Positions 1 to 64,000 of a stretch of 64,000 nt of DNA are shown here, in pieces. The stretch lies in NCBI GenBank assembly GCA_045589295.1, contig JAZNOU010000002.1, forward strand, positions 17,283-81,282. Reading direction: 5' to 3'. The DNA is from Clostridia bacterium. Its GTDB lineage: Bacteria; Bacillota; Clostridia; RGIG6154. The translations under genes were made by a program, and so were the position numbers. Under the pieces are notes generated by a model. The model did no database searches. It saw only the letters and a list, made by a program, of their open reading frames with translations, and was not told where the DNA came from. How positions within the stretch are numbered: position 1 is the first letter of the stretch; each line of letters begins with the position of its first letter.

Positions 1-492
1 GCATCGGCTGCACCTTGGCAGATGAGGCGAAATCAGCTTATATTCGATAGCGAAACTGAATTCATAGGAAATGTAACCTTGCAATTCGCATCGGATGGCG
101 GCAGCTTTATCAGGCCAATAACCAAAAGATATGGCGAGAGCGTCAGCTTAGAGAGTTATGTCCCTACAAAATACGGCTATACATTCAAGGGATGGTTCGC
201 AGACCCACGAACAAAGCAGAATCAGGTAACAACATTCAAATTCACAAAGCCTGATGTACTTTACGCTAAGTGGGAACCTAACCCACAGGAACCCATAAAT
301 CCGAATGACGAAATTATGCGCAAGGACACCTGCTATCTCACAGATGAGGAAACTAAAATACGAAATGAACTAATACAAGAACAAAATAAGACCTACATAG
401 ACGGATTCGGCTATGTGGCTCCAAGCAAAACCCAAACTATCATCGTAGACTCGGACGGAGACATAAACAAAATGGTCGGAACAATGGAATAA
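1..492 (+). CDS. C-terminal part of a surface or secreted protein with a Listeria-Bacteroides-type repeat (Flg_new-like); probably 5'-truncated by the window edge
   Basis: The frame is open from base 1, with no stop before the first Met at 22. The segment YGYTFKGWFADPRTKQNQVTTFKFTKPDVLYAKW matches the Y-x-F-x-GW...A-W signature of that repeat family. Confidence 0.5.
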   Translation, partial: ASAAPWQMRRNQLIFDSETEFIGNVTLQFASDGGSFIRPITKRYGESVSLESYVPTKYGYTFKGWFADPRTKQNQVTTFKFTKPDVLYAKWEPNPQEPINPNDEIMRKDTCYLTDEETKIRNELIQEQNKTYIDGFGYVAPSKTQTIIVDSDGDINKMVGTME

Positions 493-500
493 AATCACGA

Positions 501-535
501 GAGGATAGGCGAAATCCGCCTATCCTCTTCCTCGT
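501..535 (+). terminator. Hairpin downstream of the first ORF
   Basis: An 11-bp perfect stem GAGGATAGGCG (501-511) / CGCCTATCCTC (517-527) with a 5-nt loop. The trailing T-tract is weak. Confidence 0.4.
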
Positions 536-598
536 TATATAATCGATTTTAAGGTCAAGCTACAAAGGAGCTTAAAGGGCTTCAAAGACCAAACTCAC

Positions 599-631
599 GC
601 AGATAGGGTAATTACACCCTGTCTGCTTTTT
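599..631 (+). terminator. Rho-independent terminator
   Basis: Stem GCAGATAGGGT / ACCCTGTCTGC (one G-U pair) followed by TTTTT. Confidence 0.55.
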
Positions 632-698
632 AATGCAAAATAAGGAAATATTAAAGGCATTGCAAGAGAATGCAATGCCTAGGAAAATTATAAAATAA

Positions 699-1439
699 TT
701 AAAATCTGTTTTTGATTTCATCTAGTTTTTCTAAAAACTTTTCTGCAGAATGTTCACCGCTCTTATATTTTGCTCTGCATTTAGTTAATACAAGAATGTT
801 AAAATTCAACTTTTCTAACATCTCTGCATCCATTGTCCTGCGTCTCTTGTATTGCAGAGACTGATAAATTTTTTCATATAATACTAAGTTTTCATCTGCT
901 TTTATATTTGAAGCGTATGTTTTTTTGGAGCCGGTCCATTTGCAGGTCTTACCCTCTGAATTTACACGATCGCAATAATCAGCACCAGAGTATGCCGATG
1001 CAAAATACCTAAGGCAATTTTTACACCTTGATATATGCATATTCTGTTCAGCTGCATAAAGCATCTCAAGGAATATTAAATCCTCTAAAGAATCTGTTGT
1101 ATATATATCTGCAATTTCAGCCATCATTCTTTTCTTTGCAGGCGGAAGGACAGTTCTTCTGATAACATATGTATCCGTTTCAGAACCATATTTCTCTACC
1201 ATTTCAGCATAAGCAGATATTTTTGTTGCCTGAACTTTTGATTTAAAGCAATGTCCTAAAATAATATTAGCAAGATCCGTAAGACTTTCATCAGGCTTAT
1301 CTATCAACCCAAGAGAAATAAAACTATCCCACTCTCCTGCGGCAATTTTACAAGTGAAATTGCCGAGGATTTCATCTATTAATGAATTCCCAATTGACAA
1401 CGAAACAAACCTTTTTTTGAAAATAATATTAAAGCTCAT
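699..1439 (-). CDS. Hypothetical Cys-rich protein of the mobile element (possible zinc-ribbon CxxC...C...C)
   Basis: A 246-aa ORF with CKNCLRYFASAYSGADYCDRVNSEGKTCKW. A consensus promoter lies upstream on the minus strand. I do not securely recognise a family. Confidence 0.55.
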   Translation of the reverse strand: MSFNIIFKKRFVSLSIGNSLIDEILGNFTCKIAAGEWDSFISLGLIDKPDESLTDLANIILGHCFKSKVQATKISAYAEMVEKYGSETDTYVIRRTVLPPAKKRMMAEIADIYTTDSLEDLIFLEMLYAAEQNMHISRCKNCLRYFASAYSGADYCDRVNSEGKTCKWTGSKKTYASNIKADENLVLYEKIYQSLQYKRRRTMDAEMLEKLNFNILVLTKCRAKYKSGEHSAEKFLEKLDEIKNRF

Positions 1440-1490
1440 AGTATTTCCTTTCTCAAATCCAACTGATTAAATATTTTTATTTTTAATCGC

Positions 1491-1519
1491 TTGACAAAAT
1501 ATTTAAACTATGTTAGAAT
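1491..1519 (+). promoter_or_regulatory. Sigma-70/SigA-type promoter pointing right
   Basis: TTGACA (1491-1496), 17-nt spacer, TAGAAT (1514-1519). Confidence 0.6.
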
Positions 1520-1568
1520 AAAGTTGTTCAAGAGATTACATTTGTTTTTGTTTGCTGACTTTAATTAA

Positions 1569-1597
1569 ATTATACAGACAAAACAAAGTAATGTCAA
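1569..1597 (-). promoter_or_regulatory. Sigma-70/SigA-type promoter pointing left toward ORF 699..1439
   Basis: On the minus strand: TTGACA (1597-1592), 17-nt spacer, TATAAT (1574-1569). Both hexamers are perfect consensus. Confidence 0.65.
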
Positions 1598-1933
1598 GAA
1601 AAACTTTTCAAACGAGAATAAACTCTCGCAAGATAAAGTGAAAGATGAATTGAACCTTGAAAATTTAATAGCTTGCACGGTGAGTTATACAACACAGCGA
1701 GCGCCAAGACTCCTCTTTCGAGGACGAGCGATTTAACTGTTTGAAAATACGAGGTCATGGTCGAGCAGGATCGGGGCTTAGGAAATGTAACCAGAGGCAA
1801 GTGTAGCATCAAGATAATACACGATTATTGCCTATATTATTTTAAAGGCGGTCAAAAATCTATAGAAAGGAGATTCATTAAGGCAATAAAAAGTATTTAA
1901 TATTTATTCATTTAACCGAAGGGAGATTTTTAC

Positions 1934-2206
1934 ATGAAAAATAAAGAAATACCATTAGGCTTTAATGAAGACTTTGCTATAGATATAGACGGAGCGTATA
2001 ATCCCGAACTTGCCACATCGGTTAGACGGAGATATTCATATAGTATCACCGATAACGTAATGGTAAAAACAAGGAAAACTCATGTTGGTAATATGAATTA
2101 TATTGTAAATTCAATTTTCGATATAAACTCAAAGAAAAAGGTTGAGGACCATATACGAAGACTGATAACAATAGATATTCAGGATAATATAGACAAAGTA
2201 TCCTAA
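1934..2206 (+). CDS. Small transposon-associated protein, TnpW-like
   Basis: A 90-aa ORF with an RBS (GAAGGGAG) upstream. The segment THVGNMNYIVNSIFDINSKKKVEDHIRRLI resembles the G-x-T-x-Y-x-V...F...E-x-KI-x-RLI pattern I recall for TnpW-family proteins next to serine recombinases. Confidence 0.45.
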   Translation: MKNKEIPLGFNEDFAIDIDGAYNPELATSVRRRYSYSITDNVMVKTRKTHVGNMNYIVNSIFDINSKKKVEDHIRRLITIDIQDNIDKVS

Positions 2207-2304
2207 AAGTCTGGACTTTTCAATCGGTTTAGAGTATTGTGGTGTTGTGAAATATCTACTCACAATACTCTCAATCGGTTTGACTTTGAAGGAGGGAAAG
2301 AATA

Positions 2305-3936
2305 ATGTCAAACCAAGATTATGATTTAACACTATTATATTGCAGATTATCACGAGAGGATGCGCTTGAAGGTGAAAGCAACAGTATAGAAAATCAGAAA
2401 AAGATTATCTTGAAAGTTGCTCAAGACAATAACTTTGAAAATTTAGTGTTCCTGCAAGACGATGGTTACTCTGGCACAAACTTTGACCGGCCGGATTTCC
2501 AGAAAGGGTTGAAGTTGATGGAAGAAGGTCGAGTTAAGAACTTTATTACAAAGGATTTGTCAAGACTTGGCAGAAACTATCTAGAGGTAGGAATGTACAC
2601 AGATGTCATTTTCCCGAAGTATAATGTTCGCTATATTGCTGTTCAAGACAATTACGATTCAAACAATGTCGAAAGCAATGACCTTGCACCATTTGTGAAT
2701 CTGTTTAACGAATGGTATCCCAAGGAAACATCAAAGAAGGTTCGTGCTGTTTTCAAGTTCAAAGCGGAACGTGGAGAACGAGTAAGCTCACAAGTGCCTT
2801 ATGGCTACGCAAGAGATGAAAGCACACCCATTGGTTCCAAGAAATCAATTAAACTTGTAATTGATGAAGAAGCTGCAAAGGTTGTAAGAGAAATCTATAG
2901 ATTATGTGCAAGCGGATTGGGACCTACATATATTGCCAATATTCTCAAAGAGAGAAAAATCCTCAAACCATCAATGTACGGCTATGAGAAAACCGGAAAG
3001 TACGGCGCGTCTACAGATGTAACGGAACCTTACGCTTGGAACGATAGAACAGTAGCAGGAATTCTTGATAATGAGGTATATATTGGAAATACAATAAATC
3101 TTAAGGGCACTACAATTTCGTACAAGAACAAGCAGAGAATACAAAGGCCTGAAGAAGAATGGATTCGTGTCGAGGGCACTCACGAAGCAATCATAGATAT
3201 GGATACTTGGAAAGTCGTCCGAAGGGTTCGTGAAGGCAAGCGAAGAAGAGATTCCATGGACGAGATTAACAAATATGTTGGACTTTTGTATTGTGCAGAC
3301 TGCGGTAATAAGTTATATTTCGTCAGAGGTAAAACTCTAAGCCCGGATGCATTTCACTTCATTTGCAGCAGATATAGAAAACACAGAGGCGAAGAACAAT
3401 GCACACCTCATTCTATAAGGGAAGCTGTTCTGGACGAAATCATCCTTGAAGAAATCAGGAGAATTACCTACTTTGCCAGAACAAAGACGAAGGAATTTGC
3501 TGAGTTTATAAACCAAAAAACCTCTGCAGAAAGCCGAAAAGAATTATCGGCAAAATCAGCAGAGTTTGGCAGATTAACAAAGCGAGAAGGAGAATTAGAG
3601 TCTTTATTCAAGCGTGTGTATGAAGACTATGTTTCGGAGAAGATAACAGAGAAGCAGTTTCAGATGTTGTCAGAGAGTTATACGGCGGAGCAAAAGGAAC
3701 TTCAAATTCGCATTCCTGCGTTGGGAAGTGAAATTGACACCTTGAAATCTGCAACCACAAACACAGAGAAGTTTGTATCCTTGGCAAAGAAATATGTGCA
3801 CATCAAGGAACTGACTCCTGAAATATTACTGACCTTCGTATCCAAGATTGTTATACACGAACGAAGTGAAAAAAGGTCTAAAAGTGCTACTCAGCGAATA
3901 GACATATACTTCACTCACATAGGACAAGCCTGTTAA
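2305..3936 (+). CDS. Large serine recombinase (resolvase/invertase N-terminal catalytic domain plus recombinase and zinc-ribbon/coiled-coil C-terminal region)
   Basis: N-terminus LLYCRLSREDALEGESNSIENQKK...GYSGTNFDRPDFQ...ITKDLSRLGRNY is the catalytic Ser-Arg motif of serine recombinases. It is 543 aa, and CADCGNKLYF...CSRYRK...C is a Cys-rich zinc-ribbon. An RBS GGAGGG lies upstream. Confidence 0.9.
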   Translation: MSNQDYDLTLLYCRLSREDALEGESNSIENQKKIILKVAQDNNFENLVFLQDDGYSGTNFDRPDFQKGLKLMEEGRVKNFITKDLSRLGRNYLEVGMYTDVIFPKYNVRYIAVQDNYDSNNVESNDLAPFVNLFNEWYPKETSKKVRAVFKFKAERGERVSSQVPYGYARDESTPIGSKKSIKLVIDEEAAKVVREIYRLCASGLGPTYIANILKERKILKPSMYGYEKTGKYGASTDVTEPYAWNDRTVAGILDNEVYIGNTINLKGTTISYKNKQRIQRPEEEWIRVEGTHEAIIDMDTWKVVRRVREGKRRRDSMDEINKYVGLLYCADCGNKLYFVRGKTLSPDAFHFICSRYRKHRGEEQCTPHSIREAVLDEIILEEIRRITYFARTKTKEFAEFINQKTSAESRKELSAKSAEFGRLTKREGELESLFKRVYEDYVSEKITEKQFQMLSESYTAEQKELQIRIPALGSEIDTLKSATTNTEKFVSLAKKYVHIKELTPEILLTFVSKIVIHERSEKRSKSATQRIDIYFTHIGQAC

Positions 3937-4174
3937 TTATAGGCAAAGGAAAAGGGTGAACAGCATAAACTGTTCACCCAACTTCCGCACCTGTTAGAAT
4001 GTTTCACTAAACATCCCTTAGAGAAACACCCAATGGTCTTCTTTTTTTGCGCTCATTTTATAAAATAGCAACCTTTGCCACAGAGCCTAAAATGTCGCAG
4101 CGTTTAAATATAAACGCACAGGGGGGACTACTCTCTACACACTGACGTTTTTTTCTTTGAGTAAAGCATTTGGG

Positions 4175-4213
4175 CAAAAAAGATAACCGCAACTATTGTT
4201 GCGGTTATCTTTT
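4175..4213 (-). terminator. Rho-independent terminator of the SLH gene (usable in both directions)
   Basis: A 12-bp perfect stem GATAACCGCAAC (4182-4193) / GTTGCGGTTATC (4198-4209) flanked by an A-run and a T-run. Confidence 0.75.
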
Positions 4214-4223
4214 AAATTTAAAC

Positions 4224-6914
4224 TTATTTCGATACAACCAAAATCAACTTTGCAGCATTGTTTCTAATGAATGCAAATACCTGTGAAGCACCTGAACGGG
4301 AGCTTTCATAGCCTGCGATTGCATCAATTGTGCTTGTTGTAAGTCTTGCAGTTGAACTTTCTGAAACTGCAGTGTCAAGAATATAGAATTTTGTGTTTGT
4401 TGAAACTGTAATAGTTTTTGCATCTGCACTGTTAAGACTTCCGTCAGCGGCAACGTCATAAGGTGTGATGACAATCAATGAATCATCACGTGCGTAAACT
4501 GTGCCAAAAACAGATTCTCTTGAGTTAACAGAATCAGCAACCTTAACAAATCTGTTTGCTTTACCTTCGGCAAGCAAATTGTCAATATCAAATTCGGGAG
4601 CAACTTCTTTGATATAACCCTTAGAGTTCAGAGCTATTCTTAGAACATCACCTTTGCCGTAACCTGAGATGATGCTTGGGTCATCACAAGTATAAGTCTT
4701 AGTCGCACCATCAACGATTGCCGTAACAGTAGTAACAGGCGTGCCGGTTGAGCTGTCAACAGTTGCTCTGATTGATTCGATAAGGCCAACTGCAACAGAT
4801 GGATCGTTAATTCCAATAAGACCTGAATCACCATAAACAACTACGATATTTGGAACACCTGTTGTTGATGAATCATAAGCTTCAAAACTATATTTTGCCT
4901 GATTTTTAAGTTTTGAATATGTTCCTGTTGAATAGCTTGAGCTATCGCTTCTGTTGGTAGGAATAAACAATATCTTTGTTGATGTTGAAAGTGTAACACC
5001 AGAACCTAACTGCTTGCTGCTTGAAGTGTAAGTAATATCAGTCTGGTATGCTTTTGAAAGAACAAGAGATTTGTCAACATCACCCGAAGTTTTAATTGTA
5101 AAGATATTATCAATCTTTCCTGCTGAGTTTGTTGTGTATTCAATAAGTTGAGCAATTTGTGTATTTGTTGCACCAGCATCCTTGTTTGTAGCAGAATTTG
5201 CGGCAATAAGCGCATCTAGAACAGTGTCATAGCTATATGCGGTGCCGTTAATTTTAACTTTGCTAATACCCTGGAGAATAACTGTTTTATTGTCAGTTGT
5301 AAAGATTTTAAACTGAGGATATTCGTTTTTTTCAAGGGCATCTGCAGCTATTAAGTAACCATACTTTGTGGTAGCAGCAACACTTGTTACAGAAGCTGCA
5401 AGAATTTTATTGCTTTTATCCAGATAGAATGTAACTTTGTCACCTATTGTTATAGCTTCTGAAGGCATCTTTGTGAGATATGTACGGTAGGCATTTGAAT
5501 ATTCATAAGCTTTTCCTCCAACAATAACCAAACCGTCACTATGGTTCATTGATGTAACTGCACCTGAAGCGGTGTTTGTCACTATTTCAACGTTGTATGA
5601 TTGTTTTCCTGCAGGAGACATACTTCCTGAAACCAAAAGAACATCACCTTTTTTGATTTGTGAAAAATCAACTGTAGAGCCTGCTTTTGTTATATTAACA
5701 TCAATCTGGTTTGTTGCTTGATTAAGATTGAGAGACTGAGACTGATCGTATGCGTTGTAAACAATTTTTTTAGCAGTGTCAACAGCAGAAACAACGTAAA
5801 CTTCAGTTGAGTCGATGATAACAACATCATACAATCCGTTTCCGTTGTTGTCAATAAGAGTAATTGAACCTGAATCAGGTTTTAAACTTTGTGTGATGGA
5901 AGCAACGTACTTTCCATTATAAATACCGCTTACATTGCCTGTTTCGAAATTATAAGTTTCAAAATTATTTGTGTTATCAGGGTCAGGGTAATATTCAAGC
6001 TTGTCTGTGTAAAGCTCTTTTATGCGATCAGCTTCAACGGTAACCTGTGAGTTTTGCGATGAAAGTCTTGCAGAAACAAGAATATTGTTTACACCATCGT
6101 TTTTGTAGTAGTAGTTAATCTGCTTACCAAAATAATCTTTAGCAGATGTGGTGCCTACCTTCAATTTTTTGGTGTAATCAATCTGAATCTCATCTTCTTC
6201 AATGCCTGTTGCGCTTGATTTTAAAGCTTTTCCATATACACCTGTAACAATGCCTTTGCCTTCAGTGTATCTAAGCTTTTCAGAAAGAAGAGTGCGATTA
6301 CTTGCGATACCATCTTCTGAAGCAAGCGGAGTTTCCAATGAGTTTGCAATAAGCTGAGCAATTACCTCACGGCTTGCAGGCTCGCTATGTGCAGTTTCAG
6401 CATTGTTTAAAATGCCAAAACCTCTTGCAACTGTTAAGTAGCCTGTAGGCCATCCGCCTTGTTCGAGCGCTGAAGCTTCGTAACCTAAAGTACAAACAAT
6501 CATTTTAACTGCTTGTTCGTATGTAACTTTTTCTTTTGGTCTGAATGTTCCGTCCTCAAAACCTTTGATGATGCCGAGGTCATAAGCAATTTTTGTTGCT
6601 TTTATACTCCAGTCAGCGCAGGTTGAAGCGTTAACATCAGGGAATGGATATTCCGTAACTGATACATTAAGAGCGCCTAATCCCAACACACGTGTCATAA
6701 TAACACTGAATTCTTCACGGCTGATATTAGCCTGCGGTCTGAATGTGTCAGCACCGGCATCGCCTAAAATAATACCAAAATCGTTTAAAGTGTAGATTGC
6801 GTTTTTGTACTTGCTGCTTTCGGCAACATCGCTGAAAGTGGTGGTAGCAGCCATAACAGGGACGTAAGCCAGCACCAAGCTGAGGACAAGCACCATACAA
6901 ATTAATTTTTTCAT
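4224..6914 (-). CDS. S-layer-homology (SLH) domain cell-wall-anchored protein
   Basis: There is a signal peptide (MKKLICMVLVLSLVLAYVPVMA). N-terminal SLH repeats follow (FSDV...FRPQANISREEF; FPDV...GFEDGTFRPKEKVTYEQA), then a long Ser/Thr/Asn-rich beta-type region. Confidence 0.85.
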   Translation of the reverse strand: MKKLICMVLVLSLVLAYVPVMAATTTFSDVAESSKYKNAIYTLNDFGIILGDAGADTFRPQANISREEFSVIMTRVLGLGALNVSVTEYPFPDVNASTCADWSIKATKIAYDLGIIKGFEDGTFRPKEKVTYEQAVKMIVCTLGYEASALEQGGWPTGYLTVARGFGILNNAETAHSEPASREVIAQLIANSLETPLASEDGIASNRTLLSEKLRYTEGKGIVTGVYGKALKSSATGIEEDEIQIDYTKKLKVGTTSAKDYFGKQINYYYKNDGVNNILVSARLSSQNSQVTVEADRIKELYTDKLEYYPDPDNTNNFETYNFETGNVSGIYNGKYVASITQSLKPDSGSITLIDNNGNGLYDVVIIDSTEVYVVSAVDTAKKIVYNAYDQSQSLNLNQATNQIDVNITKAGSTVDFSQIKKGDVLLVSGSMSPAGKQSYNVEIVTNTASGAVTSMNHSDGLVIVGGKAYEYSNAYRTYLTKMPSEAITIGDKVTFYLDKSNKILAASVTSVAATTKYGYLIAADALEKNEYPQFKIFTTDNKTVILQGISKVKINGTAYSYDTVLDALIAANSATNKDAGATNTQIAQLIEYTTNSAGKIDNIFTIKTSGDVDKSLVLSKAYQTDITYTSSSKQLGSGVTLSTSTKILFIPTNRSDSSSYSTGTYSKLKNQAKYSFEAYDSSTTGVPNIVVVYGDSGLIGINDPSVAVGLIESIRATVDSSTGTPVTTVTAIVDGATKTYTCDDPSIISGYGKGDVLRIALNSKGYIKEVAPEFDIDNLLAEGKANRFVKVADSVNSRESVFGTVYARDDSLIVITPYDVAADGSLNSADAKTITVSTNTKFYILDTAVSESSTARLTTSTIDAIAGYESSRSGASQVFAFIRNNAAKLILVVSK

Positions 6915-7057
6915 AATTTCATCCTTTCTTATTATGTAGTGAAATTTTTGTGTGCTACTTACAGTTTATCAAATAAATCGCGATATGTCAACAAAAATTA
7001 AAGTTTTTTGCTAGGAGAAATTTAGGGTTTTAAGCATTTTCAATCATAATAAAATCG

Positions 7058-7086
7058 TTGATTTGTAAATATATTTGTGATATACT
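7058..7086 (+). promoter_or_regulatory. SigA-type promoter of the murD operon
   Basis: TTGATT (7058-7063), 17-nt spacer, TATACT (7081-7086). Confidence 0.5.
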
Positions 7087-7117
7087 ATCAGTAAACAAAA
7101 TTTTATGGGAGAGTCAT

Positions 7118-8488
7118 ATGACATATAAAGAATATTTTGGTGGACTAACAGGCAAAAAAGTTTGTGTTATTGGTGCGGGTGTGAGTAATACTCCGCTTAT
7201 TAAAATGCTTATAAATAATGGAAGTATAGTTACTGTCTGCGATAAAAAGAATGACCTTGGGGAACTTGGCAAAGAACTTAAAAGCCTTGGGGCAAAGTTG
7301 ATTTTAGGGGAAAGCTATTTGGAAAATATTGATGCTGATGTAGTTTTCAGAAGCCCAGGAATAAGACCCGACCTTGTTCAGTTTGAGAAGGCAAAAGAGA
7401 TGGGTACGGTTATCACATCAGAAATGGAAGCATTTTTTGAGGTTTGTCCCTGCAAAATTATTGCAGTAACGGGAAGTGACGGCAAAACAACCACAACAAC
7501 CCTTATTTCAGAACTTTTGAAAGAAGAAGGCTTTAATGTTCATATCGGAGGAAATATCGGCAAACCGTTACTTCCAGAAATAGAAAATATAAAACAAGAC
7601 GATATTGCAGTTTTAGAACTTTCAAGTTTTCAACTTTTTACAATAAGAAAAAGTCCGTCAGTTGCGGTTATTACAAATCTTGAGCCAAACCACCTCAACT
7701 GGCATAAGGATTACAAAGAATATATTGATGCCAAAAAGAATATTATGCTCTTCCAAGGGGAAAATGATATTTTAGTAACAAATGCAAATAATAAGGACTC
7801 AGTAGATGTAGAAAAAGAGGCGAAAGGAATTTCAAGAACTTTTTCACGAAAGGTTAATTGTCTTTGTTGCTTAGAGGGAGAAAATATCGTTTACGGCGGT
7901 GAAAAAATTCTTAATATAAATGACATAAAACTTCCCGGACTTCACAACGTTGAAAATTATATGACTGCAATCTGTGCGGTGTATGATTTTGTAAGTAAAA
8001 AAACAATTGAAAAAGTAGCAAAAACTTTTGAGGGTGTTAAACACAGAATTGAGTTTGTAAGAGAGGTTGACGGGGCTAAATTTTATAACGATTCCATCGC
8101 GTCAAGTCCGTCAAGGGCTATTGCAGGGCTTAATTCATTTAATCAGAAGATTATAATGATTGCGGGCGGTCAGGATAAAAAAGTTCCGTATGATATTCTT
8201 GGTCCTGTTATTTGCAAAAGTGTAAAAACACTTGTGTTGCTTGGCAATGGAGCGTTAGATGCAGCAGCACCGCAGATAAGAAAAGCAGTTGAAAACTGTG
8301 AGGAATTCACAAATTGTGGAATAGAAATAAAGGAGACAACTTCATTGAAAGATGCTGTGCTTATGGCTAAAGAAAGTGCAAAATCGGGAGATGTGGTAAT
8401 GCTTTGCCCTGCGGCAACAAGCTTTGATATGTTCAAAAATTTTGAAGAGCGCGGAAATTTATTTAAGGATTTGGTGAATAAACTTTGA
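7118..8488 (+). CDS. murD: UDP-N-acetylmuramoylalanine--D-glutamate ligase
   Basis: Mur ligase motifs are present (VTGSDGKTTTT P-loop, NxxPNHLNWH). Length and N-terminal Rossmann GAGVSN fit. I prefer the ATG at 7118 with RBS GGGAGAG over the ORF-track start at 7058. Confidence 0.9.
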   Translation: MTYKEYFGGLTGKKVCVIGAGVSNTPLIKMLINNGSIVTVCDKKNDLGELGKELKSLGAKLILGESYLENIDADVVFRSPGIRPDLVQFEKAKEMGTVITSEMEAFFEVCPCKIIAVTGSDGKTTTTTLISELLKEEGFNVHIGGNIGKPLLPEIENIKQDDIAVLELSSFQLFTIRKSPSVAVITNLEPNHLNWHKDYKEYIDAKKNIMLFQGENDILVTNANNKDSVDVEKEAKGISRTFSRKVNCLCCLEGENIVYGGEKILNINDIKLPGLHNVENYMTAICAVYDFVSKKTIEKVAKTFEGVKHRIEFVREVDGAKFYNDSIASSPSRAIAGLNSFNQKIIMIAGGQDKKVPYDILGPVICKSVKTLVLLGNGALDAAAPQIRKAVENCEEFTNCGIEIKETTSLKDAVLMAKESAKSGDVVMLCPAATSFDMFKNFEERGNLFKDLVNKL

Positions 8489-9528
8489 ATTACAATCTTG
8501 TAAAAGAGCTTTGCCTGTGCTATGGTGCATCAGGGAGAGAAAAAAATGTCAAACAGCTTATTGAAGAAAAAATATCTCCGTTTTGTAAAAGTATTGAAAC
8601 TGATGCTTTTGGTAATTTGTTTTGCAAAAAGACCGATGATGGTAATCTTTTAAATGTTGTGATTGATGCCCATACAGACACGATTGGTTTGGTGGTTAAA
8701 GAAGTTCTTGATGGCGGATTTTTGAAATTTTCTACTCTTGGAGGAATTGATGCCAGGGTTTTGCCGGGTGCAGAAGTTATAATTCATTCAAAACAAGATA
8801 TTTTGGGTGTTATAACATCAGTACCTCCGCATTTAATGAGTGAAGAGGACAAGAAAAAACCACCAAAGATAAAAGATATGTTTATTGATACCGGTCTTGA
8901 CAATGCTAAAGAGATAGTGTCAGTAGGTGATATTGTAACATACAAACAAAGACTGGATAAAATTGCGGAAAGTATAATGGGGACGTACTTGGATGACAGG
9001 GCTTGTGTAGGCGCCGTGATTGAAGTTTTTGAAAAATTAAAGGATGTAAAGCTTCCGTTTAACCTTATTGCGTCGTTTTCCGTTCAGGAGGAGATTGGGC
9101 TTTTGGGGGCAAAAGCTCAAAAGTTAAATCCGGATGTGTTAATTGCTTTAGATGTTACTCACGGAAAAACTCCGGATGAAAAAAGTGATTTGGTATTCGA
9201 GTGCGGAAATGGCAGTGCAGTGGGGTTTGGCCCGAGCCTTGACAAAAATCTTTATGAATTTATTACAGGTTGTGCAAAAAAACACAACATTTTATATCAG
9301 ACAGAAATTATTGAAGCAAATTCGGGTACAAATGCGTGGGGATATCAGATTTCACAAAAACCTGCAGTATGTGCAGTTTTGTCGCTTCCTATAAAATTTA
9401 TGCACACACCTGTTGAAACAGCATCTGTTAAAGATTATGATAATTTAGTTGACCTTACAGCAGAGGTTTTAAAAGGATTAACAAAAGAAAAACTTTTAAG
9501 TATGGTAGAAGATAAAATCCTGAGGTGA
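8485..9528 (+). CDS. M42 family metallopeptidase (glutamyl aminopeptidase / FrvX-CelM type)
   Basis: The metal-ligand motifs are intact: DAHTD, LDDRAC, VQEEIGLLGA, ALDVTH, MHTPVE. The TTG start overlaps the murD stop (TTGA). Confidence 0.85.
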   Translation: MNYNLVKELCLCYGASGREKNVKQLIEEKISPFCKSIETDAFGNLFCKKTDDGNLLNVVIDAHTDTIGLVVKEVLDGGFLKFSTLGGIDARVLPGAEVIIHSKQDILGVITSVPPHLMSEEDKKKPPKIKDMFIDTGLDNAKEIVSVGDIVTYKQRLDKIAESIMGTYLDDRACVGAVIEVFEKLKDVKLPFNLIASFSVQEEIGLLGAKAQKLNPDVLIALDVTHGKTPDEKSDLVFECGNGSAVGFGPSLDKNLYEFITGCAKKHNILYQTEIIEANSGTNAWGYQISQKPAVCAVLSLPIKFMHTPVETASVKDYDNLVDLTAEVLKGLTKEKLLSMVEDKILR

Positions 9529-10526
9529 AAGATTTGGAACTTTTAAAATGGCTTTCTGAAAGTCCCGGGGTATCGGGCGATGAAAATTTAATATCGGATT
9601 TTATTGCAGATAAGGTATATGGCTTATGTGATGAAATGTTTAAAGACAATATGGGTAATCTTTATTGCTTTAAAAAAGGCACAAGTGGTAAACATACAAT
9701 TTTACTTGCTGCACACATGGATGAGGTGGGACTTATAATTTCTTCTGTTACCGATGACGGATTTTTAAAATTCCGTATTGTTGGTGGCATTGATGAGTCT
9801 GTGCTTTTGGCAAAACGAGTGCGCATTGGTAAAAACAAGGTTTTGGGTGTGACAGGAATAAAGGCAGTGCACCTTTCATCAAAAGAAGAAATTGAGAAAA
9901 AGGTTTCTTACACAGATATGTATATAGATATTGGTGTTAAAAACAAGGACGAGGCATTAAAGCTTGTTAATGTTGGCGACTATGCGGTGTTTGATACTGA
10001 TTATGAAAAGATGGGCAGACTTTTAAAAGGAAAAGCTTTGGATGACAGACTGGGCTGCAGAATTTTAATGACCCTAATGGAAAAATCACATAAATCAAAT
10101 GTTTGGTTTTGCTTTACCGTTCAGGAAGAACTGGGACTTCGCGGTGCTGCGGTTATTTCAAGACGACTAAAGGCTGATAAAGCGGTTGTTATTGATTGTA
10201 CCACTTGCATAGATTTTCCGGGTATTGATAAAGAAAAAACTTCAACAAAAATTGGCAAAGGTCCGGCGATTACGACAGTTGATGGCGCAACTTATCCAAA
10301 TATTTCGCTAAGAAAAGAGTTGGAACAGTCAGCTGATAAGTTTCAGTATAAAAATGTTAACGCAGGCGGTAATGATGCGGGTGCAATTCATTTAAACAAT
10401 ATAAAAACTGCCGCGGTTTCCATACCGACAAGATATATACATTCACCTGTTTCTGCGGCAGACTGGTCAGATGCGGAAGAGTGTATAAAAATGTTTGATA
10501 ATTTCTTAAATACGGAGGAGTTTTAA
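9525..10526 (+). CDS. M42 family metallopeptidase, second paralog
   Basis: AAHMDEVG, LDDRLGC, VQEELGLRGA, VIDCT and IHSPVS are all present. The GTG start overlaps the upstream stop (GTGA). Confidence 0.85.
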   Translation: MKDLELLKWLSESPGVSGDENLISDFIADKVYGLCDEMFKDNMGNLYCFKKGTSGKHTILLAAHMDEVGLIISSVTDDGFLKFRIVGGIDESVLLAKRVRIGKNKVLGVTGIKAVHLSSKEEIEKKVSYTDMYIDIGVKNKDEALKLVNVGDYAVFDTDYEKMGRLLKGKALDDRLGCRILMTLMEKSHKSNVWFCFTVQEELGLRGAAVISRRLKADKAVVIDCTTCIDFPGIDKEKTSTKIGKGPAITTVDGATYPNISLRKELEQSADKFQYKNVNAGGNDAGAIHLNNIKTAAVSIPTRYIHSPVSAADWSDAEECIKMFDNFLNTEEF

Positions 10527-11383
10527 TGCTGGATATATTATGTCAGCTTCCCTGTCCGTGTGCAGGCGAAGAAACTGTTAAAAAATATTTAAAAACAAAA
10601 ACCAAAGGGTATGAGGACTCGATAGGGAACTTCATAGTGAATAAAAAAGGCGGGCATAAAAAACTGATGGTGTTTTGCCCGCTTGATGAAGATACCCTTA
10701 CGGCCATGAGCTGTGAAAACAAAAAAGTTTTTGTTTCGCATCAGGGAAGTGCAAAGCTTCCGCTTGGTTTGGTTGTGTCTTTTGGCGGATATTTAGGTGT
10801 GCTTCAGGCAAAAGACAACACAAAACCTGATAAAGATTTGTATGTTGAAATGCTTACCGATGGCTTTGAAAATGTGGGCGGGGCAGGTGTTGTGTCTTCT
10901 GAATATATAACAGAAGAAAATGTTATTTTTACAAAGGATGCAGTGCAAAAACTTGCAACTTGCGCAATGCTTGAAAGTGTGAGTGAAGAAACCGATTTTG
11001 ATGCTTTTTTTGTGTTTGGTGTTCAAAGTAAAAACAACAATAAAGGTGCAATTGTTTCTACGCGTGAAATAAATCCAGAGTTTGTACTTACGTTTGAAAA
11101 AACCAAAAGCGAAACGTTAACATACAAGGTGCTTTCAAAAGGATTTATAATAAGCGAAAACGCAAAAGAAAAAATAGAAAATGTTTGCAGCTCTTTGGGT
11201 GTTGAAATAAAACCGGAAGCGGACAGCGAAGATGTTAGCTCGGCACAGGCTTTTTGCGCACCGAATACTGTTGTAGTAGGTGTTCCTGTGAGATTTTATG
11301 ATGAAATAAGGCAGGCAACAGATATAAAATACAAAGAAATAATCAAAGAAATAATAAAAGCATTTTTAAGAGAAGGAAAATAG
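10526..11383 (+). CDS. M42-like protein, third paralog with degenerate active site
   Basis: Same length class and operon position, and its ATG overlaps the upstream stop (TAATG). The His, Asp and Glu-Glu ligand motifs are replaced (CPLDEDT, GVQSKNNNKGA). Confidence 0.6.
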   Translation: MLDILCQLPCPCAGEETVKKYLKTKTKGYEDSIGNFIVNKKGGHKKLMVFCPLDEDTLTAMSCENKKVFVSHQGSAKLPLGLVVSFGGYLGVLQAKDNTKPDKDLYVEMLTDGFENVGGAGVVSSEYITEENVIFTKDAVQKLATCAMLESVSEETDFDAFFVFGVQSKNNNKGAIVSTREINPEFVLTFEKTKSETLTYKVLSKGFIISENAKEKIENVCSSLGVEIKPEADSEDVSSAQAFCAPNTVVVGVPVRFYDEIRQATDIKYKEIIKEIIKAFLREGK

Positions 11384-11384
11384 T

Positions 11385-12605
11385 ATGAACATAATAAAAA
11401 GAGCCGAAAAAAAGGTTCAAAGCGCATTTGAAAAGGTTGAAAGAATTGAATATGTAAATTCAAAAAAGGTATTGGATGCATTCAGAAAATATAATGTAAA
11501 CGAGGCACATTTTGCATCAACAACAGGCTATGGATATGATGATTTGGGAAGAGATACTTTAGATAAAATTTTTGCTGATGTTTTAGGCGCAGAAGATGCT
11601 TTGGTAAGACAAAATATTTCGTGCGGAACACACGCTCTTTCAATATGTCTTACAGCACTTTTAAAGCCAAATGACCATATTTTGTGTGTTACAGGCAGAA
11701 TGTATGAAACATTGGAAGAAACAGTTGGAGTAAGAGGAGATGCTGTAGGCTCGCTCAAAGAAATCGGTGTGACCTATGAACAGATTGAGCTTACTGAGAG
11801 CGGTGATTTTGACTATGAAAAAATAGAAAAAGCACTTTTAAAAAAACCTGCAATAGTTTGGATGCAACGCTCAAAAGGGTATGAATGGAGAAAATCACTT
11901 TCAATTGCCGAAATGGGAAAGGCAATAAAATTTATAAAAGATCGCTGCGATACAAAAGTTGTGGTTGATAATTGCTATGGTGAATTTGCAGAAGAAAAAG
12001 AGCCGACGGAAGTGGGAGCAGATTTAATGGCAGGTTCGCTCATTAAAAATTTAGGAGGCGGCGTTGCACCTTGTGGTGGATATGTTGCGGGCACTAAGGC
12101 TTGTGTTGAAAGAGTTGTAAACAGACTTTACTGCCCGGGGTTAGGAAGAGAATGCGGCGCATCACTTGGTATAAACAAGGAGTTTTACAAAGGACTTTTT
12201 ATGGCTCCGTCTGCTGTTTGTAATGCAATTAAGACGGCAATACTTACAAGTGCAGTTTTTGAGGAATTGGGTTATGGGGTTTGCCCTGGTGCCTTTGAAG
12301 AAAGAACTGACATAATTCAAGCAATTAAATTTGGCGACGAGGAAAAGATGATAAAGTATATTCAGGGTATTCAAAAAGGCTCTCCTGTTGACTCAAATGT
12401 TGAACCACAGCCTTGGGAGATGCCCGGATATGGTGATAAAGTTATTATGGCGGCAGGAGCGTTTGTGTCTGGCTCTTCCATTGAGCTTTCGGCAGATGCG
12501 CCCATTAAAGAACCTTATGTAGCGTTCCAGCAGGGCGGTCTTACATATCAGTACGGGAAAATAGGGTTAGAAGAAGGACTAAGAAACGCTTTTGGTGAGG
12601 TATAA
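11385..12605 (+). CDS. ynbB: PLP-dependent Cys/Met-metabolism family protein, YnbB / 'aluminum resistance protein' type
   Basis: N-terminus ...[47 protein letters not shown] is characteristic of the YnbB family. It is 406 aa. Confidence 0.75.
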
Positions 12606-12607
12606 TA

Positions 12608-13066
12608 ATGAAAAAAGTTAATTTGTATACCGATGGTGCATGTTCTGGAAATCCGGGACCGGGCGGATATGGCGCAATTTTAGAGTACGGCGGAAGAAAA
12701 AAGGAGCTTTCGGGCGGGTTTGAAAACACAACCAATAACAGAATGGAACTTATGGCCGTAATTAGAGGATTAGATGCCTTAAAAGAACCGTGTGAGGTAA
12801 CAGTTATAAGCGACTCTAAATATGTTGTAGATGCCATAAATAAAGGTTGGGTTTATAACTGGGAGAGTAACGGATGGCTTAAAAGCGATAAAAAGCCCGC
12901 ATCAAATATTGACCTGTGGGAAAATCTTCTGGCACTGATGGATGAACATGTAGTAACATATACATGGATTGAAGGGCACAATGGCCATCCTGAGAACGAA
13001 AGATGCGACCAATTGGCAGTTGCAGCAAGCAAAAGCGAAAATAAAGAAACAGATGAATTTTTTTAA
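12608..13066 (+). CDS. rnhA: Ribonuclease HI
   Basis: [17 protein letters not shown]...TNNRMEL...SDSKYV...W...[15 protein letters not shown] carries the RNase H DEDD residues. Confidence 0.9.
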
Positions 13067-13072
13067 AAAATA

Positions 13073-13101
13073 TTGACAAACTAATGGTATTGTGATATTA
13101 T
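13073..13101 (+). promoter_or_regulatory. SigA-type promoter of tRNA-Asn
   Basis: TTGACA (13073-13078), 17-nt spacer, TATTAT (13096-13101). Confidence 0.6.
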
Positions 13102-13116
13102 AAGCCTTGTTAATAT

Positions 13117-13192
13117 TCCTCAATAGCTCAGTCGGTAGAGCATGCGGCTGTTAACCGCAGGGTCGTTGGTTCGAGTCCAACTTGGGGAGCCA
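13117..13192 (+). tRNA. tRNA-Asn (anticodon GUU)
   Basis: The cloverleaf was read by hand: acceptor TCCTCAA/TTGGGGA, anticodon arm TGCGG-CTGTTAA-CCGCA, T-arm GTTGG-TTCGAGT-CCAAC, with an encoded CCA. Confidence 0.9.
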
Positions 13193-13194
13193 AA

Positions 13195-13231
13195 GTCTAA
13201 ATGACACCGAAGGTGTTGTTTAGACTTTTTC
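13195..13231 (+). terminator. Rho-independent terminator after tRNA-Asn
   Basis: Stems GTCTAAA (13195-13201) / TTTAGAC (13219-13225) plus an inner ACACC/GGTGT, followed by TTTTT. Confidence 0.65.
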
Positions 13232-13232
13232 T

Positions 13233-13436
13233 TTTAGTTTGTGCACGAACCAACAATTCAATTGTAAACAGCCGCATATGCGGCGTTAACCAAAGGGGCT
13301 TGAGCACGACCGCCGCCAGTGGCGGAAGAAGGGAGTGTGAAAGCGGAAGCAAAAAGGAGAATTGCGAGCGAGAGCGTAGCAATGCGACTATTTTGTTGAC
13401 CGGACCGTTGGTTCGAGTCCAACTTGGGGAGCCAAA
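13233..13436 (+). ncRNA. tRNA-Asn-derived module: a degenerate anticodon-arm-like segment, a ~110-nt insert with a conserved core, and an exact 31-nt copy of the tRNA-Asn 3' end (T-arm, acceptor 3' strand, CCA)
   Basis: 13406-13436 is identical to 13164-13194. ATGCGGCGTTAACC (13279-13292) matches the tRNA anticodon arm ATGCGGCTGTTAACC apart from one deleted T. The conserved core is 13307-13335. The module is followed by its own terminator. No credible ORF is present. Confidence 0.4.
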
Positions 13437-13444
13437 ACAAAAAA

Positions 13445-13470
13445 GGGTGCAAAAGGCACCCTTTTTGTTT
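13445..13470 (+). terminator. Rho-independent terminator after the tRNA-Asn-derived module
   Basis: GGGTGC / GCACCC stem followed by TTTTTGTTTT. Confidence 0.65.
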
Positions 13471-13505
13471 TACTTTTTGTGTGGTGTATAAACCAACGAT
13501 ATGGA

Positions 13506-13550
13506 TTGACAATATCCTGTGAGTATTGTATTATTATAATCACAGGATAT
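13506..13550 (+). promoter_or_regulatory. Promoter with an embedded 11-bp perfect inverted repeat (candidate operator)
   Basis: TTGACA (13506-13511), 17-nt spacer, TATTAT (13529-13534). ATATCCTGTGA (13512-13522) and TCACAGGATAT (13540-13550) are exact reverse complements bracketing the -10. Confidence 0.55.
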
Positions 13551-13560
13551 TTTTAATGAG

Positions 13561-14370
13561 GTGAAAAATTTGAAAACAAATTTTCATACGCATACCACAT
13601 TTTGTGATGGTAAAAACACCGCTGAAGAAATAGTTTTAAGCGCAATTAAAAAGGAATTTGATGCAATAGGCTTTTCTGGGCACGGTTATACTGACTATGA
13701 TTTAAGTTACTGTATGAAAGACACAAAAGGATATATAAGTGAGATAAACAGACTTAAAGACAAGTATGGAAAAGAAATTGAGATTTATCTTGGCGTTGAA
13801 GAAGATGCTTTTTGCCCTGTGAACAGACAAGAGTTTGATTATATAATCGGTTCGTGCCACTATTTTAAAATAGGTGGTGAGTATCGCGCAATCGATTCAA
13901 GTTATGATAATTTTAAAGAGTGTGTTGAATTGTTTGGTGGAAACCCAATAAATATGGCGGAGAATTATTACGGTGCATTTTGTGATTATATAAAAAGAAG
14001 AAAGCCTGATATTGTGGGACATTTTGACTTGATTACAAAGTATGATGAAATTGATGGTTTTAAGTTCCTGAAAAGTAATGAGTATCTTAGTCTGTCAGAA
14101 AAATATATTGAAGATGTTTCGAAAAGCGAAGTTGTTTTTGAAGTAAATACAGGTGCGATTGCAAGGGGATACAGAGCTTCGCCATACCCAAACGAAAACC
14201 TTTTACATATTTTAAAAAAGAAAAATGCAAATCTTATTCTGTCAGCAGACAGCCATAATGTTGATACTTTGGACTTTAATTTTAAAGAAACCAGAAAATA
14301 CTTACGAGATTTTGGTTTTGAATATGTCTACACGATTAACGGCGGAAAATTTGTAAAAGATTATTTATAA
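13561..14370 (+). CDS. hisJ: Histidinol-phosphatase, PHP/HisJ family
   Basis: N-terminal FHTHTTFCDGK and GFSGHG are PHP-domain metal motifs. It is ~269 aa. The real start may be the TTG at 13570 (RBS GAGGTG at 13557-13562) rather than the GTG at 13561. Confidence 0.75.
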   Translation: MKNLKTNFHTHTTFCDGKNTAEEIVLSAIKKEFDAIGFSGHGYTDYDLSYCMKDTKGYISEINRLKDKYGKEIEIYLGVEEDAFCPVNRQEFDYIIGSCHYFKIGGEYRAIDSSYDNFKECVELFGGNPINMAENYYGAFCDYIKRRKPDIVGHFDLITKYDEIDGFKFLKSNEYLSLSEKYIEDVSKSEVVFEVNTGAIARGYRASPYPNENLLHILKKKNANLILSADSHNVDTLDFNFKETRKYLRDFGFEYVYTINGGKFVKDYL

Positions 14371-14380
14371 GAGGTAGAAA

Positions 14381-14830
14381 ATGAAAATAGTAATACAAAG
14401 AGTTTTACAGGCAAAAGTTGAGGTTGAAGGAAAAGTTACGGGAGAGATAGGCAAAGGTTTTTTGTTGTTTTTGGGAGTTTCAAATGAAGACACAACAGAT
14501 ATTGCGGATAAGATGATAGAAAAGGTGTCGCGACTTAGAATTTTTGAAGATGAAAATGAAAGAATAAATTTAAGCATTGACCAGGTAGACGGCGAGGTGT
14601 TGGTTGTTTCGCAGTTTACCCTTTATGCAGATTGTAAAAAAGGAAACAGGCCAAGCTTTGTTAATGCAGGAAGCCCCGATATGGCAGAGGCTATTTACGA
14701 ACATGTTAAAAAAAGATGCGGCGAGCTATTTAAAAACACCGCCTGCGGAATTTTCGGCGCAGATATGAAAGTGTCGCTTGTAAATGACGGACCTTTTACC
14801 ATAGTACTTGATAGTAAAGAAATATTATAA
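14381..14830 (+). CDS. dtd: D-aminoacyl-tRNA deacylase
   Basis: MKIVIQRV...SQFTLYADCKKGNRPSF...GADMKVSLVNDGPFT is the conserved Dtd signature. It is 149 aa. Confidence 0.9.
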   Translation: MKIVIQRVLQAKVEVEGKVTGEIGKGFLLFLGVSNEDTTDIADKMIEKVSRLRIFEDENERINLSIDQVDGEVLVVSQFTLYADCKKGNRPSFVNAGSPDMAEAIYEHVKKRCGELFKNTACGIFGADMKVSLVNDGPFTIVLDSKEIL

Positions 14831-14860
14831 AAGGCAGTGTAAAAAAATTTTTAAAAAGTA

Positions 14861-14889
14861 TTGACAAACGGATATCCTTGTGGTAAAAT
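14861..14889 (+). promoter_or_regulatory. SigA-type promoter of the tRNA-Ser pair
   Basis: TTGACA (14861-14866), 17-nt spacer, TAAAAT (14884-14889). Confidence 0.6.
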
Positions 14890-14902
14890 AACATAGTGCT
14901 GT

Positions 14903-14989
14903 GGAGAGGTGTCCGAGTGGTTTAAGGAGCTGGTCTTGAAAACCAGTGACTCGTAAGGGCCGTGAGTTCGAATCTCACCCTCTCCGCCA
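14903..14989 (+). tRNA. tRNA-Ser (anticodon UGA)
   Basis: Acceptor GGAGAGG/CCTCTCC, anticodon arm CTGGT-CTTGAAA-ACCAG, a long variable arm, T-arm GTGAG-TTCGAAT-CTCAC, and CCA. Confidence 0.9.
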
Positions 14990-15015
14990 CTTTTTTTTAA
15001 CCAAATATTTTATTC

Positions 15016-15109
15016 GGAGAAATACCCAAGTCGGCCGAAGGGGGCGGTTTGCTAAACCGTTAGGTCGGGATTCCCCGGCGCGAGGGTTCGAATCCCTCTT
15101 TCTCCGCCA
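15016..15109 (+). tRNA. tRNA-Ser (anticodon GCU)
   Basis: Acceptor GGAGAAA/TTTCTCC, anticodon loop TTGCTAA, a long variable arm, T-arm GAGGG-TTCGAAT-CCCTC, and CCA. Confidence 0.9.
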
Positions 15110-15114
15110 AAACA

Positions 15115-15145
15115 AAAGACACCTTTGGGTGTCTTTTGTTGTTTT
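15115..15145 (+). terminator. Rho-independent terminator after the tRNA-Ser pair
   Basis: GACACC (15118-15123) / GGTGTC (15128-15133) stem, extended by A/T pairs, followed by a T-run. Confidence 0.65.
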
Positions 15146-15233
15146 CAAATTAACTTGCTTTAAACCACCAATAGTTGACACGCAATTTTATGGATGATAT
15201 AATTGAGGTGTAAATTATGAAAGGGGAATAAAT

Positions 15234-15494
15234 ATGGAAGCGGGAAAAATGTGTCAGGTTACAGCGGTAGTGTTATTTATACTTGGCGTTGTAGCGTCAA
15301 TAATTATTGCAATAGGCGGAGAAAGTTTTTTAATTTTTTTATATGTTCTTGCAATAGATTTTGTAAGTTGTTTGCTTTTATACAGTATTGGAGAGATAAT
15401 AGAACAGCTTTATATCGCCAACACAAATATTTATGCAATACATAATGTTGTGTACAGCTTTATACAACAGAAAAAAGAAAAACAGGATAAATAG
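15234..15494 (+). CDS. Small hypothetical membrane protein (two predicted TM helices)
   Basis: An 86-aa ORF with two hydrophobic stretches (VTAVVLFILGVVASIIIAIGG; LIFLYVLAIDFVSCLLLYSIG). An RBS-like GGGGAA lies upstream. I recognise no family. Confidence 0.45.
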   Translation: MEAGKMCQVTAVVLFILGVVASIIIAIGGESFLIFLYVLAIDFVSCLLLYSIGEIIEQLYIANTNIYAIHNVVYSFIQQKKEKQDK

Positions 15495-15502
15495 ATAACA
15501 AA

Positions 15503-15528
15503 AAAAGACACCAAAAGGTGTCTTTTTA
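15503..15528. terminator. Bidirectional hairpin terminator
   Basis: AAAAAAGACACC-AAAA-GGTGTCTTTTT lies between the converging small ORF (+) and the tRNA-Val/Met operon (-). Confidence 0.65.
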
Positions 15529-15530
15529 TT

Positions 15531-15606
15531 TGGTGGGAACAATAGGGCTCGAACCTATGACCCTCTGCTTGTAAGGCAGATGCTCTCCCAGCTGAGCTAT
15601 GCTCCC
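15531..15606 (-). tRNA. tRNA-Val (anticodon UAC)
   Basis: The reverse complement gives GGGAGCATAGCTCAGCTGGGAGAGCATCTGCCTTACAAGCAGAGGGTCATAGGTTCGAGCCCTATTGTTCCCACCA, which folds as a cloverleaf with anticodon loop CTTACAA. Confidence 0.9.
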
Positions 15607-15609
15607 ATA

Positions 15610-15686
15610 TGGTAGCGGCGAGTGGACTTGAACCACCGACCTAACGGGTATGAACCGTTTGCTCTAGCCAACTGAGCTACACCGCC
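15610..15686 (-). tRNA. tRNA-Met, elongator type (anticodon CAU)
   Basis: The reverse complement GGCGGTGTAGCTCAGTTGGCTAGAGCAAACGGTTCATACCCGTT... closely resembles Bacillus elongator tRNA-Met. There is a G1-C72 pair and no triple G-C in the anticodon stem, so it is not an initiator. A lysidine-modified Ile2 identity cannot be excluded. Confidence 0.8.
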
Positions 15687-15711
15687 ATATGTCTTTAAAT
15701 CAGCAATCAAT

Positions 15712-15740
15712 ATTATAACAAACAAAAATATATTTGTCAA
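15712..15740 (-). promoter_or_regulatory. SigA-type promoter of the tRNA-Met/Val operon
   Basis: On the minus strand: TTGACA (15740-15735), 17-nt spacer, TATAAT (15717-15712). Perfect consensus. Confidence 0.65.
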
Positions 15741-15759
15741 TACTTTTTTGCTAAAAAAT

Positions 15760-16533
15760 TTATTTATAATCTATTCTTAATTGAGAATTATTTTCAAAAG
15801 GGCTGACAATATGATTGTTTGTCAAGATACCGCTTCCTGCAAATGATAGCCATGAATGGTCGCTAACAATAATCGAGTCAAGCAAAAACTTTCTGACATT
15901 TAGAAGAGCCTCTAACAAAAGGCGAGTGTTTTCAACATCAAATGGTGAAGGATTTGTTTCGCCAGATGGGTGGTTGTGACCTAAAACAACGTAATAAGCT
16001 TTATATAAAACGGCGGATGCAACAATTTTTTCAACATAGATGCCTGTTGAGTCAACACCGCCTTCTGAAAGCATTTCATATTTGATAAGCTTTTTAGATT
16101 TGTCAAGATAGAGTGCATAGGCAGTTTCATATTTGCTGCCGAGGCAAAGTGACTGAAAAAACTCGGCGAGTTCATTTATACTTTCAAAGCTGTGTTTGGG
16201 AGTAAGATTGTTCAAAAGATAACGTTTGGTAACCGCTAGGTATGACGATAAGTGAAGTGCGGTAACCTTACCAATACCTTCTATTTGCATAAGTTCGTGA
16301 GGTGATGCCTCCAAAACTTTGTTTAATGAGCCAAATTTGTTTATAAGGCTGTGAGCGATTGGGTTGGTGTCAACCTGAGGTATGCTCTGAAATAAAATAA
16401 ATTCCAAAAGCTGATGGTCGAGCAAAGAGTCAAACGAAGTATTTGACAAAAGTTTATCACGCACGCGGGTTCTGTGACCAACGTGAACATTTGATTTTGT
16501 TAGCTTGTTGTTTTTTGTACTCAAACCTCTCAC
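15760..16533 (-). CDS. radC: RadC-family JAB/MPN-domain protein
   Basis: Helix-hairpin-helix ELMQIEGIGKVTALHL is present, with the C-terminal JAMM motif VVLGHNHPSGETNPSPFD. The start codon is uncertain (GTG at 16533 or in-frame TTG at 16524). Confidence 0.8.
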   Translation of the reverse strand: MRGLSTKNNKLTKSNVHVGHRTRVRDKLLSNTSFDSLLDHQLLEFILFQSIPQVDTNPIAHSLINKFGSLNKVLEASPHELMQIEGIGKVTALHLSSYLAVTKRYLLNNLTPKHSFESINELAEFFQSLCLGSKYETAYALYLDKSKKLIKYEMLSEGGVDSTGIYVEKIVASAVLYKAYYVVLGHNHPSGETNPSPFDVENTRLLLEALLNVRKFLLDSIIVSDHSWLSFAGSGILTNNHIVSPFENNSQLRIDYK

Positions 16534-16582
16534 CTCTTTTACATGTTAGCATAACCTAAGCCGTATTTCAACACGGCTTAGG

Positions 16583-16816
16583 TTATAACAATTCTTCAAG
16601 TTTTAAGATAAACACACTCATTTTTATATCCAAAGCATTGCAAATCCTGTAAAGCGTTTCAAGTGTCGGCTTTCTCACACCGCGTTCAATGGCACTTAAA
16701 TGACTTCTGTCAATATCAGCAAGTCCGCTTAAAACTTCCTGTGAAACACCTTTCTGCTTTCTAAAAAAAGCAACTGTTAATCCCACTTTTTCAGGGTCTA
16801 ATGTAGCAATATACAT
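16583..16816 (-). CDS. XRE-family helix-turn-helix transcriptional regulator
   Basis: 77 aa. QEVLSGLADIDRSHLSAIERGVRKPTLETLYRICNAL is a classic Cro/CI HTH. Confidence 0.8.
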   Translation of the reverse strand: MYIATLDPEKVGLTVAFFRKQKGVSQEVLSGLADIDRSHLSAIERGVRKPTLETLYRICNALDIKMSVFILKLEELL

Positions 16817-16910
16817 ATTTTAACACCTCAAAAATAGTATATGCTATTTTGAAATACGTATTGATGGCATATGCACTCATTTGAATACATATGTATTTAC
16901 ATGGCATAAA

Positions 16911-16940
16911 ATAAAAACCACACCGCAAGGTGTGGTTTTT
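16911..16940 (-). terminator. Rho-independent terminator of the alaS-HIT operon
   Basis: AACCACACC / GGTGTGGTT stem flanked by an A-run and a T-run, directly downstream of the HIT gene. Confidence 0.7.
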
Positions 16941-16942
16941 AA

Positions 16943-19934
<2,992 letters not shown>

Positions 19935-19966
19935 CGTTTCATCTCCATAATTACATACTTATAATA

Positions 19967-19996
19967 AATTATATCATCGTTTAGAACAAATGTCAA
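19967..19996 (-). promoter_or_regulatory. SigA-type promoter of alaS
   Basis: On the minus strand: TTGACA (19996-19991), 18-nt spacer, TATAAT (19972-19967). The leader is only ~30 nt. Confidence 0.55.
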
Positions 19997-20015
19997 AATA
20001 TTTTAAGTAAAGGTA

Positions 20016-20044
20016 TTGATTTTTTTTATGTTATAGTGTATACT
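20016..20044 (+). promoter_or_regulatory. SigA-type promoter driving the tRNA-Glu-like module plus tRNA-Glu
   Basis: TTGATT (20016-20021), 17-nt spacer, TATACT (20039-20044). Confidence 0.5.
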
Positions 20045-20097
20045 GAATGACGTAGAATTTGCGTGTTTAAATTCATATCAATTATGCATCATTCGTT

Positions 20098-20290
20098 ATA
20101 AGGCTCTATCGTCTAATGGTTAGGACTTTGGCCCCAAAAGGCTGGAATAGGGGTGTCCGCGTAGCGACCGCTGCCTGTGGCAGAAAAAGGGAGCACGCAA
20201 GGACTGTGCAGTAACACAATGAATTGAGCCAAAGTTTGGCGAAAATGAATTGATGTTACAAACGGGTAGAATTCTGGATTCGAACCCATA
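20098..20290 (+). ncRNA. tRNA-Glu-derived module: an exact copy of the tRNA-Glu 5' part with an altered anticodon arm, a ~124-nt insert inside the T-loop, and no acceptor 3' strand
   Basis: 20098-20126 is identical to 20302-20330 (acceptor 5' strand and D-arm). 20138-20154 is identical to 20342-20358 (anticodon 3' stem, variable loop, T-stem 5' strand). The insert is 20155-20278, followed by a TTCGAACCC remnant at 20279-20287. The conserved core is 20165-20193. Confidence 0.4.
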
Positions 20291-20305
20291 AAAAATTAAA
20301 TATAA

Positions 20306-20380
20306 GGCTCTATCGTCTAATGGTTAGGACACAGCCCTCTCAAGGCTGGAATAGGGGTTCGAATCCCCTTAGAGTCACCA
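20306..20380 (+). tRNA. tRNA-Glu (anticodon CUC)
   Basis: Acceptor GGCTCTA/TAGAGTC, anticodon arm CAGCC-CTCTCAA-GGCTG, T-arm AGGGG-TTCGAAT-CCCCT, and CCA. Overall it resembles Bacillus tRNA-Glu. Confidence 0.85.
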
Positions 20381-20414
20381 AAAAAACAGATGCCAAACGG
20401 CATCTGTTTTTTTG
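20381..20414 (+). terminator. Rho-independent terminator after tRNA-Glu
   Basis: ACAGATGCC / GGCATCTGT stem followed by TTTTTTT. Confidence 0.75.
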
Positions 20415-20502
20415 ACAGGGGGTATAATACTGAAGGGCATTTTGCGTAAAATAAAAGTTGCCGGATTAGTGTAATTTGCAAGAAAAAATTAGAGTGTACT
20501 TA

Positions 20503-20531
20503 TTGCATTAGAGTTGATTTTGTGGTAAAAT
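20503..20531 (+). promoter_or_regulatory. Candidate promoter of the Na/Pi cotransporter gene
   Basis: TTGCAT (20503-20508), 17-nt spacer ending in TGG, TAAAAT (20526-20531). Confidence 0.4.
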
Positions 20532-20576
20532 AGTATATGATGGTGAAATTTCGAACAAATAAAAGGAGTGCAGGAT

Positions 20577-22262
20577 ATGTTGTCATCTCAGGAAGTTATG
20601 CAATTAATTCAGAGCCTTATTTGGCTTCTTGCAGGTGTGGGAATTTTTATTGTTGGTATGAATTTTATGGGCGATGCTCTTGAAAAAAGTGCAGGTATAG
20701 GACTAAAACGATTGCTTGAAAAAATAAGTAACAATAGGCTTTCAGGTGTTGGTATTGGTGCAGGTGTTACAGCTATTATCCAAAGCTCGTCTGCAACATC
20801 GGTTATGGTTATCGGTCTTGTTAATGCAGGTGTTATGACACTTATGCAGGCAACACCAATTATTATGGGTGCAAATATAGGAACAACAATTACAGGTGTT
20901 TTAGTTGCTCTTAAAAATGACTATTTTGATATGGCAATGTACCTTCTTGCTTTTGTGGGCGTAATGATGGGATTTGCTCAAAAGGAAAAGACAAAAATTG
21001 CAGGAAATCTTTGCTGTGGACTAGGTTTAATTTTTGTTGGACTTAATATTATGAGCAGCGAACAGGCATTTGGAAATCCCTTGGTTGAAAATATGTTTAC
21101 TACTATTTTCAGTTTCATCAATTTTCCACTGCTTTTAATTTTAGTTGGTGTAATTTTTACTGCTTTGATACAGAGTTCTTCGGCAGCTACGGGTGTTGTT
21201 ATCACTATGGTTGGTTCGGGAATTCTTCCTTTGGATCTTGCATTGTTCATAGTGCTTGGTGCCAACATTGGTACATGTGTAACAGCACTTCTTGCATCGG
21301 TTGGTGCAAATGCAAATTCAAAAAGAGTTGCCCTCATACACTTTACATTCAACGTAATCGGTACAGCGGCGTTTGCGGCAATAATTTGGATTTTCAGAGA
21401 GCCAGTAGTAAACTTATTGGTATCTGCATTCCCTGGAGATGATGCAATGTCATTACAGATGAGAGTTTCATTGTTCCATGTTATCTTCAATGTAACAACA
21501 ACCTGTCTGTTGCTTCCGTTTGTAAAGCAGCTTGTTGATTATTCTTGCAGTGTTATTAAGGATAAAAAAGATGAAAGCGAGTCATTGACCTTAAGATATG
21601 TTGATGACAGACTTTTGTTAACACCAGCTGTTGCGCTTATGCAGGTTAAGAAAGAAGTTGAATATATGATTTCCTTGGTAGAAGAAAATACACGACTTTC
21701 TTTTAAAGCGATGGATACAGGAACTTTAGAATATAATGATGTGATTTATAAAAATGAAAAAATAATTGACTTTACAAACAGTGCTTTAACTGAATTTTTG
21801 ATTGATTTATCAGCGCATGTAGAAGGCAGTGATGAAAAAATTATTGGTTCATATTTTCACGTTTTGAATGACCTTGAGCGTATTGGTGATCACGCTGAAA
21901 ACTTCCACGAAATAGGTATTGAAATGATGAATAAAAATATTGCATTTTCAGGTCAGGCTATTGAAGGCATTAAGACAATGCGTGACAGTGTTATGAAAAT
22001 GTTTGAAATTTCAATAGATACATTTGAAACACTGCACAAGGAAAGACTTAATGATTTGTCTGAATTAGAAGAAAGTGTGGACGAAATGAAGAAAGAATTC
22101 ATTGCCGGTCACTTTACCAGACTTGCCGAGGGTAATTGCAGTGTTGAGGTAAGCCCTTACTATTCATCTGTAATAGTTGGCCTTGAAAGAATAGCGGACC
22201 ATCTTGTAAATGTCGGATATAGTATTGTTAACCCTGTTGGTTCTCAAAAGGATAATAATTAA
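20577..22262 (+). CDS. Na+/phosphate cotransporter family protein with C-terminal PhoU-like repeats
   Basis: Duplicated QSSSA(T/A) motifs (IIQSSSATSVMVIGL; LIQSSSAATGVVITM) are typical of the NptA/YjbB family. The C-terminus has two LERIGDHAEN / LERIADHLVN PhoU motifs. I prefer the ATG at 20577 (RBS GGAG at 20565-20568). Confidence 0.85.
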   Translation: MLSSQEVMQLIQSLIWLLAGVGIFIVGMNFMGDALEKSAGIGLKRLLEKISNNRLSGVGIGAGVTAIIQSSSATSVMVIGLVNAGVMTLMQATPIIMGANIGTTITGVLVALKNDYFDMAMYLLAFVGVMMGFAQKEKTKIAGNLCCGLGLIFVGLNIMSSEQAFGNPLVENMFTTIFSFINFPLLLILVGVIFTALIQSSSAATGVVITMVGSGILPLDLALFIVLGANIGTCVTALLASVGANANSKRVALIHFTFNVIGTAAFAAIIWIFREPVVNLLVSAFPGDDAMSLQMRVSLFHVIFNVTTTCLLLPFVKQLVDYSCSVIKDKKDESESLTLRYVDDRLLLTPAVALMQVKKEVEYMISLVEENTRLSFKAMDTGTLEYNDVIYKNEKIIDFTNSALTEFLIDLSAHVEGSDEKIIGSYFHVLNDLERIGDHAENFHEIGIEMMNKNIAFSGQAIEGIKTMRDSVMKMFEISIDTFETLHKERLNDLSELEESVDEMKKEFIAGHFTRLAEGNCSVEVSPYYSSVIVGLERIADHLVNVGYSIVNPVGSQKDNN

Positions 22263-22293
22263 AAAGTGTTGACAAGGTACCTAAATTTTCAAT

Positions 22294-22326
22294 AAAAAAC
22301 AGATGCCCAAAAGCATCTGTTTTTTT
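22294..22326. terminator. Bidirectional hairpin terminator
   Basis: ACAGATGC (22299-22306) / GCATCTGT (22313-22320) flanked by an A-run and a T-run, between converging genes. Confidence 0.7.
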
Positions 22327-22327
22327 A

Positions 22328-23641
22328 CTACTCGTAAATTATATTTTCAGTAAGAGCAATATTTATAATTTTGTGAGCAATATCGTCATGCGATTTTACA
22401 CGGACGGTTACATAATTGGGGGTATGTCCTTCATAAATGCCGTCTGCAACCTCTTGCTCAAACAAGACAGGGTATGTATTTCCAACGATTTTGCTCAAAA
22501 AGTCTTTCTTTGTTGCCGTGCCAACCTCAGACATTTTCTTAACTCTTTCATCTTTAACGGTTTTGTCAAGCTGACCTTCCATCAACGCAGCTTTTGTACC
22601 CTCTCTTATTGAGTAAGGAAAAACGTGTATGTGTGAAAAACCTATTGATTTTGCAAAATTAAGAGAAGTTGCAAATTCCTCTTCTGTTTCGCCAGGAAAG
22701 CCAACTATTATATCAGTTGTAATTCCTGCGTCGGGGAAAAATTTTCTAATAAGGTCAACAGCATTTTTATACTCTGTTACAGTATATCTTCTGTTCATTC
22801 TTTTTAAAACGCTGTCACATCCGCTTTGCAGCGACAAATGAAAGGACGGACAGAACTTGTTTGTATTTTTAACTCTTGTTAAAAAATCTTCAGTTATGAC
22901 AGTCGGTTCTAGTGAGCCGAGTCTTATTCTTTCTATGCTTTCCTCTTTTGCTGCACGTTCAATTACGTTGACAAGTCCATAACCGTTTTTTAAATCCTTA
23001 CCGAATGCGGCAACTTGAATACCTGTTATAACAACCTCTTTAAATCCATTTTCACCAAGTTTTTTAAGCTCAGTTGAAATTTCTTCCATATTACGGCTTC
23101 TTACAGGACCTCTTACATAAGGGATTATGCAGTATGAACAAAATCTGTCACACCCGTCCTCAATTTTAAGCATTGCACGGGTTTTGTTCTGATAGGTAGT
23201 AAGGGGCGTTTCTTCAAATTCTCTGTGACCTTTCAAATCTTCTACCATAACTACCTGCTCGTTGCTATTTATAAAAAGCTCGACCGCCTGCACAACTTTG
23301 CCTTTCATTCCCGTGCCTAAAATAACATCAGCATCCTTAAAAACCATATTTTCTTTTATAAGATATTGTGCGTAGCATCCTGCCAACACAGTAACCGCGT
23401 CAGGGTTTTGGCGTTTCGCACGACGTACTGCCTGACGTGATTTTTTATCACCTGTGCCCGTAACAGTGCAGGAATTTATAACATAAACATCGCATATTTC
23501 ATTGAAATCACAAATTTCATAACCGCACTTTATAAAGCACTCGCACATGGCTTCTGTTTCGTACTGGTTAACTCTGCATCCCAATGTAAAAAAACCGACT
23601 TTTTTCAAAATTTCAACTCCTTTATATGTAAAAAATTTCAT
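22328..23641 (-). CDS. mtaB: Radical-SAM methylthiotransferase, MtaB/MiaB-like (tRNA t6A37 methylthiotransferase type)
   Basis: The N-terminal UPF0004 domain has TLGCRVNQYE...NSCTVT. The radical-SAM motif is DGCDRFCSYCIIP. A C-terminal TRAM-like domain is present. Confidence 0.8.
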   Translation of the reverse strand: MKFFTYKGVEILKKVGFFTLGCRVNQYETEAMCECFIKCGYEICDFNEICDVYVINSCTVTGTGDKKSRQAVRRAKRQNPDAVTVLAGCYAQYLIKENMVFKDADVILGTGMKGKVVQAVELFINSNEQVVMVEDLKGHREFEETPLTTYQNKTRAMLKIEDGCDRFCSYCIIPYVRGPVRSRNMEEISTELKKLGENGFKEVVITGIQVAAFGKDLKNGYGLVNVIERAAKEESIERIRLGSLEPTVITEDFLTRVKNTNKFCPSFHLSLQSGCDSVLKRMNRRYTVTEYKNAVDLIRKFFPDAGITTDIIVGFPGETEEEFATSLNFAKSIGFSHIHVFPYSIREGTKAALMEGQLDKTVKDERVKKMSEVGTATKKDFLSKIVGNTYPVLFEQEVADGIYEGHTPNYVTVRVKSHDDIAHKIINIALTENIIYE

Positions 23642-23703
23642 AAAATAATTGACTATTTTTTCTTTTTGGTGTATGATATATACAAAAAGAGGAGGAATTA
23701 CTT

Positions 23704-23934
23704 ATGAAAAACTTTAATATTATGCTTCATTCAATTAATGATGTAAAAACATTTGTAAACTCAGTTAATAAATATGATTTTGATGTTGACCTTACATCAG
23801 GCAGATATGTTGTTGATGCAAAATCAATTATGGGTATCTTTTCGCTAGATTTGTCAAAGCCAATCAAAGTAGAGGTTTACGCAGAAGAAGTAGGCGCATT
23901 TATGGATGAAATGAAACCTTTTATTGTTGACTAA
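23704..23934 (+). CDS. HPr-family-like small protein lacking the His15 phosphorylation motif
   Basis: 76 aa. It aligns to HPr/Crh (…YDFDVDL…VVDAKSIMGIFSL…), but the GIHARPA segment is replaced by SINDVKT. Confidence 0.6.
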   Translation: MKNFNIMLHSINDVKTFVNSVNKYDFDVDLTSGRYVVDAKSIMGIFSLDLSKPIKVEVYAEEVGAFMDEMKPFIVD

Positions 23935-23947
23935 CATAAAATTTTTG

Positions 23948-23977
23948 CAGAAGCCTTTAAAAAGGCTTCTTTTTTTT
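23948..23977 (+). terminator. Rho-independent terminator
   Basis: AGAAGCCTTT / AAAGGCTTCT stem followed by a run of T residues. Confidence 0.7.
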
Positions 23978-24072
23978 TCACAAATATTTTACATATACAG
24001 TATAGCATAAAGTCACAAAATGTGCTATAATATAATTGAAAAATTTATTTATTTAAAATAAAGGAGATATAA

Positions 24073-24648
24073 ATGAAAAGTTTAGAGTTTTCTTTTGAAA
24101 ATAAAAGTGACATAAAACTTCTTATTATGTATGTTTTACTGCAGGCGAAAACTGTTGCAAAACAGGATTACTTAAACAAAAATTTCTTTTCTGATTTTAT
24201 TATGGAAAGTGTTAAAATAAGCTATTTTGATTTGCACGATACGATTTTCACTCTTGCTGAAGAGGGATATATTGTAATGTTCGTGAAAAATCATAAGGAC
24301 GTTTTAGAAATTACTCAAAAGGGATTGGAAACGGTGGGCTACTTTTTTAAATACATTCCGCTTTCAATAAGGGACAGAATTGACGAGTGCATTTATGATA
24401 AAATATTAGAGCACAAGGAAGAAGAAGCTGTTGAGGTTGATTACTGGAAAGAAAATGAAAAGTGCTACACATCAACACTCAGAATTTTTGATGACGAACA
24501 AAAAGCAATGCAGTTTACCATCTCATTTCCCGAGGCTGAACATGCCCAGAAACTAATGAAAATGTTTAAAAAAGAACCTCAGGAGTTTTACAAAAAATTT
24601 GTTGATATTTGTGCAGATGCAATAGACAGGTGTGATAATGAAGAATAA
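24073..24648 (+). CDS. Hypothetical protein, possibly a DUF4364 / winged-helix regulator family member
   Basis: 191 aa. The N-terminus ENKSDIKLLIMYVLL... and overall size resemble DUF4364 proteins as I recall them. The family assignment is unverified. Confidence 0.4.
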   Translation: MKSLEFSFENKSDIKLLIMYVLLQAKTVAKQDYLNKNFFSDFIMESVKISYFDLHDTIFTLAEEGYIVMFVKNHKDVLEITQKGLETVGYFFKYIPLSIRDRIDECIYDKILEHKEEEAVEVDYWKENEKCYTSTLRIFDDEQKAMQFTISFPEAEHAQKLMKMFKKEPQEFYKKFVDICADAIDRCDNEE

Positions 24649-25495
24649 AAAAACGCTGATTACGGTTGTCGTTTTATTCATTGTTGCTTTCATATATACA
24701 AACATTACAGATATTGCAAATAAAAATGAAAATTTTTCTGCAAAAGAAAACTTGTGCGTCAGCTTTTTGGATGTGGGGCAAGGTGATAGTTCGTTTATTG
24801 AGTTCCCAAATGGAAAATGCATGTTGATTGATGCATCAATTAAAGATGCAGGTGAAAACATAGAAGAATATATAAAGTCCCGCGGGTTTAAAAAAATTGA
24901 CTATGTTGTTGCAACCCATCCGCATTCAGACCATATAGGTGGGATGAAATACATAGCAGAAAATTTTGAAATAGGTGAAGTTTATTTAACCGAAGCGGCT
25001 ACGACCACCAAAATCTTTATTGAATTTTTAGAAACAATCAAAGAAAAAGGGGTTGCAGTAAATAAAGCCAAAAAGGGTCAAAATTTTTCTCAAGATGACG
25101 TTTTGGTAGAATTCTTGGGGCCTGTGAGTGATACTTACGAAGATTTGAATAATTGGTCTGCAGTGGTTAAGGTTACATATAAAGATACGGCATTCCTATT
25201 TACGGGAGATGTTGAACGGTTGGCAGAATATGAACTTATAAATTCAGGTCAGTCTTTAAAGGCAGATGTGTTAAAAGTTGCCCATCACGGTTCGGACTCT
25301 TCATCTTCTAATAAGTTTTTAAAAGAGGTAACCCCTTCGGTTTGTGTTATTTCTTGCGGGAAAAACAATGACTATGGACATCCGCACAAAGAAACGCTTG
25401 ACAGACTTAGAAGTGTTGGGACTGAAATTTACCGTACTGATTTAAACCAAACGGTTGTTATAACATCAGACGGGGTGGAGGTAAATGTATTATGA
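24632..25495 (+). CDS. ComEC/Rec2-related metallo-beta-lactamase-fold protein (stand-alone MBL domain with an N-terminal TM helix)
   Basis: VSFLDVGQGDSSFIEF...LIDAS, HPHSDHIGG, FTGDV and VAHHGSDSSS match the ComEC C-terminal MBL domain. Confidence 0.8.
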   Translation: MIMKNKKTLITVVVLFIVAFIYTNITDIANKNENFSAKENLCVSFLDVGQGDSSFIEFPNGKCMLIDASIKDAGENIEEYIKSRGFKKIDYVVATHPHSDHIGGMKYIAENFEIGEVYLTEAATTTKIFIEFLETIKEKGVAVNKAKKGQNFSQDDVLVEFLGPVSDTYEDLNNWSAVVKVTYKDTAFLFTGDVERLAEYELINSGQSLKADVLKVAHHGSDSSSSNKFLKEVTPSVCVISCGKNNDYGHPHKETLDRLRSVGTEIYRTDLNQTVVITSDGVEVNVL

Positions 25496-25695
25496 GTTTT
25501 ATAATTGACCGTTTTGAGGGTGAATTTGCCGTTGTTGAAGCGTTTGGCAAAACATATAACATTCCCAAAGATCTTTTACCATCAGATGCTAAAGAGGGTA
25601 GCGTAATAGAAATATCAGTAAATGAGGCTGAAACAGACAAAAGGTTTAAAGAGGCAAAATCGTTATTAAAAAGTCTCTTTAATGAAACGGAGTGA
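25492..25695 (+). CDS. DUF3006-family small protein
   Basis: 67 aa. IIDRFEGEFAVVE...IPKDLLPSDAKEGSVIEI is the DUF3006 pattern. Its start overlaps the upstream MBL gene's stop, which is the usual pairing. Confidence 0.65.
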   Translation: MSFIIDRFEGEFAVVEAFGKTYNIPKDLLPSDAKEGSVIEISVNEAETDKRFKEAKSLLKSLFNETE

Positions 25696-25700
25696 ATTAA

Positions 25701-26366
25701 ATGCAACAGCTTAACACCTCAGTACTCGGTAACAGACAAATTCCCAAAAATGTTGACGAGTTTTTTGAGGGCGCAAAAGAATTTAAAAATTTAATGATGA
25801 TGTATAACTGTGCCATTAAAGAGGTTACGACAAAATTCGATATACTTAATGACGATATGGCGGCACGTTATAAAAGAAATCCTATTGAGGTTGTAAAATC
25901 GAGGGTTAAAAATCCTGAAAGTATTGTAAAAAAGCTTATTAAAAGAAAGCTTCCGGTTACACTTAATTCAGTTTCGGAAAATCTTAATGACGTAGCTGGA
26001 GTAAGAGTTATATGCTCATTTGTTGATGATATATATAAGGTGCGTGAAATCTTTTTAAAGCAGGACGATGTAACCTTAATAGAAGAAAAGGACTATATTA
26101 AAAATCCAAAGCCAAATGGCTACAGAAGTTTTCATATGATTGTTGAAATACCCGTTTTTTTTGCAGATGAAAAAGTGCCAATTCGTGTTGAAGTGCAGTT
26201 TCGAACCATTGCAATGGACTTTTGGGCATCACTGGAACACCAGATGAAATATAAAAAAGAAATTGCAAATGAAGACGAGGTTATTCAAAAGTTAAAAGAA
26301 TGTGCAGATGTCATTGCTAAAACTGATCTTAAGATGCAGGAAATAAATGATATGATAAATAAATAA
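25701..26366 (+). CDS. relQ: Small alarmone synthetase (GTP pyrophosphokinase, RelQ/RelP type)
   Basis: RVKNPESIVKKL, DVAGVRVICSFVDDIY, GYRSFHMIVEIPV and VEVQFRTIAMDFWASLEHQMKYK are RelA/SpoT synthetase-domain motifs in a ~220-aa single-domain protein. Confidence 0.85.
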   Translation: MQQLNTSVLGNRQIPKNVDEFFEGAKEFKNLMMMYNCAIKEVTTKFDILNDDMAARYKRNPIEVVKSRVKNPESIVKKLIKRKLPVTLNSVSENLNDVAGVRVICSFVDDIYKVREIFLKQDDVTLIEEKDYIKNPKPNGYRSFHMIVEIPVFFADEKVPIRVEVQFRTIAMDFWASLEHQMKYKKEIANEDEVIQKLKECADVIAKTDLKMQEINDMINK

Positions 26367-26396
26367 AAAAGAGGATGAAAAGCATCCTCTTTTTTA
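26366..26396. terminator. Bidirectional hairpin terminator
   Basis: AGAGGATG / CATCCTCT stem flanked by an A-run and a T-run, between converging genes. Confidence 0.7.
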
Positions 26397-26397
26397 T

Positions 26398-27021
26398 TTA
26401 TCGGTCGATACCTGTCATTAACTTTACAGCTCGTTGCCACGCAGTGCGTTCTTCTTTTGTTAGTGCCTCTTCTTTAAAGCGGTAGTCAAACTTTCTTTGA
26501 ATTTCTTCCAAGCAGGTTAGTGCGTGGGCAAGGTTTTTCTTTTGTACCTTGTCTAATTTTTCAATTAAGGCTTTGTCCTTGGTCATTGTTCTTAAAGCAT
26601 TTAAGTGCGGTTTGCAAAGGCAGGTGTTTGTTTTATCAAACTTTTCAACAAATTCGTCAGAATTATTAAAAAATTCTAAAAACGCTTTCAAAAAGCTTTG
26701 GTTAGCTTCGTTTTCAAGGTCGCAAATAAGACAACCTTTTTTCTTTTTTCTATCAGAATTTTCAAGGTAGTCCTTGATTAAGTCTGCATAAATTATGCTG
26801 TGTCCCAGCGGGTCACCATGGTTTAGCATTGCAATTGCGTGCTCTTTGCAAAAACCGCCATACTCTCGGATTATCTTTCTCATTTTTCTGTCATTTACAC
26901 ATTCATAAAAAAAGTTGTCAATGAACTTTGTCAGCCAGATTTTATGCATAATGCAAACAGGACAGTCCTCGTGGTCAAAATACTCAAGATAATCATAGTA
27001 TTTCTGAGTTTTATAAAGCAT
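26398..27021 (-). CDS. Hypothetical Cys-rich protein with two CxxC...CxxH-type half-sites
   Basis: 207 aa. It has DCPVC...C...FCKEH in the N-terminal half and GCLIC...CLCKPH in the C-terminal half. I cannot verify a family (possibly a DUF). Confidence 0.5.
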   Translation of the reverse strand: MLYKTQKYYDYLEYFDHEDCPVCIMHKIWLTKFIDNFFYECVNDRKMRKIIREYGGFCKEHAIAMLNHGDPLGHSIIYADLIKDYLENSDRKKKKGCLICDLENEANQSFLKAFLEFFNNSDEFVEKFDKTNTCLCKPHLNALRTMTKDKALIEKLDKVQKKNLAHALTCLEEIQRKFDYRFKEEALTKEERTAWQRAVKLMTGIDR

Positions 27022-27081
27022 TGGAATCTCCTTTAAACATAAGCGGCAACAGGGTTACTGTTGCCGCACATTTTTATTTAA

Positions 27082-28917
27082 TTATTCTTTGGGAAGAATA
27101 ACAATTGAGATTGCTTCTGAAGTGAAACCGTTCGATGTAATAACAGCTGTAATCAAAGAGCCTTCCTTAATGCTTGATAAAGTTTTTGATTTTTGTGTTT
27201 CTCCATCGATGATTGTGGCATTCTTCTTAACAAATACCTGTCTTGAATTTCCAGTTGATGTTTCAGCAAGCTGAATTAAATAGTAATTAGTATCAACAAA
27301 CTCAACTACGCCTACAACGTTTAATGTGTCAGGAGTTGCAACAGAGCTTACTTCAATTTTTGTGATTGTAGTGCTTTCCATTTTTACTTTTGCACTGTAG
27401 CCAAGTCTTAAACCATAAACATCTGAAGCTTCACCATTAACAGTAACTTCAAGGCCAGCTGTTGTAAGTGCACATTCGAGATCACCTGAAGATGTTGTAA
27501 GTGTCATTGTAGGCTTAGAAGAAATAACAATTTCTTTAATTGTTCCCTCAACAGTTTTTGTTGCGCTTGTTGCGGTAACAGCGCTAATCTGATTGTAGGT
27601 AAGTGTAATGTTCACTCTGTCGCCAACCATAAGATCTGCGGCGGTTGCATTTGAACCGTTTCTCTTTACACTAACTGTTTTTGCCATAGAATAACTTGCT
27701 GCTTCGTTGTTAGAAAGGGTAACTATAATCTGTGAAGGATCGCCATATGTAAAGCTTTTAATTATGCCGCTTACAGTTTTGGTTTTATTTTCTGCAACAA
27801 CAGATGCGCCTTTTCCATCTTTAACAGTAACCTGAATGTAGCAATCTTTTTGAAGTTGTGCAAATGTTGAACTTACACCATTTATTGTAATTGTGCAGTC
27901 ATCAGCCAATACAACTACCTGAGAGTCAGAACCATCAGGAGATTTAACAGTAATCTTTTTAACATTTGATGATGAAACAGAACCTGAATAAATACCTGAA
28001 ATTGTTTCATCTGGAATACGTGTTAAAAACTCAACTAAAGCAACATTGCCTTTGTTTGCAACAACATTTACTTTAAAATCAGCGGCAACGCCGTTTATGT
28101 TAGATGCGATGTTACCATCAATACGTAACGGGGTATCGCTTAAAACGTTAACTGTTTTTGATATTCCGCTTGCATCGGTGTATGTAACTGCATTTGTGAT
28201 TTTGTTAACATCTGTAACAGTACCTGTTGAATGTGTTGTTCCCAAATATTCCATTGCGCGATGGAGCATTACTGCCATCTGTGCACGTGTAACTTCAAAG
28301 TTTGGATTAAACTTATTGTCTTCCATACCCTGCATAAGACCTGTTGTTTCGCAGAATTCAACATAAGACTTAGCAGTAGCGGGGATAGAAGAAGAATCCT
28401 CATAAGATAAAACAGGCATTGTGTTTGCTTTAGCAGTAGCTTCACCGCCTGCAATTTTTGTTATGATAATTGCGGCTTCATATCTCTTAAGAGGCGTAGA
28501 GCCTAATTTATTTCCAATAAAGTTTTTGAGTTCGGCAGGTGTGTAAATGCCTTTGTATAACAAATATGCAAGATTTCTTTCATACGCAGTATACCCTAAA
28601 ACATTAACGTCTGCATAGTTTGCCTCATATGCCGCGTCAACAAACTCAGAAAGTGAGCCTTCCGACGCTCCGGCAATTCTTGAAACCAAAAGAAGTGAAT
28701 CAACGCGTGTAACAGAGTTTTCAGGGCGGAAAGTAGAGTCTTCGAAGCCTGCAATGATTTTCTTTGCAGCCATCTCTTCTATTTGTTCATAAGCCCATGA
28801 ATATTTTGTGCTGCTTACATCAGGAAAGACAGCAGCAGATGCCACGATTGACGTAAAAACGAAAACGAGGCATAAAATCAATGAAAATAAGCGTTTGTTC
28901 ATTTTGTTAACCTCCAA
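27082..28917 (-). CDS. SLH-domain cell-wall-anchored protein
   Basis: Signal peptide, then three SLH repeats (FPDV...GFEDSTFRPENSVTRVDS; ...; GMEDNKFNPNFEVTRAQMAVML), then a Thr/Ser/Val-rich beta-type region. Confidence 0.85.
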   Translation of the reverse strand: MEVNKMNKRLFSLILCLVFVFTSIVASAAVFPDVSSTKYSWAYEQIEEMAAKKIIAGFEDSTFRPENSVTRVDSLLLVSRIAGASEGSLSEFVDAAYEANYADVNVLGYTAYERNLAYLLYKGIYTPAELKNFIGNKLGSTPLKRYEAAIIITKIAGGEATAKANTMPVLSYEDSSSIPATAKSYVEFCETTGLMQGMEDNKFNPNFEVTRAQMAVMLHRAMEYLGTTHSTGTVTDVNKITNAVTYTDASGISKTVNVLSDTPLRIDGNIASNINGVAADFKVNVVANKGNVALVEFLTRIPDETISGIYSGSVSSSNVKKITVKSPDGSDSQVVVLADDCTITINGVSSTFAQLQKDCYIQVTVKDGKGASVVAENKTKTVSGIIKSFTYGDPSQIIVTLSNNEAASYSMAKTVSVKRNGSNATAADLMVGDRVNITLTYNQISAVTATSATKTVEGTIKEIVISSKPTMTLTTSSGDLECALTTAGLEVTVNGEASDVYGLRLGYSAKVKMESTTITKIEVSSVATPDTLNVVGVVEFVDTNYYLIQLAETSTGNSRQVFVKKNATIIDGETQKSKTLSSIKEGSLITAVITSNGFTSEAISIVILPKE

Positions 28918-29064
28918 AACTTATAGTTTGCTATACAACTATATAATACCATATATTGTGTTTTATGGCAATAGATTTTTTCAAAATATTTTTAATATAG
29001 TTTTTGTATAAAGCAGGTATTTTATGGGAAAAATTATAAAAAAAGCAAATGAGAGGTAGGGCAA

Positions 29065-29733
29065 ATGAAAAAGCTTATAAGAAGCAAGTGGTTTTATGCA
29101 GCTATGTTTATTTGTGCGTGCGCATTGACGGTAAATGTTTTCACAAAGATGGCGGTTAAAAGGATTGTCAATGAAAAAAGAAGTGAAATAGCTCAGCATA
29201 AAGTTATAGACACGAAAACAGTATACGAAAATCAAAAGGATGAGGTATCCAACATAGTTAAAGTTGAAGAAGAGCAAGAAACGGAAGAAGTATCACAAGC
29301 ACCTCAAACTTCAGATGAGCAGGATGAAAGTTTTTGTTATCCCGTAAATGGTGATATTTTAAACAAATTTTCTGGTTCAGAACTGGTTTATTCTGTGACA
29401 TTAAAAGAATATCGTGTGCATAACGGAATAGATATAAAGGCGCCTATGCTTTCGCAGGTTTATGCAGTAAAGGACGGCAAGGTTGATAGTATAAAAAAAG
29501 ATGGACTAATGGGAAACACAATTGTAATTGACCATCTCAATGGCTATAAGTCGGTTTACTCAAATCTTTCATCTGCCGATATGGTAAAAGAGGGGCAAAG
29601 TGTAAAAAAGGGTGAGATAATAAGCGGCGTGGGTGATACAGCTCTGATAGAAACAGGAATAGATGCACATCTTCATTTTGAGCTTATAAAAGATGGTATT
29701 CAGGTTAATCCGGAAGAATATTTAAATAATTAA
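29065..29733 (+). CDS. M23 family metallopeptidase with an N-terminal membrane anchor
   Basis: HNGIDIKAP, GNTIVIDH and HLHFEL are the M23 (LytM) zinc motifs. Confidence 0.85.
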   Translation: MKKLIRSKWFYAAMFICACALTVNVFTKMAVKRIVNEKRSEIAQHKVIDTKTVYENQKDEVSNIVKVEEEQETEEVSQAPQTSDEQDESFCYPVNGDILNKFSGSELVYSVTLKEYRVHNGIDIKAPMLSQVYAVKDGKVDSIKKDGLMGNTIVIDHLNGYKSVYSNLSSADMVKEGQSVKKGEIISGVGDTALIETGIDAHLHFELIKDGIQVNPEEYLNN

Positions 29734-29761
29734 AAAAATCCGCCAACGGCGGATTTTTTTA
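29732..29761. terminator. Bidirectional hairpin terminator
   Basis: ATCCGCC / GGCGGAT stem flanked by an A-run and a T-run, between converging genes. Confidence 0.7.
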
Positions 29762-30616
29762 TCAATAAAAGTTTTCTACAAAAACTTTACTTGTTTTTTC
29801 ACGATTTAAAACTACAAAGTTTCCTGCCAGGTCATAAGGAAGTTCTATATTTTTAAATTCAGGGTTGTCCATTTTTGAAATAAGAACAGCATAGTTTTTA
29901 GCATCGGCTAAGCTGAGACTTGACTTAATATTGTTGTTGATTGCAGCATAAACCTTGGGAACAGAAGCAATATATTTTGCATTTGCTTTTTGTTCAAACA
30001 GTGTCTGCATAAAATCACGTTGAACCTTTGTTCTTTGTATATCACCCATTGGATAACTTCTGAAACGTAAGAGCTGCAAGCTCTTATCGCCATTTAAAAT
30101 TTGCTGGCCTTTTCTTAAGTTAATATAAAGGTCTTGCTCCGGGTCTTGGTAATACATATTTTGAGGAACGTAAAAATCAACACCTCCAACAGCATCAATC
30201 ACATCTTCTACTGCTTTGAAATTGAAAGTCACGTAATCATGAACCTGTAGTCCGGTAAGTTCTTTTATTTTTGAAACTATTACGCTTTCTCCGCCGTACG
30301 CCATTGCCTCTGTAATCTTGATATAACTGCCTTTTACATTAACTCTTGTGTCCCTTGGTATAGAGGTGCACGCAATGGTGCCTTTTTTTGAAGAAACTGA
30401 AAATACCATTATAACATCGGCGTGGAGTCCGCTTTTATCAGTGCCCATTATAACAATGTTTTTTGTTTGATTAGGCACGGCTTTGTCAAGAATTGCAATT
30501 TCTTCGCCGGAGCCTATATTTGAATTATAAATATAAGTTAAACCTGCAGTAAAAAAAACAACTAACAAGATAATTGTTGACAGGGAAAATACTGTAATAA
30601 ACTTTTTGATGTTCAC
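29762..30616 (-). CDS. LCP (LytR-CpsA-Psr) family wall-polymer transferase
   Basis: N-terminal TM helix. NIVIMGTDKSG...ADVIMVFS, SIPRDT and QLLRFR...GDIQR are LCP motifs. Confidence 0.85.
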   Translation of the reverse strand: MNIKKFITVFSLSTIILLVVFFTAGLTYIYNSNIGSGEEIAILDKAVPNQTKNIVIMGTDKSGLHADVIMVFSVSSKKGTIACTSIPRDTRVNVKGSYIKITEAMAYGGESVIVSKIKELTGLQVHDYVTFNFKAVEDVIDAVGGVDFYVPQNMYYQDPEQDLYINLRKGQQILNGDKSLQLLRFRSYPMGDIQRTKVQRDFMQTLFEQKANAKYIASVPKVYAAINNNIKSSLSLADAKNYAVLISKMDNPEFKNIELPYDLAGNFVVLNREKTSKVFVENFY

Positions 30617-30644
30617 TATAACGCAAAACCTTTCGTAATTTTAA

Positions 30645-30680
30645 TAGAAAAAGCACTTCCTGTTAGAGAAGTGCTTTTTT
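30645..30680 (-). terminator. Rho-independent terminator of the tRNA-Thr/Tyr operon
   Basis: On the minus strand: AAGCACTTC / GAAGTGCTT stem followed by a T-run. Confidence 0.65.
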
Positions 30681-30681
30681 C

Positions 30682-30766
30682 TGGTGGGAGAGGGTGGATT
30701 CGAACCACCGAAGGCATAGCCAGCAGATTTACAGTCTGTCCCCTTTGGCCACTCGGGAACTCTCCC
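30682..30766 (-). tRNA. tRNA-Tyr (anticodon GUA)
   Basis: The reverse complement GGGAGAGTTCCCGAGTGGCCAAAGGGGACAGACTGTAAATCTGC...GGTGGTTCGAATCCACCCTCTCCCACCA has a long variable arm and anticodon loop CTGTAAA. Confidence 0.88.
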
Positions 30767-30773
30767 AAATTAA

Positions 30774-30849
30774 TGGAGCTGGTGATGGGACTCGAACCCG
30801 CAACCTGCTGATTACAAATCAGCTGCTCTGCCAATTGAGCTACACCAGC
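30774..30849 (-). tRNA. tRNA-Thr (anticodon UGU)
   Basis: The reverse complement GCTGGTGTAGCTCAATTGGCAGAGCAGCTGATTTGTAATCAGCAGG...CACCAGCTCCA has anticodon arm GCTGA-TTTGTAA-TCAGC. The T-stem has one C-A mismatch. Confidence 0.85.
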
Positions 30850-30909
30850 TTTTAAACAACTTGAAAAATGCACCTTTTAACTTGCGCTTTTTTTCAAATC
30901 GCAAGATAT

Positions 30910-30938
30910 ATTGTAATACATTATGATGAGTTTGTCAA
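30910..30938 (-). promoter_or_regulatory. SigA-type promoter of the tRNA-Thr/Tyr operon
   Basis: On the minus strand: TTGACA (30938-30933), 17-nt spacer, TACAAT (30915-30910). Confidence 0.6.
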
Positions 30939-30973
30939 TACTTTTTTTTAAAAAAAGTTATATTTTTTTGTAA

Positions 30974-32140
30974 TTATTTATTTAAAGCAGTAATTGCGGC
31001 TTTGAGCTGCAAATCGTCCTGCCTTGGTAATTCGGAAATTTCGACGCTTTCGTACTTTTCATCCAAAGAAATCTCTATATCAGGTTTGACTCCCGACTTG
31101 TCGATTTTTGTGCCGTTTGGCGAGTAAAAATGACCTATTGTGAGTTTAACCCCGCTATTGTCTTTAAATGAGAATGTGGTTTGTATAGAGCCTTTGCCGT
31201 AAGTGTTAACACCGACAATTTTAGCTCTTCCGTGGTCTTTTAAGGCAGCTGAAAAAATTTCAGATGCACTTGCACTGTTTTCGTTTACAAGCACAGCCAT
31301 AGGTGTTTTAAGCAAAAATTCATCACTTAAACCTGTTTTATTTTTGTCAGTTGCAGAGTAATCATTTTCGTAGTCTTTATACTTTGCAGTAACAATCACG
31401 CCGTCGTTTATAAAAAGGTCAATGGTGTTTATTGCAACATCCATATACCCGCCCAGGTTGTTTCTTATGTCGATAATAAGTTTTTTACAGTCGCTTAATT
31501 TTACGAGCGCATCGATAAGTTCTTTGTCTGTGTTAACATCAAAACCTGTCATACGGATATAACCTGTATTTCCGTCAAGTTTTTCAAAAGAAACCGTATG
31601 CATGCTTATAGGAGCTCGAACTACGTTAAAGTCCATAGCCTGTTCGTTTCTTTTTACTGAAATTTTGACAGTTGTTCCTTCTTCGCCTAAAATACGCTTG
31701 GTAACTTCTGCGAGTGTGCTGCCTTTTGAAGGAATGTCGTCAACGGCTTCAATAATATCGCCCTTTTTAAGTCCTGCTTTTTGTGCAGGGGAGTCATCAT
31801 TAATTTCAATAATAACTGCTTTTTTGTTTTTATTTTGAATTGTAGCACCAATGCCTACATATTCACCTGACAAGCTGTCACTAAAATAGTCAAATCCGTA
31901 CTCGGAGGTGATGTATACAGAGTGTTCATCATTGAGTGCATTAACCATTCCCATTTTTGCGCCTTCGGAAAGAATATTTTTATCAACATCTTCAACATAG
32001 TGTTTGTTTATCAAGGCTTTAAGTAACAGTTCAGAACCGCCGTAATGTTGAAGGGTAAGAAAATAAGTGACCAAGGCGGTTATAACAATAACTGCAAAAT
32101 ATTTTAAGAAAGTCTTTAATTTAGTCGATTTCAAAATCAA
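30974..32140 (-). CDS. ctpA: S41 family C-terminal processing peptidase
   Basis: A PDZ segment (GDIIEAVDD) is followed by the S41 catalytic region (NENSASASEIF...GKGS). An N-terminal TM anchor is present. Confidence 0.85.
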   Translation of the reverse strand: MILKSTKLKTFLKYFAVIVITALVTYFLTLQHYGGSELLLKALINKHYVEDVDKNILSEGAKMGMVNALNDEHSVYITSEYGFDYFSDSLSGEYVGIGATIQNKNKKAVIIEINDDSPAQKAGLKKGDIIEAVDDIPSKGSTLAEVTKRILGEEGTTVKISVKRNEQAMDFNVVRAPISMHTVSFEKLDGNTGYIRMTGFDVNTDKELIDALVKLSDCKKLIIDIRNNLGGYMDVAINTIDLFINDGVIVTAKYKDYENDYSATDKNKTGLSDEFLLKTPMAVLVNENSASASEIFSAALKDHGRAKIVGVNTYGKGSIQTTFSFKDNSGVKLTIGHFYSPNGTKIDKSGVKPDIEISLDEKYESVEISELPRQDDLQLKAAITALNK

Positions 32141-32182
32141 GCCCCCTGAGATAAAAAACTACAAGACAATTTTATTGCTAAT

Positions 32183-33340
32183 TTATTTAAGATATGCCAT
32201 AGGATCGGTAGACGAACCATTCAATAAAACTTCAAAATGTGAGTGCGGACCTGTTGAAAAACCAGTGCTTCCTACCTTGGCAATGGTTTGTCCGCGTACA
32301 ACCTGCTGACCAACAGAAACTAAGTTTGATGTGTGGTGGGCATAAAGTGTACTTAAACCGTTGCCGTGATTAATTACAATGTAATTTCCGTATGCAGAAC
32401 TATACTGCGAGGTAACAACTAATCCGTCTTCTGCGGCAACAACAGTCGCATTTTTAGGTGCAGCTATATCAATTCCTGTATGGAGTTTATAAACTTTTAA
32501 AGTCGGATGAATCCTGTAGCCGTAAGGGCTTGTTATCGTAGAATATCCCGGTGTAGGCCATGCAAGCTTTCCACCTGAATAGCTAGCTCCGCCTGAACCT
32601 GAACTTCTTAAAGTAGCAGCGATTTGTGCCTTTAATGAGGCTTCTTCACGTTCAAATGCGGCATAAGCCTCTTTGTAGGATTCTATATCATCTTTAAGTT
32701 TTGAAATTGTACCTTGCAATTCCGCGTCAAGAGAATTTAATTGCTTTTTCTTTTCGATGACAGCATTTTGTTTTTCTTCGTATTCTTCTTTTTCAAGCTC
32801 AATTTGAATTTTGGCATCCTCAATGGTGTTTTTGGTTTCCATTAAGTTGTCATACATATTATTATCGTAATTTAAAAGCTGTTTTATGAGTTCGGCATAA
32901 GAAAAAATATCGGAAAGATTTTCACCTGAAAATAACAAAGTTATGTAAGATGATGAATTATCTTCATACATAGTACGAAGTCTTACTTTCATAGTTTCGT
33001 ACTGAAGCTCGGCCTTTTCTTCAGCTTCTTTTAATTCAATTTCTTTTTGAGCGATGCGCTCTTTTGCATCATCGATATCTTTTTGAATATCATCAATTTC
33101 TGACTGTGCAGATGCAATTTTTGTTTCTAAAGCACTTTTTTCATCCAGCGCATTTTGCTGTTTTTTTTGTGCTTCATTAATTTTTTGCTGTTGTTCGGCT
33201 TTTTTCTTAGAAACTGCATCTATGTCGCTTTGAGTAGGTGCGGCTGATGCGATAAATGGCACAACTGCGGAAAAAAGTGCGATGCCTATAAAACAAACTA
33301 AAATTATGATTGCAACAAATTTTTTGAGTGTTAAATTCAT
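32183..33340 (-). CDS. Coiled-coil M23 peptidase, EnvC/PcsB-like (FtsEX-associated murein hydrolase or activator)
   Basis: A long coiled-coil N-terminal region is followed by a C-terminal M23 domain (HTGIDIAAP, GNYIVINH, HSHFEV). It lies directly downstream of ftsE-ftsX. Confidence 0.8.
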   Translation of the reverse strand: MNLTLKKFVAIIILVCFIGIALFSAVVPFIASAAPTQSDIDAVSKKKAEQQQKINEAQKKQQNALDEKSALETKIASAQSEIDDIQKDIDDAKERIAQKEIELKEAEEKAELQYETMKVRLRTMYEDNSSSYITLLFSGENLSDIFSYAELIKQLLNYDNNMYDNLMETKNTIEDAKIQIELEKEEYEEKQNAVIEKKKQLNSLDAELQGTISKLKDDIESYKEAYAAFEREEASLKAQIAATLRSSGSGGASYSGGKLAWPTPGYSTITSPYGYRIHPTLKVYKLHTGIDIAAPKNATVVAAEDGLVVTSQYSSAYGNYIVINHGNGLSTLYAHHTSNLVSVGQQVVRGQTIAKVGSTGFSTGPHSHFEVLLNGSSTDPMAYLK

Positions 33341-33354
33341 AAGCTGCCTCCCCG

Positions 33355-34236
33355 TTATACTTTAAGATGTTTTCTGAGAGAGAATATACTTCCCACAGCA
33401 CCTATTACAACACCGACTGCTAAAAATGAGAGTCCAAGATAAGCCCATACTGCCCCGAATGGAAGGAGTGTAAACATTGTAATTGAGTTATTGACGCAAA
33501 CGCAAGTGTACGCAATCCACATAATCAAAAAGCATAATACTGCTCCATAAATACCTATTATTATACCTTCAATAACAAAAGGCCATCTGATAAACCAGTC
33601 GGTAGCACCTACATATTTCATTATGTTTATCTCTCTTCTTCTTGCGTAAACCGAAACCTTTATCGAGTTTGCTACAATGAAGCCTGAAATAATGAGAAGT
33701 ATTGCCATAAGCCACAAACTTGCGGCTTTTATGGTGTCTGCAATTTTCACAATTATAGCGGCAGATTCCTGCAAATCAGTAATATTTTCTATGCCACTAA
33801 TTTTTTTAAGGTGAGAAATTACGGTTTTAGTTTCGTTCAAATCCGAAAGTGTTATTTTATACGAGTTTCTGAAAGGGTTGTCGTGCTCTAAGCCATCTAA
33901 AATATTTGCCTTTTCTTTAAGCTTTATGCGCATTTCTTCAAATATCTGTATTTTTGTATATTTTTCAATTTCTTCAACTTGTTCAATCTTTAAAATTTTA
34001 CTGCCCAAAGCATCATATTCTTCGTCAGAAAGGTCATCTGAGATAAACACCTGAATCTGGCAGCTTCTTGAAAAATCATCTACCCAATGGTTGACATTTA
34101 ATGTAAGCAGTATAAAAACTCCCAAGATAAAGAGTGCTGCCAAGGTAGTAGTAACAGAAGCTATGCTCATAAGTTTGTTCTGACGAAAGCTTTTTAAGGC
34201 TTGTTTTATGTAATAACTCAAATGATTAATTCTCAT
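33355..34236 (-). CDS. ftsX: Cell-division permease-like protein FtsX
   Basis: Four-TM topology with the FtsX family C-terminus (NIMKYVGATDWFIRWPF). I prefer the ATG at 34236, which overlaps the ftsE stop by 11 nt. Confidence 0.85.
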   Translation of the reverse strand: MRINHLSYYIKQALKSFRQNKLMSIASVTTTLAALFILGVFILLTLNVNHWVDDFSRSCQIQVFISDDLSDEEYDALGSKILKIEQVEEIEKYTKIQIFEEMRIKLKEKANILDGLEHDNPFRNSYKITLSDLNETKTVISHLKKISGIENITDLQESAAIIVKIADTIKAASLWLMAILLIISGFIVANSIKVSVYARRREINIMKYVGATDWFIRWPFVIEGIIIGIYGAVLCFLIMWIAYTCVCVNNSITMFTLLPFGAVWAYLGLSFLAVGVVIGAVGSIFSLRKHLKV

Positions 34237-34912
34237 AGCCGTACACACCCTTCTCTTCATCTCTTACAATAGTTCCGTTTTCTATTGCAATAACACGTTT
34301 TTGCATATCATCAACTATTTCTTTTGCGTGGGTAGCAACAATGACCGTAGTGCCTTTTTTGTTGATTTCGTCCAAAAGCTCCATTATTTCGTGCGCAGTT
34401 TCTGGGTCTAAATTTCCTGTAGGCTCGTCTGCAACTAAAATAGAGGGGTTGTTGATAATTGCTCTTGCAATTGCTACACGTTGCTTTTCACCGCCTGAAA
34501 GTTGAGACGGATAAGCTTTTGCACGGCTCTGAAGACCAACCTGGTTTAAAATTACAGGGATTTTTTTTCTTTTAAGTCTTTTTGAGGCACCAACAATTGT
34601 CATTGCGAATTCTACGTTTTCATACACGGTCATATCTTCTAAAAGTCTGAAATCCTGGAATACAACACCCAGTCCGCGTCTGAAAAATGGAATTTCCTTG
34701 TGCTTTAGACTGGCAATGTTTACGTTGTTCATTATAAACTCACCCTCTGTCGGCACAGTTTCACGCAGAAACATTTTGATAAGTGTGGATTTACCAGCAC
34801 CTGATGCACCTACCAAAAATACAAATTCGCCTTTTTCTATTATAAAGTTAACATTTCTTAAAACTTCGTTTCCTTCTTCGTATCGTTTTGAGACATTTCG
34901 TGCAATAATCAA
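34226..34912 (-). CDS. ftsE: Cell-division ATP-binding protein FtsE
   Basis: ABC ATPase with Walker A GASGAGKST, signature LSGGEKQR and Walker B ILVADEP. It is 228 aa and paired with ftsX. Confidence 0.9.
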   Translation of the reverse strand: MIIARNVSKRYEEGNEVLRNVNFIIEKGEFVFLVGASGAGKSTLIKMFLRETVPTEGEFIMNNVNIASLKHKEIPFFRRGLGVVFQDFRLLEDMTVYENVEFAMTIVGASKRLKRKKIPVILNQVGLQSRAKAYPSQLSGGEKQRVAIARAIINNPSILVADEPTGNLDPETAHEIMELLDEINKKGTTVIVATHAKEIVDDMQKRVIAIENGTIVRDEEKGVYGYEN

Positions 34913-34923
34913 AAAATCAACTC

Positions 34924-35964
34924 CTAATTGCCCCTGGAGGCTCTTAAATACTTCTGAATAAGCATTGCGATTTTAAACAGCAACGCATCATCAAATTTTC
35001 TTACATCAAGACCCGTTAAGTCCTGAATTCTGTCAAGTCTGTATACCAAAGTGTTTCTGTGGATGTAAAGTTCTCTTGCAGTAAGAGAAATATTAAGATT
35101 ATAGTCAAAGAAACACTGAACGGTAGACATTGTGTCTTCATCAAGTTCTTTTAAAACATCCTCACTTAAAACTTCATTTAAGAACGCTTTGCACTTTTCG
35201 ACCGGAGCGGAAGTAATAAGTCTGCTTATTCCGAGAGTCATATATGAATATATTCTGTTTCGGTTTTCAAATACGCTGCCAATGTTAAGTGCATTTATTG
35301 CGGTGTTATATGAACGACTTAATGTTTTTAAGTTTGTGCTTGGCGCGCCGATTGCTATTGTAGGCTGTTCTACAAGTTCAGACATAATGCCGGTGGAAAT
35401 CTGATTTGCAATTTGCATTAGTCTTGAAGGTGTAGGTTCGGATTTAAAATGTCTTATGAATACTATTTCATTTGAATCGTTAGGGAAGACATAATCGTTT
35501 TCTCTTGCAGGAGCAACTTCGCGGATAATTTTAAGAGCCATTGGAATATTTTTGCTTGAAAGTTTTATAACAAAGACTATCCTCAAAAGGTCGACAGGTA
35601 TGTCAAGACTCGGGGCTTTCCAGTAAGCTTCTTCCAGTTCACCTGCTATTAACTGTTTGAAAAAATATTCTGAGTCAACCAAAACTCTGCTGTTGGCACA
35701 AAGTGCATTTATTGCGGCCCTTATAGCAGGAGCCGTGCTTTTTGCAAATTCTTCTGTACCTTCGACAAACAGAGAAAATCTCACATTTACATCATCACTT
35801 AAAGCGAAGGAATAGTACACAAAATCAAGGTCTTTGAGCTTTAAGCCTACAAGATTTTTTTTGTTTGAGGCAACAACAATGTTGTGGTTGTCATAAAGTC
35901 CTATTCGATTTGAAAAACTGGTTGATAGTAAATCAAAATACTTTTGATAAAGTGAAATCGACAT
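34924..35964 (-). CDS. PucR/CdaR-family transcriptional regulator
   Basis: The C-terminal HTH TARELYIHRNTLVYRLDRIQDLTGLDVRKFDDALLFKIA is typical of PucR_C. Confidence 0.75.
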   Translation of the reverse strand: MSISLYQKYFDLLSTSFSNRIGLYDNHNIVVASNKKNLVGLKLKDLDFVYYSFALSDDVNVRFSLFVEGTEEFAKSTAPAIRAAINALCANSRVLVDSEYFFKQLIAGELEEAYWKAPSLDIPVDLLRIVFVIKLSSKNIPMALKIIREVAPARENDYVFPNDSNEIVFIRHFKSEPTPSRLMQIANQISTGIMSELVEQPTIAIGAPSTNLKTLSRSYNTAINALNIGSVFENRNRIYSYMTLGISRLITSAPVEKCKAFLNEVLSEDVLKELDEDTMSTVQCFFDYNLNISLTARELYIHRNTLVYRLDRIQDLTGLDVRKFDDALLFKIAMLIQKYLRASRGN

Positions 35965-36090
35965 ATTGCACCGCCGTTAATTCTTTATTTTGTGTATTAA
36001 ACACATATAATCACTATATATCATATCACAAATTGATAATAAATGCAAAGAAATATACTAAAAAAACAAAAAATTTCGTATTTTTTTCAC

Positions 36091-36126
36091 AAAAAAAGAT
36101 ATCGGCATCAGTAAGACGCCGATATC
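36091..36126 (-). terminator. Rho-independent terminator downstream of lgt
   Basis: On the minus strand: GATATCGGC / GCCGATATC stem followed by TTTTTTT. Confidence 0.65.
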
Positions 36127-36128
36127 AG

Positions 36129-36923
36129 CTATTTAGTTTCGTTTAAAAATTGTTTTTTGTATGAAAGTATTATAAGAATTGCCCCTAAAACAAAAGTTGC
36201 AACTGCAACAAGCTGAGAAACTCTAAATGCTCCAAAATAGAGGCTGTCTGTTCTTAAGCCTTCAATAAAAAATCTGCCAAGTCCGTACCATACAAGGTAC
36301 GAATAAAAGGTAAGACCATCGGATTTTTTGTGTTTGTTTATAAAAATCAAAACAAAAATACCGATGAAATTCCAAAGGCTTTCATATAGAAAAGTAGGGT
36401 GAACAAAAATAATTTTTCCGTGGCTGTAAAGCCCCATTTTCCAAGGAAGATTTGTTATACTGCCAAAGGCCTCTTTGTTCACAAAGTTACCCCATCTGCC
36501 TATAGACTGACCTAAAATCACACCTATAATACACACGTCAAAAACTTTTTTCCAGTTAAGTTTTTTCATCTTGCAATATATGTAAGCGGCGGCGGCAGCA
36601 CCGATAACTGCGCCGTAAATTGCAATTCCACCCTCCCATATTGCAAAAATTTTCGGGAAGTTATTTTTGTATTCAGAGAACGAAAAAATAACATAGTAAA
36701 GTCTTGCACATACAATTGCAGAGGGTGCACCAAACACAACAATATCTAAGATTGTGTCTTGGTTTACACCATCTTTTCTTGCTGTATACGAACTTAAAAA
36801 GTAGCCCGCAATCAAAGCAAATGCAATAATTATCCCGTACCAGTAAACATCTTTTGAACCAATACTGAAAGCGACGGGGTCTATGTTAAATTCAAATCCC
36901 AAAATCGAAACGTAATTATTCAT
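36129..36923 (-). CDS. lgt: Prolipoprotein diacylglyceryl transferase
   Basis: The protein is polytopic. Y-WYGIIIA, GRWGNFVNKEAFG and HPTFLYES are Lgt signatures. Confidence 0.9.
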   Translation of the reverse strand: MNNYVSILGFEFNIDPVAFSIGSKDVYWYGIIIAFALIAGYFLSSYTARKDGVNQDTILDIVVFGAPSAIVCARLYYVIFSFSEYKNNFPKIFAIWEGGIAIYGAVIGAAAAAYIYCKMKKLNWKKVFDVCIIGVILGQSIGRWGNFVNKEAFGSITNLPWKMGLYSHGKIIFVHPTFLYESLWNFIGIFVLIFINKHKKSDGLTFYSYLVWYGLGRFFIEGLRTDSLYFGAFRVSQLVAVATFVLGAILIILSYKKQFLNETK

Positions 36924-36927
36924 AATA

Positions 36928-38220
36928 TCACTCTTTCGGCAGAATGGTTGAAAGCACGCTGTTTTCCTTCTTCATTGAGCCAATGTATTTGATTGCATCT
37001 TCTTTTGTTATAACATCAAACATCTTAAGTGTATTATATATGTTATAGCTGTGAAAATGTGCATCCATCATATTTCGTGCAGTTGTTTCAACATTATTGA
37101 ATTCTTTGATGAAATCCGCCTTTAAAATGTTAAGCTGACGTTTAAACACACGATCAGGTATACCGTTTTTAGCGGTTTGCTCAATGGTTTTTAATACTTC
37201 TTCATAAACCTTTTCCGGGTTTTCGCTTTCGCCTGAAATTAGAGTGTGACTGTACTCTGCTTCCAATGAGTATTCGATGTCAAAGTTGTCGTTTATAAGT
37301 CCTGATTCGTAGTGAGTGTTGTAAAAATCACTGCTTCTTCCGAACATAATTTCAAGACAAACATTTGCCAAAATTTCTTTAAAAATAAACGTATCACTGT
37401 TAAATCCGTTTAAATTATCCTTAAAGCCAATATTAAAAAGCGGCATACTTACAGAAAGCTTTTGAGAAACTTTTTGTTTTAACACGTTTTCAGGTTCTTC
37501 GTCATAATTGACTTCTACCTTTTGTGCCGGTTTTATGTTTGTTAAAAGACTGTTTGCATATTCTGCAGTCTTAAAAGGGTCAACATCTCCGCAAATTGAA
37601 AGAACCATATTTGATGCGTTGTAAAATGTTTCATAACAGTCGTAAAGCATTTCGCTTGTTATTTTTGAAATGCTTTCTACCGAGCCTGCAATATCGCGTT
37701 TTACAGGAAAAGTGTGATACATGCCCTCGAGAAGATTAAAATAAACTCTCCAGCCGGGGTGGTCTAAATACATATTTATTTCCTGACCTATAATGCCCTG
37801 TTCTTTTTTTACGTTTTCGGGTGTAAAATAGGGAGTCTGCATTAAATCGGTCAGAATTTTAAGGTTTTCTTCAAATTTATCTGTGCAGGTAAAGTAATAA
37901 GCGGTGTTTGTAAACGAAGTAAATGCATTTGCATTAGCGCCAGTTTTAGCATATTTGGAAAAAGCGTCACCTGTTTCGCTTTCAAAAAGTTTGTGCTCTA
38001 AAAAGTGCGCAACACCATCAGGGATTTCGGTAAATTCTTTTTGTCCCTCTTTTTTGAAGCGGTTCTTTATTGAGCCATATTTAACACCGAACATAGCACA
38101 TTTTTTGTGAAAGCCTTTTTTGGGAGTGATATAAATACTCATTCCGCAATCGGCTTTAAAAATATATGTTTCTTCGTTTAAAAGTTTGTTTTCAAGGATA
38201 AGATAATCTATGTTGCTCAT
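36928..38220 (-). CDS. M16 (insulinase/pitrilysin) family peptidase, YmfH-like
   Basis: The inverted zinc motif HFLEHKLFE is present. It is 430 aa and paired with an inactive-type M16 partner upstream. Confidence 0.8.
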   Translation of the reverse strand: MSNIDYLILENKLLNEETYIFKADCGMSIYITPKKGFHKKCAMFGVKYGSIKNRFKKEGQKEFTEIPDGVAHFLEHKLFESETGDAFSKYAKTGANANAFTSFTNTAYYFTCTDKFEENLKILTDLMQTPYFTPENVKKEQGIIGQEINMYLDHPGWRVYFNLLEGMYHTFPVKRDIAGSVESISKITSEMLYDCYETFYNASNMVLSICGDVDPFKTAEYANSLLTNIKPAQKVEVNYDEEPENVLKQKVSQKLSVSMPLFNIGFKDNLNGFNSDTFIFKEILANVCLEIMFGRSSDFYNTHYESGLINDNFDIEYSLEAEYSHTLISGESENPEKVYEEVLKTIEQTAKNGIPDRVFKRQLNILKADFIKEFNNVETTARNMMDAHFHSYNIYNTLKMFDVITKEDAIKYIGSMKKENSVLSTILPKE

Positions 38221-38221
38221 A

Positions 38222-39523
38222 TTACTTACCTCCTTTTAAGAAAAATACTGTGTCTAAAGTAACGGCTTTTGCAGCTTTTATAATATCTTCTTTTGTAACT
38301 GCATTGATTTTTTCAAGTGATTGCTCTAAAGAAAGATTAAGCCCTGTTAAAATACCGCCAAATGAGAATTCTTCCATTATGCTCAAAGAGTCCTTGGCAG
38401 AGTTGTAACTGCCCAAAATTGCAAGCTTTGAAGCTAAAATGTCATCTTCGGTGAAATTGCCGTTTTTCATATCTTCAAGCTGTGCTGAAACCTCTTTTAA
38501 AGTGACTTCATATTTGTCAAATTCAATTCCGCAGTTTACTATTACAAGCCCTTTGTAACCGTCATAACCTGAGTTTGCATAGTAGGCAAGAGAAAGCTTT
38601 TCCCTTACATTAAGGAACAGTTTTGAGTGTGGAGAACCCCCAAAAAGATTGTTGAAAACAACGGTTGCAAAATAAAGGTCATCATTTGCAGTTATTTCGG
38701 TTTTAAATCCTATTGAAAGCTTACCTTGTGTAATATCATTTTCTTCTGAAATATATTTCGGACTTTGAGAGTAACCGTTGAAGCTTGGCTTGATGTAAGA
38801 AGTCGGAATTACGTCCAATTCTTCATACGCCTGCTTAATAATATCAATAATGTATTCTTTGTCGCATTTGCCACTCACAAAAATGTCGAGTGAAGAAGTG
38901 CTTAAAAGATTTTTATAGTAGTCATAAAGGCTTGTTGGGGTAATTTTTCTGATTTCTTCAATATCGCCAAATTCAAAAATCCCAAAAGTTTCGCCTTTAT
39001 ACATTTCTTCTGTAAGGCGTTTTTTTGCGTATTCTTTTTTGTCGTTTACAATACTTTCGATGAATTGTATAAGGTTAGTTTTTTCCCTTTCAACATATTC
39101 TGAGTCAAAAACATCTCCGTTTGGAAGATAGGGGTTATAAATCATTTGCTTTGCGAGCGCGCAAAGCTTGGAAAACGGTTTTAAGTCAGGCACTATAGAG
39201 TCACATATTGTTGAAAATCTTATGGACACTATTTGATTTGCACCTTTTTTCTTGATGGCATAACTTGCGTTTGCACCATATAAATCATCTAAATATGTGT
39301 TTAAGTAGCTTGACTTGGGGTATCTGTTACAGCCTCTTCTTAAAACTGCAGGAATGAGTGCGTTGTATGACGCCTCAGGGTTTTGCAAGGGACGTGTAAA
39401 ATTGAATGTAAGAAGCGAGGTTTTAAACCTGTCTCCTTCAATAAAATGAATGTTTACCCCGTTTTTTATATTAACTGTCTGCAAAGCTAAAACTCCAATC
39501 GTTTTTGTTAAATAGTATACCAC
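38222..39523 (-). CDS. M16 family peptidase-like protein, non-catalytic partner (YmfF-like)
   Basis: M16 fold-sized (433 aa) and homologous in layout to the neighbour, but without an HxxEH motif. The gene pair is separated by 1 nt. Confidence 0.7.
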   Translation of the reverse strand: MVYYLTKTIGVLALQTVNIKNGVNIHFIEGDRFKTSLLTFNFTRPLQNPEASYNALIPAVLRRGCNRYPKSSYLNTYLDDLYGANASYAIKKKGANQIVSIRFSTICDSIVPDLKPFSKLCALAKQMIYNPYLPNGDVFDSEYVEREKTNLIQFIESIVNDKKEYAKKRLTEEMYKGETFGIFEFGDIEEIRKITPTSLYDYYKNLLSTSSLDIFVSGKCDKEYIIDIIKQAYEELDVIPTSYIKPSFNGYSQSPKYISEENDITQGKLSIGFKTEITANDDLYFATVVFNNLFGGSPHSKLFLNVREKLSLAYYANSGYDGYKGLVIVNCGIEFDKYEVTLKEVSAQLEDMKNGNFTEDDILASKLAILGSYNSAKDSLSIMEEFSFGGILTGLNLSLEQSLEKINAVTKEDIIKAAKAVTLDTVFFLKGGK

Positions 39524-39624
39524 GAATTTGTAAAAAAAGCCATACCTAAAAATTAATATTAAAAAAGAGTTGCAAAAAAAGGCGAAAAATAGTATAATTT
39601 GTATGAAAAAGGAGGGAAACTTTG

Positions 39625-40227
39625 ATGTTGTCTGAAAAAATCAGGAATTTAAGAATGAAAAATTCACTTACGCAAACTCAGCTTGCGAATATGCTGGGGT
39701 GCTCTGTTGCAACGGTTTCGGGTTATGAAACAGGCAAGACAGAAGTGCCTACAGAAGTTATATCAAAGTGCGCCCGATATTTTAACTGTCCGCTTGAATA
39801 TTTTTATAATATGGACATTCCGCTCATGGAAACACCTGAGCTTATGGAAAAAACTTTGTATAAAATAAAAATGAAAGTAATAAAAGACTTATCGCTTCCG
39901 CCCGAGGGCAAAAATGTTTGGGGAGAAATGGAACATCCCCTGTATGATTTGCCTTATGACAGGGTTGTGTGGAAAATGGAAGATAAAGAAGAAATAAAAT
40001 ATGTCATATTGCTTGTGGGCAAAACCCCAAGGGAAGGTGACAGAGTAGCAGTAGTAACAGATGACGGCGAGAGCAAGCTCGGATATTACTATGTAGACGA
40101 AACTCACAATGTTTGCATAAAGTCAAAACCAAAAGGAATGAAAGGAATTAGAAACCTTAAGGTGGACTTAAATAAAAATGGTGTAATTTACGGAATAGTT
40201 GAGGGTGTATATATTCACTTTAATTAA
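39625..40227 (+). CDS. XRE-family HTH regulator with a C-terminal beta-rich domain (S24/LexA-like shape, no obvious Ser-Lys dyad)
   Basis: N-terminal SLTQTQLANMLGCSVATVSGYETGK HTH. RBS GGAGGG lies 8 nt upstream of the ATG at 39625. The C-terminal REGDRVAVV...YGIVEGVY resembles a cleavage-domain fold. Confidence 0.65.
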   Translation: MLSEKIRNLRMKNSLTQTQLANMLGCSVATVSGYETGKTEVPTEVISKCARYFNCPLEYFYNMDIPLMETPELMEKTLYKIKMKVIKDLSLPPEGKNVWGEMEHPLYDLPYDRVVWKMEDKEEIKYVILLVGKTPREGDRVAVVTDDGESKLGYYYVDETHNVCIKSKPKGMKGIRNLKVDLNKNGVIYGIVEGVYIHFN

Positions 40228-40255
40228 AAAAGCGGTGCTTTAAGCACCGCTTTTT
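40226..40255. terminator. Bidirectional hairpin terminator
   Basis: AGCGGTGC / GCACCGCT stem flanked by an A-run and a T-run, between converging genes. Confidence 0.7.
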
Positions 40256-40256
40256 G

Positions 40257-41630
40257 TTACTTTATAAGCATTTCGCCAACTTTATTGACAGGACCTGCAC
40301 CGATGGTCATAATAAGCTCGTCGCCTGAGCAGGTTTTTCTTATGTGGTCGGCGACTTCTTCAAATTCTTTTATATAAGTCGCATCGCACCCGTTTTTAAC
40401 CATAATATCAACAACGTCCTGAGAAGACACACTGCCGTCATCAATTTCACGTGCGGCATAAATGTCTGTTATAATTACACGGTCAGCGAGTGAAAGGCTT
40501 TGCGCAAACTCGTTTAGAAGAGCCTTCGTTCTTGTGTAAGTGTGGGGTTGGAAAATAACCGTTACACTTTTGTGGCCGAAATTTTTTGCAGTTTCGATTG
40601 CAGCAGTGATTTCAGTGGGGTGGTGAGCATAATCGTCAACCACAGTACAGCCTTTGTAATCGCCTTTAATTTCAAAACGGCGGTCGGTTCCTTCGAAATT
40701 TTTAAGACCTGACTTAACAGAGTCGGCACTCAAACCACAATCTATACATAATGCGGCAGCAGCCAGACTGTTTAAAACATTGTGCTTACCAGGTACACTT
40801 AATGTAATTGTGCAAAGCTTCTGACCAAAATAAACAAGGTCATAGGTCGCAAAGCCGTTTTTGTCAAATACAACATTTTTTGCATAAACGTCGAAGTTTT
40901 CCCCTATACCAAAGGTTATAACCTTGCACTTTGCATTTTTTACAGTCTTTAAAGCGTTTTTGTCATTTCCGTTTACTATAATACTTCCATCTTCCGGTAC
41001 AAGCAATGCAAACTTTTCAAATGCACTTATAATGTGGTCAATGTCTTTAAAATAGTCAAGATGGTCTGCATCAACATTAAGAATTATGGCTTTTTTGGGG
41101 AAAAATTCCAAAAAGCTTTCAACATACTCGCAGGCTTCGGTTACAAATATATCACCTGAACCTATTCTTAGATTTCCGTCAAGCGCTCTAACTTCACCCC
41201 CAACCAAAATTGTGGGGTCATTTTTTTCTTCAAGCATTATAAGTGATACCATTGAAGTAGTGGTGGTTTTTCCGTGAGTTCCTGAAATGCAGCAAGGGCA
41301 ATCGTAAGATTTCATAAGTTCGCCTAAAAAAACACTTCTTTCAACAACTCTTCCTGCATTTTTTACAGCTTCTTTGTACTCAGGATTGTCTTTGGAAATT
41401 GCCGCGGTGTATACTACCAAATCAGGTGATTTAATGTTCTTTTCAGATTGACCTACAAAAACTTCAATTCCTGCATTTTCGAGCTTTCTTGTGATATGGG
41501 TTGGAGTTATATCACTTCCCGAAACCTTGTAACCACCCTTTTTTACAATTAGGGCGAGAGAAGACATACTTATTCCGCCAATTCCTATAAAGTGTATATA
41601 TTTACCTTCAGATAAATTAAAAATTTTCAA
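40257..41630 (-). CDS. murC: UDP-N-acetylmuramate--L-alanine ligase
   Basis: HFIGIGGISMSSLA at the N-terminus, the GTHGKTTTTS P-loop, and Mur ligase middle and C-terminal domains. Confidence 0.9.
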   Translation of the reverse strand: MKIFNLSEGKYIHFIGIGGISMSSLALIVKKGGYKVSGSDITPTHITRKLENAGIEVFVGQSEKNIKSPDLVVYTAAISKDNPEYKEAVKNAGRVVERSVFLGELMKSYDCPCCISGTHGKTTTTSMVSLIMLEEKNDPTILVGGEVRALDGNLRIGSGDIFVTEACEYVESFLEFFPKKAIILNVDADHLDYFKDIDHIISAFEKFALLVPEDGSIIVNGNDKNALKTVKNAKCKVITFGIGENFDVYAKNVVFDKNGFATYDLVYFGQKLCTITLSVPGKHNVLNSLAAAALCIDCGLSADSVKSGLKNFEGTDRRFEIKGDYKGCTVVDDYAHHPTEITAAIETAKNFGHKSVTVIFQPHTYTRTKALLNEFAQSLSLADRVIITDIYAAREIDDGSVSSQDVVDIMVKNGCDATYIKEFEEVADHIRKTCSGDELIMTIGAGPVNKVGEMLIK

Positions 41631-41895
41631 AACTAAATTCCTCCTGAAAACTCAAAGGTTATTGTATGTAAAAATCTTTTTTTTATAATATAGCAGAAAA
41701 TATAAGTTTTTTCAATAAAAAAGCAAAAAAATAATAAAAAAACCTTGATTTTTTTCGGTAAAAATAATATAATTACTCTATTAAACGTTCTATTTAATAT
41801 ACAATAAGAAATTATCTGCTGATTATAATATACATAAAGAAGCGGCAGATGGTTACTTTTTACAAAACAGGAGAAATAAAAAACGGAGGAATAAA

Positions 41896-43101
41896 ATGAT
41901 TAACATTGCAGTTTTGGGCTTTGGTGTTGTAGGCTCTGGTGTAGTTGAACTGATAGAAAAAAACGCCGAAACCGTGAACAAAGGTCTTTCTAAAAAGATA
42001 TGTGTTAAAAAAATTCTTGACATAAGAGATTTTGATGGACATAAATATCAGGACCTTTTTACAAAAGATTTTGATGAAATCTTAAATGATGACAGCATCA
42101 GCATTGTTGTTGAAACAATAGGTGGAAAAGAGCCTGCAAAAACTTTTACTGAAAAAGCACTTAAAAAAGGTAAAAGCGTTGTTACTTCAAATAAAGAGCT
42201 TGTTGCAGCTTTCGGAAGCGAGCTTATGGTAACAGCAAAAGAAAATAATTCATATTATATGTTTGAGGCAGCTGTTGGTGGAGCAATACCTGTTTTAAGA
42301 CCGATGGGAACGTGTCTTGCAGCAAATAATATAACAGATATATGGGGTATTTTAAATGGTACCACAAACTATATTTTAACCAGAATGTTTGAGGACGGGG
42401 CGTCTTTTGCAGATGCGCTTAAAGAGGCTCAGCAAAAGGGTTATGCAGAGCGTGACCCCTCAGCCGACGTTGAAGGCTATGACACAATGAGAAAGATTGC
42501 AATTTTAATGTCTATCGCATCAGGTTATGAAGTGAACTGTGACAAAGTAATGGCAGAAGGTATTACAAACATACAAAAAGAAGATGTCAAAATTCTCGAC
42601 AAAGCGGGATATGCTATAAGACTTATAGGGCACGGTAAAGCGTGTGACGGAAAGGTTTTTGCAAGAGTAAGTCCTATGGTTATTTCCAAAAACCACCCTC
42701 TGTCAGGCGTTAAAGATGTGTTTAACGCAGTGATGATTATGGGCGACGCTACCGATGAGGTTATGTTCTATGGTAAAGGTGCCGGAAAGTTTCCTACGGC
42801 AAGCGCAGTAGTTGCAGATGTAATTGATATTGCAAAGGCATGCGGTAATCAACCAAAGTATACATGGAAAAAACCTGAAACCGACATAATGATTGACATA
42901 AAAGACACGTCTTCTATGTTTTATGTAAGAGCAAAAGGTGTTACTGAAAATGACTTTAATGTTTTGCAGGTTATTTCAAATACAGATGATGAAATCGCTT
43001 TGATAACTGCTGAAATGAATGAAGAAGCATTTGAAACAGCTAAAACAGCACTTGAACAAAAAGGCGCCGAGTTTAAAGCTGTAATCAGAAAATTATTATA
43101 G
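41896..43101 (+). CDS. hom: Homoserine dehydrogenase
   Basis: N-terminal Rossmann LGFGVVGSG, the catalytic region NGTTNYILT...EADPSADVEG-type motif (AERDPSADVEGYD), and a C-terminal ACT-like domain. Confidence 0.9.
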   Translation: MINIAVLGFGVVGSGVVELIEKNAETVNKGLSKKICVKKILDIRDFDGHKYQDLFTKDFDEILNDDSISIVVETIGGKEPAKTFTEKALKKGKSVVTSNKELVAAFGSELMVTAKENNSYYMFEAAVGGAIPVLRPMGTCLAANNITDIWGILNGTTNYILTRMFEDGASFADALKEAQQKGYAERDPSADVEGYDTMRKIAILMSIASGYEVNCDKVMAEGITNIQKEDVKILDKAGYAIRLIGHGKACDGKVFARVSPMVISKNHPLSGVKDVFNAVMIMGDATDEVMFYGKGAGKFPTASAVVADVIDIAKACGNQPKYTWKKPETDIMIDIKDTSSMFYVRAKGVTENDFNVLQVISNTDDEIALITAEMNEEAFETAKTALEQKGAEFKAVIRKLL

Positions 43102-43115
43102 AAAGTGGTGTTAAT

Positions 43116-44327
43116 ATGGGTTTGGTAGTTCAAAAATTCGGAGGCTCTTCGGTTGCAGATGCTAAAAAAGTTATGAATGTTGCCGAAAGAGTTACTGATG
43201 AGTATAAAAAAGGTAATAACGTTATTGTTGTTGTTTCCGCGCAGGGCGATACAACAGATGAGCTTATTGAAAAAGCAAATGAAATTAATCCTAATCATTC
43301 AAAAAGAGAAATGGATATGCTTCTTTCAACAGGTGAGCAGATTTCTATTTCACTTCTTGCTATGGCTATTGAAAAATTGGGCTTTCCGGTAATTTCTCTT
43401 ACAGGCTGGCAGGTTGGAATGAAGACTGACAGTAACTATTCTTTGGCAAGAATAAGAAAAATCGATACTGAAAGAATTGAAATGGAACTTGACAAGAAAA
43501 ACATTGTGGTTGTTGCAGGTTTCCAGGGAATTAACAAGTATGATGATATTACAACTTTGGGCAGAGGCGGTTCTGACACAACAGCAGTAGCACTTGCTGC
43601 AGCACTTCATGCAGATATTTGTGAAATTTACACAGATGTTGACGGTGTTTACACAACAGACCCAAGAATTGTAAAAGATGCAGTTAAATTGAATGAAATT
43701 TCTTATGACGAAATGTTGGAGCTTGCATCCTTAGGCGCAAACGTTCTTCATAACCGCTCAGTAGAAATGGCTAAAAAATATAATGTAAATTTAGAAGTTA
43801 AATCAAGTTTTGAAAGAGTACCGGGTACTGTTGTTAAGGAGGAAGTAGATATGGAAAAGATGTTGGTTAGAGGTGTAGCAAGAGATAATGACGTTGCAAG
43901 GATTGCAGTTATCGGTTTAAAAGATGAACCGGGAACAGCGTTTAAGATTTTCTCACTTCTTTCAAAGAATAAGATAAATGTGGATATTATTTTGCAGTCA
44001 ATCGGCAGAGATAATACAAAAGATATTTCATTCACTGTTACAGAAGGTAATCTTAACAAAGCTGTTGAGATTTTGGAACAGAATAAAGACCTTATTGGTT
44101 ACAAAGACATTTCAAGCTCAACAGACCTTTCAAAAGTGTCTATTGTTGGCGCAGGTATGGTAAATAACCCTGGTGTTGCATCAAAAATGTTTGAGGCGCT
44201 TTTTGAAAGCTCAATAAACATCCATATGATTTCAACATCAGAACTTAAAGTGTCAGTTCTTATTGATCAGGCTGAAGCAGAACGTGCAGTAAGAGCTATC
44301 CATGACAAGTTTGATTTTACAAACTAA
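43116..44327 (+). CDS. lysC: Aspartate kinase
   Basis: VVQKFGGSSV, VVVVSAQGDTTDEL, LGRGGSDTTA and two C-terminal ACT domains. Confidence 0.9.
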   Translation: MGLVVQKFGGSSVADAKKVMNVAERVTDEYKKGNNVIVVVSAQGDTTDELIEKANEINPNHSKREMDMLLSTGEQISISLLAMAIEKLGFPVISLTGWQVGMKTDSNYSLARIRKIDTERIEMELDKKNIVVVAGFQGINKYDDITTLGRGGSDTTAVALAAALHADICEIYTDVDGVYTTDPRIVKDAVKLNEISYDEMLELASLGANVLHNRSVEMAKKYNVNLEVKSSFERVPGTVVKEEVDMEKMLVRGVARDNDVARIAVIGLKDEPGTAFKIFSLLSKNKINVDIILQSIGRDNTKDISFTVTEGNLNKAVEILEQNKDLIGYKDISSSTDLSKVSIVGAGMVNNPGVASKMFEALFESSINIHMISTSELKVSVLIDQAEAERAVRAIHDKFDFTN

Positions 44328-44366
44328 CTAAAAAATTTAAAATTTATACCGAAAGGATAAAACGCA

Positions 44367-46985
44367 ATGAGTAAGCTTTGGCATATTGCCACAAAAGAAG
44401 AGATAGAAGATACCCTTAACACTGATTTTGAGCGTGGTATGACAAATGAGTTTGCACAGAGCAGGTTAAAGAAAAGACAAAAGACAGTATTTGACGACAA
44501 TAAAAAATTTGTTGCTAAAAATACTTTGTCATACTTTAACTCTGCTATGGCTATTTTGCTTGTAATCCTTTCGGTTGTTTTTATGTTCAAAGGAAAAGCG
44601 GTGGAGGCAACAACAGTTGTAATTTTAGTGCTTATTTCAGAACTTTTAAGCTTTTTAAAAGATGTATTGGCATTTAATTCGGCAAGAAGGTTAAGAAACT
44701 TATTAAAGCCTAAGGTTACTGTGATCAGAGATGCCTCAAAAAAAGTTATTTTTAAAGACGAAATTGCACAAGGCGACATTATTGTGCTTAAAAAAGGCGA
44801 CGTTGTTCCATGTGACGGAAGAATTACATATTGTGAAGACCTTACAGTTGATCAAAAGTGCATTACTGGAAATGAAGAGGCAATCCAAAAAAGTTGCGAG
44901 GCTGACCTGATTGCAGAAACCGAGCCGAAAGACTGCACAAATATGCTTTACGAGTCAAGTGTTATAATCTCGGGAAGTTGCAGAATGGTTGCGTGTGAGA
45001 CAGGTGAAAATACTGTTTTGGCACAAACAGGAACTTTGGAAGAATCTAAAAAGTCGTATATGCAAGGGAAAATATCTGAAGTAAGCATAGTTTTAACCTT
45101 ATTTTCAGGTATACTGCTTTTAGGGCTTTTGGCAATAAGTGCTTTTTCAGGAATAGATATTATGCAAGCGGTTTTAGTTTGTTTAGCGCTTGGCACAGTT
45201 TTAATTCCGTCAAAATTACCTGCAGTAATTTCATATATTACAAATAAAGGCATACTTAAAATGGCGCAAAATGGTAATGTTGTCAGAAATAAAAGCATAG
45301 CAGAACAGCTTGCAGTATGCGATACTGTTGTTTTTGGGAAAACAGGAGTTTTGACACAAGATGAAGCAGAGGTAACAGAAATTATTTCAAGCGAAGGCTG
45401 TGTGGAGCTTGGAAATGCTGATTTGAGTGTACCCCAAAAAAGCATTTCTAAGATTATTTTAGAATTTGCATCTCTTTGTACAAAAGAAAACGATAGTGCT
45501 TGTGAAGAACAAACTATTGACAGTGCAGTTTTAAAGGCGGCACAAAAAGTAGAAGCTTTGCCTAAAGGTGTTGAAATTGCAAAAGTATATCCTTTTGATA
45601 TGGATAAAAAAACCATGACAGTTTGTGCATCCTTTGAAGAAGGATATAGAATTATCACTAAAGGTGATGTGAAAAAAATTCTTGATATATGTTCTCACGC
45701 GGTATCTACAACTAAGCTTGAAGAACTTACTGATGAACTCAAACAGTCTTTGACAGAACAATATGAGGAAAAACTAAAAAATGGTTATAAAGTAATTGCA
45801 CTTGCCTACAAAGACAGCGGAAATCTGCCTGAAGAAGATTTGGCGGGCGACTTTACGTTACTTGGCATTTTAGTGATTGAAAATAAAATAAACAAACAGA
45901 CAACGGAGTCAATATCACAGCTTTTAAGTGCAGGTATAAGACCTGTTATGGTTTCATATGATGATGAAATTCTTTGTAAAGCAGTGGCTCTAAAATGCGG
46001 AATTATCCAAGAAGATGAGCAGGTAGTTACAGGAAAAATGACAGAGGAAATGTCGGATGAGTTGCTTGACGAAACTACAAAAACTGTTTTTGTTTATGCA
46101 GAGCTATCACCAAACCAAAAGGAAAGAATAGTTAAAAGCTTAAAGAGAAACGGTAAAACAGTTTGTATGATTTCTTTAAGTTCAAGCGATAAAAAAGCTA
46201 TGGAGTGTGCAGATATATCTGTTTCAAAAAAAGACGGAGCACAGGTTAACGAGTTTAATGCAGGGCTTGTTACAGACGGCACTCTTTTTGGTCTTGCAAA
46301 TGCAATGAAATATGCACAAAAACTTTACCTAGATGTAAGAAAATCAATAAGATTTGCAGTTTCTGGGGCAATCTCTATTATGTTCTTTATGATTTTTGCT
46401 GTGCTTCTAACAAACTCGTTGCCACTTTCTTATATCCATACTTTATTAATTGGAATTATAACAACAGGTATTTTACCTTTCATTATGCCTTCGGGTTTTT
46501 GTGCGGACAAGCATCAGATAAAAAATGTAAAGGAAAACAAAACTATTTTCTTAAAAATGTGGCCAAGAATTATTGGCTCAGGCGTATTTGCGGCAGTGCT
46601 GGCACTTGCTTTATTTGTTAAAATCAAATACTTTGCGCCGTCTGCAACTGATGCAGAAAGCATTTTAAAAGCAAGCACAACAGTGTTTTTGTTTTTTGTG
46701 TTCTATCAACTTTTGTCGTGCCTTGATTTAAGAAGAACTGCATTTTTATTAAAAGAAGGAAAAAGCGAACTTTTGCTTGTTGTAGGAATAGCTGTGTTGG
46801 TTGTGGCTTTCACAACTTGTGTAATTTGTATCCCTGCATTTAAAAACCTTTTTGGATTTGCAAATAGCAGTGTTTTAAGTGCAGTATTGTTTGGCGCAAT
46901 TTATGTTGTTTTTAAAATAGTACAAGAAGTTTTCATAACTTTTAAAAAGAGAAAAACGGAGGCTTTAGATGGAGCAGACATTTAA
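44367..46985 (+). CDS. P-type ATPase homolog with degenerate catalytic motifs (predicted non-phosphorylatable pseudo-ATPase)
   Basis: Full P-type architecture is kept: N-terminal cation-ATPase_N segment, A, P and N domains, and about 10 TM helices. However DKTGT is GKTGV (VVFGKTGVLTQDE), TGES is TGNE, PEGLP is PSKLP, and GDGxND is LSSSDK. Confidence 0.75.
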   Translation: MSKLWHIATKEEIEDTLNTDFERGMTNEFAQSRLKKRQKTVFDDNKKFVAKNTLSYFNSAMAILLVILSVVFMFKGKAVEATTVVILVLISELLSFLKDVLAFNSARRLRNLLKPKVTVIRDASKKVIFKDEIAQGDIIVLKKGDVVPCDGRITYCEDLTVDQKCITGNEEAIQKSCEADLIAETEPKDCTNMLYESSVIISGSCRMVACETGENTVLAQTGTLEESKKSYMQGKISEVSIVLTLFSGILLLGLLAISAFSGIDIMQAVLVCLALGTVLIPSKLPAVISYITNKGILKMAQNGNVVRNKSIAEQLAVCDTVVFGKTGVLTQDEAEVTEIISSEGCVELGNADLSVPQKSISKIILEFASLCTKENDSACEEQTIDSAVLKAAQKVEALPKGVEIAKVYPFDMDKKTMTVCASFEEGYRIITKGDVKKILDICSHAVSTTKLEELTDELKQSLTEQYEEKLKNGYKVIALAYKDSGNLPEEDLAGDFTLLGILVIENKINKQTTESISQLLSAGIRPVMVSYDDEILCKAVALKCGIIQEDEQVVTGKMTEEMSDELLDETTKTVFVYAELSPNQKERIVKSLKRNGKTVCMISLSSSDKKAMECADISVSKKDGAQVNEFNAGLVTDGTLFGLANAMKYAQKLYLDVRKSIRFAVSGAISIMFFMIFAVLLTNSLPLSYIHTLLIGIITTGILPFIMPSGFCADKHQIKNVKENKTIFLKMWPRIIGSGVFAAVLALALFVKIKYFAPSATDAESILKASTTVFLFFVFYQLLSCLDLRRTAFLLKEGKSELLLVVGIAVLVVAFTTCVICIPAFKNLFGFANSSVLSAVLFGAIYVVFKIVQEVFITFKKRKTEALDGADI

Positions 46986-47706
46986 AATCGAGGGTAGAAA
47001 TCCTGTTTTAGAGGCAATAAAATCAGGCAGAAGCATTGATAAGATTTATGTCTTAAAGGGTGAACTTAACGGCTCGGTTATAAAAATAAAAGCAATGGCA
47101 AGGGATAATAAAATTCCTGTTGTTGAAGTTGACAGAAAGAAATTTTCACAGATGTCAGACATTTCTTCAAGTCAGGGTGTTATAGCAAATGTTTCTCCTG
47201 TTGACTACGTAGATGTTGATGATATTATAAAAAGGGCAGAAAGCAAAAACGAACCGCTATTTGTGGTTTTGCTTGACGAAATAGAAGATCCGCACAATTT
47301 GGGAGCTATAATCAGAACGGCAAATGCGGCAGGTGCCCATGGGGTTATTATTCCTAAGCATAGAAGTGCATATATTACTGCAACCGTTGCAAAAACAGCG
47401 GCGGGTGCGTGCTTTTATACCCCTGTAGCAAAAGTAACAAACCTTGTTAATACTATGAAAAAGCTTAAAGAGTACGGGGTTTGGTTTTATGGTGCTGATA
47501 TGAATGGCGAAAAAGATATTTATGAAACATCTTTTTCAGGGAAAATAGGAATTGTAATTGGAAACGAAGGCAAGGGCATAAGCCCCAGCGTGAAAAAAGA
47601 GTGTGACTTTATGGTAAACATCCCTATGATGGGAGAGGTTGAGTCGCTCAATGCGTCGGTAAGCGCAGGAATATTTATGTACAGCGCATTAAAAGACAGA
47701 AAATAA
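46969..47706 (+). CDS. rlmB: TrmH/SpoU-family 23S rRNA (guanosine-2'-O-)-methyltransferase, RlmB type
   Basis: IEGRNPVLEAI at the N-terminus with SPOUT motifs DEIEDPHNLGAIIRTA, IVIGNEGKGIS and VESLNASVSAGI. Confidence 0.85.
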   Translation: MEQTFKIEGRNPVLEAIKSGRSIDKIYVLKGELNGSVIKIKAMARDNKIPVVEVDRKKFSQMSDISSSQGVIANVSPVDYVDVDDIIKRAESKNEPLFVVLLDEIEDPHNLGAIIRTANAAGAHGVIIPKHRSAYITATVAKTAAGACFYTPVAKVTNLVNTMKKLKEYGVWFYGADMNGEKDIYETSFSGKIGIVIGNEGKGISPSVKKECDFMVNIPMMGEVESLNASVSAGIFMYSALKDRK

Positions 47707-47718
47707 GGAGAAATAAAA

Positions 47719-47988
47719 ATGAAAGCAGTAGTTACAGTAATCGGTGTTGACAAAGAGGGCATTATAGCTAAAATAAGCACAAAGCTTTATGAAAAAAATG
47801 TGAATATTTTAGATATTACTCAGACAATTATGGGCGATATTTTCACTATGATTATGCTTGTTGATGTCAAATCACAAAGTACAGATTTTGCTCAGCTTGT
47901 TACAGAAATGAAAGCGCTTGGAGAGGAAATCGGCGTGGAAGTTACTGTGACTCGCGAAGAAATTTACAAATCAATGCACAGAATTTAA
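47719..47988 (+). CDS. ACT-domain protein (UPF0237 family)
   Basis: 89 aa. [19 protein letters not shown]...[12 protein letters not shown]... is the classic partner of the UPF0210 gene that follows. Confidence 0.8.
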
Positions 47989-47999
47989 GGGGTGAGGAT

Positions 48000-49358
48000 A
48001 TGCTTGACACATACGAAATACTTGAAACCATCAAGATGATAAAAAAAGAAAATCTTGATATAAGAACCATTACAATGGGCATATCACTTATAGATTGCAG
48101 CAGCGAAAGTGTTGAAAAAACCTGTGAAAATATTTATAACAAAATAACAAAGTATGCAAAAAATCTTGTAAAAACAGGCGAGGATATTGAAAAAGAATAC
48201 GGAATACCGATTATTAACAAAAGAATTTCGGTAACACCTATATCCCTTCTTACTCCTGCATATAAAAAAGAGGATTATGTAAAGTATGCACTTACCTTAG
48301 ACAAAGCAGCAAATGAGCTGGGAGTTAACTTTATCGGGGGATATTCAGCTTTGGTGCAAAAGGGTTACACTGATAAAGAAAAAATGTTTATAGATTCAAT
48401 CCCTGAGGCACTTTCAAAAACTACACGTCTTTGTTCGTCTGTTAATATAGGAAGCACAAAGGCGGGCATCAATATGGATGCTGTTTACCATGTGGGCAAG
48501 GTGATAAAAGAATGTGCTGATGTTACAAAAGACAACAATGCAATGGCTTGTGCAAAGTTTGTTGTATTTTGCAATGCAGTTGAAGACAATCCGTTTATGG
48601 CGGGCGCTTTTCATGGAGTATCTGAGGGCGAATGTGTAATAAATGTCGGTGTTAGCGGCCCGGGAGTTGTTAAATGCGAAATTGAAAAATATCCCGATGC
48701 AGACTTTTTGATGCTTGCTGAAATAATTAAAAAGACAGCATTTAAAATTACAAGGGTAGGACAAATGGTTGCTATGGAAGCGGCAAAAAGATTAAACGTT
48801 CCGTTTGGAATTGTTGATTTGTCACTTGCTCCAACTCCTGCAATTGGTGACAGTGTTGCTCATATTTTAGAAGAAATGGGATTACAAAAGTGTGGCACTC
48901 ACGGAACAACTGCGGCTTTGGCTCTTTTAAATGACGCAGTGAAAAAAGGCGGAGTTATGGCATCAAGTTCTGTAGGCGGACTTTCAGGAGCATTTATTCC
49001 TGTTAGTGAAGATGCAGGAATGATTGATGCGGCAAAATGCGGAGCACTTTCTCTTTCAAAGCTTGAAGCTATGACATGTGTATGCTCTGTTGGGCTTGAT
49101 ATGATTGCAGTTCCCGGAGATACTTCTGCCGAAACAATTTCTGCAATTATTGCAGACGAAGCGGCAATCGGTATGATAAATCAGAAAACTACTGCGGTAA
49201 GAATTATTCCCGCACCTGGAAGCAAAAAAGGTGATATGGTAGAGTTTGGTGGCCTGTTGGGAGAGGCTCCTGTTATGGAGGTTTCTTCATGGGGGGCAGA
49301 AAAATTTATTAAGCGCGGCGGAAGAATTCCTGCGCCTATTCACAGTCTTAAAAATTAA
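48000..49358 (+). CDS. UPF0210 / DUF711 'PFL-like' family protein
   Basis: 452 aa. ILETIKMI...[12 protein letters not shown] and the conserved C-terminal [10 protein letters not shown] match the UPF0210 family as I recall it. Confidence 0.75.
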
Positions 49359-49372
49359 CGGAGGGACTAAAT

Positions 49373-49786
49373 ATGAAGAAAATATTAGCATTGCTTATGT
49401 GCTTTTGCCTTTTAATTTGTGCATCTTGTGGCAAAAAAGGAGAAGAGAAACAAATAGAAACTGACGTTAACAAAGTAGAGCAGACAGTTGAAAATATTGA
49501 CAAAAAAATCGCTCAGGACCCTATGAGTATTGATGAAGAAGATATTTCTGCAGCAAAAGAAACTGCTCTTGAAATGGAAAAAGAATTAAAAGATAAGATT
49601 GGAAAAGTAAAAGAAGAAGATGTTGAACAGTTTCAGAACAGACAGGTTTCTGTTGAGCTATTGAAACAAGGCTTGGATGCTTTGGAACAAGCTAAAAAAT
49701 CAGGTGACGAGCAGGCGGTTATAGCAGCCCAGCAACAAATTGAAATGGCAAAATCTTTATGGGATTTTGTACAGGAACAAGAGTAA
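49373..49786 (+). CDS. Probable lipoprotein, coiled-coil / acidic
   Basis: The signal peptide ends in LLICASCGKK (lipobox-like). The rest is Glu/Lys/Gln-rich. Confidence 0.55.
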   Translation: MKKILALLMCFCLLICASCGKKGEEKQIETDVNKVEQTVENIDKKIAQDPMSIDEEDISAAKETALEMEKELKDKIGKVKEEDVEQFQNRQVSVELLKQGLDALEQAKKSGDEQAVIAAQQQIEMAKSLWDFVQEQE

Positions 49787-49805
49787 TTTCAGAAGGTGTT
49801 TTTAG

Positions 49806-50666
49806 TTGAATATTAAAAAATTTTTCAAAACTTTTATAACATTTACACTTGCTTTGAGTGCTATTTTAGCGTTGATTTTGTTTGGTAAGTTTTTTTATCA
49901 GGACATTGGCTCAGGCGAAAAAATAGATTCTCTTGATGAATATGAACGTGGAGCAAGAAGAAATATTTTAGTTATGGGAACCGACAAAAGCGGCTTAAGG
50001 TCAGATGTTATAATGATTTTTTCTTTTTCGGAAAAAGAAAAAGATATCAATTCTGTTTCAGTACCCAGAGACACAAGAATGAACTACGGGAACGGCTATC
50101 AGAAAATAAATGTGGCACTTGCTTTAGGTGGTGATGAACTTGCTGTCGAAAAGATTAAGGAAGTTACAAAAATTCCTATACACGAATATGTAAAGGTTAA
50201 TTTTCAGGCAGTAAGTGATCTTGTGGATGCAGTTGGTGGAGTTGAGTATGAAGTTCCGCAGAACATGAGATATAATGACCCCTATCAGGACCTTGTAATC
50301 AATCTTGACAAGGGAATGCAGACGTTAGATGGTGATAAGGCACTTCAGCTCTTAAGATTCAGAAAGTATCCTATGGGTGACCTTCAAAGGATTGAAGTAC
50401 AGCAAGATTTCATAAAAGAGGCGTTCAAACAGAAAATGAAGGTTAAATATATTACAAAGATTGGAAAAATTTATTCTGCAGTTGAAGATAATATTTCAAC
50501 AAGCTTGTCACTTTCTGATGTTACAAAGCTTGCAAAAACTGTAAAGGCAAAGGGAGTAGATGCAATTAATTCGCACGAGCTTCCAACATATTTGTCACCA
50601 AGCGGAACTTATGTAAGAATAGATGAAAGTAAAATTGATAATTTTGTAGAAGAATATTTTAAATAA
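49806..50666 (+). CDS. LCP (LytR-CpsA-Psr) family protein, second paralog
   Basis: It has the same motifs as 29762..30616 (NILVMGTDKSG...SDVIMIFS, SVPRDT, QLLRFRKYPMGDLQR). The start is TTG. Confidence 0.85.
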   Translation: MNIKKFFKTFITFTLALSAILALILFGKFFYQDIGSGEKIDSLDEYERGARRNILVMGTDKSGLRSDVIMIFSFSEKEKDINSVSVPRDTRMNYGNGYQKINVALALGGDELAVEKIKEVTKIPIHEYVKVNFQAVSDLVDAVGGVEYEVPQNMRYNDPYQDLVINLDKGMQTLDGDKALQLLRFRKYPMGDLQRIEVQQDFIKEAFKQKMKVKYITKIGKIYSAVEDNISTSLSLSDVTKLAKTVKAKGVDAINSHELPTYLSPSGTYVRIDESKIDNFVEEYFK

Positions 50667-50693
50667 AAAAGAGGCTTTTTAAGCCTCTTTTTA
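50665..50693. terminator. Bidirectional hairpin terminator
   Basis: AGAGGCTT / AAGCCTCT stem flanked by an A-run and a T-run, between converging genes. Confidence 0.7.
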
Positions 50694-50716
50694 CGTTTTA
50701 AATTTGTTTTTGGACG

Positions 50717-51262
50717 TTATTCTTCCATTTGCTTGCCCAAGAACGATGCCGCAGACTGAGAAAGCTTAAGCTCAATATCGCTCATAACCTGTGCTTGCTC
50801 GGGTGAGAAAAATATGACACTTCCAATAACATCGCCATCTGAAATTATAGGAGTTAAAATACTGATGGCATATTTATCGCTATTTTCTGCAAAAGGATAT
50901 TTTCTGTCTTCGGGATGCTTTAATTCGTAAGATGTTCTGTCTCTCAAAAAGTTTTCAACTTCTGAAGATACCTTTCTTTCCAAAAGTTCTTTTTTAGGTG
51001 CACCTGATACTGCAATCACAACATCCCTGTCTGTAATACAAACACCATAACCGCTTATTTTTGCTAAAATTTCGGCATATTGAACGGCGAAGTTCCCAAG
51101 CTCGCCGATAGGTGAGTATTTTTTAAATATAACTTCGCCGTCTTTATCTGTAAATATTTCTAAGGGGTCGCCCTCTCTTATCCTCATAGTTCTTCTTATT
51201 TCTTTGGGTATAACCACCCTTCCCAAATCGTCAATTCTTCTAACTATTCCTGTTGCTTTCAT
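50717..51262 (-). CDS. spoVT: Stage V sporulation protein T (AbrB-family regulator with GAF-like C-terminal domain)
   Basis: MKATGIVRRIDDLGRVVIPKEIRRTMRIREGDPLEIF is near-identical in pattern to the SpoVT/AbrB SpoVT-type N-terminus. It is 181 aa. Confidence 0.9.
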   Translation of the reverse strand: MKATGIVRRIDDLGRVVIPKEIRRTMRIREGDPLEIFTDKDGEVIFKKYSPIGELGNFAVQYAEILAKISGYGVCITDRDVVIAVSGAPKKELLERKVSSEVENFLRDRTSYELKHPEDRKYPFAENSDKYAISILTPIISDGDVIGSVIFFSPEQAQVMSDIELKLSQSAASFLGKQMEE

Positions 51263-51458
51263 ATAATAAATGCTCCTTTTGGGTTTGATTTACAATTATA
51301 TTGTGTGCAACCAAGGAATTTTTATGTAAGGAAAATGGTGGGAAAAGAACAAGCGATGTTGGTGTATCAACTATTGACTTTTTAATGCTTTGTGATAAAA
51401 TATATCTGTCGAATTATTGATGGTTCGACACAAAATTTTTTCTTGCGAGGTGAAAAAT

Positions 51459-52496
51459 ATGCATTTGAAAAGTGATAAGCTTTTTTGGAAAAAAAAGGAG
51501 TTTATTTCTTTTTTGCTGAGCATTCTTGTTTTTTTTATTCATTCGTATTTTGCTCAGGAGATTGTCAGCAACAGTTTTATTTCTGTTGTTAATCACAAAG
51601 CGTCTTACTTTTTCTCCCGTTCTATCACACAGTTTGCTGTCCCAATGTTTTTTATGTTGTCGGGGGCATCTTTTTTCAAGGATTATGACAACAAAAAATA
51701 TTTAACAAAAATAAAGGCACGCATATTCACACTTATTATACCATATTTGCTTTGGAATACGATTTGGATGGTCTGGAAACTTTTCACAGACAGTGCGGCA
51801 AATTCTTTAAGTTTAATAAGCATACTAAAAGGCATTTTTTTCTACGGATGCAACAGCCCGTTTTGGTTTGTATTTGATTTGATTATATTTTCATTTGCGG
51901 CACCGATTGTGTTTTTAATTATTAAGAACAAATACTTCGGCATAATTTCCGTAATGTTTTTATCTATAGCATCGTTGTTTGGAATATACTTGCCAATGGA
52001 TGTGTTCTATTACCCTATGGCAATTGTTTTCTATTTGATGGGTGCTATTATAGGCTATCATTTTTTCGATTTTGCTTCCGGAAAATCATCAAAAACGACA
52101 CAAGTTGCTTCTGTTATTTTCCTTGCGGCATATATTCTTTCTAAAAATATTGTCCCACAGGAAATGCATGTTAACAACTATTTAACACAAGTTATCGTAT
52201 ATACCCTTGCAGCATTTTCTTTGTGGAATGTCGTGGATATTTTTATTGAACGAATTAAGCCCAGAGCAATCTATCGTCGTTCCTTTGCCGTTTATGCAAT
52301 GCATCTCAATGTTGCAATCATTATACTTAAAATACTTTCTTTTTGTACTCCGCAAAATGAATGGTTTGAAATTCCAAAATTCATTATTATGGTTGTTTTA
52401 ACACTTGTAATAATTAATTTTGTGTGTGCTTTTCTCGAAAAGTTTTTCCCGAAAATTTATGCAATACTTATGGGAAACCGAATGAATAAAAAATAA
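51459..52496 (+). CDS. Acyltransferase family 3 (membrane O-acyltransferase)
   Basis: Polytopic, with about 10 TM helices. FAVPMFFMLSGASFF is typical of Acyl_transf_3. I prefer the ATG at 51459 with RBS GAGGTG. Confidence 0.7.
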   Translation: MHLKSDKLFWKKKEFISFLLSILVFFIHSYFAQEIVSNSFISVVNHKASYFFSRSITQFAVPMFFMLSGASFFKDYDNKKYLTKIKARIFTLIIPYLLWNTIWMVWKLFTDSAANSLSLISILKGIFFYGCNSPFWFVFDLIIFSFAAPIVFLIIKNKYFGIISVMFLSIASLFGIYLPMDVFYYPMAIVFYLMGAIIGYHFFDFASGKSSKTTQVASVIFLAAYILSKNIVPQEMHVNNYLTQVIVYTLAAFSLWNVVDIFIERIKPRAIYRRSFAVYAMHLNVAIIILKILSFCTPQNEWFEIPKFIIMVVLTLVIINFVCAFLEKFFPKIYAILMGNRMNKK

Positions 52497-52504
52497 TAAA
52501 ACAA

Positions 52505-52530
52505 TAAGCGAGGCAGTTGCCTCGCTTTAA
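52505..52530. terminator. Hairpin between converging genes
   Basis: AGCGAGGC / GCCTCGCT stem. The T-tract is short. Confidence 0.45.
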
Positions 52531-53303
52531 TCAAAACTTTTTTTAATTCTCTCTATTGCATTTTTTTCAAGGCGTGACACCTGTGCTTGTGAAATGCCGA
52601 TTTCTGATGCAACTTCCATTTGTGTTCTGCCTTGAAAAAATCTAAGATTAATTATATTTTTTTCGCGTCCTGAAAGCTTTGAAATCGCTTCTTTCAAAGA
52701 AATTTCTTCTATCCAGTTTTCGTCTAAATTTTTTTTATCACTTACCTGGTCCATTACAAAAAGTGTGTCCGTTCCGTCTGAAAAGACAGGTTCGTATAAT
52801 GAAATAGGGTCTTGAATTGCCTCTAAAGCATTTGAAATTTGCTTTGGGTCAAGCTCCATTTTTTGAGCTATCTGCTCAATTGTAGGTTCTAATCCGTTTT
52901 CGCGGATAATTGTTTCTTTTGTCTGTAATGCTTTGTAAGCGATGTCTTTCAAAGAACGCGAAACCCTTATGGAATTGTAATCTCTTAAATATCTTCTTAT
53001 TTCACCTATAATCATAGGAACTGCATAGGTTGAAAATTTAACGCCTACCGAAAGGTCAAAATTTTTGATTGCTTTTATAAGCCCCACACAGCCTACCTGA
53101 AATAAGTCGTCAGCATTTTCACCTCTTGAATTGAATTTTTGTATCACACTCAAAACAAGACGAAGATTGCCCACAATAAATTTGTTGCGGGCATCTTCAT
53201 CGCCTTGTTTTATTTTAATTAAAAGTTCTTCTTTTTCTTTTCCTGATAAAACGGGAAGCTTAGCGGTATTAACTCCGCATATCTCAACCTTGTTGGTAAT
53301 CAT
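52527..53303 (-). CDS. sigG: Sporulation sigma factor SigG
   Basis: NKVEICGVNTAKLPVL...GNLRLVLSVIQKFNSRGENADDLFQVGCVGLIKAIKNFDLSVGVKFSTYAVPMIIGEIRRYLRD closely tracks Bacillus SigG. I prefer the ATG at 53303 with RBS GGAGG at 53315-53311. Confidence 0.85.
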   Translation of the reverse strand: MITNKVEICGVNTAKLPVLSGKEKEELLIKIKQGDEDARNKFIVGNLRLVLSVIQKFNSRGENADDLFQVGCVGLIKAIKNFDLSVGVKFSTYAVPMIIGEIRRYLRDYNSIRVSRSLKDIAYKALQTKETIIRENGLEPTIEQIAQKMELDPKQISNALEAIQDPISLYEPVFSDGTDTLFVMDQVSDKKNLDENWIEEISLKEAISKLSGREKNIINLRFFQGRTQMEVASEIGISQAQVSRLEKNAIERIKKSFD

Positions 53304-53356
53304 AGTATGCCTCCTTTGGGTATTTACAAATAAATTGTTCCCAAAGTAAAGGCTTA

Positions 53357-53935
53357 TTATACCAAAATTGGTTGCAGTTGTTTGCCTTCTGATGCAAGGC
53401 AAAGTGTGTCATAAATTAAACTCATATCAGAAACCAATGATGTTTCTTTTTTCAAAAAATCATCTTGACCGAACGGCACAAAGTATATCCCCTTTGTGTT
53501 TAAAAGTGCCGCAATGTTTTTTGCAGAGCCTGAAAGACCATCGTTGGTTGAAATTGCAAGGACAACAGGAGCCTTGTTACGAAGCGACGCCTTTGCAGCC
53601 ATAGTAACCGATGTATCAGTAATTCCGTTTGCGATTTTTGAGGCAGTGTTGCCCGTGCATGGAGCGATAACCAAAGCGTCAATTATTTTTTTTGGACCAA
53701 TTGGCTCAGCTGCTTCAATTGTGTGTATTATATTATTCCCTGTAATTTCATAAACCTTATTTATAAGTTCATCTTTTTTTGTAAAACGAGTATCTGTGCC
53801 GTAAACAATTGGTGAAAAAATAGGGATAACGCTTTTGGCTTTTTTTGTTAAAAATTCAAGTTCGGGTAATACTTTTGCGATTGTGCAGAAAGAACCCGTT
53901 AGCGCAAAGCCTACATTTAAGTTTTTAAGTTCCAT
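53357..53935 (-). CDS. dpaB: Dipicolinate synthase subunit B
   Basis: Flavoprotein-fold, 192 aa. VGFALTGSFCT... at the N-terminus is as in SpoVFB. It overlaps dpaA by 11 nt. Confidence 0.8.
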   Translation of the reverse strand: MELKNLNVGFALTGSFCTIAKVLPELEFLTKKAKSVIPIFSPIVYGTDTRFTKKDELINKVYEITGNNIIHTIEAAEPIGPKKIIDALVIAPCTGNTASKIANGITDTSVTMAAKASLRNKAPVVLAISTNDGLSGSAKNIAALLNTKGIYFVPFGQDDFLKKETSLVSDMSLIYDTLCLASEGKQLQPILV

Positions 53936-54773
53936 TTATCCTCCTTTCCTCAATAAGAGAACATATACAATTTGCCATTATGTCGGAGGAAGTTTTAGGG
54001 GCGATAATGCCGGGAAGTCCAAGCGCATGGACAAATTTCAGCCCAAGGTTGTTTGCAGACTCAAAATCACATCCGCCGGGGAGGGAGGCAAGATCTATAA
54101 TAAAAGCGTCTTTTTTTACATTCAAAAGATTTTTGGCATCTAAAATAAGCGATGGTACGGTATTAAAGATAATATCAGCATTGTTTAGGTTTTCTATATT
54201 ATAAATGTTCTGAGTATTAAACCCAAGACAGGATGCCATTGCAAGCACTTCGGGTTTTCTTGCACACACTGTTATATTTGCTCCAAATCCGCTTAACATT
54301 TTTGCGAGAATTTTTCCAATTCTGCCAAACCCTAAAATAAAGCACGAACTTCCAAAAAGAGTGAAATCCGTGTTTTCGAGTGCAATTTTGATTGCACCCT
54401 CTGCACTGGGGACTGCATTTAACACTTCAAATTCTTCGGTGTAATAATCAATAAGGGTTATGTTGTTTTTACAACAAAATTCATAAAGTTCCTTGGTCGG
54501 TTTGCCCGCAAGAACAGTTATGTTTTTTCCCCCATTCAAAACATCTTTTAAATCAATGCTTTCACTGGAGTTTAACATTGTCGAAGATGGTTTGCAGCAA
54601 GGAAGAGGCAAAATTAAAAAATCGCAGTCTTTTACACATTCAAATGGTGTGGGCTTTGAGTTTTCTAAACCCGTGACCCCATAGTTGTCTACCTGAAAAT
54701 TCGCCTGCAGTCTGTCTTTGAGGTGTTTTAATCTTGTATCACCGCAAAGTATTGCGATTTTTTGTTTGTTCAT
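53925..54773 (-). CDS. dpaA: Dipicolinate synthase subunit A
   Basis: Dehydrogenase-like, with ILGFGRIGK Rossmann. It is 282 aa and lies directly upstream of dpaB. Confidence 0.8.
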   Translation of the reverse strand: MNKQKIAILCGDTRLKHLKDRLQANFQVDNYGVTGLENSKPTPFECVKDCDFLILPLPCCKPSSTMLNSSESIDLKDVLNGGKNITVLAGKPTKELYEFCCKNNITLIDYYTEEFEVLNAVPSAEGAIKIALENTDFTLFGSSCFILGFGRIGKILAKMLSGFGANITVCARKPEVLAMASCLGFNTQNIYNIENLNNADIIFNTVPSLILDAKNLLNVKKDAFIIDLASLPGGCDFESANNLGLKFVHALGLPGIIAPKTSSDIMANCICSLIEERRINGT

Positions 54774-54839
54774 TTAAAGCCCCCCTTATGCTACATAATA
54801 TGTGAAAAAACTGATAGTGAAACTTGTACTTTTTCAAAT

Positions 54840-54868
54840 AAAAAAACAGCAGACAAAAGTCTGCTGTT
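54840..54868 (-). terminator. Rho-independent terminator of ychF
   Basis: On the minus strand: CAGCAGAC / GTCTGCTG stem followed by TTTTTTT. Confidence 0.7.
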
Positions 54869-54879
54869 TGAATTTTTGA

Positions 54880-55977
54880 CTATACATTAAATCTGAAAAG
54901 AATAATGTCGCCGTCTTTTACAACGTATTCTTTTCCTTCGGAACGGACAAGTCCTTTTTCTTTTGCGGCGGTCATTGAACCGTTTGCAATTAAGTCTTCG
55001 TATGCCACGACCTCGGCTCTAATAAATCCTCGTTCAAAGTCGGTGTGGATTTTTCCTGCCGCCTGGGGCGCTTTTGTGCCTTTTATGATTGTCCAGGCTC
55101 TTGTTTCATCTGAACCTGAGGTTAAGTAACTGATAAGTCCTAAAAGCTCATAGCTCTTTTTGATAAGTCTGTCAAGTCCTGATTCATTTAAATTCATTTC
55201 GGCAAGGAAAAGATCCTTTTCATCAGGTTCTAAAGTTGAAATTTCCTCTTCAATTCTTGCTGAAATAGGAAGTATTTGTGCATTTTCCTTGTTTGCAATT
55301 TCAGCAAGTGCTTTTACCATTTGATTGTTTTCAATTCCGTTTACAAAATCATCTTCTGATACGTTTGCAGCATATATTACAGGTTTTCTTGTAAGAAGTG
55401 AAACTTCTTTCAAAATATCTTTTTCTTCATCTGTAAATTCAAGTGTTCTTGCGGCATTTCCTGCCTCTAATGTTTCTTTAATTCTTTCCATCAAAGCAAT
55501 TTCGCCAAGATATTTTTTCTCACCTGATTTTGACATTTTTTTTGCTTTTTCAAGTCTTTTTTCAACAATTTCAATATCTGCAAAGATAAGTTCGTAATTT
55601 ATTGTTTCCACATCGCGAAGAGCATCAACGCTTCCTTCAACGTGAATTATGTTTGTGTCTTCAAAACAACGTACCACGTGGATTATTGCATCAACTTCTC
55701 TGATGTGTGATAAAAATTTATTTCCAAGGCCTTCGCCTCTTGAAGCACCTTTTACAAGTCCTGCAATATCAACAAATTCAATTGCCGCAGGTGTTACCTT
55801 TGCAGAATTATACATTTTAGCCAAAACATCAAGTCTTTCGTCAGGAACGTCAACGATGCCAACATTTGGCTCAATTGTGCAAAACGGATAGTTAGCAGAC
55901 TGCGCGCCTGCTTTGGTTATTGCGTTAAAAAGTGTGCTTTTGCCAACGTTCGGCAAACCCACTATACCTAGTTTCAT
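54880..55977 (-). CDS. ychF: Redox-regulated ATPase YchF (Obg-family)
   Basis: [21 protein letters not shown]...[11 protein letters not shown], with a C-terminal TGS-like domain. It is 365 aa. Confidence 0.92.
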
Positions 55978-56088
55978 AAAATTAATTCCTTTCTTAAGTA
56001 AGGTGAAAATTCTTATAACAGTATACTACAAAATTAAGTATTGTGCAATAGTAAAATTGGTGATATACTAAAAACAGGGGGGATTTTG

Positions 56089-56775
56089 ATGAACAATGTC
56101 ACTTTGCTGGTTGCAAGCGGCGATTTTTCTGTTACAACTTTTGTTAAAAGTGCACTTGCTTTAAAAGAGTATTCGGTTATTTCAACGGTCAGTGGCTTTG
56201 GTGCAATTAATTTATTGAAAGGCGAAACCCCGTCGGCAGTAATTTTGGATATTGAAATTGCTGAGTGCGATGCACTTTCTGTTATGCGTGAGATTATAAG
56301 AGTCAGTGACATACCCGTTATTTGCTTAAGCAAAAGAGAAGATGTTTTAGATAAGGTACTTTATCTTGAAATGGGCGCAGATGATTTTATAGTTATGCCG
56401 TGTGAAACGAGGGAGTTTTCGGCTCGTTTAAAGGCGGTAATGAGAAGATACTTAAAAGGTAAAAATGTTCTTGCAAAAGAACTTGTGTTTAGTAATTTGT
56501 GCGTTAATTTGAGTAACTACACTGTCAAAGTAAGAGGAGAAGATATAAAACTTCCGCCAAAAGAACTTGAACTTTTGTATTTTTTAGCATCAAACCCAAA
56601 TACTGTGTTTACCCGTGAGCAACTTTTGGACAAAATATGGGGATATGATTATTTTGGTGATTCAAGAACGGTGGATGTCCATATAAAAAGAATACGTGAA
56701 AAACTTGAAAAGCACTATGAGGGTTGGTGTATTAAAACTGTGTGGAGTGTTGGATACGAATTTTCTACGCGGTAA
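56089..56775 (+). CDS. OmpR-family response regulator with an atypical receiver domain
   Basis: The C-terminal winged helix is present (LPPKELELLYFLASNPNTVFTREQLLDKIWGYDYFGDSRTVDVHIKRIREKL). The receiver keeps the central Asp (VILDIEI) but has SG in place of the acidic DD pair and MP in place of KP. Confidence 0.75.
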   Translation: MNNVTLLVASGDFSVTTFVKSALALKEYSVISTVSGFGAINLLKGETPSAVILDIEIAECDALSVMREIIRVSDIPVICLSKREDVLDKVLYLEMGADDFIVMPCETREFSARLKAVMRRYLKGKNVLAKELVFSNLCVNLSNYTVKVRGEDIKLPPKELELLYFLASNPNTVFTREQLLDKIWGYDYFGDSRTVDVHIKRIREKLEKHYEGWCIKTVWSVGYEFSTR

Positions 56776-56865
56776 ATTTCAAAATGAATATACATATATT
56801 TCACATTATTTTCATAAATAAAAGTTATAATATGTTTGTAAACATTCCAAGAAAGGATTTTTCAA

Positions 56866-58182
56866 ATGAACGAATATAACGGCTTTGAACAAAATGAAGA
56901 ACAAAATAATACTTTTTTTAATGAAGATCCCGAGCAGGTTGAAATAAAAGAAGAAGTCTTTGAACAAGACGAGTACATCCCGCAGGTTGTTGAGCAAGAA
57001 CAAAGTCAGCAATTTTATTTTTCTGAGGCTTTTGAGGAAAAACCAATAAAAAACAAGAAAAAGATTAATCCACTTTTTGTCGCTGCATCATCTGTGATTA
57101 TGATTTTGATAATTGCAGGAACGATTTTTGCATTTAATTTTAAAGATTTGTCAAAAACTGGGTCTGACGGAGGAATTTATTATCATTCTTCAAATGCATC
57201 GGCTACAAATATAGCAAATACTTCTGAAGGGCAGTTTGTTCCAAATGGTGCAGAACTTACAACTGCAGAAATCGCTGCAAAAGTAGGACCTTGTGTTGTG
57301 GGAATTGAAAGCAAGGTTACTTCTGTAAATATATTCCAGCAACAAACAAGCAGTTCTCAGACAGGTTCTGGTGTTATAGTAAATGAGGACGGATACATTG
57401 TAACAAATTATCACGTTGTTGAGGGTGGAAAAGAACTTAAAGTTATTTTAAACTCGGGCAAAGAACATCCTGCAAAACTTGTAGGTTATGACGAAAGAAG
57501 CGACCTTGCAGTTGTTAAAATTGAAGAAAAAAATCTTACTTACGCAACCTTTGGTGATTCATCACAGCTTATGGTGGGTGAACGTGCAATTGCCATAGGA
57601 AATCCGTTAGGAACAGAACTTATGGGGACTGTTACACAAGGTATTATAAGTGCGGTTAACAGAACTGTTCAGGTTGATGATAAAACGCTTACTCTGTTGC
57701 AGACTGACGCTGCTATTAACTCAGGCAACTCAGGCGGGGCGCTTATTAATTCACGTGGCGAGGTAATAGGAATAAACACGGTTAAAATGTATGCGACCGG
57801 CGTTGAGGGAATTGGGTTTGCAATCCCTTCAAATGAGGTAAAAACTGTTTTAGATGATATTATCAGCTATGGTTATGTCAGAGGCAGACTTGTTGTGGGC
57901 GTTACAGGAACAAACATAACCGAGAGAATGGCTAAATACTACGAATTGCCGATAGGGTTTTATGTAAGTGAAGTCAGAGAAGGTTATGGTGCATATTTAG
58001 CAGGAGTCCAGGTTGGCGATGTTATTGTTAAATGTGACGGAAAAGTTGTTAAAACCATTGATGACATAAATGAAATAAGGGATTCTCACAAGGTGAACGA
58101 TCTTATGGAATTGGTTGTTTCAAGAAATGGAAAGAATGTAACTTTAAAGGTTAAATTGATGGAAGAAAAACCGGATAGATAA
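56866..58182 (+). CDS. htrA: HtrA/DegP-family trypsin-like serine protease with PDZ domain
   Basis: The catalytic triad context is present (TNYHVV; SDLAVVKI; GNSGGALIN). There is a C-terminal PDZ (GVQVGDVIVKCDG), an acidic N-terminal tail and a TM anchor. Confidence 0.88.
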   Translation: MNEYNGFEQNEEQNNTFFNEDPEQVEIKEEVFEQDEYIPQVVEQEQSQQFYFSEAFEEKPIKNKKKINPLFVAASSVIMILIIAGTIFAFNFKDLSKTGSDGGIYYHSSNASATNIANTSEGQFVPNGAELTTAEIAAKVGPCVVGIESKVTSVNIFQQQTSSSQTGSGVIVNEDGYIVTNYHVVEGGKELKVILNSGKEHPAKLVGYDERSDLAVVKIEEKNLTYATFGDSSQLMVGERAIAIGNPLGTELMGTVTQGIISAVNRTVQVDDKTLTLLQTDAAINSGNSGGALINSRGEVIGINTVKMYATGVEGIGFAIPSNEVKTVLDDIISYGYVRGRLVVGVTGTNITERMAKYYELPIGFYVSEVREGYGAYLAGVQVGDVIVKCDGKVVKTIDDINEIRDSHKVNDLMELVVSRNGKNVTLKVKLMEEKPDR

Positions 58183-58218
58183 AAAAACAGGGTGTAAAAT
58201 TTTACACCCTGTTTTTTT
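58183..58218 (+). terminator. Rho-independent terminator after htrA
   Basis: ACAGGGTGTAAAAT / ATTTTACACCCTGT stem followed by TTTTTTT. Confidence 0.75.
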
Positions 58219-58335
58219 GTTGGCTTTTTTAAAAAAACACTTGGAATTTGTCTTAATTTGTGGTACAATATTAAAATAAAATTAAAATGCGGTATTAATG
58301 CGTATTTATGCATAAACACGAAAGGCGTAAGTTTT

Positions 58336-59967
58336 ATGATTATTACAGATTTTCTTGAAAAAAATGCAATTGAAAGGCCGGATGAAACTGCACTGGTTGA
58401 AATTGCACCTCAGATGATGGAAAAGGCAAAGATTACATGGAAAGAGTATGCCTTGATGCAGCCTAATCCTAATGAAAGCGGCAGAAAAGAAATGACATGG
58501 AAAGAGTTTGACAGAATGTCTAACAGATTTGCAAACTTTTTATTCAGCCGTGGAATTAAAAAAGGCAACAAGGTAGCAATACTTCTTATGAACTGCATAG
58601 AGTGGCTTCCTGTTTATTTTGGTATTTTAAAAACAGGTGCTTTGGCAGTACCTCTTAACTATAGATATACAGCAGAAGAAATCAGATATTGCGTTAATTT
58701 GGCGGAAGTTGATATTTTGGTATTCGGCCCTGAATTTATCGGCAGAATGGAAGAAATATGCGATAGAATTCCAAGAGTTTCGCAGCTTTTTTATGTTGGT
58801 GATAACTGCCCTACATTTGCAGAAAGTTATGATCAGCTTATTACATATTGTACATCTAAAAGACCTGATGTTACTCTATGTGAACAAGACGATGCGGCTA
58901 TATACTTTTCTTCAGGAACAACAGGGTTTCCAAAAGCGATACTTCATAACCACGAAAGCTTAAAACATGCTGCGCTTACCGAACAAAACCATCACGGGCA
59001 GACAAAGGATGATACATTCTTATGTATTCCTCCGCTTTACCATACAGGTGCTAAAATGCACTGGTTTGGTAGTTTGGCGTCAGGTTCAAAAGGGGTGCTT
59101 TTAAAAGGCACAAATCCAGAGTGGATTATAAAAGTTGCAGCGGAAGAAAAATGCACAATCGTATGGCTGTTGGTTCCGTGGGCACAGGATATTTTAGATG
59201 CTATCGACAGAGGGGAAATTAAACTTAATGAATACGATTTGTCAGCATGGAGATTGATGCATATTGGAGCGCAACCTGTTCCGCCAAGCCTTATTAAACG
59301 TTGGAAAGAAGTTTTCCCAAATCACAGTTATGATACAAACTATGGATTAAGCGAATCAATTGGACCCGGTTGTGTTCATTTGGGAGTTGAAAATATTCAT
59401 AAAGTTGGTGCCATTGGAAAAGCAGGCTACGGCTGGCAGACAAAAATCATTGGTGTAGACGGAAATGATGCAAAACCAGGTGAAGTTGGTGAGCTTGCAG
59501 TTAAAGGTGCAGGTGTTATGACTTGCTACTTTAATGACGAGAAGGCAACAAATGAAGTATTAAAGGATGGTTGGCTTTTGACAGGCGATATGGCAAAAGA
59601 AGACGAAGACGGGTTTATTTATCTTGTTGACCGCAAAAAAGACGTTATAATTTCAGGCGGCGAAAATATTTATCCTGTTCAGATTGAAGATTTTGTGCGT
59701 CGTCATGGCGCTGTTAAAGACGTAGCAGTTATCGGACTTCCCGATGCACGTCTTGGTGAAATATCAGCAGCAATCGTTGAAGTAAAAGAAGGCTTTAGCC
59801 TGACAGAAGAAGAATTTATGGATTTTTGTAAGGAACTTCCAAAGTACAAAAGACCAAGAAAGATTATTTTTGCAGATGTTCCAAGAAATCCTACAGGCAA
59901 AATTGAAAAGCCTGTTTTAAGAGAGAGATATTGCAAAGAAAGCTTAGTTGAAGCACAGATGAAATGA
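58336..59967 (+). CDS. AMP-dependent synthetase/ligase (acyl-CoA synthetase family)
   Basis: AMP-binding motif YFSSGTTGFPKAI, plus GYGLSE-like YGLSES, TGDMA and the C-terminal PRNPTGKIEK. I prefer the ATG at 58336. Confidence 0.85.
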   Translation: MIITDFLEKNAIERPDETALVEIAPQMMEKAKITWKEYALMQPNPNESGRKEMTWKEFDRMSNRFANFLFSRGIKKGNKVAILLMNCIEWLPVYFGILKTGALAVPLNYRYTAEEIRYCVNLAEVDILVFGPEFIGRMEEICDRIPRVSQLFYVGDNCPTFAESYDQLITYCTSKRPDVTLCEQDDAAIYFSSGTTGFPKAILHNHESLKHAALTEQNHHGQTKDDTFLCIPPLYHTGAKMHWFGSLASGSKGVLLKGTNPEWIIKVAAEEKCTIVWLLVPWAQDILDAIDRGEIKLNEYDLSAWRLMHIGAQPVPPSLIKRWKEVFPNHSYDTNYGLSESIGPGCVHLGVENIHKVGAIGKAGYGWQTKIIGVDGNDAKPGEVGELAVKGAGVMTCYFNDEKATNEVLKDGWLLTGDMAKEDEDGFIYLVDRKKDVIISGGENIYPVQIEDFVRRHGAVKDVAVIGLPDARLGEISAAIVEVKEGFSLTEEEFMDFCKELPKYKRPRKIIFADVPRNPTGKIEKPVLRERYCKESLVEAQMK

Positions 59968-59986
59968 TTTGAAAGGAATGGTAACT

Positions 59987-61717
59987 TTGAAAAAACTTAT
60001 GCTTGGTAACCAGGCGGTTGCAAGAGGTGCATACGAGGCTGGGGTGACAGTTGTTTCATCTTATCCGGGAACACCAAGTACTGAAATTACCGAAAACATT
60101 GTAAAATATGATGAAATATATGTAGAATGGGCGCCTAACGAAAAGGTTGCAGCGGAAGTTGCAATAGGTGCATCAATTGCAGGTGCAAGAAGTATGTCTT
60201 GTATGAAACACGTTGGTATGAACGTTATGGCAGATCCTATGTTTACAGTGAGCTATATCGGTGCAAACGGCGGCCTTGTTTTTTGCGTTGCAGATGACCC
60301 CGGAATGCATTCTTCACAAAACGAACAGGATTCAAGACATTATGCAAGAGCGGCAAAACTTACAATGCTTGAACCTTCTGACAGCTCAGAATGTAAAGAG
60401 TTTACGAAGAAAGCCTTCGAAATCAGCGAAAAATTTGATATTCCTGTTATCGTAAGACTTTCAACAAGAGTGTCACATTCACAGGGCTTGGTTGAAGAAT
60501 GTGAAAGAGAAAATGTAGAACTTAAGCCTTATGAAAAAAATATCGGCAAAAATGTTATGATGCCGGCTAATGCAAAAAAACGTCACGTTGATGTTGAAAA
60601 CAGAAACGAGGCTTTAAAAGAATTTGCAGAAAGCACATGTCTTAATAAGGTTGAAATAAGTACAGATGAAATTGGTGTTATTACATCAGGTATTTCATAT
60701 ATGTATGCAAAAGAAGCACTGGGCGACAGAGTAAGCTATTTAAAACTTGGTATGGTTTATCCTCTGCCTGATAAGCTTTTGAAAGATTTTGCAAAAAAAC
60801 ACAAAAAAGTTTACGTAATTGAAGAGCTTGACCCGATTTTTGAAGAATATGTAAAATCTATCGGCATTGAAGTTATCGGGAAAGAAAAGTTTACAATGCT
60901 TGGTGAATATACACCCGCTATGATAAAAAAGGCAGTGTTTGGCGAAGATGGTGCAGAGTGCGTTGAAACTGATTTTGAAATTCCTGTAAGACCTCCTGTT
61001 ATGTGTGCAGGTTGTCCTCACAGAGGAACATTTTATGTTCTTAAAAAATTGGGGCTTACTGTTTCAGGGGACATCGGTTGTTATACTTTGGGCGCAGTTG
61101 CACCGCTAGCAAGTGTTGATACTACAATTTGTATGGGTGCATCGGTTTCTGCGGCGCATGGTATGGCAAAGGCGAGAGGCGAAGAGTTTAACAAAAAACT
61201 TGTTGCTGTAATTGGTGATTCAACATTTATGCATTCAGGCATTACAGGTCTGATTGATATTGTGTATAACAAAGGCAACAACACAGTTATTATTTTAGAC
61301 AACTCAATTACAGGTATGACAGGACATCAGGAGAACCCTACAACAGGCTTTACAATTAGAAAAGAACCTACAAAGCAGGTTGATTTAGAGCTTTTAGCAA
61401 AAGCGGTTGGTATTGAAAGAGTTGTTGTGGCAGATCCGTTTGATGTTAAAAACTTTGAAAAAGTAGTAAAAACAGAGGTGGAAGCTGACGAACCATCTGT
61501 TATCATTGCACAGCGTCCGTGTGCACTTTTAAAGACTGTTAAATATGAAGGACATTGCGAGATTTCTGATAAGTGCAAAAACTGCAAAATGTGTATGAAA
61601 CTTGGCTGTCCTGCAATTACAGCTACAGAAAACGGTGTTAAAATTGATCCTAACCAGTGTAACGGTTGCGGACTTTGCATTAACGTATGCCCATTTGGCG
61701 CTATAGAAAAAGCTTAA
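59987..61717 (+). CDS. iorA: Indolepyruvate:ferredoxin oxidoreductase subunit alpha
   Basis: KKLMLGNQAVARGAYEAGV...YPGTPSTEI, the TPP-binding GDSTFMHSG, and a C-terminal 2x[4Fe-4S] CxxCxxCxxxCP. The start is uncertain (TTG 59987, ATG 59978 or TTG 59969). Confidence 0.85.
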   Translation: MKKLMLGNQAVARGAYEAGVTVVSSYPGTPSTEITENIVKYDEIYVEWAPNEKVAAEVAIGASIAGARSMSCMKHVGMNVMADPMFTVSYIGANGGLVFCVADDPGMHSSQNEQDSRHYARAAKLTMLEPSDSSECKEFTKKAFEISEKFDIPVIVRLSTRVSHSQGLVEECERENVELKPYEKNIGKNVMMPANAKKRHVDVENRNEALKEFAESTCLNKVEISTDEIGVITSGISYMYAKEALGDRVSYLKLGMVYPLPDKLLKDFAKKHKKVYVIEELDPIFEEYVKSIGIEVIGKEKFTMLGEYTPAMIKKAVFGEDGAECVETDFEIPVRPPVMCAGCPHRGTFYVLKKLGLTVSGDIGCYTLGAVAPLASVDTTICMGASVSAAHGMAKARGEEFNKKLVAVIGDSTFMHSGITGLIDIVYNKGNNTVIILDNSITGMTGHQENPTTGFTIRKEPTKQVDLELLAKAVGIERVVVADPFDVKNFEKVVKTEVEADEPSVIIAQRPCALLKTVKYEGHCEISDKCKNCKMCMKLGCPAITATENGVKIDPNQCNGCGLCINVCPFGAIEKA

Positions 61718-61734
61718 GTAAGGAGGACCTGAAA

Positions 61735-62310
61735 ATGACAAAAAATATTATGATTGTTGGTGTTGGCGGTCAGGGAACCTTGCTTGCCAGCAGAATTTTG
61801 GGAAACACAGTAATAAATGAAGGTTATGATGTTAAAGTTTCTGAGGTTCATGGTATGAGCCAAAGAGGCGGAAGTGTTGTGACCTATGTTAAATATGGCG
61901 AAAAAGTTTATTCACCTATTGTTGACAAGGGTGAAGCGGATATAATTTTGGCTTTTGAAATGTTAGAAGCAGCACGCGCACTTCCATTTCTTAAAAAGGG
62001 CGGAATTATGATTGCAAACACACAGCAGATTGACCCTATGCCTGTAATTACAGGTGCGGCAAAATATCCTGAGAACATTTCAGGAAAGCTTAAAGAAAAA
62101 GTTAACCTTATTTCTTTGGATGCAAGTGAACTTGCGCTAACAGCAGGAAATATAAAAGCAGTAAATGTTGTTTTAATTGGTGTTATGGCAAAATCGACAG
62201 ATATTCCATATGAAAAATGGGTTGAAACCATTAAAACAACGGTACCAGAAAAGTTTTTGGATGTTAACTTAAAGGCTTTTGATGCAGGATACAACTACAA
62301 AGAGGTGTAA
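61735..62310 (+). CDS. iorB: Indolepyruvate:ferredoxin oxidoreductase subunit beta
   Basis: NIMIVGVGGQGTLLASRILG...HGMSQRGGSV is the POR-gamma-like domain. The ATG at 61735 is preceded by AGGAGG. Confidence 0.85.
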   Translation: MTKNIMIVGVGGQGTLLASRILGNTVINEGYDVKVSEVHGMSQRGGSVVTYVKYGEKVYSPIVDKGEADIILAFEMLEAARALPFLKKGGIMIANTQQIDPMPVITGAAKYPENISGKLKEKVNLISLDASELALTAGNIKAVNVVLIGVMAKSTDIPYEKWVETIKTTVPEKFLDVNLKAFDAGYNYKEV

Positions 62311-62313
62311 AAT

Positions 62314-63618
62314 ATGGGGATTTATCAAAAAGCTTTGGAGTGTATGCCAAGAGAAGAACTCAAAAAACTCCAGAGTGAAAGACTTGTATGGCAAGTAAAA
62401 AGAATGTATGAAAATGTTGCACTCTTTAAACAGCGTATGGATGAAAAGGGCATAAAGCCTGAGGATATAAAAGGTGTAGAGGACCTCTCAAAGCTTCCTT
62501 TTTCATACAAGCAGGATTTAAGAGATTATTATCCGTACGGACTTTTTGCAGTTCCTATGAAAGAAATAAAAAGGGTTCATGCCTCAAGTGGAACAACAGG
62601 GAAACAAATTGTTGTAGGCTACACACAAAAAGACCTTGAAATGTGGTCTGACTGTATGGCAAGACAGTTTTATGCAGTCGGCGGAGATGAAAATTCATTT
62701 GTTCAGATTTCTTACGGATATGGATTGTTCACCGGAGGTCTGGGTGCACACGATGGCGCTACAAGAATAGGCGCAACCGTTATTCCTACATCTTCAGGTA
62801 ATACGCAAAGACAAATTCAAACAATGATAGATTTCGGAAGCACTATTCTTTGCTGTACTCCGTCTTATGCAATGTATTTAGCTGAAGCTATTGAAGAAAT
62901 GGGCGTAAAAGACCAGCTTAAATTAAAAGCAGGAATTTTCGGTGCAGAACCATGGACCGAAGATATGAGAGCGGTAATAGAAGAAAAGCTTAATATTAAG
63001 GCATATGACGTTTATGGTTTGTCTGAAATTATGGGGCCGGGGGTTGCTTTTGAATGCGAAAAGCAACATGGCATGCATGTAAGTGAAGATATGTTCATTC
63101 CTGAAATTATTGATCCTGATACAGGCGAAGTTTTACCGGAAGGTTCATCAGGTGAGCTTGTTTTTACAACCATCACAAAAGAGGGATTCCCGCTTATAAG
63201 ATACAGAACGAGAGATATTTGTTCGCTTAACTATGAAAAATGTGAATGTGGCAGAACTTTCGTAAGAATGAACAAGCCGACAGGCAGAAGTGATGATATG
63301 CTGATTATAAGAGGCGTTAATGTGTTCCCGTCGCAGATTGAAGAGGTTTTGCTTAGAGTAGGCGGTGATGTTACACCAAATTATCAGATTATAGTAGGCA
63401 GAGAAAACAACACTGATACTTTAGAAGTTCAGGTTGAAATGTCGGATAAAATTTTTGCAGATGATGTTAAATCAATCGAGCTTGTGGAAAGAAATATCAA
63501 GGATCAGATAAGAAGTGTGTTAGGTCTTGGTGCAAAAGTTACTTTGGTTGCGCCAAAGACAATCCAAAGAAGTGAAGGAAAAGCAAAAAGAGTTATTGAC
63601 ACAAGAAAGCTTCATTAA
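62314..63618 (+). CDS. paaK: Phenylacetate--CoA ligase
   Basis: [26 protein letters not shown] and the C-terminal [18 protein letters not shown] are PaaK-family signatures. It is 434 aa. Confidence 0.85.
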
Positions 63619-63635
63619 TAAAAGGGGATAAAAAG

Positions 63636-64000
63636 ATGAAAAAGATATTGCCTGTTTTAGTATTTTTGTTGGTACTTACATTTGCATTTTCTGCTTTTGC
63701 AGATTACCAAACTGTAGAAGTTTATGTTAATGGCGACATTTTGGTGGCGGATAGCCCTGCTATTTTAGTTGGGTCAAGAACTATGGTTCCGCTTCGCGCA
63801 ATAAGTGAAAAGTTAGGTTGTGATGTGAGTTGGGATGATAAAACTCAGACTGCGGAAATTAAAAATAATAAAACTGCGGTTTATGTTACAATAGACAGTG
63901 ACATAATGGTGAAAAAAGATGTTAAGGCAGGTAAAAGTGAAAATATAAGAATTGATGCACCTGCAATGCTTTACAAATCAAGAACAATGATACCTCTAAG
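63636..64000 (+). CDS. Secreted protein with a copper-amine-oxidase-N-terminal-like ('stalk') domain; 3'-truncated by the window edge
   Basis: ATG at 63636 with RBS AAGGGGA. Signal peptide MKKILPVLVFLLVLTFAFSAFA. VNGDILVADSPAILVGSRTMVPLRAISEKLGCDVSWD is the typical Cu_amine_oxidN1 repeat. Confidence 0.65.
   Translation, partial: MKKILPVLVFLLVLTFAFSAFADYQTVEVYVNGDILVADSPAILVGSRTMVPLRAISEKLGCDVSWDDKTQTAEIKNNKTAVYVTIDSDIMVKKDVKAGKSENIRIDAPAMLYKSRTMIPL

Follow-up and report, generated by a model that had tools for sequence, protein, structure and literature searches.

A new structured RNA family, R1, lies nested within an unusual hairpin architecture derived from tRNA genes

The window, that is, the whole stretch of 64 kb of clostridial DNA analysed here, carries an intact tRNA-Asn(GTT) gene at positions 13117-13192, a call on which ARAGORN and Rfam (tRNA, 68.7 bits) agree and which bears out an earlier note on this DNA; this gene and all other features placed by coordinates below are on the + strand. 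A promoter-like site (TTGACA, 17 nt, TATTAT) was found 5′ of it by promoter search (13073-13101), and the ORFs flanking the locus encode an RNase H, a PHP domain protein and a Met gamma-lyase. Within the real gene, positions 13164-13194, CGTTGGTTCGAGTCCAACTTGGGGAGCCAAA, which comprise the variable/T-arm boundary, the T arm, the acceptor 3′ strand, CCA and a further AA, form the first copy of a direct repeat. The second copy, an exact 31-nt match at 13406-13436, is a displaced or duplicated tRNA-Asn 3′ end. This pair, already pointed out in the earlier note, was recovered by a repeat search, and the chance expectation for such exact 31-nt pairs in 64 kb is, by our own arithmetic, about 4e-10. 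The gap between the two copies is about 210 nt, which leaves no room for a gene.

Each copy of the repeat is part of a long predicted hairpin. A first terminator-like hairpin followed by a T run (13192-13228), strong and with a 17-bp stem, separates the tRNA gene from the module behind it, and forms the tip of the extended hairpin S1 (13160-13262), in which the 3′ part of tRNA-Asn pairs with the segment past the terminator; S1 is predicted to fold as one hairpin of about 100 nt (-45.1 kcal/mol, z -7.4). A second terminator-like hairpin, also followed by a T run (13440-13466), is the same one that had been noted at 13445-13470 as the module's own terminator. It is part of a second extended hairpin, S2 (13402-13505, predicted fold, z -3.4), together with the second 3′-end copy and an antisense piece, AACCAACGA, at 13491-13499 (inverted repeat I12). 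S1 and S2 align with 77% identity, their terminator stems being different.

Further pieces of the same tRNA, in both orientations, lead up to R1, the name given here to a structured domain of about 110 nt of which the window holds two copies. An inverted (reverse-complement) copy of tRNA-Asn positions 26-64 occupies 13239-13277 (39 nt, 72% complementary); it matches 13142-13180 of the gene with an alignment score of 24, against a shuffle maximum of 20, and it spans the very point at which R1 breaks the direct tRNA-Asn copy. The perfect palindrome CCGCATATGCGG (13272-13283) is the turn that joins this inverted copy to a direct copy of the anticodon arm, and the anticodon-arm-like stretch ATGCGGCGTTAACC follows at 13278-13291, both reading in the sequence as they had been described. 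The direct, mutated copy as a whole covers tRNA-Asn positions 26-46 (13278-13297; direct match to the tRNA, repeat family D4), running from the anticodon arm to the variable loop and ending in the letters GGG. The first R1 copy, placed by a covariance model, lies at 13295-13402, and the second 31-nt repeat begins 3 nt past its end. What stands here is a 5′-truncated copy of tRNA-Asn interrupted by R1 between tRNA positions 46 and 48, and members of the R1 family have a hairpin at the equivalent place of the palindrome, immediately 5′ of R1. The pairings in S1 and S2 imply that a block made of the tRNA 3′ part, the terminator and the antisense piece has been duplicated on both sides of the unit; nowhere is this duplication better preserved than in the 31-nt repeat.

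Searches of 13193-13470 gave no tRNA, tmRNA or other family match with ARAGORN or with Rfam, even at E<=10, and sequence inspection found no acceptor 5′ strand in the module, the same gap that had been noted before; a minihelix or tRNA mimic was rejected because this strand is missing. A small ORF or tmRNA-like tag was also looked for, and neither a conserved ORF nor an ARAGORN tmRNA was found. The promoter search returned no + strand promoter-like site from the first terminator to the tRNA-Asn module, nor any inside the module, so that, behind so strong a terminator, transcription of R1 at this locus would need read-through.

The second R1 copy is found at a tRNA-Glu locus. Two places in the window carry its core, CGACCGCYGCCWGTGGCRGAARAAGGGAG, namely 13307-13335 and 20165-20193; a search that tolerated up to 3 mismatches found no third, and none of 100 shuffles gave a match. 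The core had rightly been described as common to the two loci. The R1 domain itself spans 20151-20265 and belongs to a module that directly precedes an intact tRNA-Glu(CTC) gene (20306-20380, tRNA prediction). The left flank of this module (20097-20154) is a direct copy of 5 leader bases and tRNA-Glu positions 1-53, with an altered anticodon loop, and it aligns with 20301-20358 at 88% identity. Beyond R1, at 20276-20290, the T arm of tRNA-Glu recurs in inverted form as GGATTCGAACCCATA, with 93% complementarity to 20352-20366 (repeat I2). The only + strand promoter-like site found near tRNA-Glu by promoter search (20016-20044) is upstream of the module. The tRNA-Glu module is placed upstream of its gene and holds the 5′ part of the tRNA; the tRNA-Asn module is placed downstream and holds the 3′ part. 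The inverted copy at 13239-13277, the tRNA-Glu 5′-part copy and the inverted T-arm piece at 20276-20290 had gone unmentioned in the earlier note.

R1 is a conserved, covarying structured RNA domain. Its architecture consists of a helix P1, a tandem G.A step, a CC/GG step, the hairpin P2 (CCGCC-AGU-GGCGG) and the helices P3 and P3b, and around the core both window copies have a similar predicted fold, the differences between them being compensatory. An alignment of 67 diverse copies supports P1, the CC/GG step, P2, P3, P3b and one extra pair. In it 83.8% of cells are paired, where shuffles give 65.9%; its covariation score of 0.455 compares with 0.164 for shuffles, 0 of 500 reaching the observed value, and with at most 0.137 for slid controls; and 23 of the 29 pairs have changed on both sides, compared with about 20 in shuffles and 13-19 in slid controls. 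A family-wide closing helix between the R1 flanks, by contrast with these helices, is unsupported (mean z -0.17). The covariance model built on R1 finds exactly two copies in the 64-kb window, at the tRNA-Asn locus (61.3 bits, E 2e-13, over the full model) and at the tRNA-Glu locus (62.5 bits, E 1e-13), scores that arise partly by construction because both copies are among the 67 seeds, the tRNA-Asn copy by way of the near-identical contig L020; the next match reaches 11.9 bits. In the fetched loci the model finds about 150 copies, tandem arrays included. Because a fixed pattern of 25 nt served to collect most copies, the search itself accounts in part for the apparent invariance of that stretch, which cannot count as evidence of conservation; the flanking invariant positions and the helices do count. 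Within and between genomes the helices vary widely by compensatory change, and the unpaired nucleotides are constant. The invariant internal loops, tandem G.A steps included, suggest a fold that may bind a protein or a ligand.

No catalogued family accounts for R1. Rfam 15, whose tested coverage took in riboswitches, ribozymes, group I and II introns, raiA, ROOL, GOLLD, HEARO and others, gave no R1 match in the window at the gathering threshold, no relevant match in the region at E<=10, none at E<=0.1 in six related loci and none at E<=10 in the two best-scoring R1 members. Literature searches found no published description of the family. A riboswitch or other cis-regulatory leader was rejected because the genes downstream of R1 are unrelated to one another (DHDPS, MnmE, LRR_5, patatin, ABC permeases, FdhD).

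A pattern scan of species-representative genomes found at least 120 loci with the R1 core, and among the matches listed nearly all are from Oscillospirales: Faecalibacterium, Ruminococcus flavefaciens, R. bromii, Acutalibacteraceae, Oscillospiraceae, Lawsonibacter and Gemmiger. In viral contigs the strict core pattern gave 0 matches; the relaxed pattern gave 13, all without the hairpin, which were set aside as noise. A blastn search of plasmids returned tRNA-end matches only, and one of phages found the core in six human-faecal contigs labelled 'UNVERIFIED Bacteriophage sp.', which are likely bacterial DNA. Of 132 pattern copies among the matches listed, 36 have a tRNA gene no more than 400 nt away, and about three quarters of R1 copies are not adjacent to tRNAs. 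The 36 tRNA-adjacent copies are all on the tRNA strand, and each of them sits inside a partial duplicate of the neighbouring tRNA. The tRNA is upstream of R1 in 25 of the 36 and downstream in 11; in the former R1 begins 68-358 nt, mostly 68-161 nt, past the tRNA. Twelve isotypes are involved (Asn, Glu, Pro, Ser, Met, Lys, Thr, Leu, Ala, Trp, Tyr and His). Away from tRNA genes, tandem duplications of R1 are seen in which each unit has a terminator of its own behind it. Tandem arrays in the family as a whole are present at L027 (four units), L085, L088, L121, L129 and L055.

Such a distribution raises the question of a repeat acting at the level of DNA, a MITE-, REP- or PATE-like palindrome spread by a transposase in trans, with the RNA fold as a side effect of the DNA hairpin. 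The element exists in many copies between genes, often arrayed in tandem, the unit has long hairpins on both sides, and direct repeats of at least 12 nt flank 37 of 119 copies compared with 4 of 119 in shuffles; the wobble pairs, moreover, show no preference for either strand as the folded one (G-U in 42 cells, A-C in 41). We nevertheless regard this explanation as unlikely. Compensatory divergence of the helices around fixed unpaired nucleotides is unlike recently spread MITEs, R1 is strictly oriented to its tRNAs, and same-strand terminators come after the R1 copies. The G.A/A.G cells outnumber the C.T/T.C cells by 125 to 22, an excess that fits sheared pairs on the tRNA-sense strand. A MITE proper was rejected since the ends of R1 are not mutual inverted repeats and there is no constant short target duplication, the flanking repeats being 12-67-nt copies of local sequence, or tandem units.

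The two modules of the window represent two recurrent arrangements. Downstream modules begin with the tRNA and its terminator, continue with an inverted tRNA piece and R1, and close with a directly repeated tRNA 3′ end and a second terminator; a short direct tRNA piece often forms a hairpin with the inverted one. In 18 of 20 downstream modules R1 is followed by the 3′ end of the local tRNA, copied directly up to and including CCA, and in 16 of the 20 it is preceded by an inverted tRNA copy that is significant against shuffles. This inverted copy always covers uninterrupted tRNA sequence across the point where R1 breaks the direct copy. The last 30 tRNA bases have a median of 21 bases paired with the region past the terminator in 20 module-bearing tRNAs, as against 3.5 in 12 controls. 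In upstream modules, the leader and the 5′ part of the tRNA are followed by R1, a short continuation or inverted piece, and the intact tRNA; the 5′ part extends to tRNA position 20-23 (Pro), 28-33 (Thr) or 53 (Glu). The insertion points fall in, or at the edge of, the D loop (Pro), the anticodon loop (Thr, Pro-UGG) or the variable or T loop (Asn, Ser, Trp, Glu). The tRNA-Asn arrangement of the window recurs in other species at L054 and L069, and in L069, where the tRNA-Asn has a different acceptor stem, the fragment matches that stem.

Four control tRNAs also have a significant inverted piece. Three of them, L059 (tRNA-Ser-GGA), L080 and L122, carry elements of the same build without R1, and the fourth, L074 (tRNA-His), carries a bare extended palindrome. 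Elements with and without R1 share a common scaffold, from which R1 stands out as an exact block of about 113 nt between CACTGG and GGCTAC. In the L088 array, pseudo-tRNA-Thr copies in which R1 replaces the anticodon adjoin a copy without R1. Because sister elements of the same build lack exactly R1, it is a discrete, insertable unit. The tRNA pieces behave differently: their identity to the local tRNA goes from 31/31 in the window down to barely detectable (L043, L117, L122), and the copy in L072 is also decayed, with R1 kept throughout. The tRNA pieces are by-products that track the local tRNA sequence.

This decay bears on whether the segment could be a tRNA-like RNA, with a genuine T arm and CCA end serving processing, CCA repair or aminoacylation. 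The exact copy of T arm, acceptor 3′ strand and CCA in the window invites that thought, yet we hold it to be very improbable. Besides the missing acceptor 5′ strand and the blank tRNA and tmRNA models, the copies of relatives often begin inside the T loop (L035, L126, L099, L067, L045), so that a T arm cannot form in them, upstream modules hold the 5′ part instead, and the predicted fold in the window pairs the T-arm bases with the antisense piece. Of the novel RNA that the earlier note had entertained, a conserved structured RNA is indeed present in the segment, and the tRNA likeness falls away, as there is no cloverleaf and the copies decay.

The classic explanation for the repeat is that of an att scar, left by a miniature integrative element: a tyrosine integrase encoded elsewhere inserts a small circle with a tRNA-homologous attP, the insertion regenerates the tRNA, and the displaced 3′ end is attR. 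As at the att sites of integrase islands and prophages, a direct repeat reproduces the tRNA 3′ end exactly through CCA, with an intact tRNA on one side and a fragment on the other. The layout of hairpin, unit and hairpin is as from a single crossover of a small circle, the repeats often start in or near the T loop or the anticodon loop, and tRNA gene fragments usually derive from integrated elements (10.1101/2022.07.05.498093). Several observations make the scar improbable all the same. The roughly 210 nt between the repeats hold a conserved, covarying RNA rather than joined or leftover island ends, and a survey of the proteins encoded up to 3 kb from about 130 R1 copies turned up no recurrent one, be it an integrase, a reverse transcriptase, a transposase or any other, the top clusters of neighbouring proteins being a spurious high-GC ORF and ABC ATPases. 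R1 occurs at twelve isotypes with flanks that match each local tRNA, for which one integrase and one attP are insufficient. Upstream modules duplicate the 5′ part and the leader, and inverted tRNA copies and extended hairpins are unexpected from att recombination. The integrase scar of the earlier note accordingly survives in one respect, as a true duplication of the tRNA 3′ end that flanks a small insert, and not in its account of the content or of the enzyme.

No filled and empty site pair for the tRNA-Asn locus was found among the relatives examined. A look-up of the RNase H for synteny led to same-species contigs only, with the same module present (L020, L144). The exact PHP ORF matched no record, and a metagenome scan with the PHP protein gave one 99% relative, the other homologues being non-syntenic, at most 37% identical and with no tRNA-Asn nearby.

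The reading that we favour, as somewhat probable, is that the tRNA-Asn segment is a copy of the uncatalogued structured RNA R1 of about 110 nt within a small tRNA-associated element, installed without a dedicated enzyme and kept through selection on R1. The function of R1 and its mode of spread we infer from sequence. The 31-nt repeat would be a by-product of installation, in the course of which the block of tRNA 3′ part, terminator and antisense piece would have been duplicated around the inserted unit. Judged by the end products, the likeliest route would be template switching during replication, or homology-driven recombination, at the quasi-palindrome that the terminator of a strongly transcribed tRNA gene would form. 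Reverse-complement repeats and hairpins are known to arise by template switching (PMC8794818), and such an event, lengthening the terminator stem until it took in the tRNA 3′ end, would be the simplest source of the antisense piece; that the block is duplicated as a whole would fit recombination or template switching between tRNA-homologous sequences. Like S1, the quasi-palindrome products described there have a reverse-complement copy just past a hairpin that extends its stem; unlike them, the R1 modules recur at many tRNA genes with a specific inserted unit, and the whole extended hairpin is duplicated as well (PMC8794818). A trans-acting recombinase encoded elsewhere may be behind the spread of R1.

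Under the same favoured reading R1 would be the selected part of the element. It would putatively be made within a tRNA precursor, through read-through of the first terminator at tRNA-Asn and as part of the 5′ leader at tRNA-Glu, and then be trimmed by tRNA-processing and duplex-processing nucleases. The putative product would be a stably folded RNA whose invariant internal loops bind a protein or a ligand.

A bolder proposal would make R1 a self-propagating RNA, a putative ribozyme or guide-bearing RNA whose insertion into tRNA loops would take place as RNA, by reverse splicing followed by reverse transcription and recombination, or a self-cleaving unit whose tandem transcripts are cut into monomers. 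The insertion points at tRNA loops or loop edges, the invariant internal loops, the tandem arrays and the want of an associated protein gene would all suit such an RNA, as would the inverted copy, which, like a guide, in every case covers the target site in its unbroken form. It is nonetheless decidedly unlikely, given that no Rfam family of ribozymes or introns is similar to R1, that its 110 nt are far below the size of a group I or group II intron, and that duplicated 5′ flanks hold unprocessed leader (49 nt in L073), which points to events at the DNA level. With as little confidence one may conceive of R1 and the antisense tRNA piece as a mobile element, guided or catalysed by RNA and independent of protein, with tRNA genes as its homing targets. 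In this speculative scheme the inverted copy would act as a guide directed at the T-arm or anticodon region, catalysis or recruitment would fall to R1, and the duplications would be the footprints of insertion, assignments that we think just as doubtful.

As a newly recognised family of structured RNA set among unusual hairpins of tRNA origin, R1 differs from known systems in several ways. Beyond what separates the modules from att sites in content and enzymes, their inverted copies, extended hairpins, 5′-part sisters and spread over 12 isotypes are foreign to such sites. With the widespread bacterial structured RNAs raiA/ModT, ROOL, GOLLD and OLE, R1 shares covarying helices, invariant internal loops, restriction to a lineage and the lack of a single neighbouring gene family, and ROOL and GOLLD often adjoin tRNA genes. 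R1 has no match to these RNAs in sequence or structure (Rfam 15), is much smaller at about 110 nt, and is multi-copy, tandem and nested in tRNA-derived flanks. REP/BIME, ERIC, Correia, RUP, bcr1, PATE and MITE repeats are, like R1, short, protein-less, multi-copy, intergenic and hairpin-rich, and are sometimes co-transcribed and processed. R1 is unlike them in having no terminal inverted repeats and no fixed short target duplication, in the age of its copies, which have diverged with compensatory changes, and in its strict orientation to tRNAs.

RNAs are also known to be embedded in tRNA precursors, such as the 3′ external transcribed spacer of leuZ in E. coli, and YrlA is a Y-RNA-like RNA with a tRNA-like module. 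What R1, as a putatively functional RNA, has in common with them is a tie to tRNAs, either through one transcription unit or through features of the sequence; R1 differs in being a large conserved fold rather than a short spacer, and its tRNA-derived flanks are partial, decaying copies rather than a maintained tRNA mimic.

For the dominant Clostridia of the human gut and the rumen (Faecalibacterium, Ruminococcus), whose structured RNAs are poorly charted, R1 would be a widespread new family. Duplicated tRNA ends are as a rule taken for integrase scars. R1 would provide a second origin for tRNA fragments, a tiny protein-less unit accompanied by inverted copies that lengthen the tRNA terminator into a hairpin of about 100 nt, and this affects the use of tRNA fragments in the mapping of genomic islands. 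The presence or absence of R1 in otherwise identical elements offers a testable case of a folded RNA domain that moves between loci. The tRNA-Ser(GCU) gene of the window carries neither a module nor an antisense piece, and five other species do have a module at that gene.

The module of the window in which R1, the structured RNA domain of ~110 nt, lies upstream of tRNA-Glu(CTC) (20097-20300) is the mirror of the module that follows tRNA-Asn. It begins with a copy of positions 1-53 of the tRNA, within which the anticodon loop has been rewritten, continues with R1, and ends in an inverted T-arm piece. Among the loci fetched from other genomes and contigs, R1 modules are present on both sides of tRNA-Pro in L095:5220-5671 and L073:1672-2141, and two to four R1 units are arranged in tandem in L027:255-700 and in L085, a 574-nt contig of Ruminococcus bromii ATCC 27255. 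Since this short contig has the appearance of a collapsed repeat, it suggests that the R. bromii genome carries many R1 copies.

In the alignment of 67 diverse R1 copies, a single long-range covarying pair, formed by columns 54 and 123 (G-C 29, C-G 20, U-A 4), connects the junction after P1 with the 3' tail, a covariation that hints at a tertiary contact or pseudoknot. Some bins whose assigned phyla are unrelated also contain R1 copies that are of the Faecalibacterium type and score highly: L061, L101 (Oxalobacter MAG), and L051, L091 and L102 (Bacteroidales MAGs). For these copies, contamination of the bins is more likely than true spread.

Small tRNA-linked elements with the layout of the R1 modules also exist without R1 (L059:20-384, minus strand; L080, downstream of tRNA-Ser 4979-5071; L122:5058-5300). 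They are composed of a terminator, an inverted T-arm piece, hairpins, a direct tRNA 3' piece and a terminator; some are in tandem, and several share the motif GGGAYTYGAA-N3-4-TAAAAT 3' of the inverted piece. Downstream of tRNA-His (L074:7861-7937, minus strand), a palindrome with arms of ~50 bp is made up of the 3' end of the tRNA, the terminator that belongs to it and an inverted copy of this 3' end that is nearly complete; it has no inserted unit and may represent a "bare" state of the extended hairpin.

Other repeats were observed in the window. The promoter-like regions of tRNA-Asn (13087-13103) and the PHP gene (13523-13539) have GTATTGTRWTATTATAA in common (88% over 17 nt, besides the shared TTGACA), which could be a chance similarity of strong promoters or a piece of the duplicated block. 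Two 70-nt regions, 15694-15763 and 30892-30961, located upstream of the minus-strand tRNA operons Met-Val and Thr-Tyr, are 70% alike and include TTGTCAATACTTTTTT. The terminator hairpins at 20381-20413 and 22294-22326, one of which follows tRNA-Glu, are 91% identical over 33 nt.

Follow-up and report, generated by a model that had tools for sequence, protein, structure and literature searches.

Why should two non-coding inserts next to different tRNA genes share a nearly identical and apparently structured sequence? In the window (the whole 64,000-nt stretch of clostridial DNA analyzed), a 29-nt core occurs twice, as CGACCGCCGCCAGTGGCGGAAGAAGGGAG beside tRNA-Asn (copy A) and as CGACCGCTGCCTGTGGCAGAAAAAGGGAG beside tRNA-Glu (copy B), with three differing positions (Table 1). 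A sequence-only reading of the window had proposed this common core, and both copies are present as described. No further match with three or fewer mismatches was found in the window, and none is expected by chance (0 in 100 shuffles). A covariance model built from homologs scored 56.4 and 55.8 bits for copies A and B and detected nothing else in the window.

Structure of the two copies

The inner hairpin of the core differs between the two copies by a change from C-G to U-A. This change is real and recurs among homologs, with 37 C:G pairs, 13 U:A pairs, and 0 broken pairs in 50 sequences. The outer helix said to enclose the core was also found in both copies; the pairing proposed for copy B (GUCCGCG with CGC(aa)GGAC) stands, and the register proposed for copy A was off by one base. 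According to the family alignment, this helix (P1) in copy A pairs GCUU-GA-GCA with UGU-GA-AAGC and has tandem G.A/A.G pairs in its middle, while C13307 pairs with G13335 inside the core. The copy A core is laid out as a C:G pair, tandem G.A/A.G, and two further C:G pairs, followed by an asymmetric loop (G / A-rich) and a 5-bp hairpin with an NGU triloop. The second hairpins reported downstream of the cores, ATTGC/GCAAT in copy A and GCCAA/TTGGC in copy B, correspond to the apical helix P3 of a 3′ domain. Both modules had further been described as rejoining a tRNA T-loop sequence (TTCGA). Copy A terminates in an exact copy of the tRNA-Asn 3′ end; in copy B, TTCGA sits in an inverted T-loop-like piece rather than a direct one.

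On the 5′ side of copy A, the degenerate copy of the anticodon arm terminates in GGG, which is the 5′ junction of the element and is conserved in the family alignment. Two terminator-like hairpins flank this copy, forming a dual-terminator layout. Locus B is kept in another species (L091) with compensatory changes in P2, and the altered anticodon region of its partial tRNA-Glu copy is also found in that orthologous locus. Outside the core, copies A and B have little in common, and their 3′ domains belong to different types.

Table 1. Features of the tRNA-Asn locus (A) and the tRNA-Glu locus (B), in window positions.
Feature	Position	Strand	Basis
A: intact tRNA-Asn(GTT), host gene of copy A	13117..13192	+	ARAGORN; Rfam tRNA 68.7 bits
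A: terminator-like hairpin 1 and T-run, between tRNA-Asn and element	13192..13238	+	Terminator scan: 17-pair stem, then TTCTTTTAGT
A: inverted copy of tRNA-Asn positions ~26-57	13239..13277	+	Inverted repeat, 72% complementary to 13142-13180
A: degenerate direct copy of tRNA-Asn anticodon arm (ATGCGGCGTTAACCAAAGGG)	13278..13297	+	Local alignment to tRNA positions 26-46
A: P1 5′ strand (GCUUGAGCA)	13298..13306	+	Pairs with 13336-13344; P1 covaries in 25 type-2 sequences
A: 29-nt core	13307..13335	+	Sequence match; variant cores with compensatory changes
A: P1 3′ strand (UGUGAAAGC)	13336..13344	+	Type-2 covariation
A: type-2 3′ domain, with 3′ tail GACCGG	13345..13403	+	Type-2 alignment and pair counts
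A: P2	13348-13354 with 13391-13397		
A: second, flipped tandem-G.A module (GGAG/CGAC)	13356-13359 with 13385-13388		
A: P3	13361-13365 with 13379-13383		
A: 31-nt direct copy of tRNA-Asn 3′ end (T-arm, acceptor 3′ strand, CCA, +3 nt)	13406..13436	+	100% identical to 13164-13194
A: terminator-like hairpin 2	13440..13466	+	Terminator scan
B: promoter-like site (TTGATT-17-TATACT), upstream of copy B	20016..20044	+	Promoter scan
B: partial tRNA-Glu 5′ copy (leader, acceptor 5′ strand, D-arm, altered anticodon arm, T-stem 5′ strand)	20097..20154	+	58-nt direct repeat, 88% identical to 20301-20358
B: P1 5′ strand	20155..20164	+	Family alignment, model
B: 29-nt core	20165..20193	+	Sequence match, model
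B: P1 3′ strand and type-1 3′ domain, with tail AAACGGGUA	20194..20268	+	Model match 20149-20268, 55.8 bits; P2 covariation
B: P1 3′ strand	20194-20204		
B: P2 (GUAAC with GUUAC)	20211-20215 with 20255-20259		Doubly compensated variant of family GCGGU/ACCGC
B: P3	20216-20254		
B: inverted T-loop-like piece (GGATTCGAACCCAT), complementary to T-arm of downstream tRNA-Glu	20277..20290	+	Minus-strand alignment to tRNA positions 47-61
B: intact tRNA-Glu(CTC), host gene of copy B	20306..20380	+	ARAGORN; Rfam

A widespread element with a conserved fold

The core is the center of a structured element of ~120 nt, here called M. Homologs, for which the sequence-only reading had suggested a search, proved numerous: among the matches listed, the search returned at least 120 loci in ~95 assemblies, and >140 copies of M were found in the genomes of ~95 gut and rumen Clostridia, counted at the species level. 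The covariance model gave 147 matches (115 + 32) in the loci searched. Copies are also present in gut phage contigs. The copy number ranges from 1 to >12 per genome, and copies are more alike within one genome than between genomes. A search of plasmids gave 0 matches, and a strict core pattern had 0 matches in IMG/VR.

Two alignments, of 50 type-1 and 25 type-2 sequences, were used to examine covariation. The score was 0.424 for type 1, versus 0.152 for shuffled (0/500) and at most 0.137 for slid controls, and 0.402 for type 2, versus 0.131 (0/500) and at most 0.102, respectively. The covariation that the earlier proposal called for is thus strong in both types. The supported parts are P1, which encloses the core and is rich in tandem G.A pairs; the hairpin of the core; and the 3′ domain in its two alternative types. 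Variant cores also have compensated pairs (CGAGC...GCGAG, and CCCAC...GUGGG with the tandem G.A replaced by two C:G pairs). Stems covary across homologs, in agreement with the suggestion of a functional fold rather than random decay. Judging from these alignments, the fold of M is kept by compensatory changes across families, and its flanks are free to vary.

The non-canonical pairs provide information about the folded strand. There are 252 G.A/A.G oppositions versus 19 C.U/U.C, which shows that the strand in the tRNA sense is the one that folds; counts of G.U versus A.C (22 vs 18 and 17 vs 24) do not discriminate, and only the asymmetry of G.A versus C.U is informative as a strand test. Because these G.A pairs are specific to one strand, a folded single strand is favored over duplex DNA. 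An 11-bp inverted repeat, CGACCGCTGCC...GGCAGCGGTCG, is also found inside type-1 M. Two other structural models were tried and rejected. In the main subfamily, core nt 1-11 are complementary to the stretch immediately preceding P2, giving an alternative helix of 11 bp, but this helix is broken by P2 variants without compensation. A kink-turn in the core was rejected by inspection because the G.A pairs do not directly follow the bulge.

The sequence-only reading did not recognize any known RNA family, and a search of the window and canonical copies against Rfam 15 gave no match at E up to 10, including for the known classes of self-cleaving ribozymes (hammerhead, twister, pistol, hatchet, HDV-like, and others). 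The core sequence was not found in a literature search and is absent from the part of the supplements to a human-microbiome structured-RNA catalog that was covered. M thus represents a newly recognized, widespread, and strongly conserved fold of an RNA (or single strand) that is absent from Rfam and occurs in Clostridia dominant in the gut and rumen.

Association with tRNA genes

A tRNA gene lies within ~300 nt of ~65 of the 128 copies, on the same strand in ~60 cases and on the opposite strand in 6. Copy A and ~35 other loci have a downstream layout, in which M is located just 3′ of the tRNA in the same orientation; copy B and ~20 loci have the mirror-image upstream layout. The tRNA-linked copies have at their border a direct repeat of part of the tRNA, either its 3′ part (as in copy A) or its 5′ part (as in copy B). 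In Ruminococcoides intestinale CLA-JM-H38, two type-2 copies (L043, positions 5419 and 6881) each follow a tRNA-Leu(GAG) gene. The 3′ repeat covers 31/31 nt in copy A and 20-42 nt elsewhere and often continues into the terminator and spacer, such that some loci duplicate the tRNA 3′ part together with its terminator. An inverted tRNA piece similar to that beside copy A was seen in ~22 loci of the downstream type. Flanking inverted repeats are long in some subfamilies and absent in others, for example in the minimal insertion of phage contig L128.

Flanking direct repeats exceeded the 95th percentile of a cross-locus control in 51% of the copies, and the direct repeats of the target, which usually bound a copy, range from ~16 to >90 nt. 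In tRNA genes, the repeat spans from a tRNA loop to beyond one end of the gene; the intact tRNA therefore survives beside a partial copy fused to M. The T-arm had been put forward as the target of insertion. T loops are indeed among the junctions, but junctions are also found in D, anticodon, and variable loops and at sites without a tRNA. Tandem arrays of M were seen at L039, L101, and L115. At the ends of arrays, partial units keep the 5′ part of M and miss the 3′ part; a regular-expression count of 5′- versus 3′-truncated copies was confounded by the internal inverted repeat.

We also considered a composite of tRNA and M, folded into a giant tRNA-like structure through the far acceptor strand. 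This was the minimum free energy structure in 30 of 33 loci, but it also formed in ~89% of cases when the internal region was shuffled, so the long-range acceptor pairing is a property of the energy model and not evidence for such a fold.

Probable mobility and genomic neighborhoods

Evidence for movement comes from two related phages, L127 and L128, whose contigs are genuine phage head modules and which differ by the presence or absence of M at two sites. Between TerL and portal, one has ~275 nt of intergenic DNA and the other 17 nt. In the protease-scaffold ORF, a 138-nt insertion is in frame, adding 46 aa without a stop codon, and the sequence ‘LQLFA’ is duplicated. The insertion in L128 comprises ~117 nt of M plus a direct target duplication of ~20 nt (16-22) at a non-tRNA target, and is missing from the sister phage. 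In addition, a single Faecousia assembly contains 12 or more intergenic copies that are nearly identical and have no tRNA close by, and contigs break inside them. M is a discrete unit. Among the three candidate readings offered earlier, a miniature mobile insertion associated with tRNAs fits best with the presence/absence in phages and the burst in one genome.

The genome of the window itself appears to hold no sign of recent M movement. No empty site in its own species was found among four contigs with an identical RNase H; one (L121) has the filled tRNA-Asn locus, and the others (L122-L124) end so near the RNase H gene that the site is not covered.

Genes for a recombinase, transposase, or reverse transcriptase do not accompany M in the neighborhoods examined (±3 kb). 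All-against-all clustering of 1292 neighboring ORFs revealed no recurrent linked protein, the largest cluster covering 5 loci. Pfam searches of the 148 nearest ORFs found 189 families, none of them in more than three members and with no integrase, RVT, or transposase family enriched; a serine recombinase was seen in only 2 of these ORFs. Away from tRNAs, the orientation of M relative to neighboring protein genes has no bias (++ 18, -- 17). With such random orientation, many copies cannot be sense RNA from a host operon.

Possible nature of the element

Taken together, we consider it probable that M represents a new family of protein-less, non-autonomous mobile elements, the conserved part of which is a folded single strand in tRNA sense that would be co-transcribed with the tRNA. 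Co-transcription of copy B is suggested because the only promoter-like site lies upstream of it (no other plus-strand site was found by the promoter scan before 20514) and the terminator scan found no terminator between M and tRNA-Glu. In that case, the tRNA-Glu precursor would have copy B as its 5′ leader, which could be freed by RNase P. A trans-acting machinery encoded elsewhere may recognize the folded strand, which would place the fold under selection, and the arrays may grow by unequal recombination between duplicated tRNA parts. Several observations speak against this explanation. No mobilizing enzyme was found, M is oriented at random to protein genes away from tRNAs, and the two copies of the window differ in 3′-domain type and bear no sign of recent movement. 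The inverted tRNA fragments upstream of downstream-type copies do not follow from it, and long flanking inverted repeats are confined to some subfamilies. The partial units in arrays keep their 5′ part, whereas retroposons are typically truncated at the 5′ end, and the conservation of locus B in L091 could equally mean a useful host RNA.

Several routes of copying may be envisaged for such a mobile element. An RNA intermediate, as in SINEs, is a tentative possibility; it would explain why target duplications vary, why terminal inverted repeats and a protein are lacking, and why copies are co-oriented with tRNAs. A route through single-stranded DNA or a recombinase is rather doubtful, and template switching at replication is unlikely, as is a domesticated small RNA that spread by recombination only. 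A more specific version, in which M is a bacterial retroposon-like element whose tRNA-operon transcript is copied to DNA by an unlinked reverse transcriptase or RNA-templated repair and inserted at staggered breaks, seems quite unlikely. In a variant of this version, the M fold may be a putative new catalytic RNA that aids its own insertion.

Among the rivals to a mobile element, the one that survives best is a small RNA that belongs to the host and its tRNA operons, comparable in Clostridia to the tRNA-linked repeats (TLRs) of Escherichia coli. Such an RNA would act in trans or bind proteins and be matured by tRNA-processing enzymes, with the duplicated tRNA ends serving as processing signals; its copies would spread solely by ordinary recombination of conserved tRNA segments. 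The architecture equals that of TLRs (a 3′ end repeating the upstream tRNA, two terminators), the fold is under long-term purifying selection, and the strand bias toward tRNAs (~60:6) and the persistence of the tRNA-Glu locus in both the window and L091, with compensation of the changes in P2, agree with this explanation. Moreover, junctions at the universally conserved D-loop/T-loop blocks could provide microhomology between different tRNA genes. However, copies are found inside phage head operons, one of them in frame within an ORF, and the near-identical copies of the Faecousia burst lie away from tRNAs. Some copies are antisense to flanking operons, the copy number varies widely among genomes (1 to >12), and the GGA-containing motifs are base-paired, unlike the exposed ones of CsrA sponges. 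A host small RNA is an unlikely account of the family.

We regard it as very unlikely that the units are small integrative elements mobilized in trans by a site-specific recombinase, with the tRNA repeat as the att core and M as the attP arm region to which the recombinase or its accessory factors bind. The anticodon loop, the variable-loop/T-stem boundary, and the T-loop are sublocations used by tRNA-targeting integrases, and the tRNA 3′ repeats start at these positions. Tandem arrays resemble accretion at an att site, and the 11-bp internal inverted repeat of type-1 M also fits. The earlier suggestion of an attP flank is nonetheless weak, since no integrase linked to M was found, nor was an integrase family enriched in the nearest ORFs. 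To be excised as circles, units of 200-250 bp would be very small, in many copies it is the tRNA 5′ part that is duplicated, the phage insertion duplicated ~20 nt of a non-tRNA target, and the variable repeat length (16 to >90 nt) and strand-specific G.A pairs also argue against this reading.

Finally, an intron or self-processing ribozyme that is removed from tRNA loops to restore the tRNA, as a bacterial analog of the transposed introns of Thermoproteales, is extremely improbable. In its favor, M has a compact conserved fold, and where it occupies tRNA-like sequences it is always sense-oriented and placed in a loop (D, anticodon, variable, or T). Against it, each tRNA copy interrupted by M has lost its other half or retains it in decayed form, and always has an intact copy beside it; these are truncated pseudo-copies, rather than working tRNAs that harbor an RNA. 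Moreover, ARAGORN with introns allowed found no split or intron-containing tRNA over any copy, Rfam has no matching intron or ribozyme, and the 138-nt phage insertion keeps the frame without a stop codon and has a duplicated start region, which fits read-through translation better than splicing.

Comparison with known systems

The TLRs of E. coli (RtT RNA; Egan and Landy, 1978; Rudd, 1999) are located between dual terminators and transcribed by read-through (PMC8144298). Each locus has 1-5 units, which match the upstream tRNA exactly at the 3′ end and bind both Hfq and CsrA in vitro (PMC8144298). Similarly, M is short, non-coding, and found in tRNA operons, and in the layout of copy A its 3′ end repeats that of the upstream tRNA; against a TLR criterion of ~18-19 nt of terminal identity to the upstream gene, copy A has 31/31 nt. 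Both also have one to several tandem units per locus with a partial final unit, occupy many tRNA loci per genome, and have no linked protein or established function. Unlike TLRs, M has a longer and more variable repeated tRNA block (20-42 nt, often further), a mirror-image upstream layout that repeats the tRNA 5′ part, copies away from tRNAs and in phages, and a far more elaborate fold supported by covariation. There is also no similarity in sequence or structure, as Rfam 15, which presumably includes the RtT family model (RF00391), gave no match to M at E up to 10.

Like MITEs and the Correia, ERIC, REPIN, and RPE repeats, M is small, non-coding, and multi-copy, can form a long hairpin, and bursts in single genomes. 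In-frame insertion in protein-coding genes is known for the Rickettsia palindromic elements (RPE), and one copy of M is likewise in frame within a protein-coding gene. MITEs are conserved in their terminal inverted repeats, which they share with a parent insertion sequence, and duplicate a target of fixed, short length. In contrast, it is the interior of M that is conserved across families with compensatory changes, its inverted flanks vary by subfamily or are missing, its target duplications range from ~16-22 to >90 nt, and no transposase was found nearby; we know of no parent insertion sequence. As in islands and prophages of tyrosine integrases, the insert is bordered by a directly repeated part of the tRNA, the intact tRNA is regenerated, and junctions lie at the anticodon loop and T-loop. 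Unlike tRNA-targeting integrative elements, however, the insert has 200-250 bp rather than kilobases and no integrase, and 5′-part duplications and non-tRNA targets are common and present, respectively.

Transposed introns in the tRNA genes of Thermoproteales lie within functional tRNAs and are spliced by an endonuclease at bulge-helix-bulge motifs; to our knowledge, bacteria lack this splicing endonuclease. Related M inserts likewise occupy several non-canonical loop positions of different tRNA genes, but the copies interrupted by M are truncated pseudo-copies beside an intact gene. The tRNA-related SINEs of eukaryotes share more with M, namely, the short length, absence of a protein, variable target duplications, a conserved central domain with differing flanking modules, and the link to tRNAs. 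Variable target duplications and the absence of terminal inverted repeats are both traits of the SINE type. Unlike in SINEs, the tRNA pieces of M match the neighboring gene and are thus local instead of traveling with the element, no reverse transcriptase is found among its neighbors (although a partner enzyme could act in trans), and truncated units miss the 3′ rather than the 5′ part. If copying goes through RNA, M would be the first SINE-like element in bacteria.

M also has practical implications. It breaks metagenome assemblies, makes partial tRNA copies that may be mistaken for att sites of integrated elements, and would add long structured leaders or trailers to tRNA precursors. With ~95 species, two types of 3′ domain, both layouts, and phage copies with empty sites, M offers a richer comparative set on the origin of such units, and it connects the unexplained tRNA-linked repeats of E. 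coli, known since 1978, with the small selfish repeats that insert into genes.

Two copies of the element in the window

Both 29-nt cores of the element, here called M (about 120 nt), lie where the sequence-only reading had placed them, and they differ from each other at 3 positions. The 64-kb window holds no third core match at up to 3 mismatches, and shuffled sequence gave 0 matches in 100 trials. Copy A is located 3' of tRNA-Asn(GTT), is flanked by two terminator-like hairpins, one on each side, and ends in an exact 31-nt repeat of the 3' end of this tRNA. Copy B is located 5' of tRNA-Glu(CTC) and starts with a 58-nt repeat (88% identical) of the leader and 5' part of that tRNA; its only promoter-like site is upstream of the element, with no terminator between. 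With Rfam 15, only tRNAs were found in the window at gathering score, and nothing relevant was found over either insert at E values up to 10; the sequence-only reading had likewise recognized no known RNA family. The observation made in that reading is confirmed, and its interpretation as a conserved fold is supported.

Positions of the features discussed, in the window or in homologous loci (L handles)
Feature	Sequence	Positions	Remark
Core, copy A	window	13307-13335	type 2
Core, copy B	window	20165-20193	type 1, P2 changed from GCGGU/ACCGC to GUAAC/GUUAC
tRNA-Asn(GTT)	window	13117-13192	
tRNA-Glu(CTC)	window	20306-20380	
Promoter-like site, copy B	window	20016-20044	
Promoter stretch, tRNA-Asn	window	13060-13103	
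Promoter stretch, tRNA-Ser/Ser	window	14848-14891	
Promoter stretch, tRNA-Met/Val	window	15711-15748	minus strand
77-nt inverted repeat	window	15085-15161 and 15479-15555	75% complementary
22-nt inverted repeat	window	13505-13557	86% complementary
Type-1 copy with enlarged P3	L053	1736-1964	
Tandem tRNA-Pro-like copies	L041	about 7470-7700	three copies
Protease-scaffold insertion	L128 (phage)	4940-5110	compared with L127 (phage) 5180-5260

Homologs and distribution

A scan of a single genome from each species, using a search pattern in which the core was fixed and the covarying and loop positions were left free, gave at least 120 loci from about 95 different assemblies. Named records among the matches listed are all Clostridia of gut or rumen (Faecousia, Acutalibacteraceae, Oscillospiraceae, Ruminococcus, Ruminiclostridium, Candidatus Faeciplasma, and others), which mostly belong to the order Oscillospirales; one of them, Ruminococcoides intestinale, is a cultured isolate. 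The same core pattern had 0 matches in IMG/VR, and blastn found M in nine unverified gut phage contigs and in no plasmid. Covariance model searches of the fetched loci gave 115 + 32 matches.

Conserved fold and covariation

In the flanking sequences of these loci, a helix (P1) with a sequence that varies from locus to locus encloses the core in every case. The 3' domain that follows, with helices P2 and P3, is of two main types, with the consensus ...GGCGCA-GCGGUC-(hairpin P3)-GGGC-ACCGC-AAGAGGG in type 1 and ...GAAAUA-AGGAG-(hairpin P3)-CGACUA-UAUUUC-GAC in type 2. The compensatory changes that the sequence-only reading had seen between two copies recur across the family. Among 50 non-redundant type-1 sequences (alignment A2), 81.4% of cells are paired in the named structure (65.0% when shuffled), and the covariation score is 0.424 vs. 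0.152 shuffled, a value that 0 of 500 shuffles reached; sliding the 3' partners by 1-3 columns lowered it to at most 0.137. For the 25 type-2 sequences (alignment A5), which include copy A, the corresponding values are 80.7% and 65.7% of cells paired, and 0.402 vs. 0.131 (0 of 500 shuffles), with at most 0.102 after sliding. RNAalifold recovered the same helices from A2 unaided and lengthened the core to C15:G43, C18:G40, and C19:G39. In the window, a covariance model built from A2 matched copies A and B, which scored 56.4 and 55.8 bits, and nothing else.

Twelve model matches carry cores outside the reach of the search pattern and add covariation that the pattern-found set lacked. In the variant core CGAGC...GCGAG, C18:G40 becomes G:C; in CCCAC...GUGGG, two C:G pairs replace the tandem G.A/A.G and a C:G becomes A:U; the variant hairpins are CGCCC/GGGCG, CUCAC/GUGAG, and CGUCC/GGACG. 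The core is predicted to be a continuous helix (C:G, G.A, A.G, C:G, C:G), followed by an asymmetric loop in which a G faces five mostly-A residues and by a 5-bp stem with an NGU triloop. In type 2, a second module (GGAG/CGAC) is present in flipped orientation. Since G.A/A.G oppositions far outnumber C.U/U.C (252 vs. 19), the tRNA-sense strand is the folded one; the G.U vs. A.C count does not discriminate between strands. This strand may be RNA or single-stranded DNA, both being compatible with the data. That M is a real structured family is, in our judgment, nearly certain.

Three further observations concern type 1. In its main subfamily (A2 columns 15-25 and 58-68, e.g., loci L033 and L027), GGCAGCGGUCG, before and within P2, exactly matches the reverse complement of core nt 1-11 (CGACCGCUGCC), so an alternative 11-bp helix, incompatible with both the core hairpin and P2, is possible; it is unconserved in variants. 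The copy in locus L053 (core UGAGC...GCGAG, hairpin CUCAC/GUGAG) has about 110 extra nt within the P3 hairpin, so the P3 tip tolerates large insertions. At tRNA-Ser(GCT) loci such as L002 and L025, a likeness was noted between the 3' part of M (UCGGGCACCGCAAGAGGGGUU) and the neighboring tRNA-Ser in its variable arm and T-stem (UCGGGCAACCGGCGCGAGGGUU), a hint of a possible class II tRNA origin for part of M.

Genomic context

M is a discrete unit without a protein gene. Around the 128 copies found with the pattern, no protein family recurs, and clusters of neighboring ORFs span 5 loci at most. Pfam searches of the 148 nearest ORFs gave 189 families, each in at most three members, and no integrase, reverse transcriptase, or transposase was prominent. 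Orientation relative to neighboring protein genes is random. About 65 of the 128 copies lie no more than about 300 nt from a tRNA gene, about 60 of them on the same strand as the tRNA, and many tRNA species are represented.

Two arrangements are seen repeatedly. In the downstream layout, the tRNA is followed by a terminator, a spacer that often holds an inverted tRNA piece, M, and a direct repeat of the 3' portion of the tRNA, which begins at the anticodon loop, the variable-loop/T-stem boundary, or the T-loop. In the upstream layout, M comes after a direct repeat of the leader and the 5' portion of the tRNA, which stops in the D-loop, anticodon loop, or T-stem, and a spacer separates M from the intact tRNA. 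Both layouts occur at one tRNA-Pro (L066). The duplicated block often runs past the tRNA, across terminator and spacer. Flanking direct repeats exceed the 95th percentile of cross-locus controls in 51% of all copies. The tRNA copies interrupted by M are truncated or decayed, and ARAGORN in intron mode found no split tRNA over M; an intact tRNA persists beside the interrupted copy.

Locus L041 has three tRNA-Pro-like copies in tandem. The first is a truncated pseudo-copy that lacks M, the second a pseudo-copy in which M lies in the D-loop, 3' of G18G19, and the third the intact gene. The first two have the same diverged 3' flank and look like a filled/empty pair inside one locus. In two Acutalibacteraceae species, the terminator 3' of the element at tRNA-Ser(GCT) in one (L012) is the terminator 5' of it in the other (L065), and these lineages appear to have gained units, or rearranged them, independently of each other at this one locus. 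The tRNA-Ser(GCT) locus carries M in at least 11 other species; that of the window is without it.

Other features of the window were also noted. Promoters of three tRNA transcription units have in common a stretch of about 40 nt (TTTTTAAAAA.TATTGACAAAC..., 71-77% identical) that looks like an A/T-rich upstream element with a -35 box. The 77-nt inverted repeat lies at the convergent tRNA-Ser(GCT) and tRNA-Val genes, which resemble each other at the 3' end and have near-identical terminator hairpins. The 22-nt inverted repeat spans a promoter-like site of a PHP-family phosphatase gene and could be an operator.

Amplification and probable mobility

M is amplified in arrays and bursts. Tandem arrays, which terminate in a partial unit, occur at L039 (period 196), L101 (period 214; three full units and a truncated fourth), and L115. 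One Faecousia assembly (JAZUQE01) has at least 12 contigs with near-identical copies (L001, L006, L009, L027, L055, L056, L058, L059, L079, L097, L102, and L117) in a unit of ~400 nt with ~40-nt terminal inverted repeats (AAATTGGTATTTGTCGGGCAGAGCAATCGTAGGGACGGCC...). Most of these contigs break off within the unit, and L056 is a shorter variant without about 120 nt. Several further genomes have 3-4 copies each, more alike within a genome than between genomes.

Of the phage contigs, L127 and L128 are genuine head modules, with genes for the large terminase, portal, protease/scaffold, and major head protein, and differ in the presence of M at two sites. Between terL and portal, L127 has about 275 nt with M and a 13-bp inverted repeat, whereas L128 has 17 nt. 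In the protease-scaffold ORF, L128 has an in-frame 46-codon insertion absent from L127, made up of about 117 nt of M plus a directly duplicated segment of about 19-22 nt. The insertion lies directly after the internal start "MMDLQLFA," and the duplication repeats this start and "LQLFA." The 3' end of M also provides a Shine-Dalgarno-like GGGGAG 5 nt ahead of the duplicated ATG, so a nested scaffold protein could still start downstream of the insertion. These presence/absence differences indicate that M is a discrete insertion able to enter new sites, and we consider it quite probably mobile.

Proposed mechanism

M inserts with direct duplication of its target, and its fold is kept by compensatory change. 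It may be co-transcribed with the tRNA: given the sole promoter-like site upstream of copy B and no terminator between, the tRNA-Glu precursor should carry an M leader, which RNase P would cut off. Unlinked machinery may recognize the folded strand. Copying may go through an RNA intermediate, through single-stranded DNA or a recombinase, or by template switching. The explanation as a whole is moderately favored.

Comparison with known systems

A close likeness is to the tRNA-linked repeats (TLRs) of Escherichia coli, a family of 22 units at ten loci that has no established function. The final 18-19 nt of each TLR unit come from the upstream tRNA or rRNA gene, and some units are flanked by dual terminators and transcribed by read-through (PMC8144298). 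The downstream layout of M is the TLR layout. However, M is outside this family by sequence and structure, because Rfam, which includes the TLR model (RtT), gives no match over it. Features of M that are not reported for TLRs are its upstream layout, its occurrence at sites other than tRNAs, and its copies in phages. Variable target duplications and the lack of terminal repeats are features that M shares with SINE-type retroposons, but its truncation pattern is the reverse of theirs and M is without a known reverse transcriptase partner. MITEs are defined by conserved terminal repeats and a fixed duplication length, and M fails both tests. M likewise fails the defining tests for integrase-borne elements, introns, and known ribozymes. 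M is a new family, a variant of the small non-autonomous repeat or tRNA-linked repeat kind, and is unusual among such repeats in that its conserved fold is elaborate and the contexts in which it occurs are varied.

Follow-up and report, generated by a model that had tools for sequence, protein, structure and literature searches.

Short repeats such as BOX, RUP, Correia/NEMIS, ERIC and REPIN are present in many intergenic copies, form stable hairpins and vary in copy number and presence among close relatives. Group I introns occur in the anticodon loops of bacterial tRNA genes, and in mascRNA/MALAT1 and engineered tRNA scaffolds a non-tRNA RNA is matured via an RNase P cut at the adjacent tRNA or tRNA-like structure. 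Fragments of tRNA genes arise via mobile-element integration and att-site duplication (PMC9897764, citing Williams, 2002, and Reiter, 1989). Among the orphan non-coding RNAs, the Clostridiales-1 RNA motif (Rfam RF01699; Weinberg et al., 2010, PMC2864571) belongs to Clostridiales and to the human gut.

The DNA analyzed here (the window, a stretch of 64 kb) is part of a Clostridia chromosome. The region of interest lies between alaS (17295-19934, minus strand) on one side and a Na/Pi cotransporter gene (20577-22262, plus strand) on the other, and contains an intact tRNA-Glu preceded by a partial, interrupted tRNA-Glu sequence. This module is one instance of a recurrent fusion between a structured element and tRNA sequences, not a one-off pseudo-tRNA. 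We think it probable that it is a composite, in which a duplication of the tRNA-Glu 5' part (from -5 to T54) brackets one copy of an apparently undescribed structured RNA family, variable in copy number and associated with tRNA genes, the tRNA look-alike being the target duplication. The features of the module, all on the plus strand, are the following.

20016-20044, plus strand: sigma-70-like promoter match, TTGATT-17-TATACT, agreeing with the consensus at 9 of 12 positions
20097-20154, plus strand: tRNA-Glu look-alike, direct-repeat copy 1 (repeat search; no ARAGORN or Rfam tRNA call)
20127-20139, plus strand: rewritten anticodon block TTTGGCCCCAAAA, a compact UUUGG/CCAAA hairpin without anticodon loop
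20155-20268, plus strand: one copy of the structured element of ~112 nt (the unit), with the exact core and a covariance-model match at 20152-20270 of 78.9 bits, a score that is partly by construction as this copy belonged to the training alignment of the model
20155-20165 paired with 20193-20204, plus strand: P1 stem of the unit (fold, alignment)
20165-20193, plus strand: invariant core of the unit, exact pattern match, including a 5-bp hairpin at 20171-20183
20211-20259, plus strand: P2, the long hairpin of the unit (fold, alignment)
20260-20268, plus strand: tail of the unit, AAACGGGTA
20269-20272, plus strand: GAAT, remainder of the T-loop 3' side (alignment with L082 and L219; L084 sequence)
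20276-20290, plus strand: inverted T-arm copy (anti-T-arm), complementary to the real T-arm at 20352-20366 (15 nt, 93%)
20288-20301, plus strand: A-rich spacer before direct-repeat copy 2, its first bases overlapping the end of the inverted T-arm copy
20306-20380, plus strand: intact tRNA-Glu(CUC) with encoded CCA (ARAGORN, ctc; 65.5 bits with the Rfam tRNA model against a gathering score of 29)
20379-20414, plus strand: terminator-like hairpin with a perfect 16-bp stem, a 4-nt loop and a run of seven T (inverted-repeat search, fold)

The look-alike and the intact gene form a 58-nt direct repeat (20097-20154 and 20301-20358), 88% identical and with a spacing of 204 nt; about 150 nt (146 nt) lie between both copies. 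Copy 2 is the 5' part of the intact tRNA-Glu, beginning at 20301, and copy 1 consists of five leader bases followed by tRNA positions 1-54, i.e., the acceptor 5' strand, the D-arm, an altered anticodon arm, the T-stem 5' strand and T54. A previous reading of this DNA from the letters alone (the sequence-only reading) had reported two blocks of identity to the real gene, and both are exact, 29/29 for 20098-20126 against 20302-20330 and 17/17 for 20138-20154 against 20342-20358. It was also right in that the anticodon block has been rewritten, the look-alike having TTTGGCCCCAAAA where the real tRNA-Glu has ACAGCCCTCTCAA, 13 nt that are wholly different, and in that the acceptor 3' strand is missing, as no TAGAGTC is found after the look-alike. 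A complete cloverleaf with its anticodon is found at 20306-20380, to which the tRNA call was restricted when the ARAGORN check proposed at the time was run. Neither ARAGORN nor Rfam calls a tRNA in 20098-20300, even at E<=10, and the look-alike (20102-20154) with its downstream sequence does not provide both acceptor strands and a T-arm. It is best regarded, as had been claimed, as a putatively non-functional copy of the tRNA-Glu 5' part with an insert after T54; interrupted copies of this type cannot yield a tRNA because they are truncated. A single template switch at a quasi-palindrome was considered as the origin of the rewritten block and rejected as speculative, both halves being different from the real arm.

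The same reading had bracketed the whole module with a single promoter and a single terminator, and the module does appear to lie between one promoter-like site (20016-20044) and the sole terminator-like hairpin (20379-20414). The former is the only plus-strand promoter-like match upstream of both units, look-alike and tRNA-Glu, and the promoter scan found none between them; promoters homologous to it precede tRNA-Glu or the module in relatives. The hairpin with its T-run is a candidate intrinsic terminator; a terminator consensus scanner does not list it. No promoter-like match belongs to the structured unit itself. Its transcription would start at the tRNA promoter, and the unit would then make up the 5' portion of the precursor of tRNA-Glu.

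The unit proper extends over 20155-20268, where P1 and P2 both pair and where the layout is that of the family described below (the core within P1, then the P2 hairpin and a G-rich tail). In relatives, AGAATCCC(C), which corresponds to the 3' side of the T-loop together with the 3' strand of the T-stem, is found immediately 3' of the unit, and this places the unit exactly within the T-loop, between T54 and G57. The GAAT is followed there by CCC(C), the T-stem 3' strand, that has changed to TCT by mutation in the window. Thus, the claim of an insertion within the T-loop stands as to the place, although the element proper is 20155-20268 and is not a one-off insert. The stretch TTCGAACCC (20279-20287) had been taken for a T-loop remnant, and this does not hold, as it is part of GGATTCGAACCC (20276-20287), an inverted copy of the T-arm; this exact 12-nt complement to the T-arm was equalled in 0 of 300 shuffles. 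Of a 10-nt direct repeat, AATGAATTGA (20218-20227 and 20244-20253), the presence is confirmed, but it is incidental, one occurrence falling in each strand of a hairpin stem, and relatives do not conserve it. A-rich spacers comparable to the one at 20288-20301 exist at other unit loci. A minus-strand ORF of 58 aa (20113-20289) was rejected, as it spans the hypervariable P2 region that is swapped out in relatives.

The insert is not peculiar to this locus; it is a member of a large family that sits in truncated copies of many tRNAs. Scanning for the core as an exact pattern (CGACCGC-N-GCC-N-GTGGC-N-GA-NN-AAGGGAG) gave matches in at least 120 metagenome contigs, mostly from human gut and in a redundant sample, and in 7 viral contigs, where the matches tend toward the contig ends. 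The sole matches in the GenBank phage collection are unannotated human-fecal contigs labeled 'Bacteriophage sp.'. It appears that this structured RNA element of ~112 nt is a widespread, large and so far undescribed family of gut Clostridia; keyword and sequence-string searches of the literature found no published description of it, and no Rfam 15 family matched the unit at gathering score or at relaxed thresholds. Models of group I and group II introns and of hammerhead, twister, twister-sister, pistol, hatchet and HDV-like ribozymes had no match at E<=10 in the window region, nor in 26 related loci at gathering score or E<=1.

All members have an invariant 29-nt core inside a covarying stem, P1, followed by the hypervariable long hairpin P2. 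In an alignment of 30 sequences the structure consists of a variable P1, tandem G.A steps flanking a C-G pair and then CC/GG, a 5-bp hairpin with an NGU loop, and the long variable P2. In this alignment 84.7% of the cells pair, vs. 33-57% when the partners are slid by 1-3 columns, and the covariation score is 0.463 vs. at most 0.18; the observed values were reached in 0 of 500 shuffles. Of 40 non-redundant units, 39 folded more stably in the sense than in the antisense orientation, the mean difference being 7.4 kcal/mol. Counts of G.U vs. A.C (57 vs. 49) are dominated by misaligned columns and do not discriminate between RNA and DNA. The core was also considered as a k-turn and this was rejected on sequence inspection, the tandem G.A pairs being symmetric and without a 3-nt bulge before the G.A step. 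Run on the 64-kb window, the covariance model derived from this alignment gives two copies and no more (20152-20270 and 13294-13407), each beside a tRNA, both having formed part of its training alignment; in 964 kb of alaS surroundings in 80 other Clostridia species it gives none.

The association with tRNA genes is evident in the 146 core matches of the examined loci: 21 of these units lie within 400 nt of a tRNA, all 21 on the strand of the tRNA, and near tRNAs one or both flanks of the unit repeat the neighboring tRNA. At about a dozen independent loci the unit is located in the D, anticodon or T loop of a truncated copy of tRNA-Glu, Ser, Pro, Leu, Asn or Thr. Two arrangements were found. 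Type I has the order promoter, 5' part of tRNA-X up to the loop, unit or units, A-rich spacer and intact tRNA-X. In Type II the order is intact tRNA with its terminator, inverted tRNA piece, unit, tRNA 3' part with CCA, and terminator. These loci (L numbers are our labels) and the second unit of the window are as follows.

Type I, Glu, T-loop: this window
Type I, Thr, anticodon loop: L200, L186
Type I, Pro, anticodon loop: L091, L099
Type I, Pro, D region: L169
Type I, Asn, 3' side of the anticodon stem: L198
Type I, Leu, D-loop: L206, L213
Type II, Asn: window 13203-13440, L143
Type II, Ser: L106, L084
Type II, Glu(UUC): L118
13294-13407, plus strand: second window unit (covariance-model match of 85.1 bits, this copy being in the training alignment)
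13403-13434, plus strand: direct copy of the tRNA-Asn 3' part, comprising variable loop, T-arm, acceptor 3' strand and CCA (sequence)

The second unit lies downstream of tRNA-Asn (13117-13192) and of the terminator of that tRNA, and the copied tRNA-Asn 3' part is fused to its end and followed by a terminator hairpin of its own. At several loci the unit is accompanied by short inverted copies of the tRNA stretch where the junction lies (12 nt in the window, 10 nt in L198, 9 nt in L091, 8 nt each in L169 and L099), each of them equalled in at most 14 of 300 shuffles. Such inverted fragments would point to a fold-back or template-switch rearrangement over a clean insertion. Other units have no tRNA beside them; they follow ORF stops, lie in 5' UTRs or, in L097, sit between a SAM-I aptamer and its terminator. 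With respect to flanking protein genes the orientation is the same in 18 cases and opposite in 19 (crude ORF calls), by which a general co-orientation with protein genes is rejected. We also rejected two classes of element for the unit. Its mixed contexts (tRNA leaders, 3' of tRNAs, ORF stops, a SAM riboswitch leader) and the lack of ORF orientation bias are not those of a riboswitch or cis-regulatory leader, and a MITE is discarded by the lack of terminal inverted repeats and by long flanking repeats of differing length (58 nt in the window and about 90 nt in L219).

By AlaS, the nearest named relative is a Hominilimicola MAG (75% identity), and an exact-protein look-up returned no identical protein on record for either AlaS or the Na/Pi transporter of the window, while the HIT protein led only to contigs of insufficient length. 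The alaS surroundings in GTDB species representatives, where the best AlaS match is just 73% identical, contain neither tRNA-Glu nor the module, a comparison with no informative value past the genus level. AlaS homologues at 87-91% identity led us to contigs from six related lineages, which allowed running the synteny check that had been suggested from the sequence alone. In L081 and L217 the site is empty, with promoter and leader running directly into tRNA-Glu; L082 and L219 have the look-alike and one unit, and L084-L087 the look-alike and three tandem units of 108 nt. The module is thus a unit of precise presence or absence in related genomes with a conserved insert, and for this reason it is not the random decay of a tandem duplicate. 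Across the window, L082 and L219, alaS is ~82% identical and, in the same comparison, the look-alike, the first 55 nt of the unit (the P1 domain) and the tail are 93-100% conserved. P2 has been swapped for unrelated sequence, yet it still forms a hairpin. The three lineages have a common junction and a common odd anticodon block (ending in AAGA in L082 and in GAAA in L219), which is different in L084. Both substitutions in this block are A to G opposite U, so that the UUUGG/CCAAA hairpin is kept via G.U wobble pairs, and this conserved, wobble-compatible hairpin hints that the look-alike RNA may itself be constrained and be more than a scar.

In the neighbor-joining tree of alaS the groups are window with the empty L081, L219 with the empty L217, and L082 with L084, i.e., filled and empty sites are sisters. 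One ancestral module followed by two precise losses would be the simplest history at tRNA-Glu, and the junction and block shared by three lineages fit one ancient insertion plus losses equally well as ongoing mobility; horizontal spread of the module among lineages is possible. The type of P2 is in conflict with the alaS tree (AT-rich in the window and L084, GC-rich in L082 and L219), which argues for exchange or conversion among unit copies. In L084, a tRNA-Ser fragment 5.7 kb away holds, in its T-loop, a unit that shares 91-93% identity with the second and third units of the tRNA-Glu array. Upstream of copy 1 the sequence agrees with that of the empty site (TTGTTATAAGG), and upstream of copy 2 it is AAATATAAGG in all filled sites, so the native promoter side belongs to the look-alike. 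On its left, the duplication begins at -5 in the window and at -36 in L219, a difference that a target duplication of fixed length fails to explain.

The anatomy of the module, its family membership, the conserved structure, the association with tRNA loops and the variation in copy number and presence are direct observations. How they came about can be pictured as follows. The unit would spread, or be exchanged, between tRNA loci by insertion or recombination at the DNA level that duplicates part of the target tRNA, a process probably involving hairpin loops together with fold-back synthesis or recombination. The look-alike would be the target duplication left on the native-promoter side by the entry of the unit into the T-loop region, and recombination between the 58-nt repeats could remove the module precisely and restore a single tRNA. 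RNase P is predicted to cut the transcript at 20305/20306 and so to free a stable structured RNA some 250 nt long. Selection seems to act on the RNA as such, in the sense orientation, and our guess is that the invariant tandem-G.A core could be the base of a protein- or ligand-binding domain.

A first alternative, which we find doubtful, is the remnant of an integrative element or a miniature one. Its attP would have contained a tRNA fragment, and site-specific recombination in a tRNA loop would have left a partial tRNA and the att-proximal end (the unit), with the rest deleted. Junctions in the anticodon and T loops fit this origin, and so do the viral-contig matches toward contig ends and the classical integration order of intact tRNA, unit and tRNA 3' fragment at tRNA-Asn (13403-13434), L143, L106 and L084; that fragments of tRNA genes come from mobile-element integration is, moreover, documented (PMC9897764). 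Two large serine recombinase genes adjoin the tRNA-Pro module in L091, but this prophage is on the far side of the tRNA, and we rejected the linkage. At tRNA-Glu it is the 5' part, -5 to +54, that is repeated, and the earlier opinion that this is no classical 3'-end att relic is maintained: the duplication from crossover to 3' end is found at the tRNA-Asn locus of the window and not at tRNA-Glu. Nor is there a recombinase with an element of kilobase scale, only 146 nt separating the repeats among housekeeping neighbors. The surrounding genes are of the housekeeping type, among them those for AlaS, HIT, RadC, the Na/Pi cotransporter, a radical-SAM protein, RNase H and Dtd. Within about 7 kb neither a transposase nor an integrase nor a reverse transcriptase is encoded, and both window units are among housekeeping genes, with no mobile-element genes, recombinases included, beside either. 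Junctions are found in the D-loop too (L206), tandem arrays of units exist, and stem covariation with a folding bias of the sense strand is unexpected for protein-binding arm sites.

Two further proposals give the module a function on the tRNA. That the elements form a class which spreads specifically into the loops of tRNA genes or pre-tRNAs and, at the same time, acts in cis on the maturation of the adjacent tRNA, by a decoy acceptor strand and an anti-T-arm with the invariant domain as sensor, seems to us unlikely. An RNA-mediated or hairpin-targeted mechanism would be compatible with the chimeras left between tRNA fragments, the long target duplications, the A-rich tails and the inverted copies of fold-back type. 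The narrower idea, whose acceptor-strand competition had been raised from the sequence alone, is a cis-regulatory decoy or switch for the maturation of tRNA-Glu(CUC), where the extra acceptor 5' strand, D-arm and anti-T-arm would trap the 3' strand and the real T-arm, the unit being a sensing or protein-binding domain; we judge it quite unlikely. Its support from the modeled folds is inconsistent across relatives. For the whole transcript, the minimum free energy structure and the ensemble both join the decoy 5' strand to the sole 3' strand (probability 0.88 in the window and L082), but just 0.12 is reached in L219 and 0.34 in L084, where the genuine acceptor pairing dominates (0.86 and 0.64, respectively), and all of these values come from equilibrium folding, which leaves out co-transcriptional folding and tRNA tertiary stabilization. 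The 15-nt anti-T-arm, 16 nt upstream of tRNA-Glu, could pair with the real T-arm, and complementarity between spacer and tRNA is seen again in L198, L091, L169 and L099. The look-alike is also conserved far above the alaS background, with changes that keep wobble pairing. Against this, L084 has no anti-T-arm, the sister lineages L081 and L217 do without the module, and the unit occurs in non-tRNA contexts and 3' of tRNAs, where a decoy is impossible.

Very unlikely, in our opinion, is a conserved structure that acts in the DNA, for instance as a single-stranded hairpin recognized by a recombinase or a replication protein. It would account for the inverted duplications and palindromes at the junctions and for the placement of these in hairpin loops, and the G.U vs. 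A.C counts are indecisive. The higher stability of the sense strand in 39 of 40 units (mean 7.4 kcal/mol), the constant co-orientation of units with the adjacent tRNA, the tandem sheared G.A motifs and purine-rich loops typical of RNA, and the failure to find an associated enzyme speak against it. Finally, an ordinary tandem tRNA-Glu duplication, with a decayed upstream copy and a chance insertion, both functionless and unrelated, can be practically discarded: tandem tRNA genes are common and the upstream copy lacks the 3' strand and is not called as a tRNA, but the same architecture with the same inserted family is found at about 12 independent tRNA loci, the flanks of the look-alike are 100% identical to the real gene in spite of a wholly different 13-nt block, and the module stays conserved between lineages whose alaS differs by about 18%.

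If the composite that we favor is true, gut Clostridia carry an abundant, unannotated structured RNA family linked to tRNA genes, an element that rides tRNA promoters and whose copy number shifts between close relatives. It would be a further source of tRNA gene fragments besides prophage att sites and CRISPR spacers, and annotation pipelines may miscall the pseudo-tRNA fragments that it makes. It also offers a system for asking how small structured elements target tRNA loops, whether upstream decoy or antisense segments regulate tRNA precursors, and what the invariant tandem-G.A core and the hypervariable hairpin bind.

Compared with the known systems, the unit is like the tRNA introns in being a foreign structured RNA in a tRNA loop and in sense orientation, although it has about 112 nt only and matches no intron or ribozyme of Rfam. 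With mascRNA and the tRNA scaffolds it shares an RNA embedded in tRNA sequence, the RNase P maturation being putative here; the look-alike differs in lacking the 3' acceptor strand and an intact T-arm. It resembles BOX, RUP, NEMIS, ERIC and REPIN in its multiple copies, variable or tandem copy number, presence or absence and hairpins, and departs from them in a non-palindromic core that is invariant across distant hosts, in covarying stems without terminal inverted repeats and in its location in tRNA loops with long target duplications. With regard to the att-site tRNA fragments, the partial tRNA copy that is a direct repeat of part of an intact tRNA and the anticodon- and T-loop junctions are alike, and the tRNA-Asn locus, L143 and L106 have the classical order of intact tRNA, unit and tRNA 3' fragment. 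The duplication of the 5' part at tRNA-Glu, the ~150 nt of structured RNA in between without integrase, and the D-loop junctions, tandem units and inverted tRNA pieces set the present case apart. Clostridiales-1 has the same hosts and, like the unit, no assigned function, and its layout is similar (a stem, a tandem G.A internal loop, a short stem, a purine-rich loop plus hairpin, and a second hairpin with a purine-rich internal loop). Its model reaches a best score of 21.8 bits, in L101 only, vs. a gathering score of 48, with no match for the window unit or 12 other loci at a relaxed E-value cut-off, and the unit is different in its invariant core CGACCGC...AAGGGAG and in having neither the outer closing stem nor the first hairpin. 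Direct repeats of tRNA fragments and orphan structured RNAs of gut Clostridia are both known kinds, and what is apparently new is a structured element recurrently fused with truncated tRNA copies.

A second copy of the approximately 112-nt structured RNA element (the unit) is found in the window beside tRNA-Asn, framed by partial copies of that tRNA gene:

13244-13254, inverted partial tRNA-Asn copy CACGAACCAAC, preceding the second unit
13269-13284, palindrome CAGCCGCATATGCGGC, part of the inverted tRNA-Asn copy before the second unit
13294-13407, second unit, 3' of tRNA-Asn and its terminator
13403-13434, tRNA-Asn 3' part including CCA, copied in direct orientation, after the second unit

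The direct 3' copy is followed by a second terminator, and the whole arrangement covers 13203-13440.

At tRNA-Glu, the T-arm of the real gene (20352-20366) has an inverted copy of 15 nt at 20276-20290, with 93% complementarity, located 16 nt from the downstream real tRNA. The genuine T-arm could pair with the inverted copy in the primary transcript. On the other side of the gene, the tRNA-Glu 3' part recurs in inverted orientation (..AAGGGGATTCGAACCC) directly 3' of the terminator in all relatives, including the sites devoid of the module (truncated tRNA look-alike plus unit), and this copy lengthens the terminator palindrome:

L081, ~110-135, minus strand, inverted tRNA-Glu 3'-part copy
L082, ~3470-3490, minus strand, the same
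L084, ~3265-3290, minus strand, the same
L217, ~2135-2155, minus strand, the same
L219, ~1865-1890, minus strand, the same

The window counterpart of this motif has degenerated (GACAGGGGGTATAATAC, 20415-20431). In L084 (2870-3300, minus strand), two to three tandem 204-nt repeats follow the real tRNA-Glu, each made up of the 3' end of tRNA-Glu, the terminator and a degenerate element resembling the unit, which reads GTTGCCGGTGGCAAG hairpin ... GGTGCGAAGGCGGGTACCGAAATC... The leader 5' of the look-alike in L219 contains eight tandem heptamers (AGCTATC; 2325-2385, minus strand), and in that lineage the direct repeat around the unit reaches -36. Regarding neighbouring genes, the alaS promoter match in the window (19968-19996, minus strand) is a perfect TTGACA-17-TATAAT with extended TG, the alaS 5' UTR is short, and no T-box leader precedes this aminoacyl-tRNA synthetase gene.

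Among other contigs carrying the unit family, L091 (1848-4737) has a phage capsid gene and, next to each other, two genes for large serine recombinases. These genes stop about 230 nt short of the tRNA-Pro 3' end, and the look-alike and two units carried by this tRNA-Pro are located on its opposite side. Rearranged units were seen at L120 2192-2260 and L146 2557-2620, where the 5' half of one unit is fused at the stem of its variable hairpin P2 to the reverse complement of another, the latter deleted between two internal TTGCGAC repeats. A small element bounded by terminal inverted repeats (GGGGCACAC.../...GTGTGCCCC) has inserted into the loop of the duplicated tRNA-Asn terminator in L143 (~5180-5430).

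In L097 (1137-1400), a unit has inserted into a different structured RNA: it separates the aptamer of a SAM-I riboswitch (51.9 bits, Rfam) from the terminator belonging to the same leader. Finally, L101 997-1155 scored 21.8 bits with the Rfam model Clostridiales-1, a weak hit below the threshold of 48. The arrangement of helices and internal loops is similar in both; the two orphan families could be distantly related.
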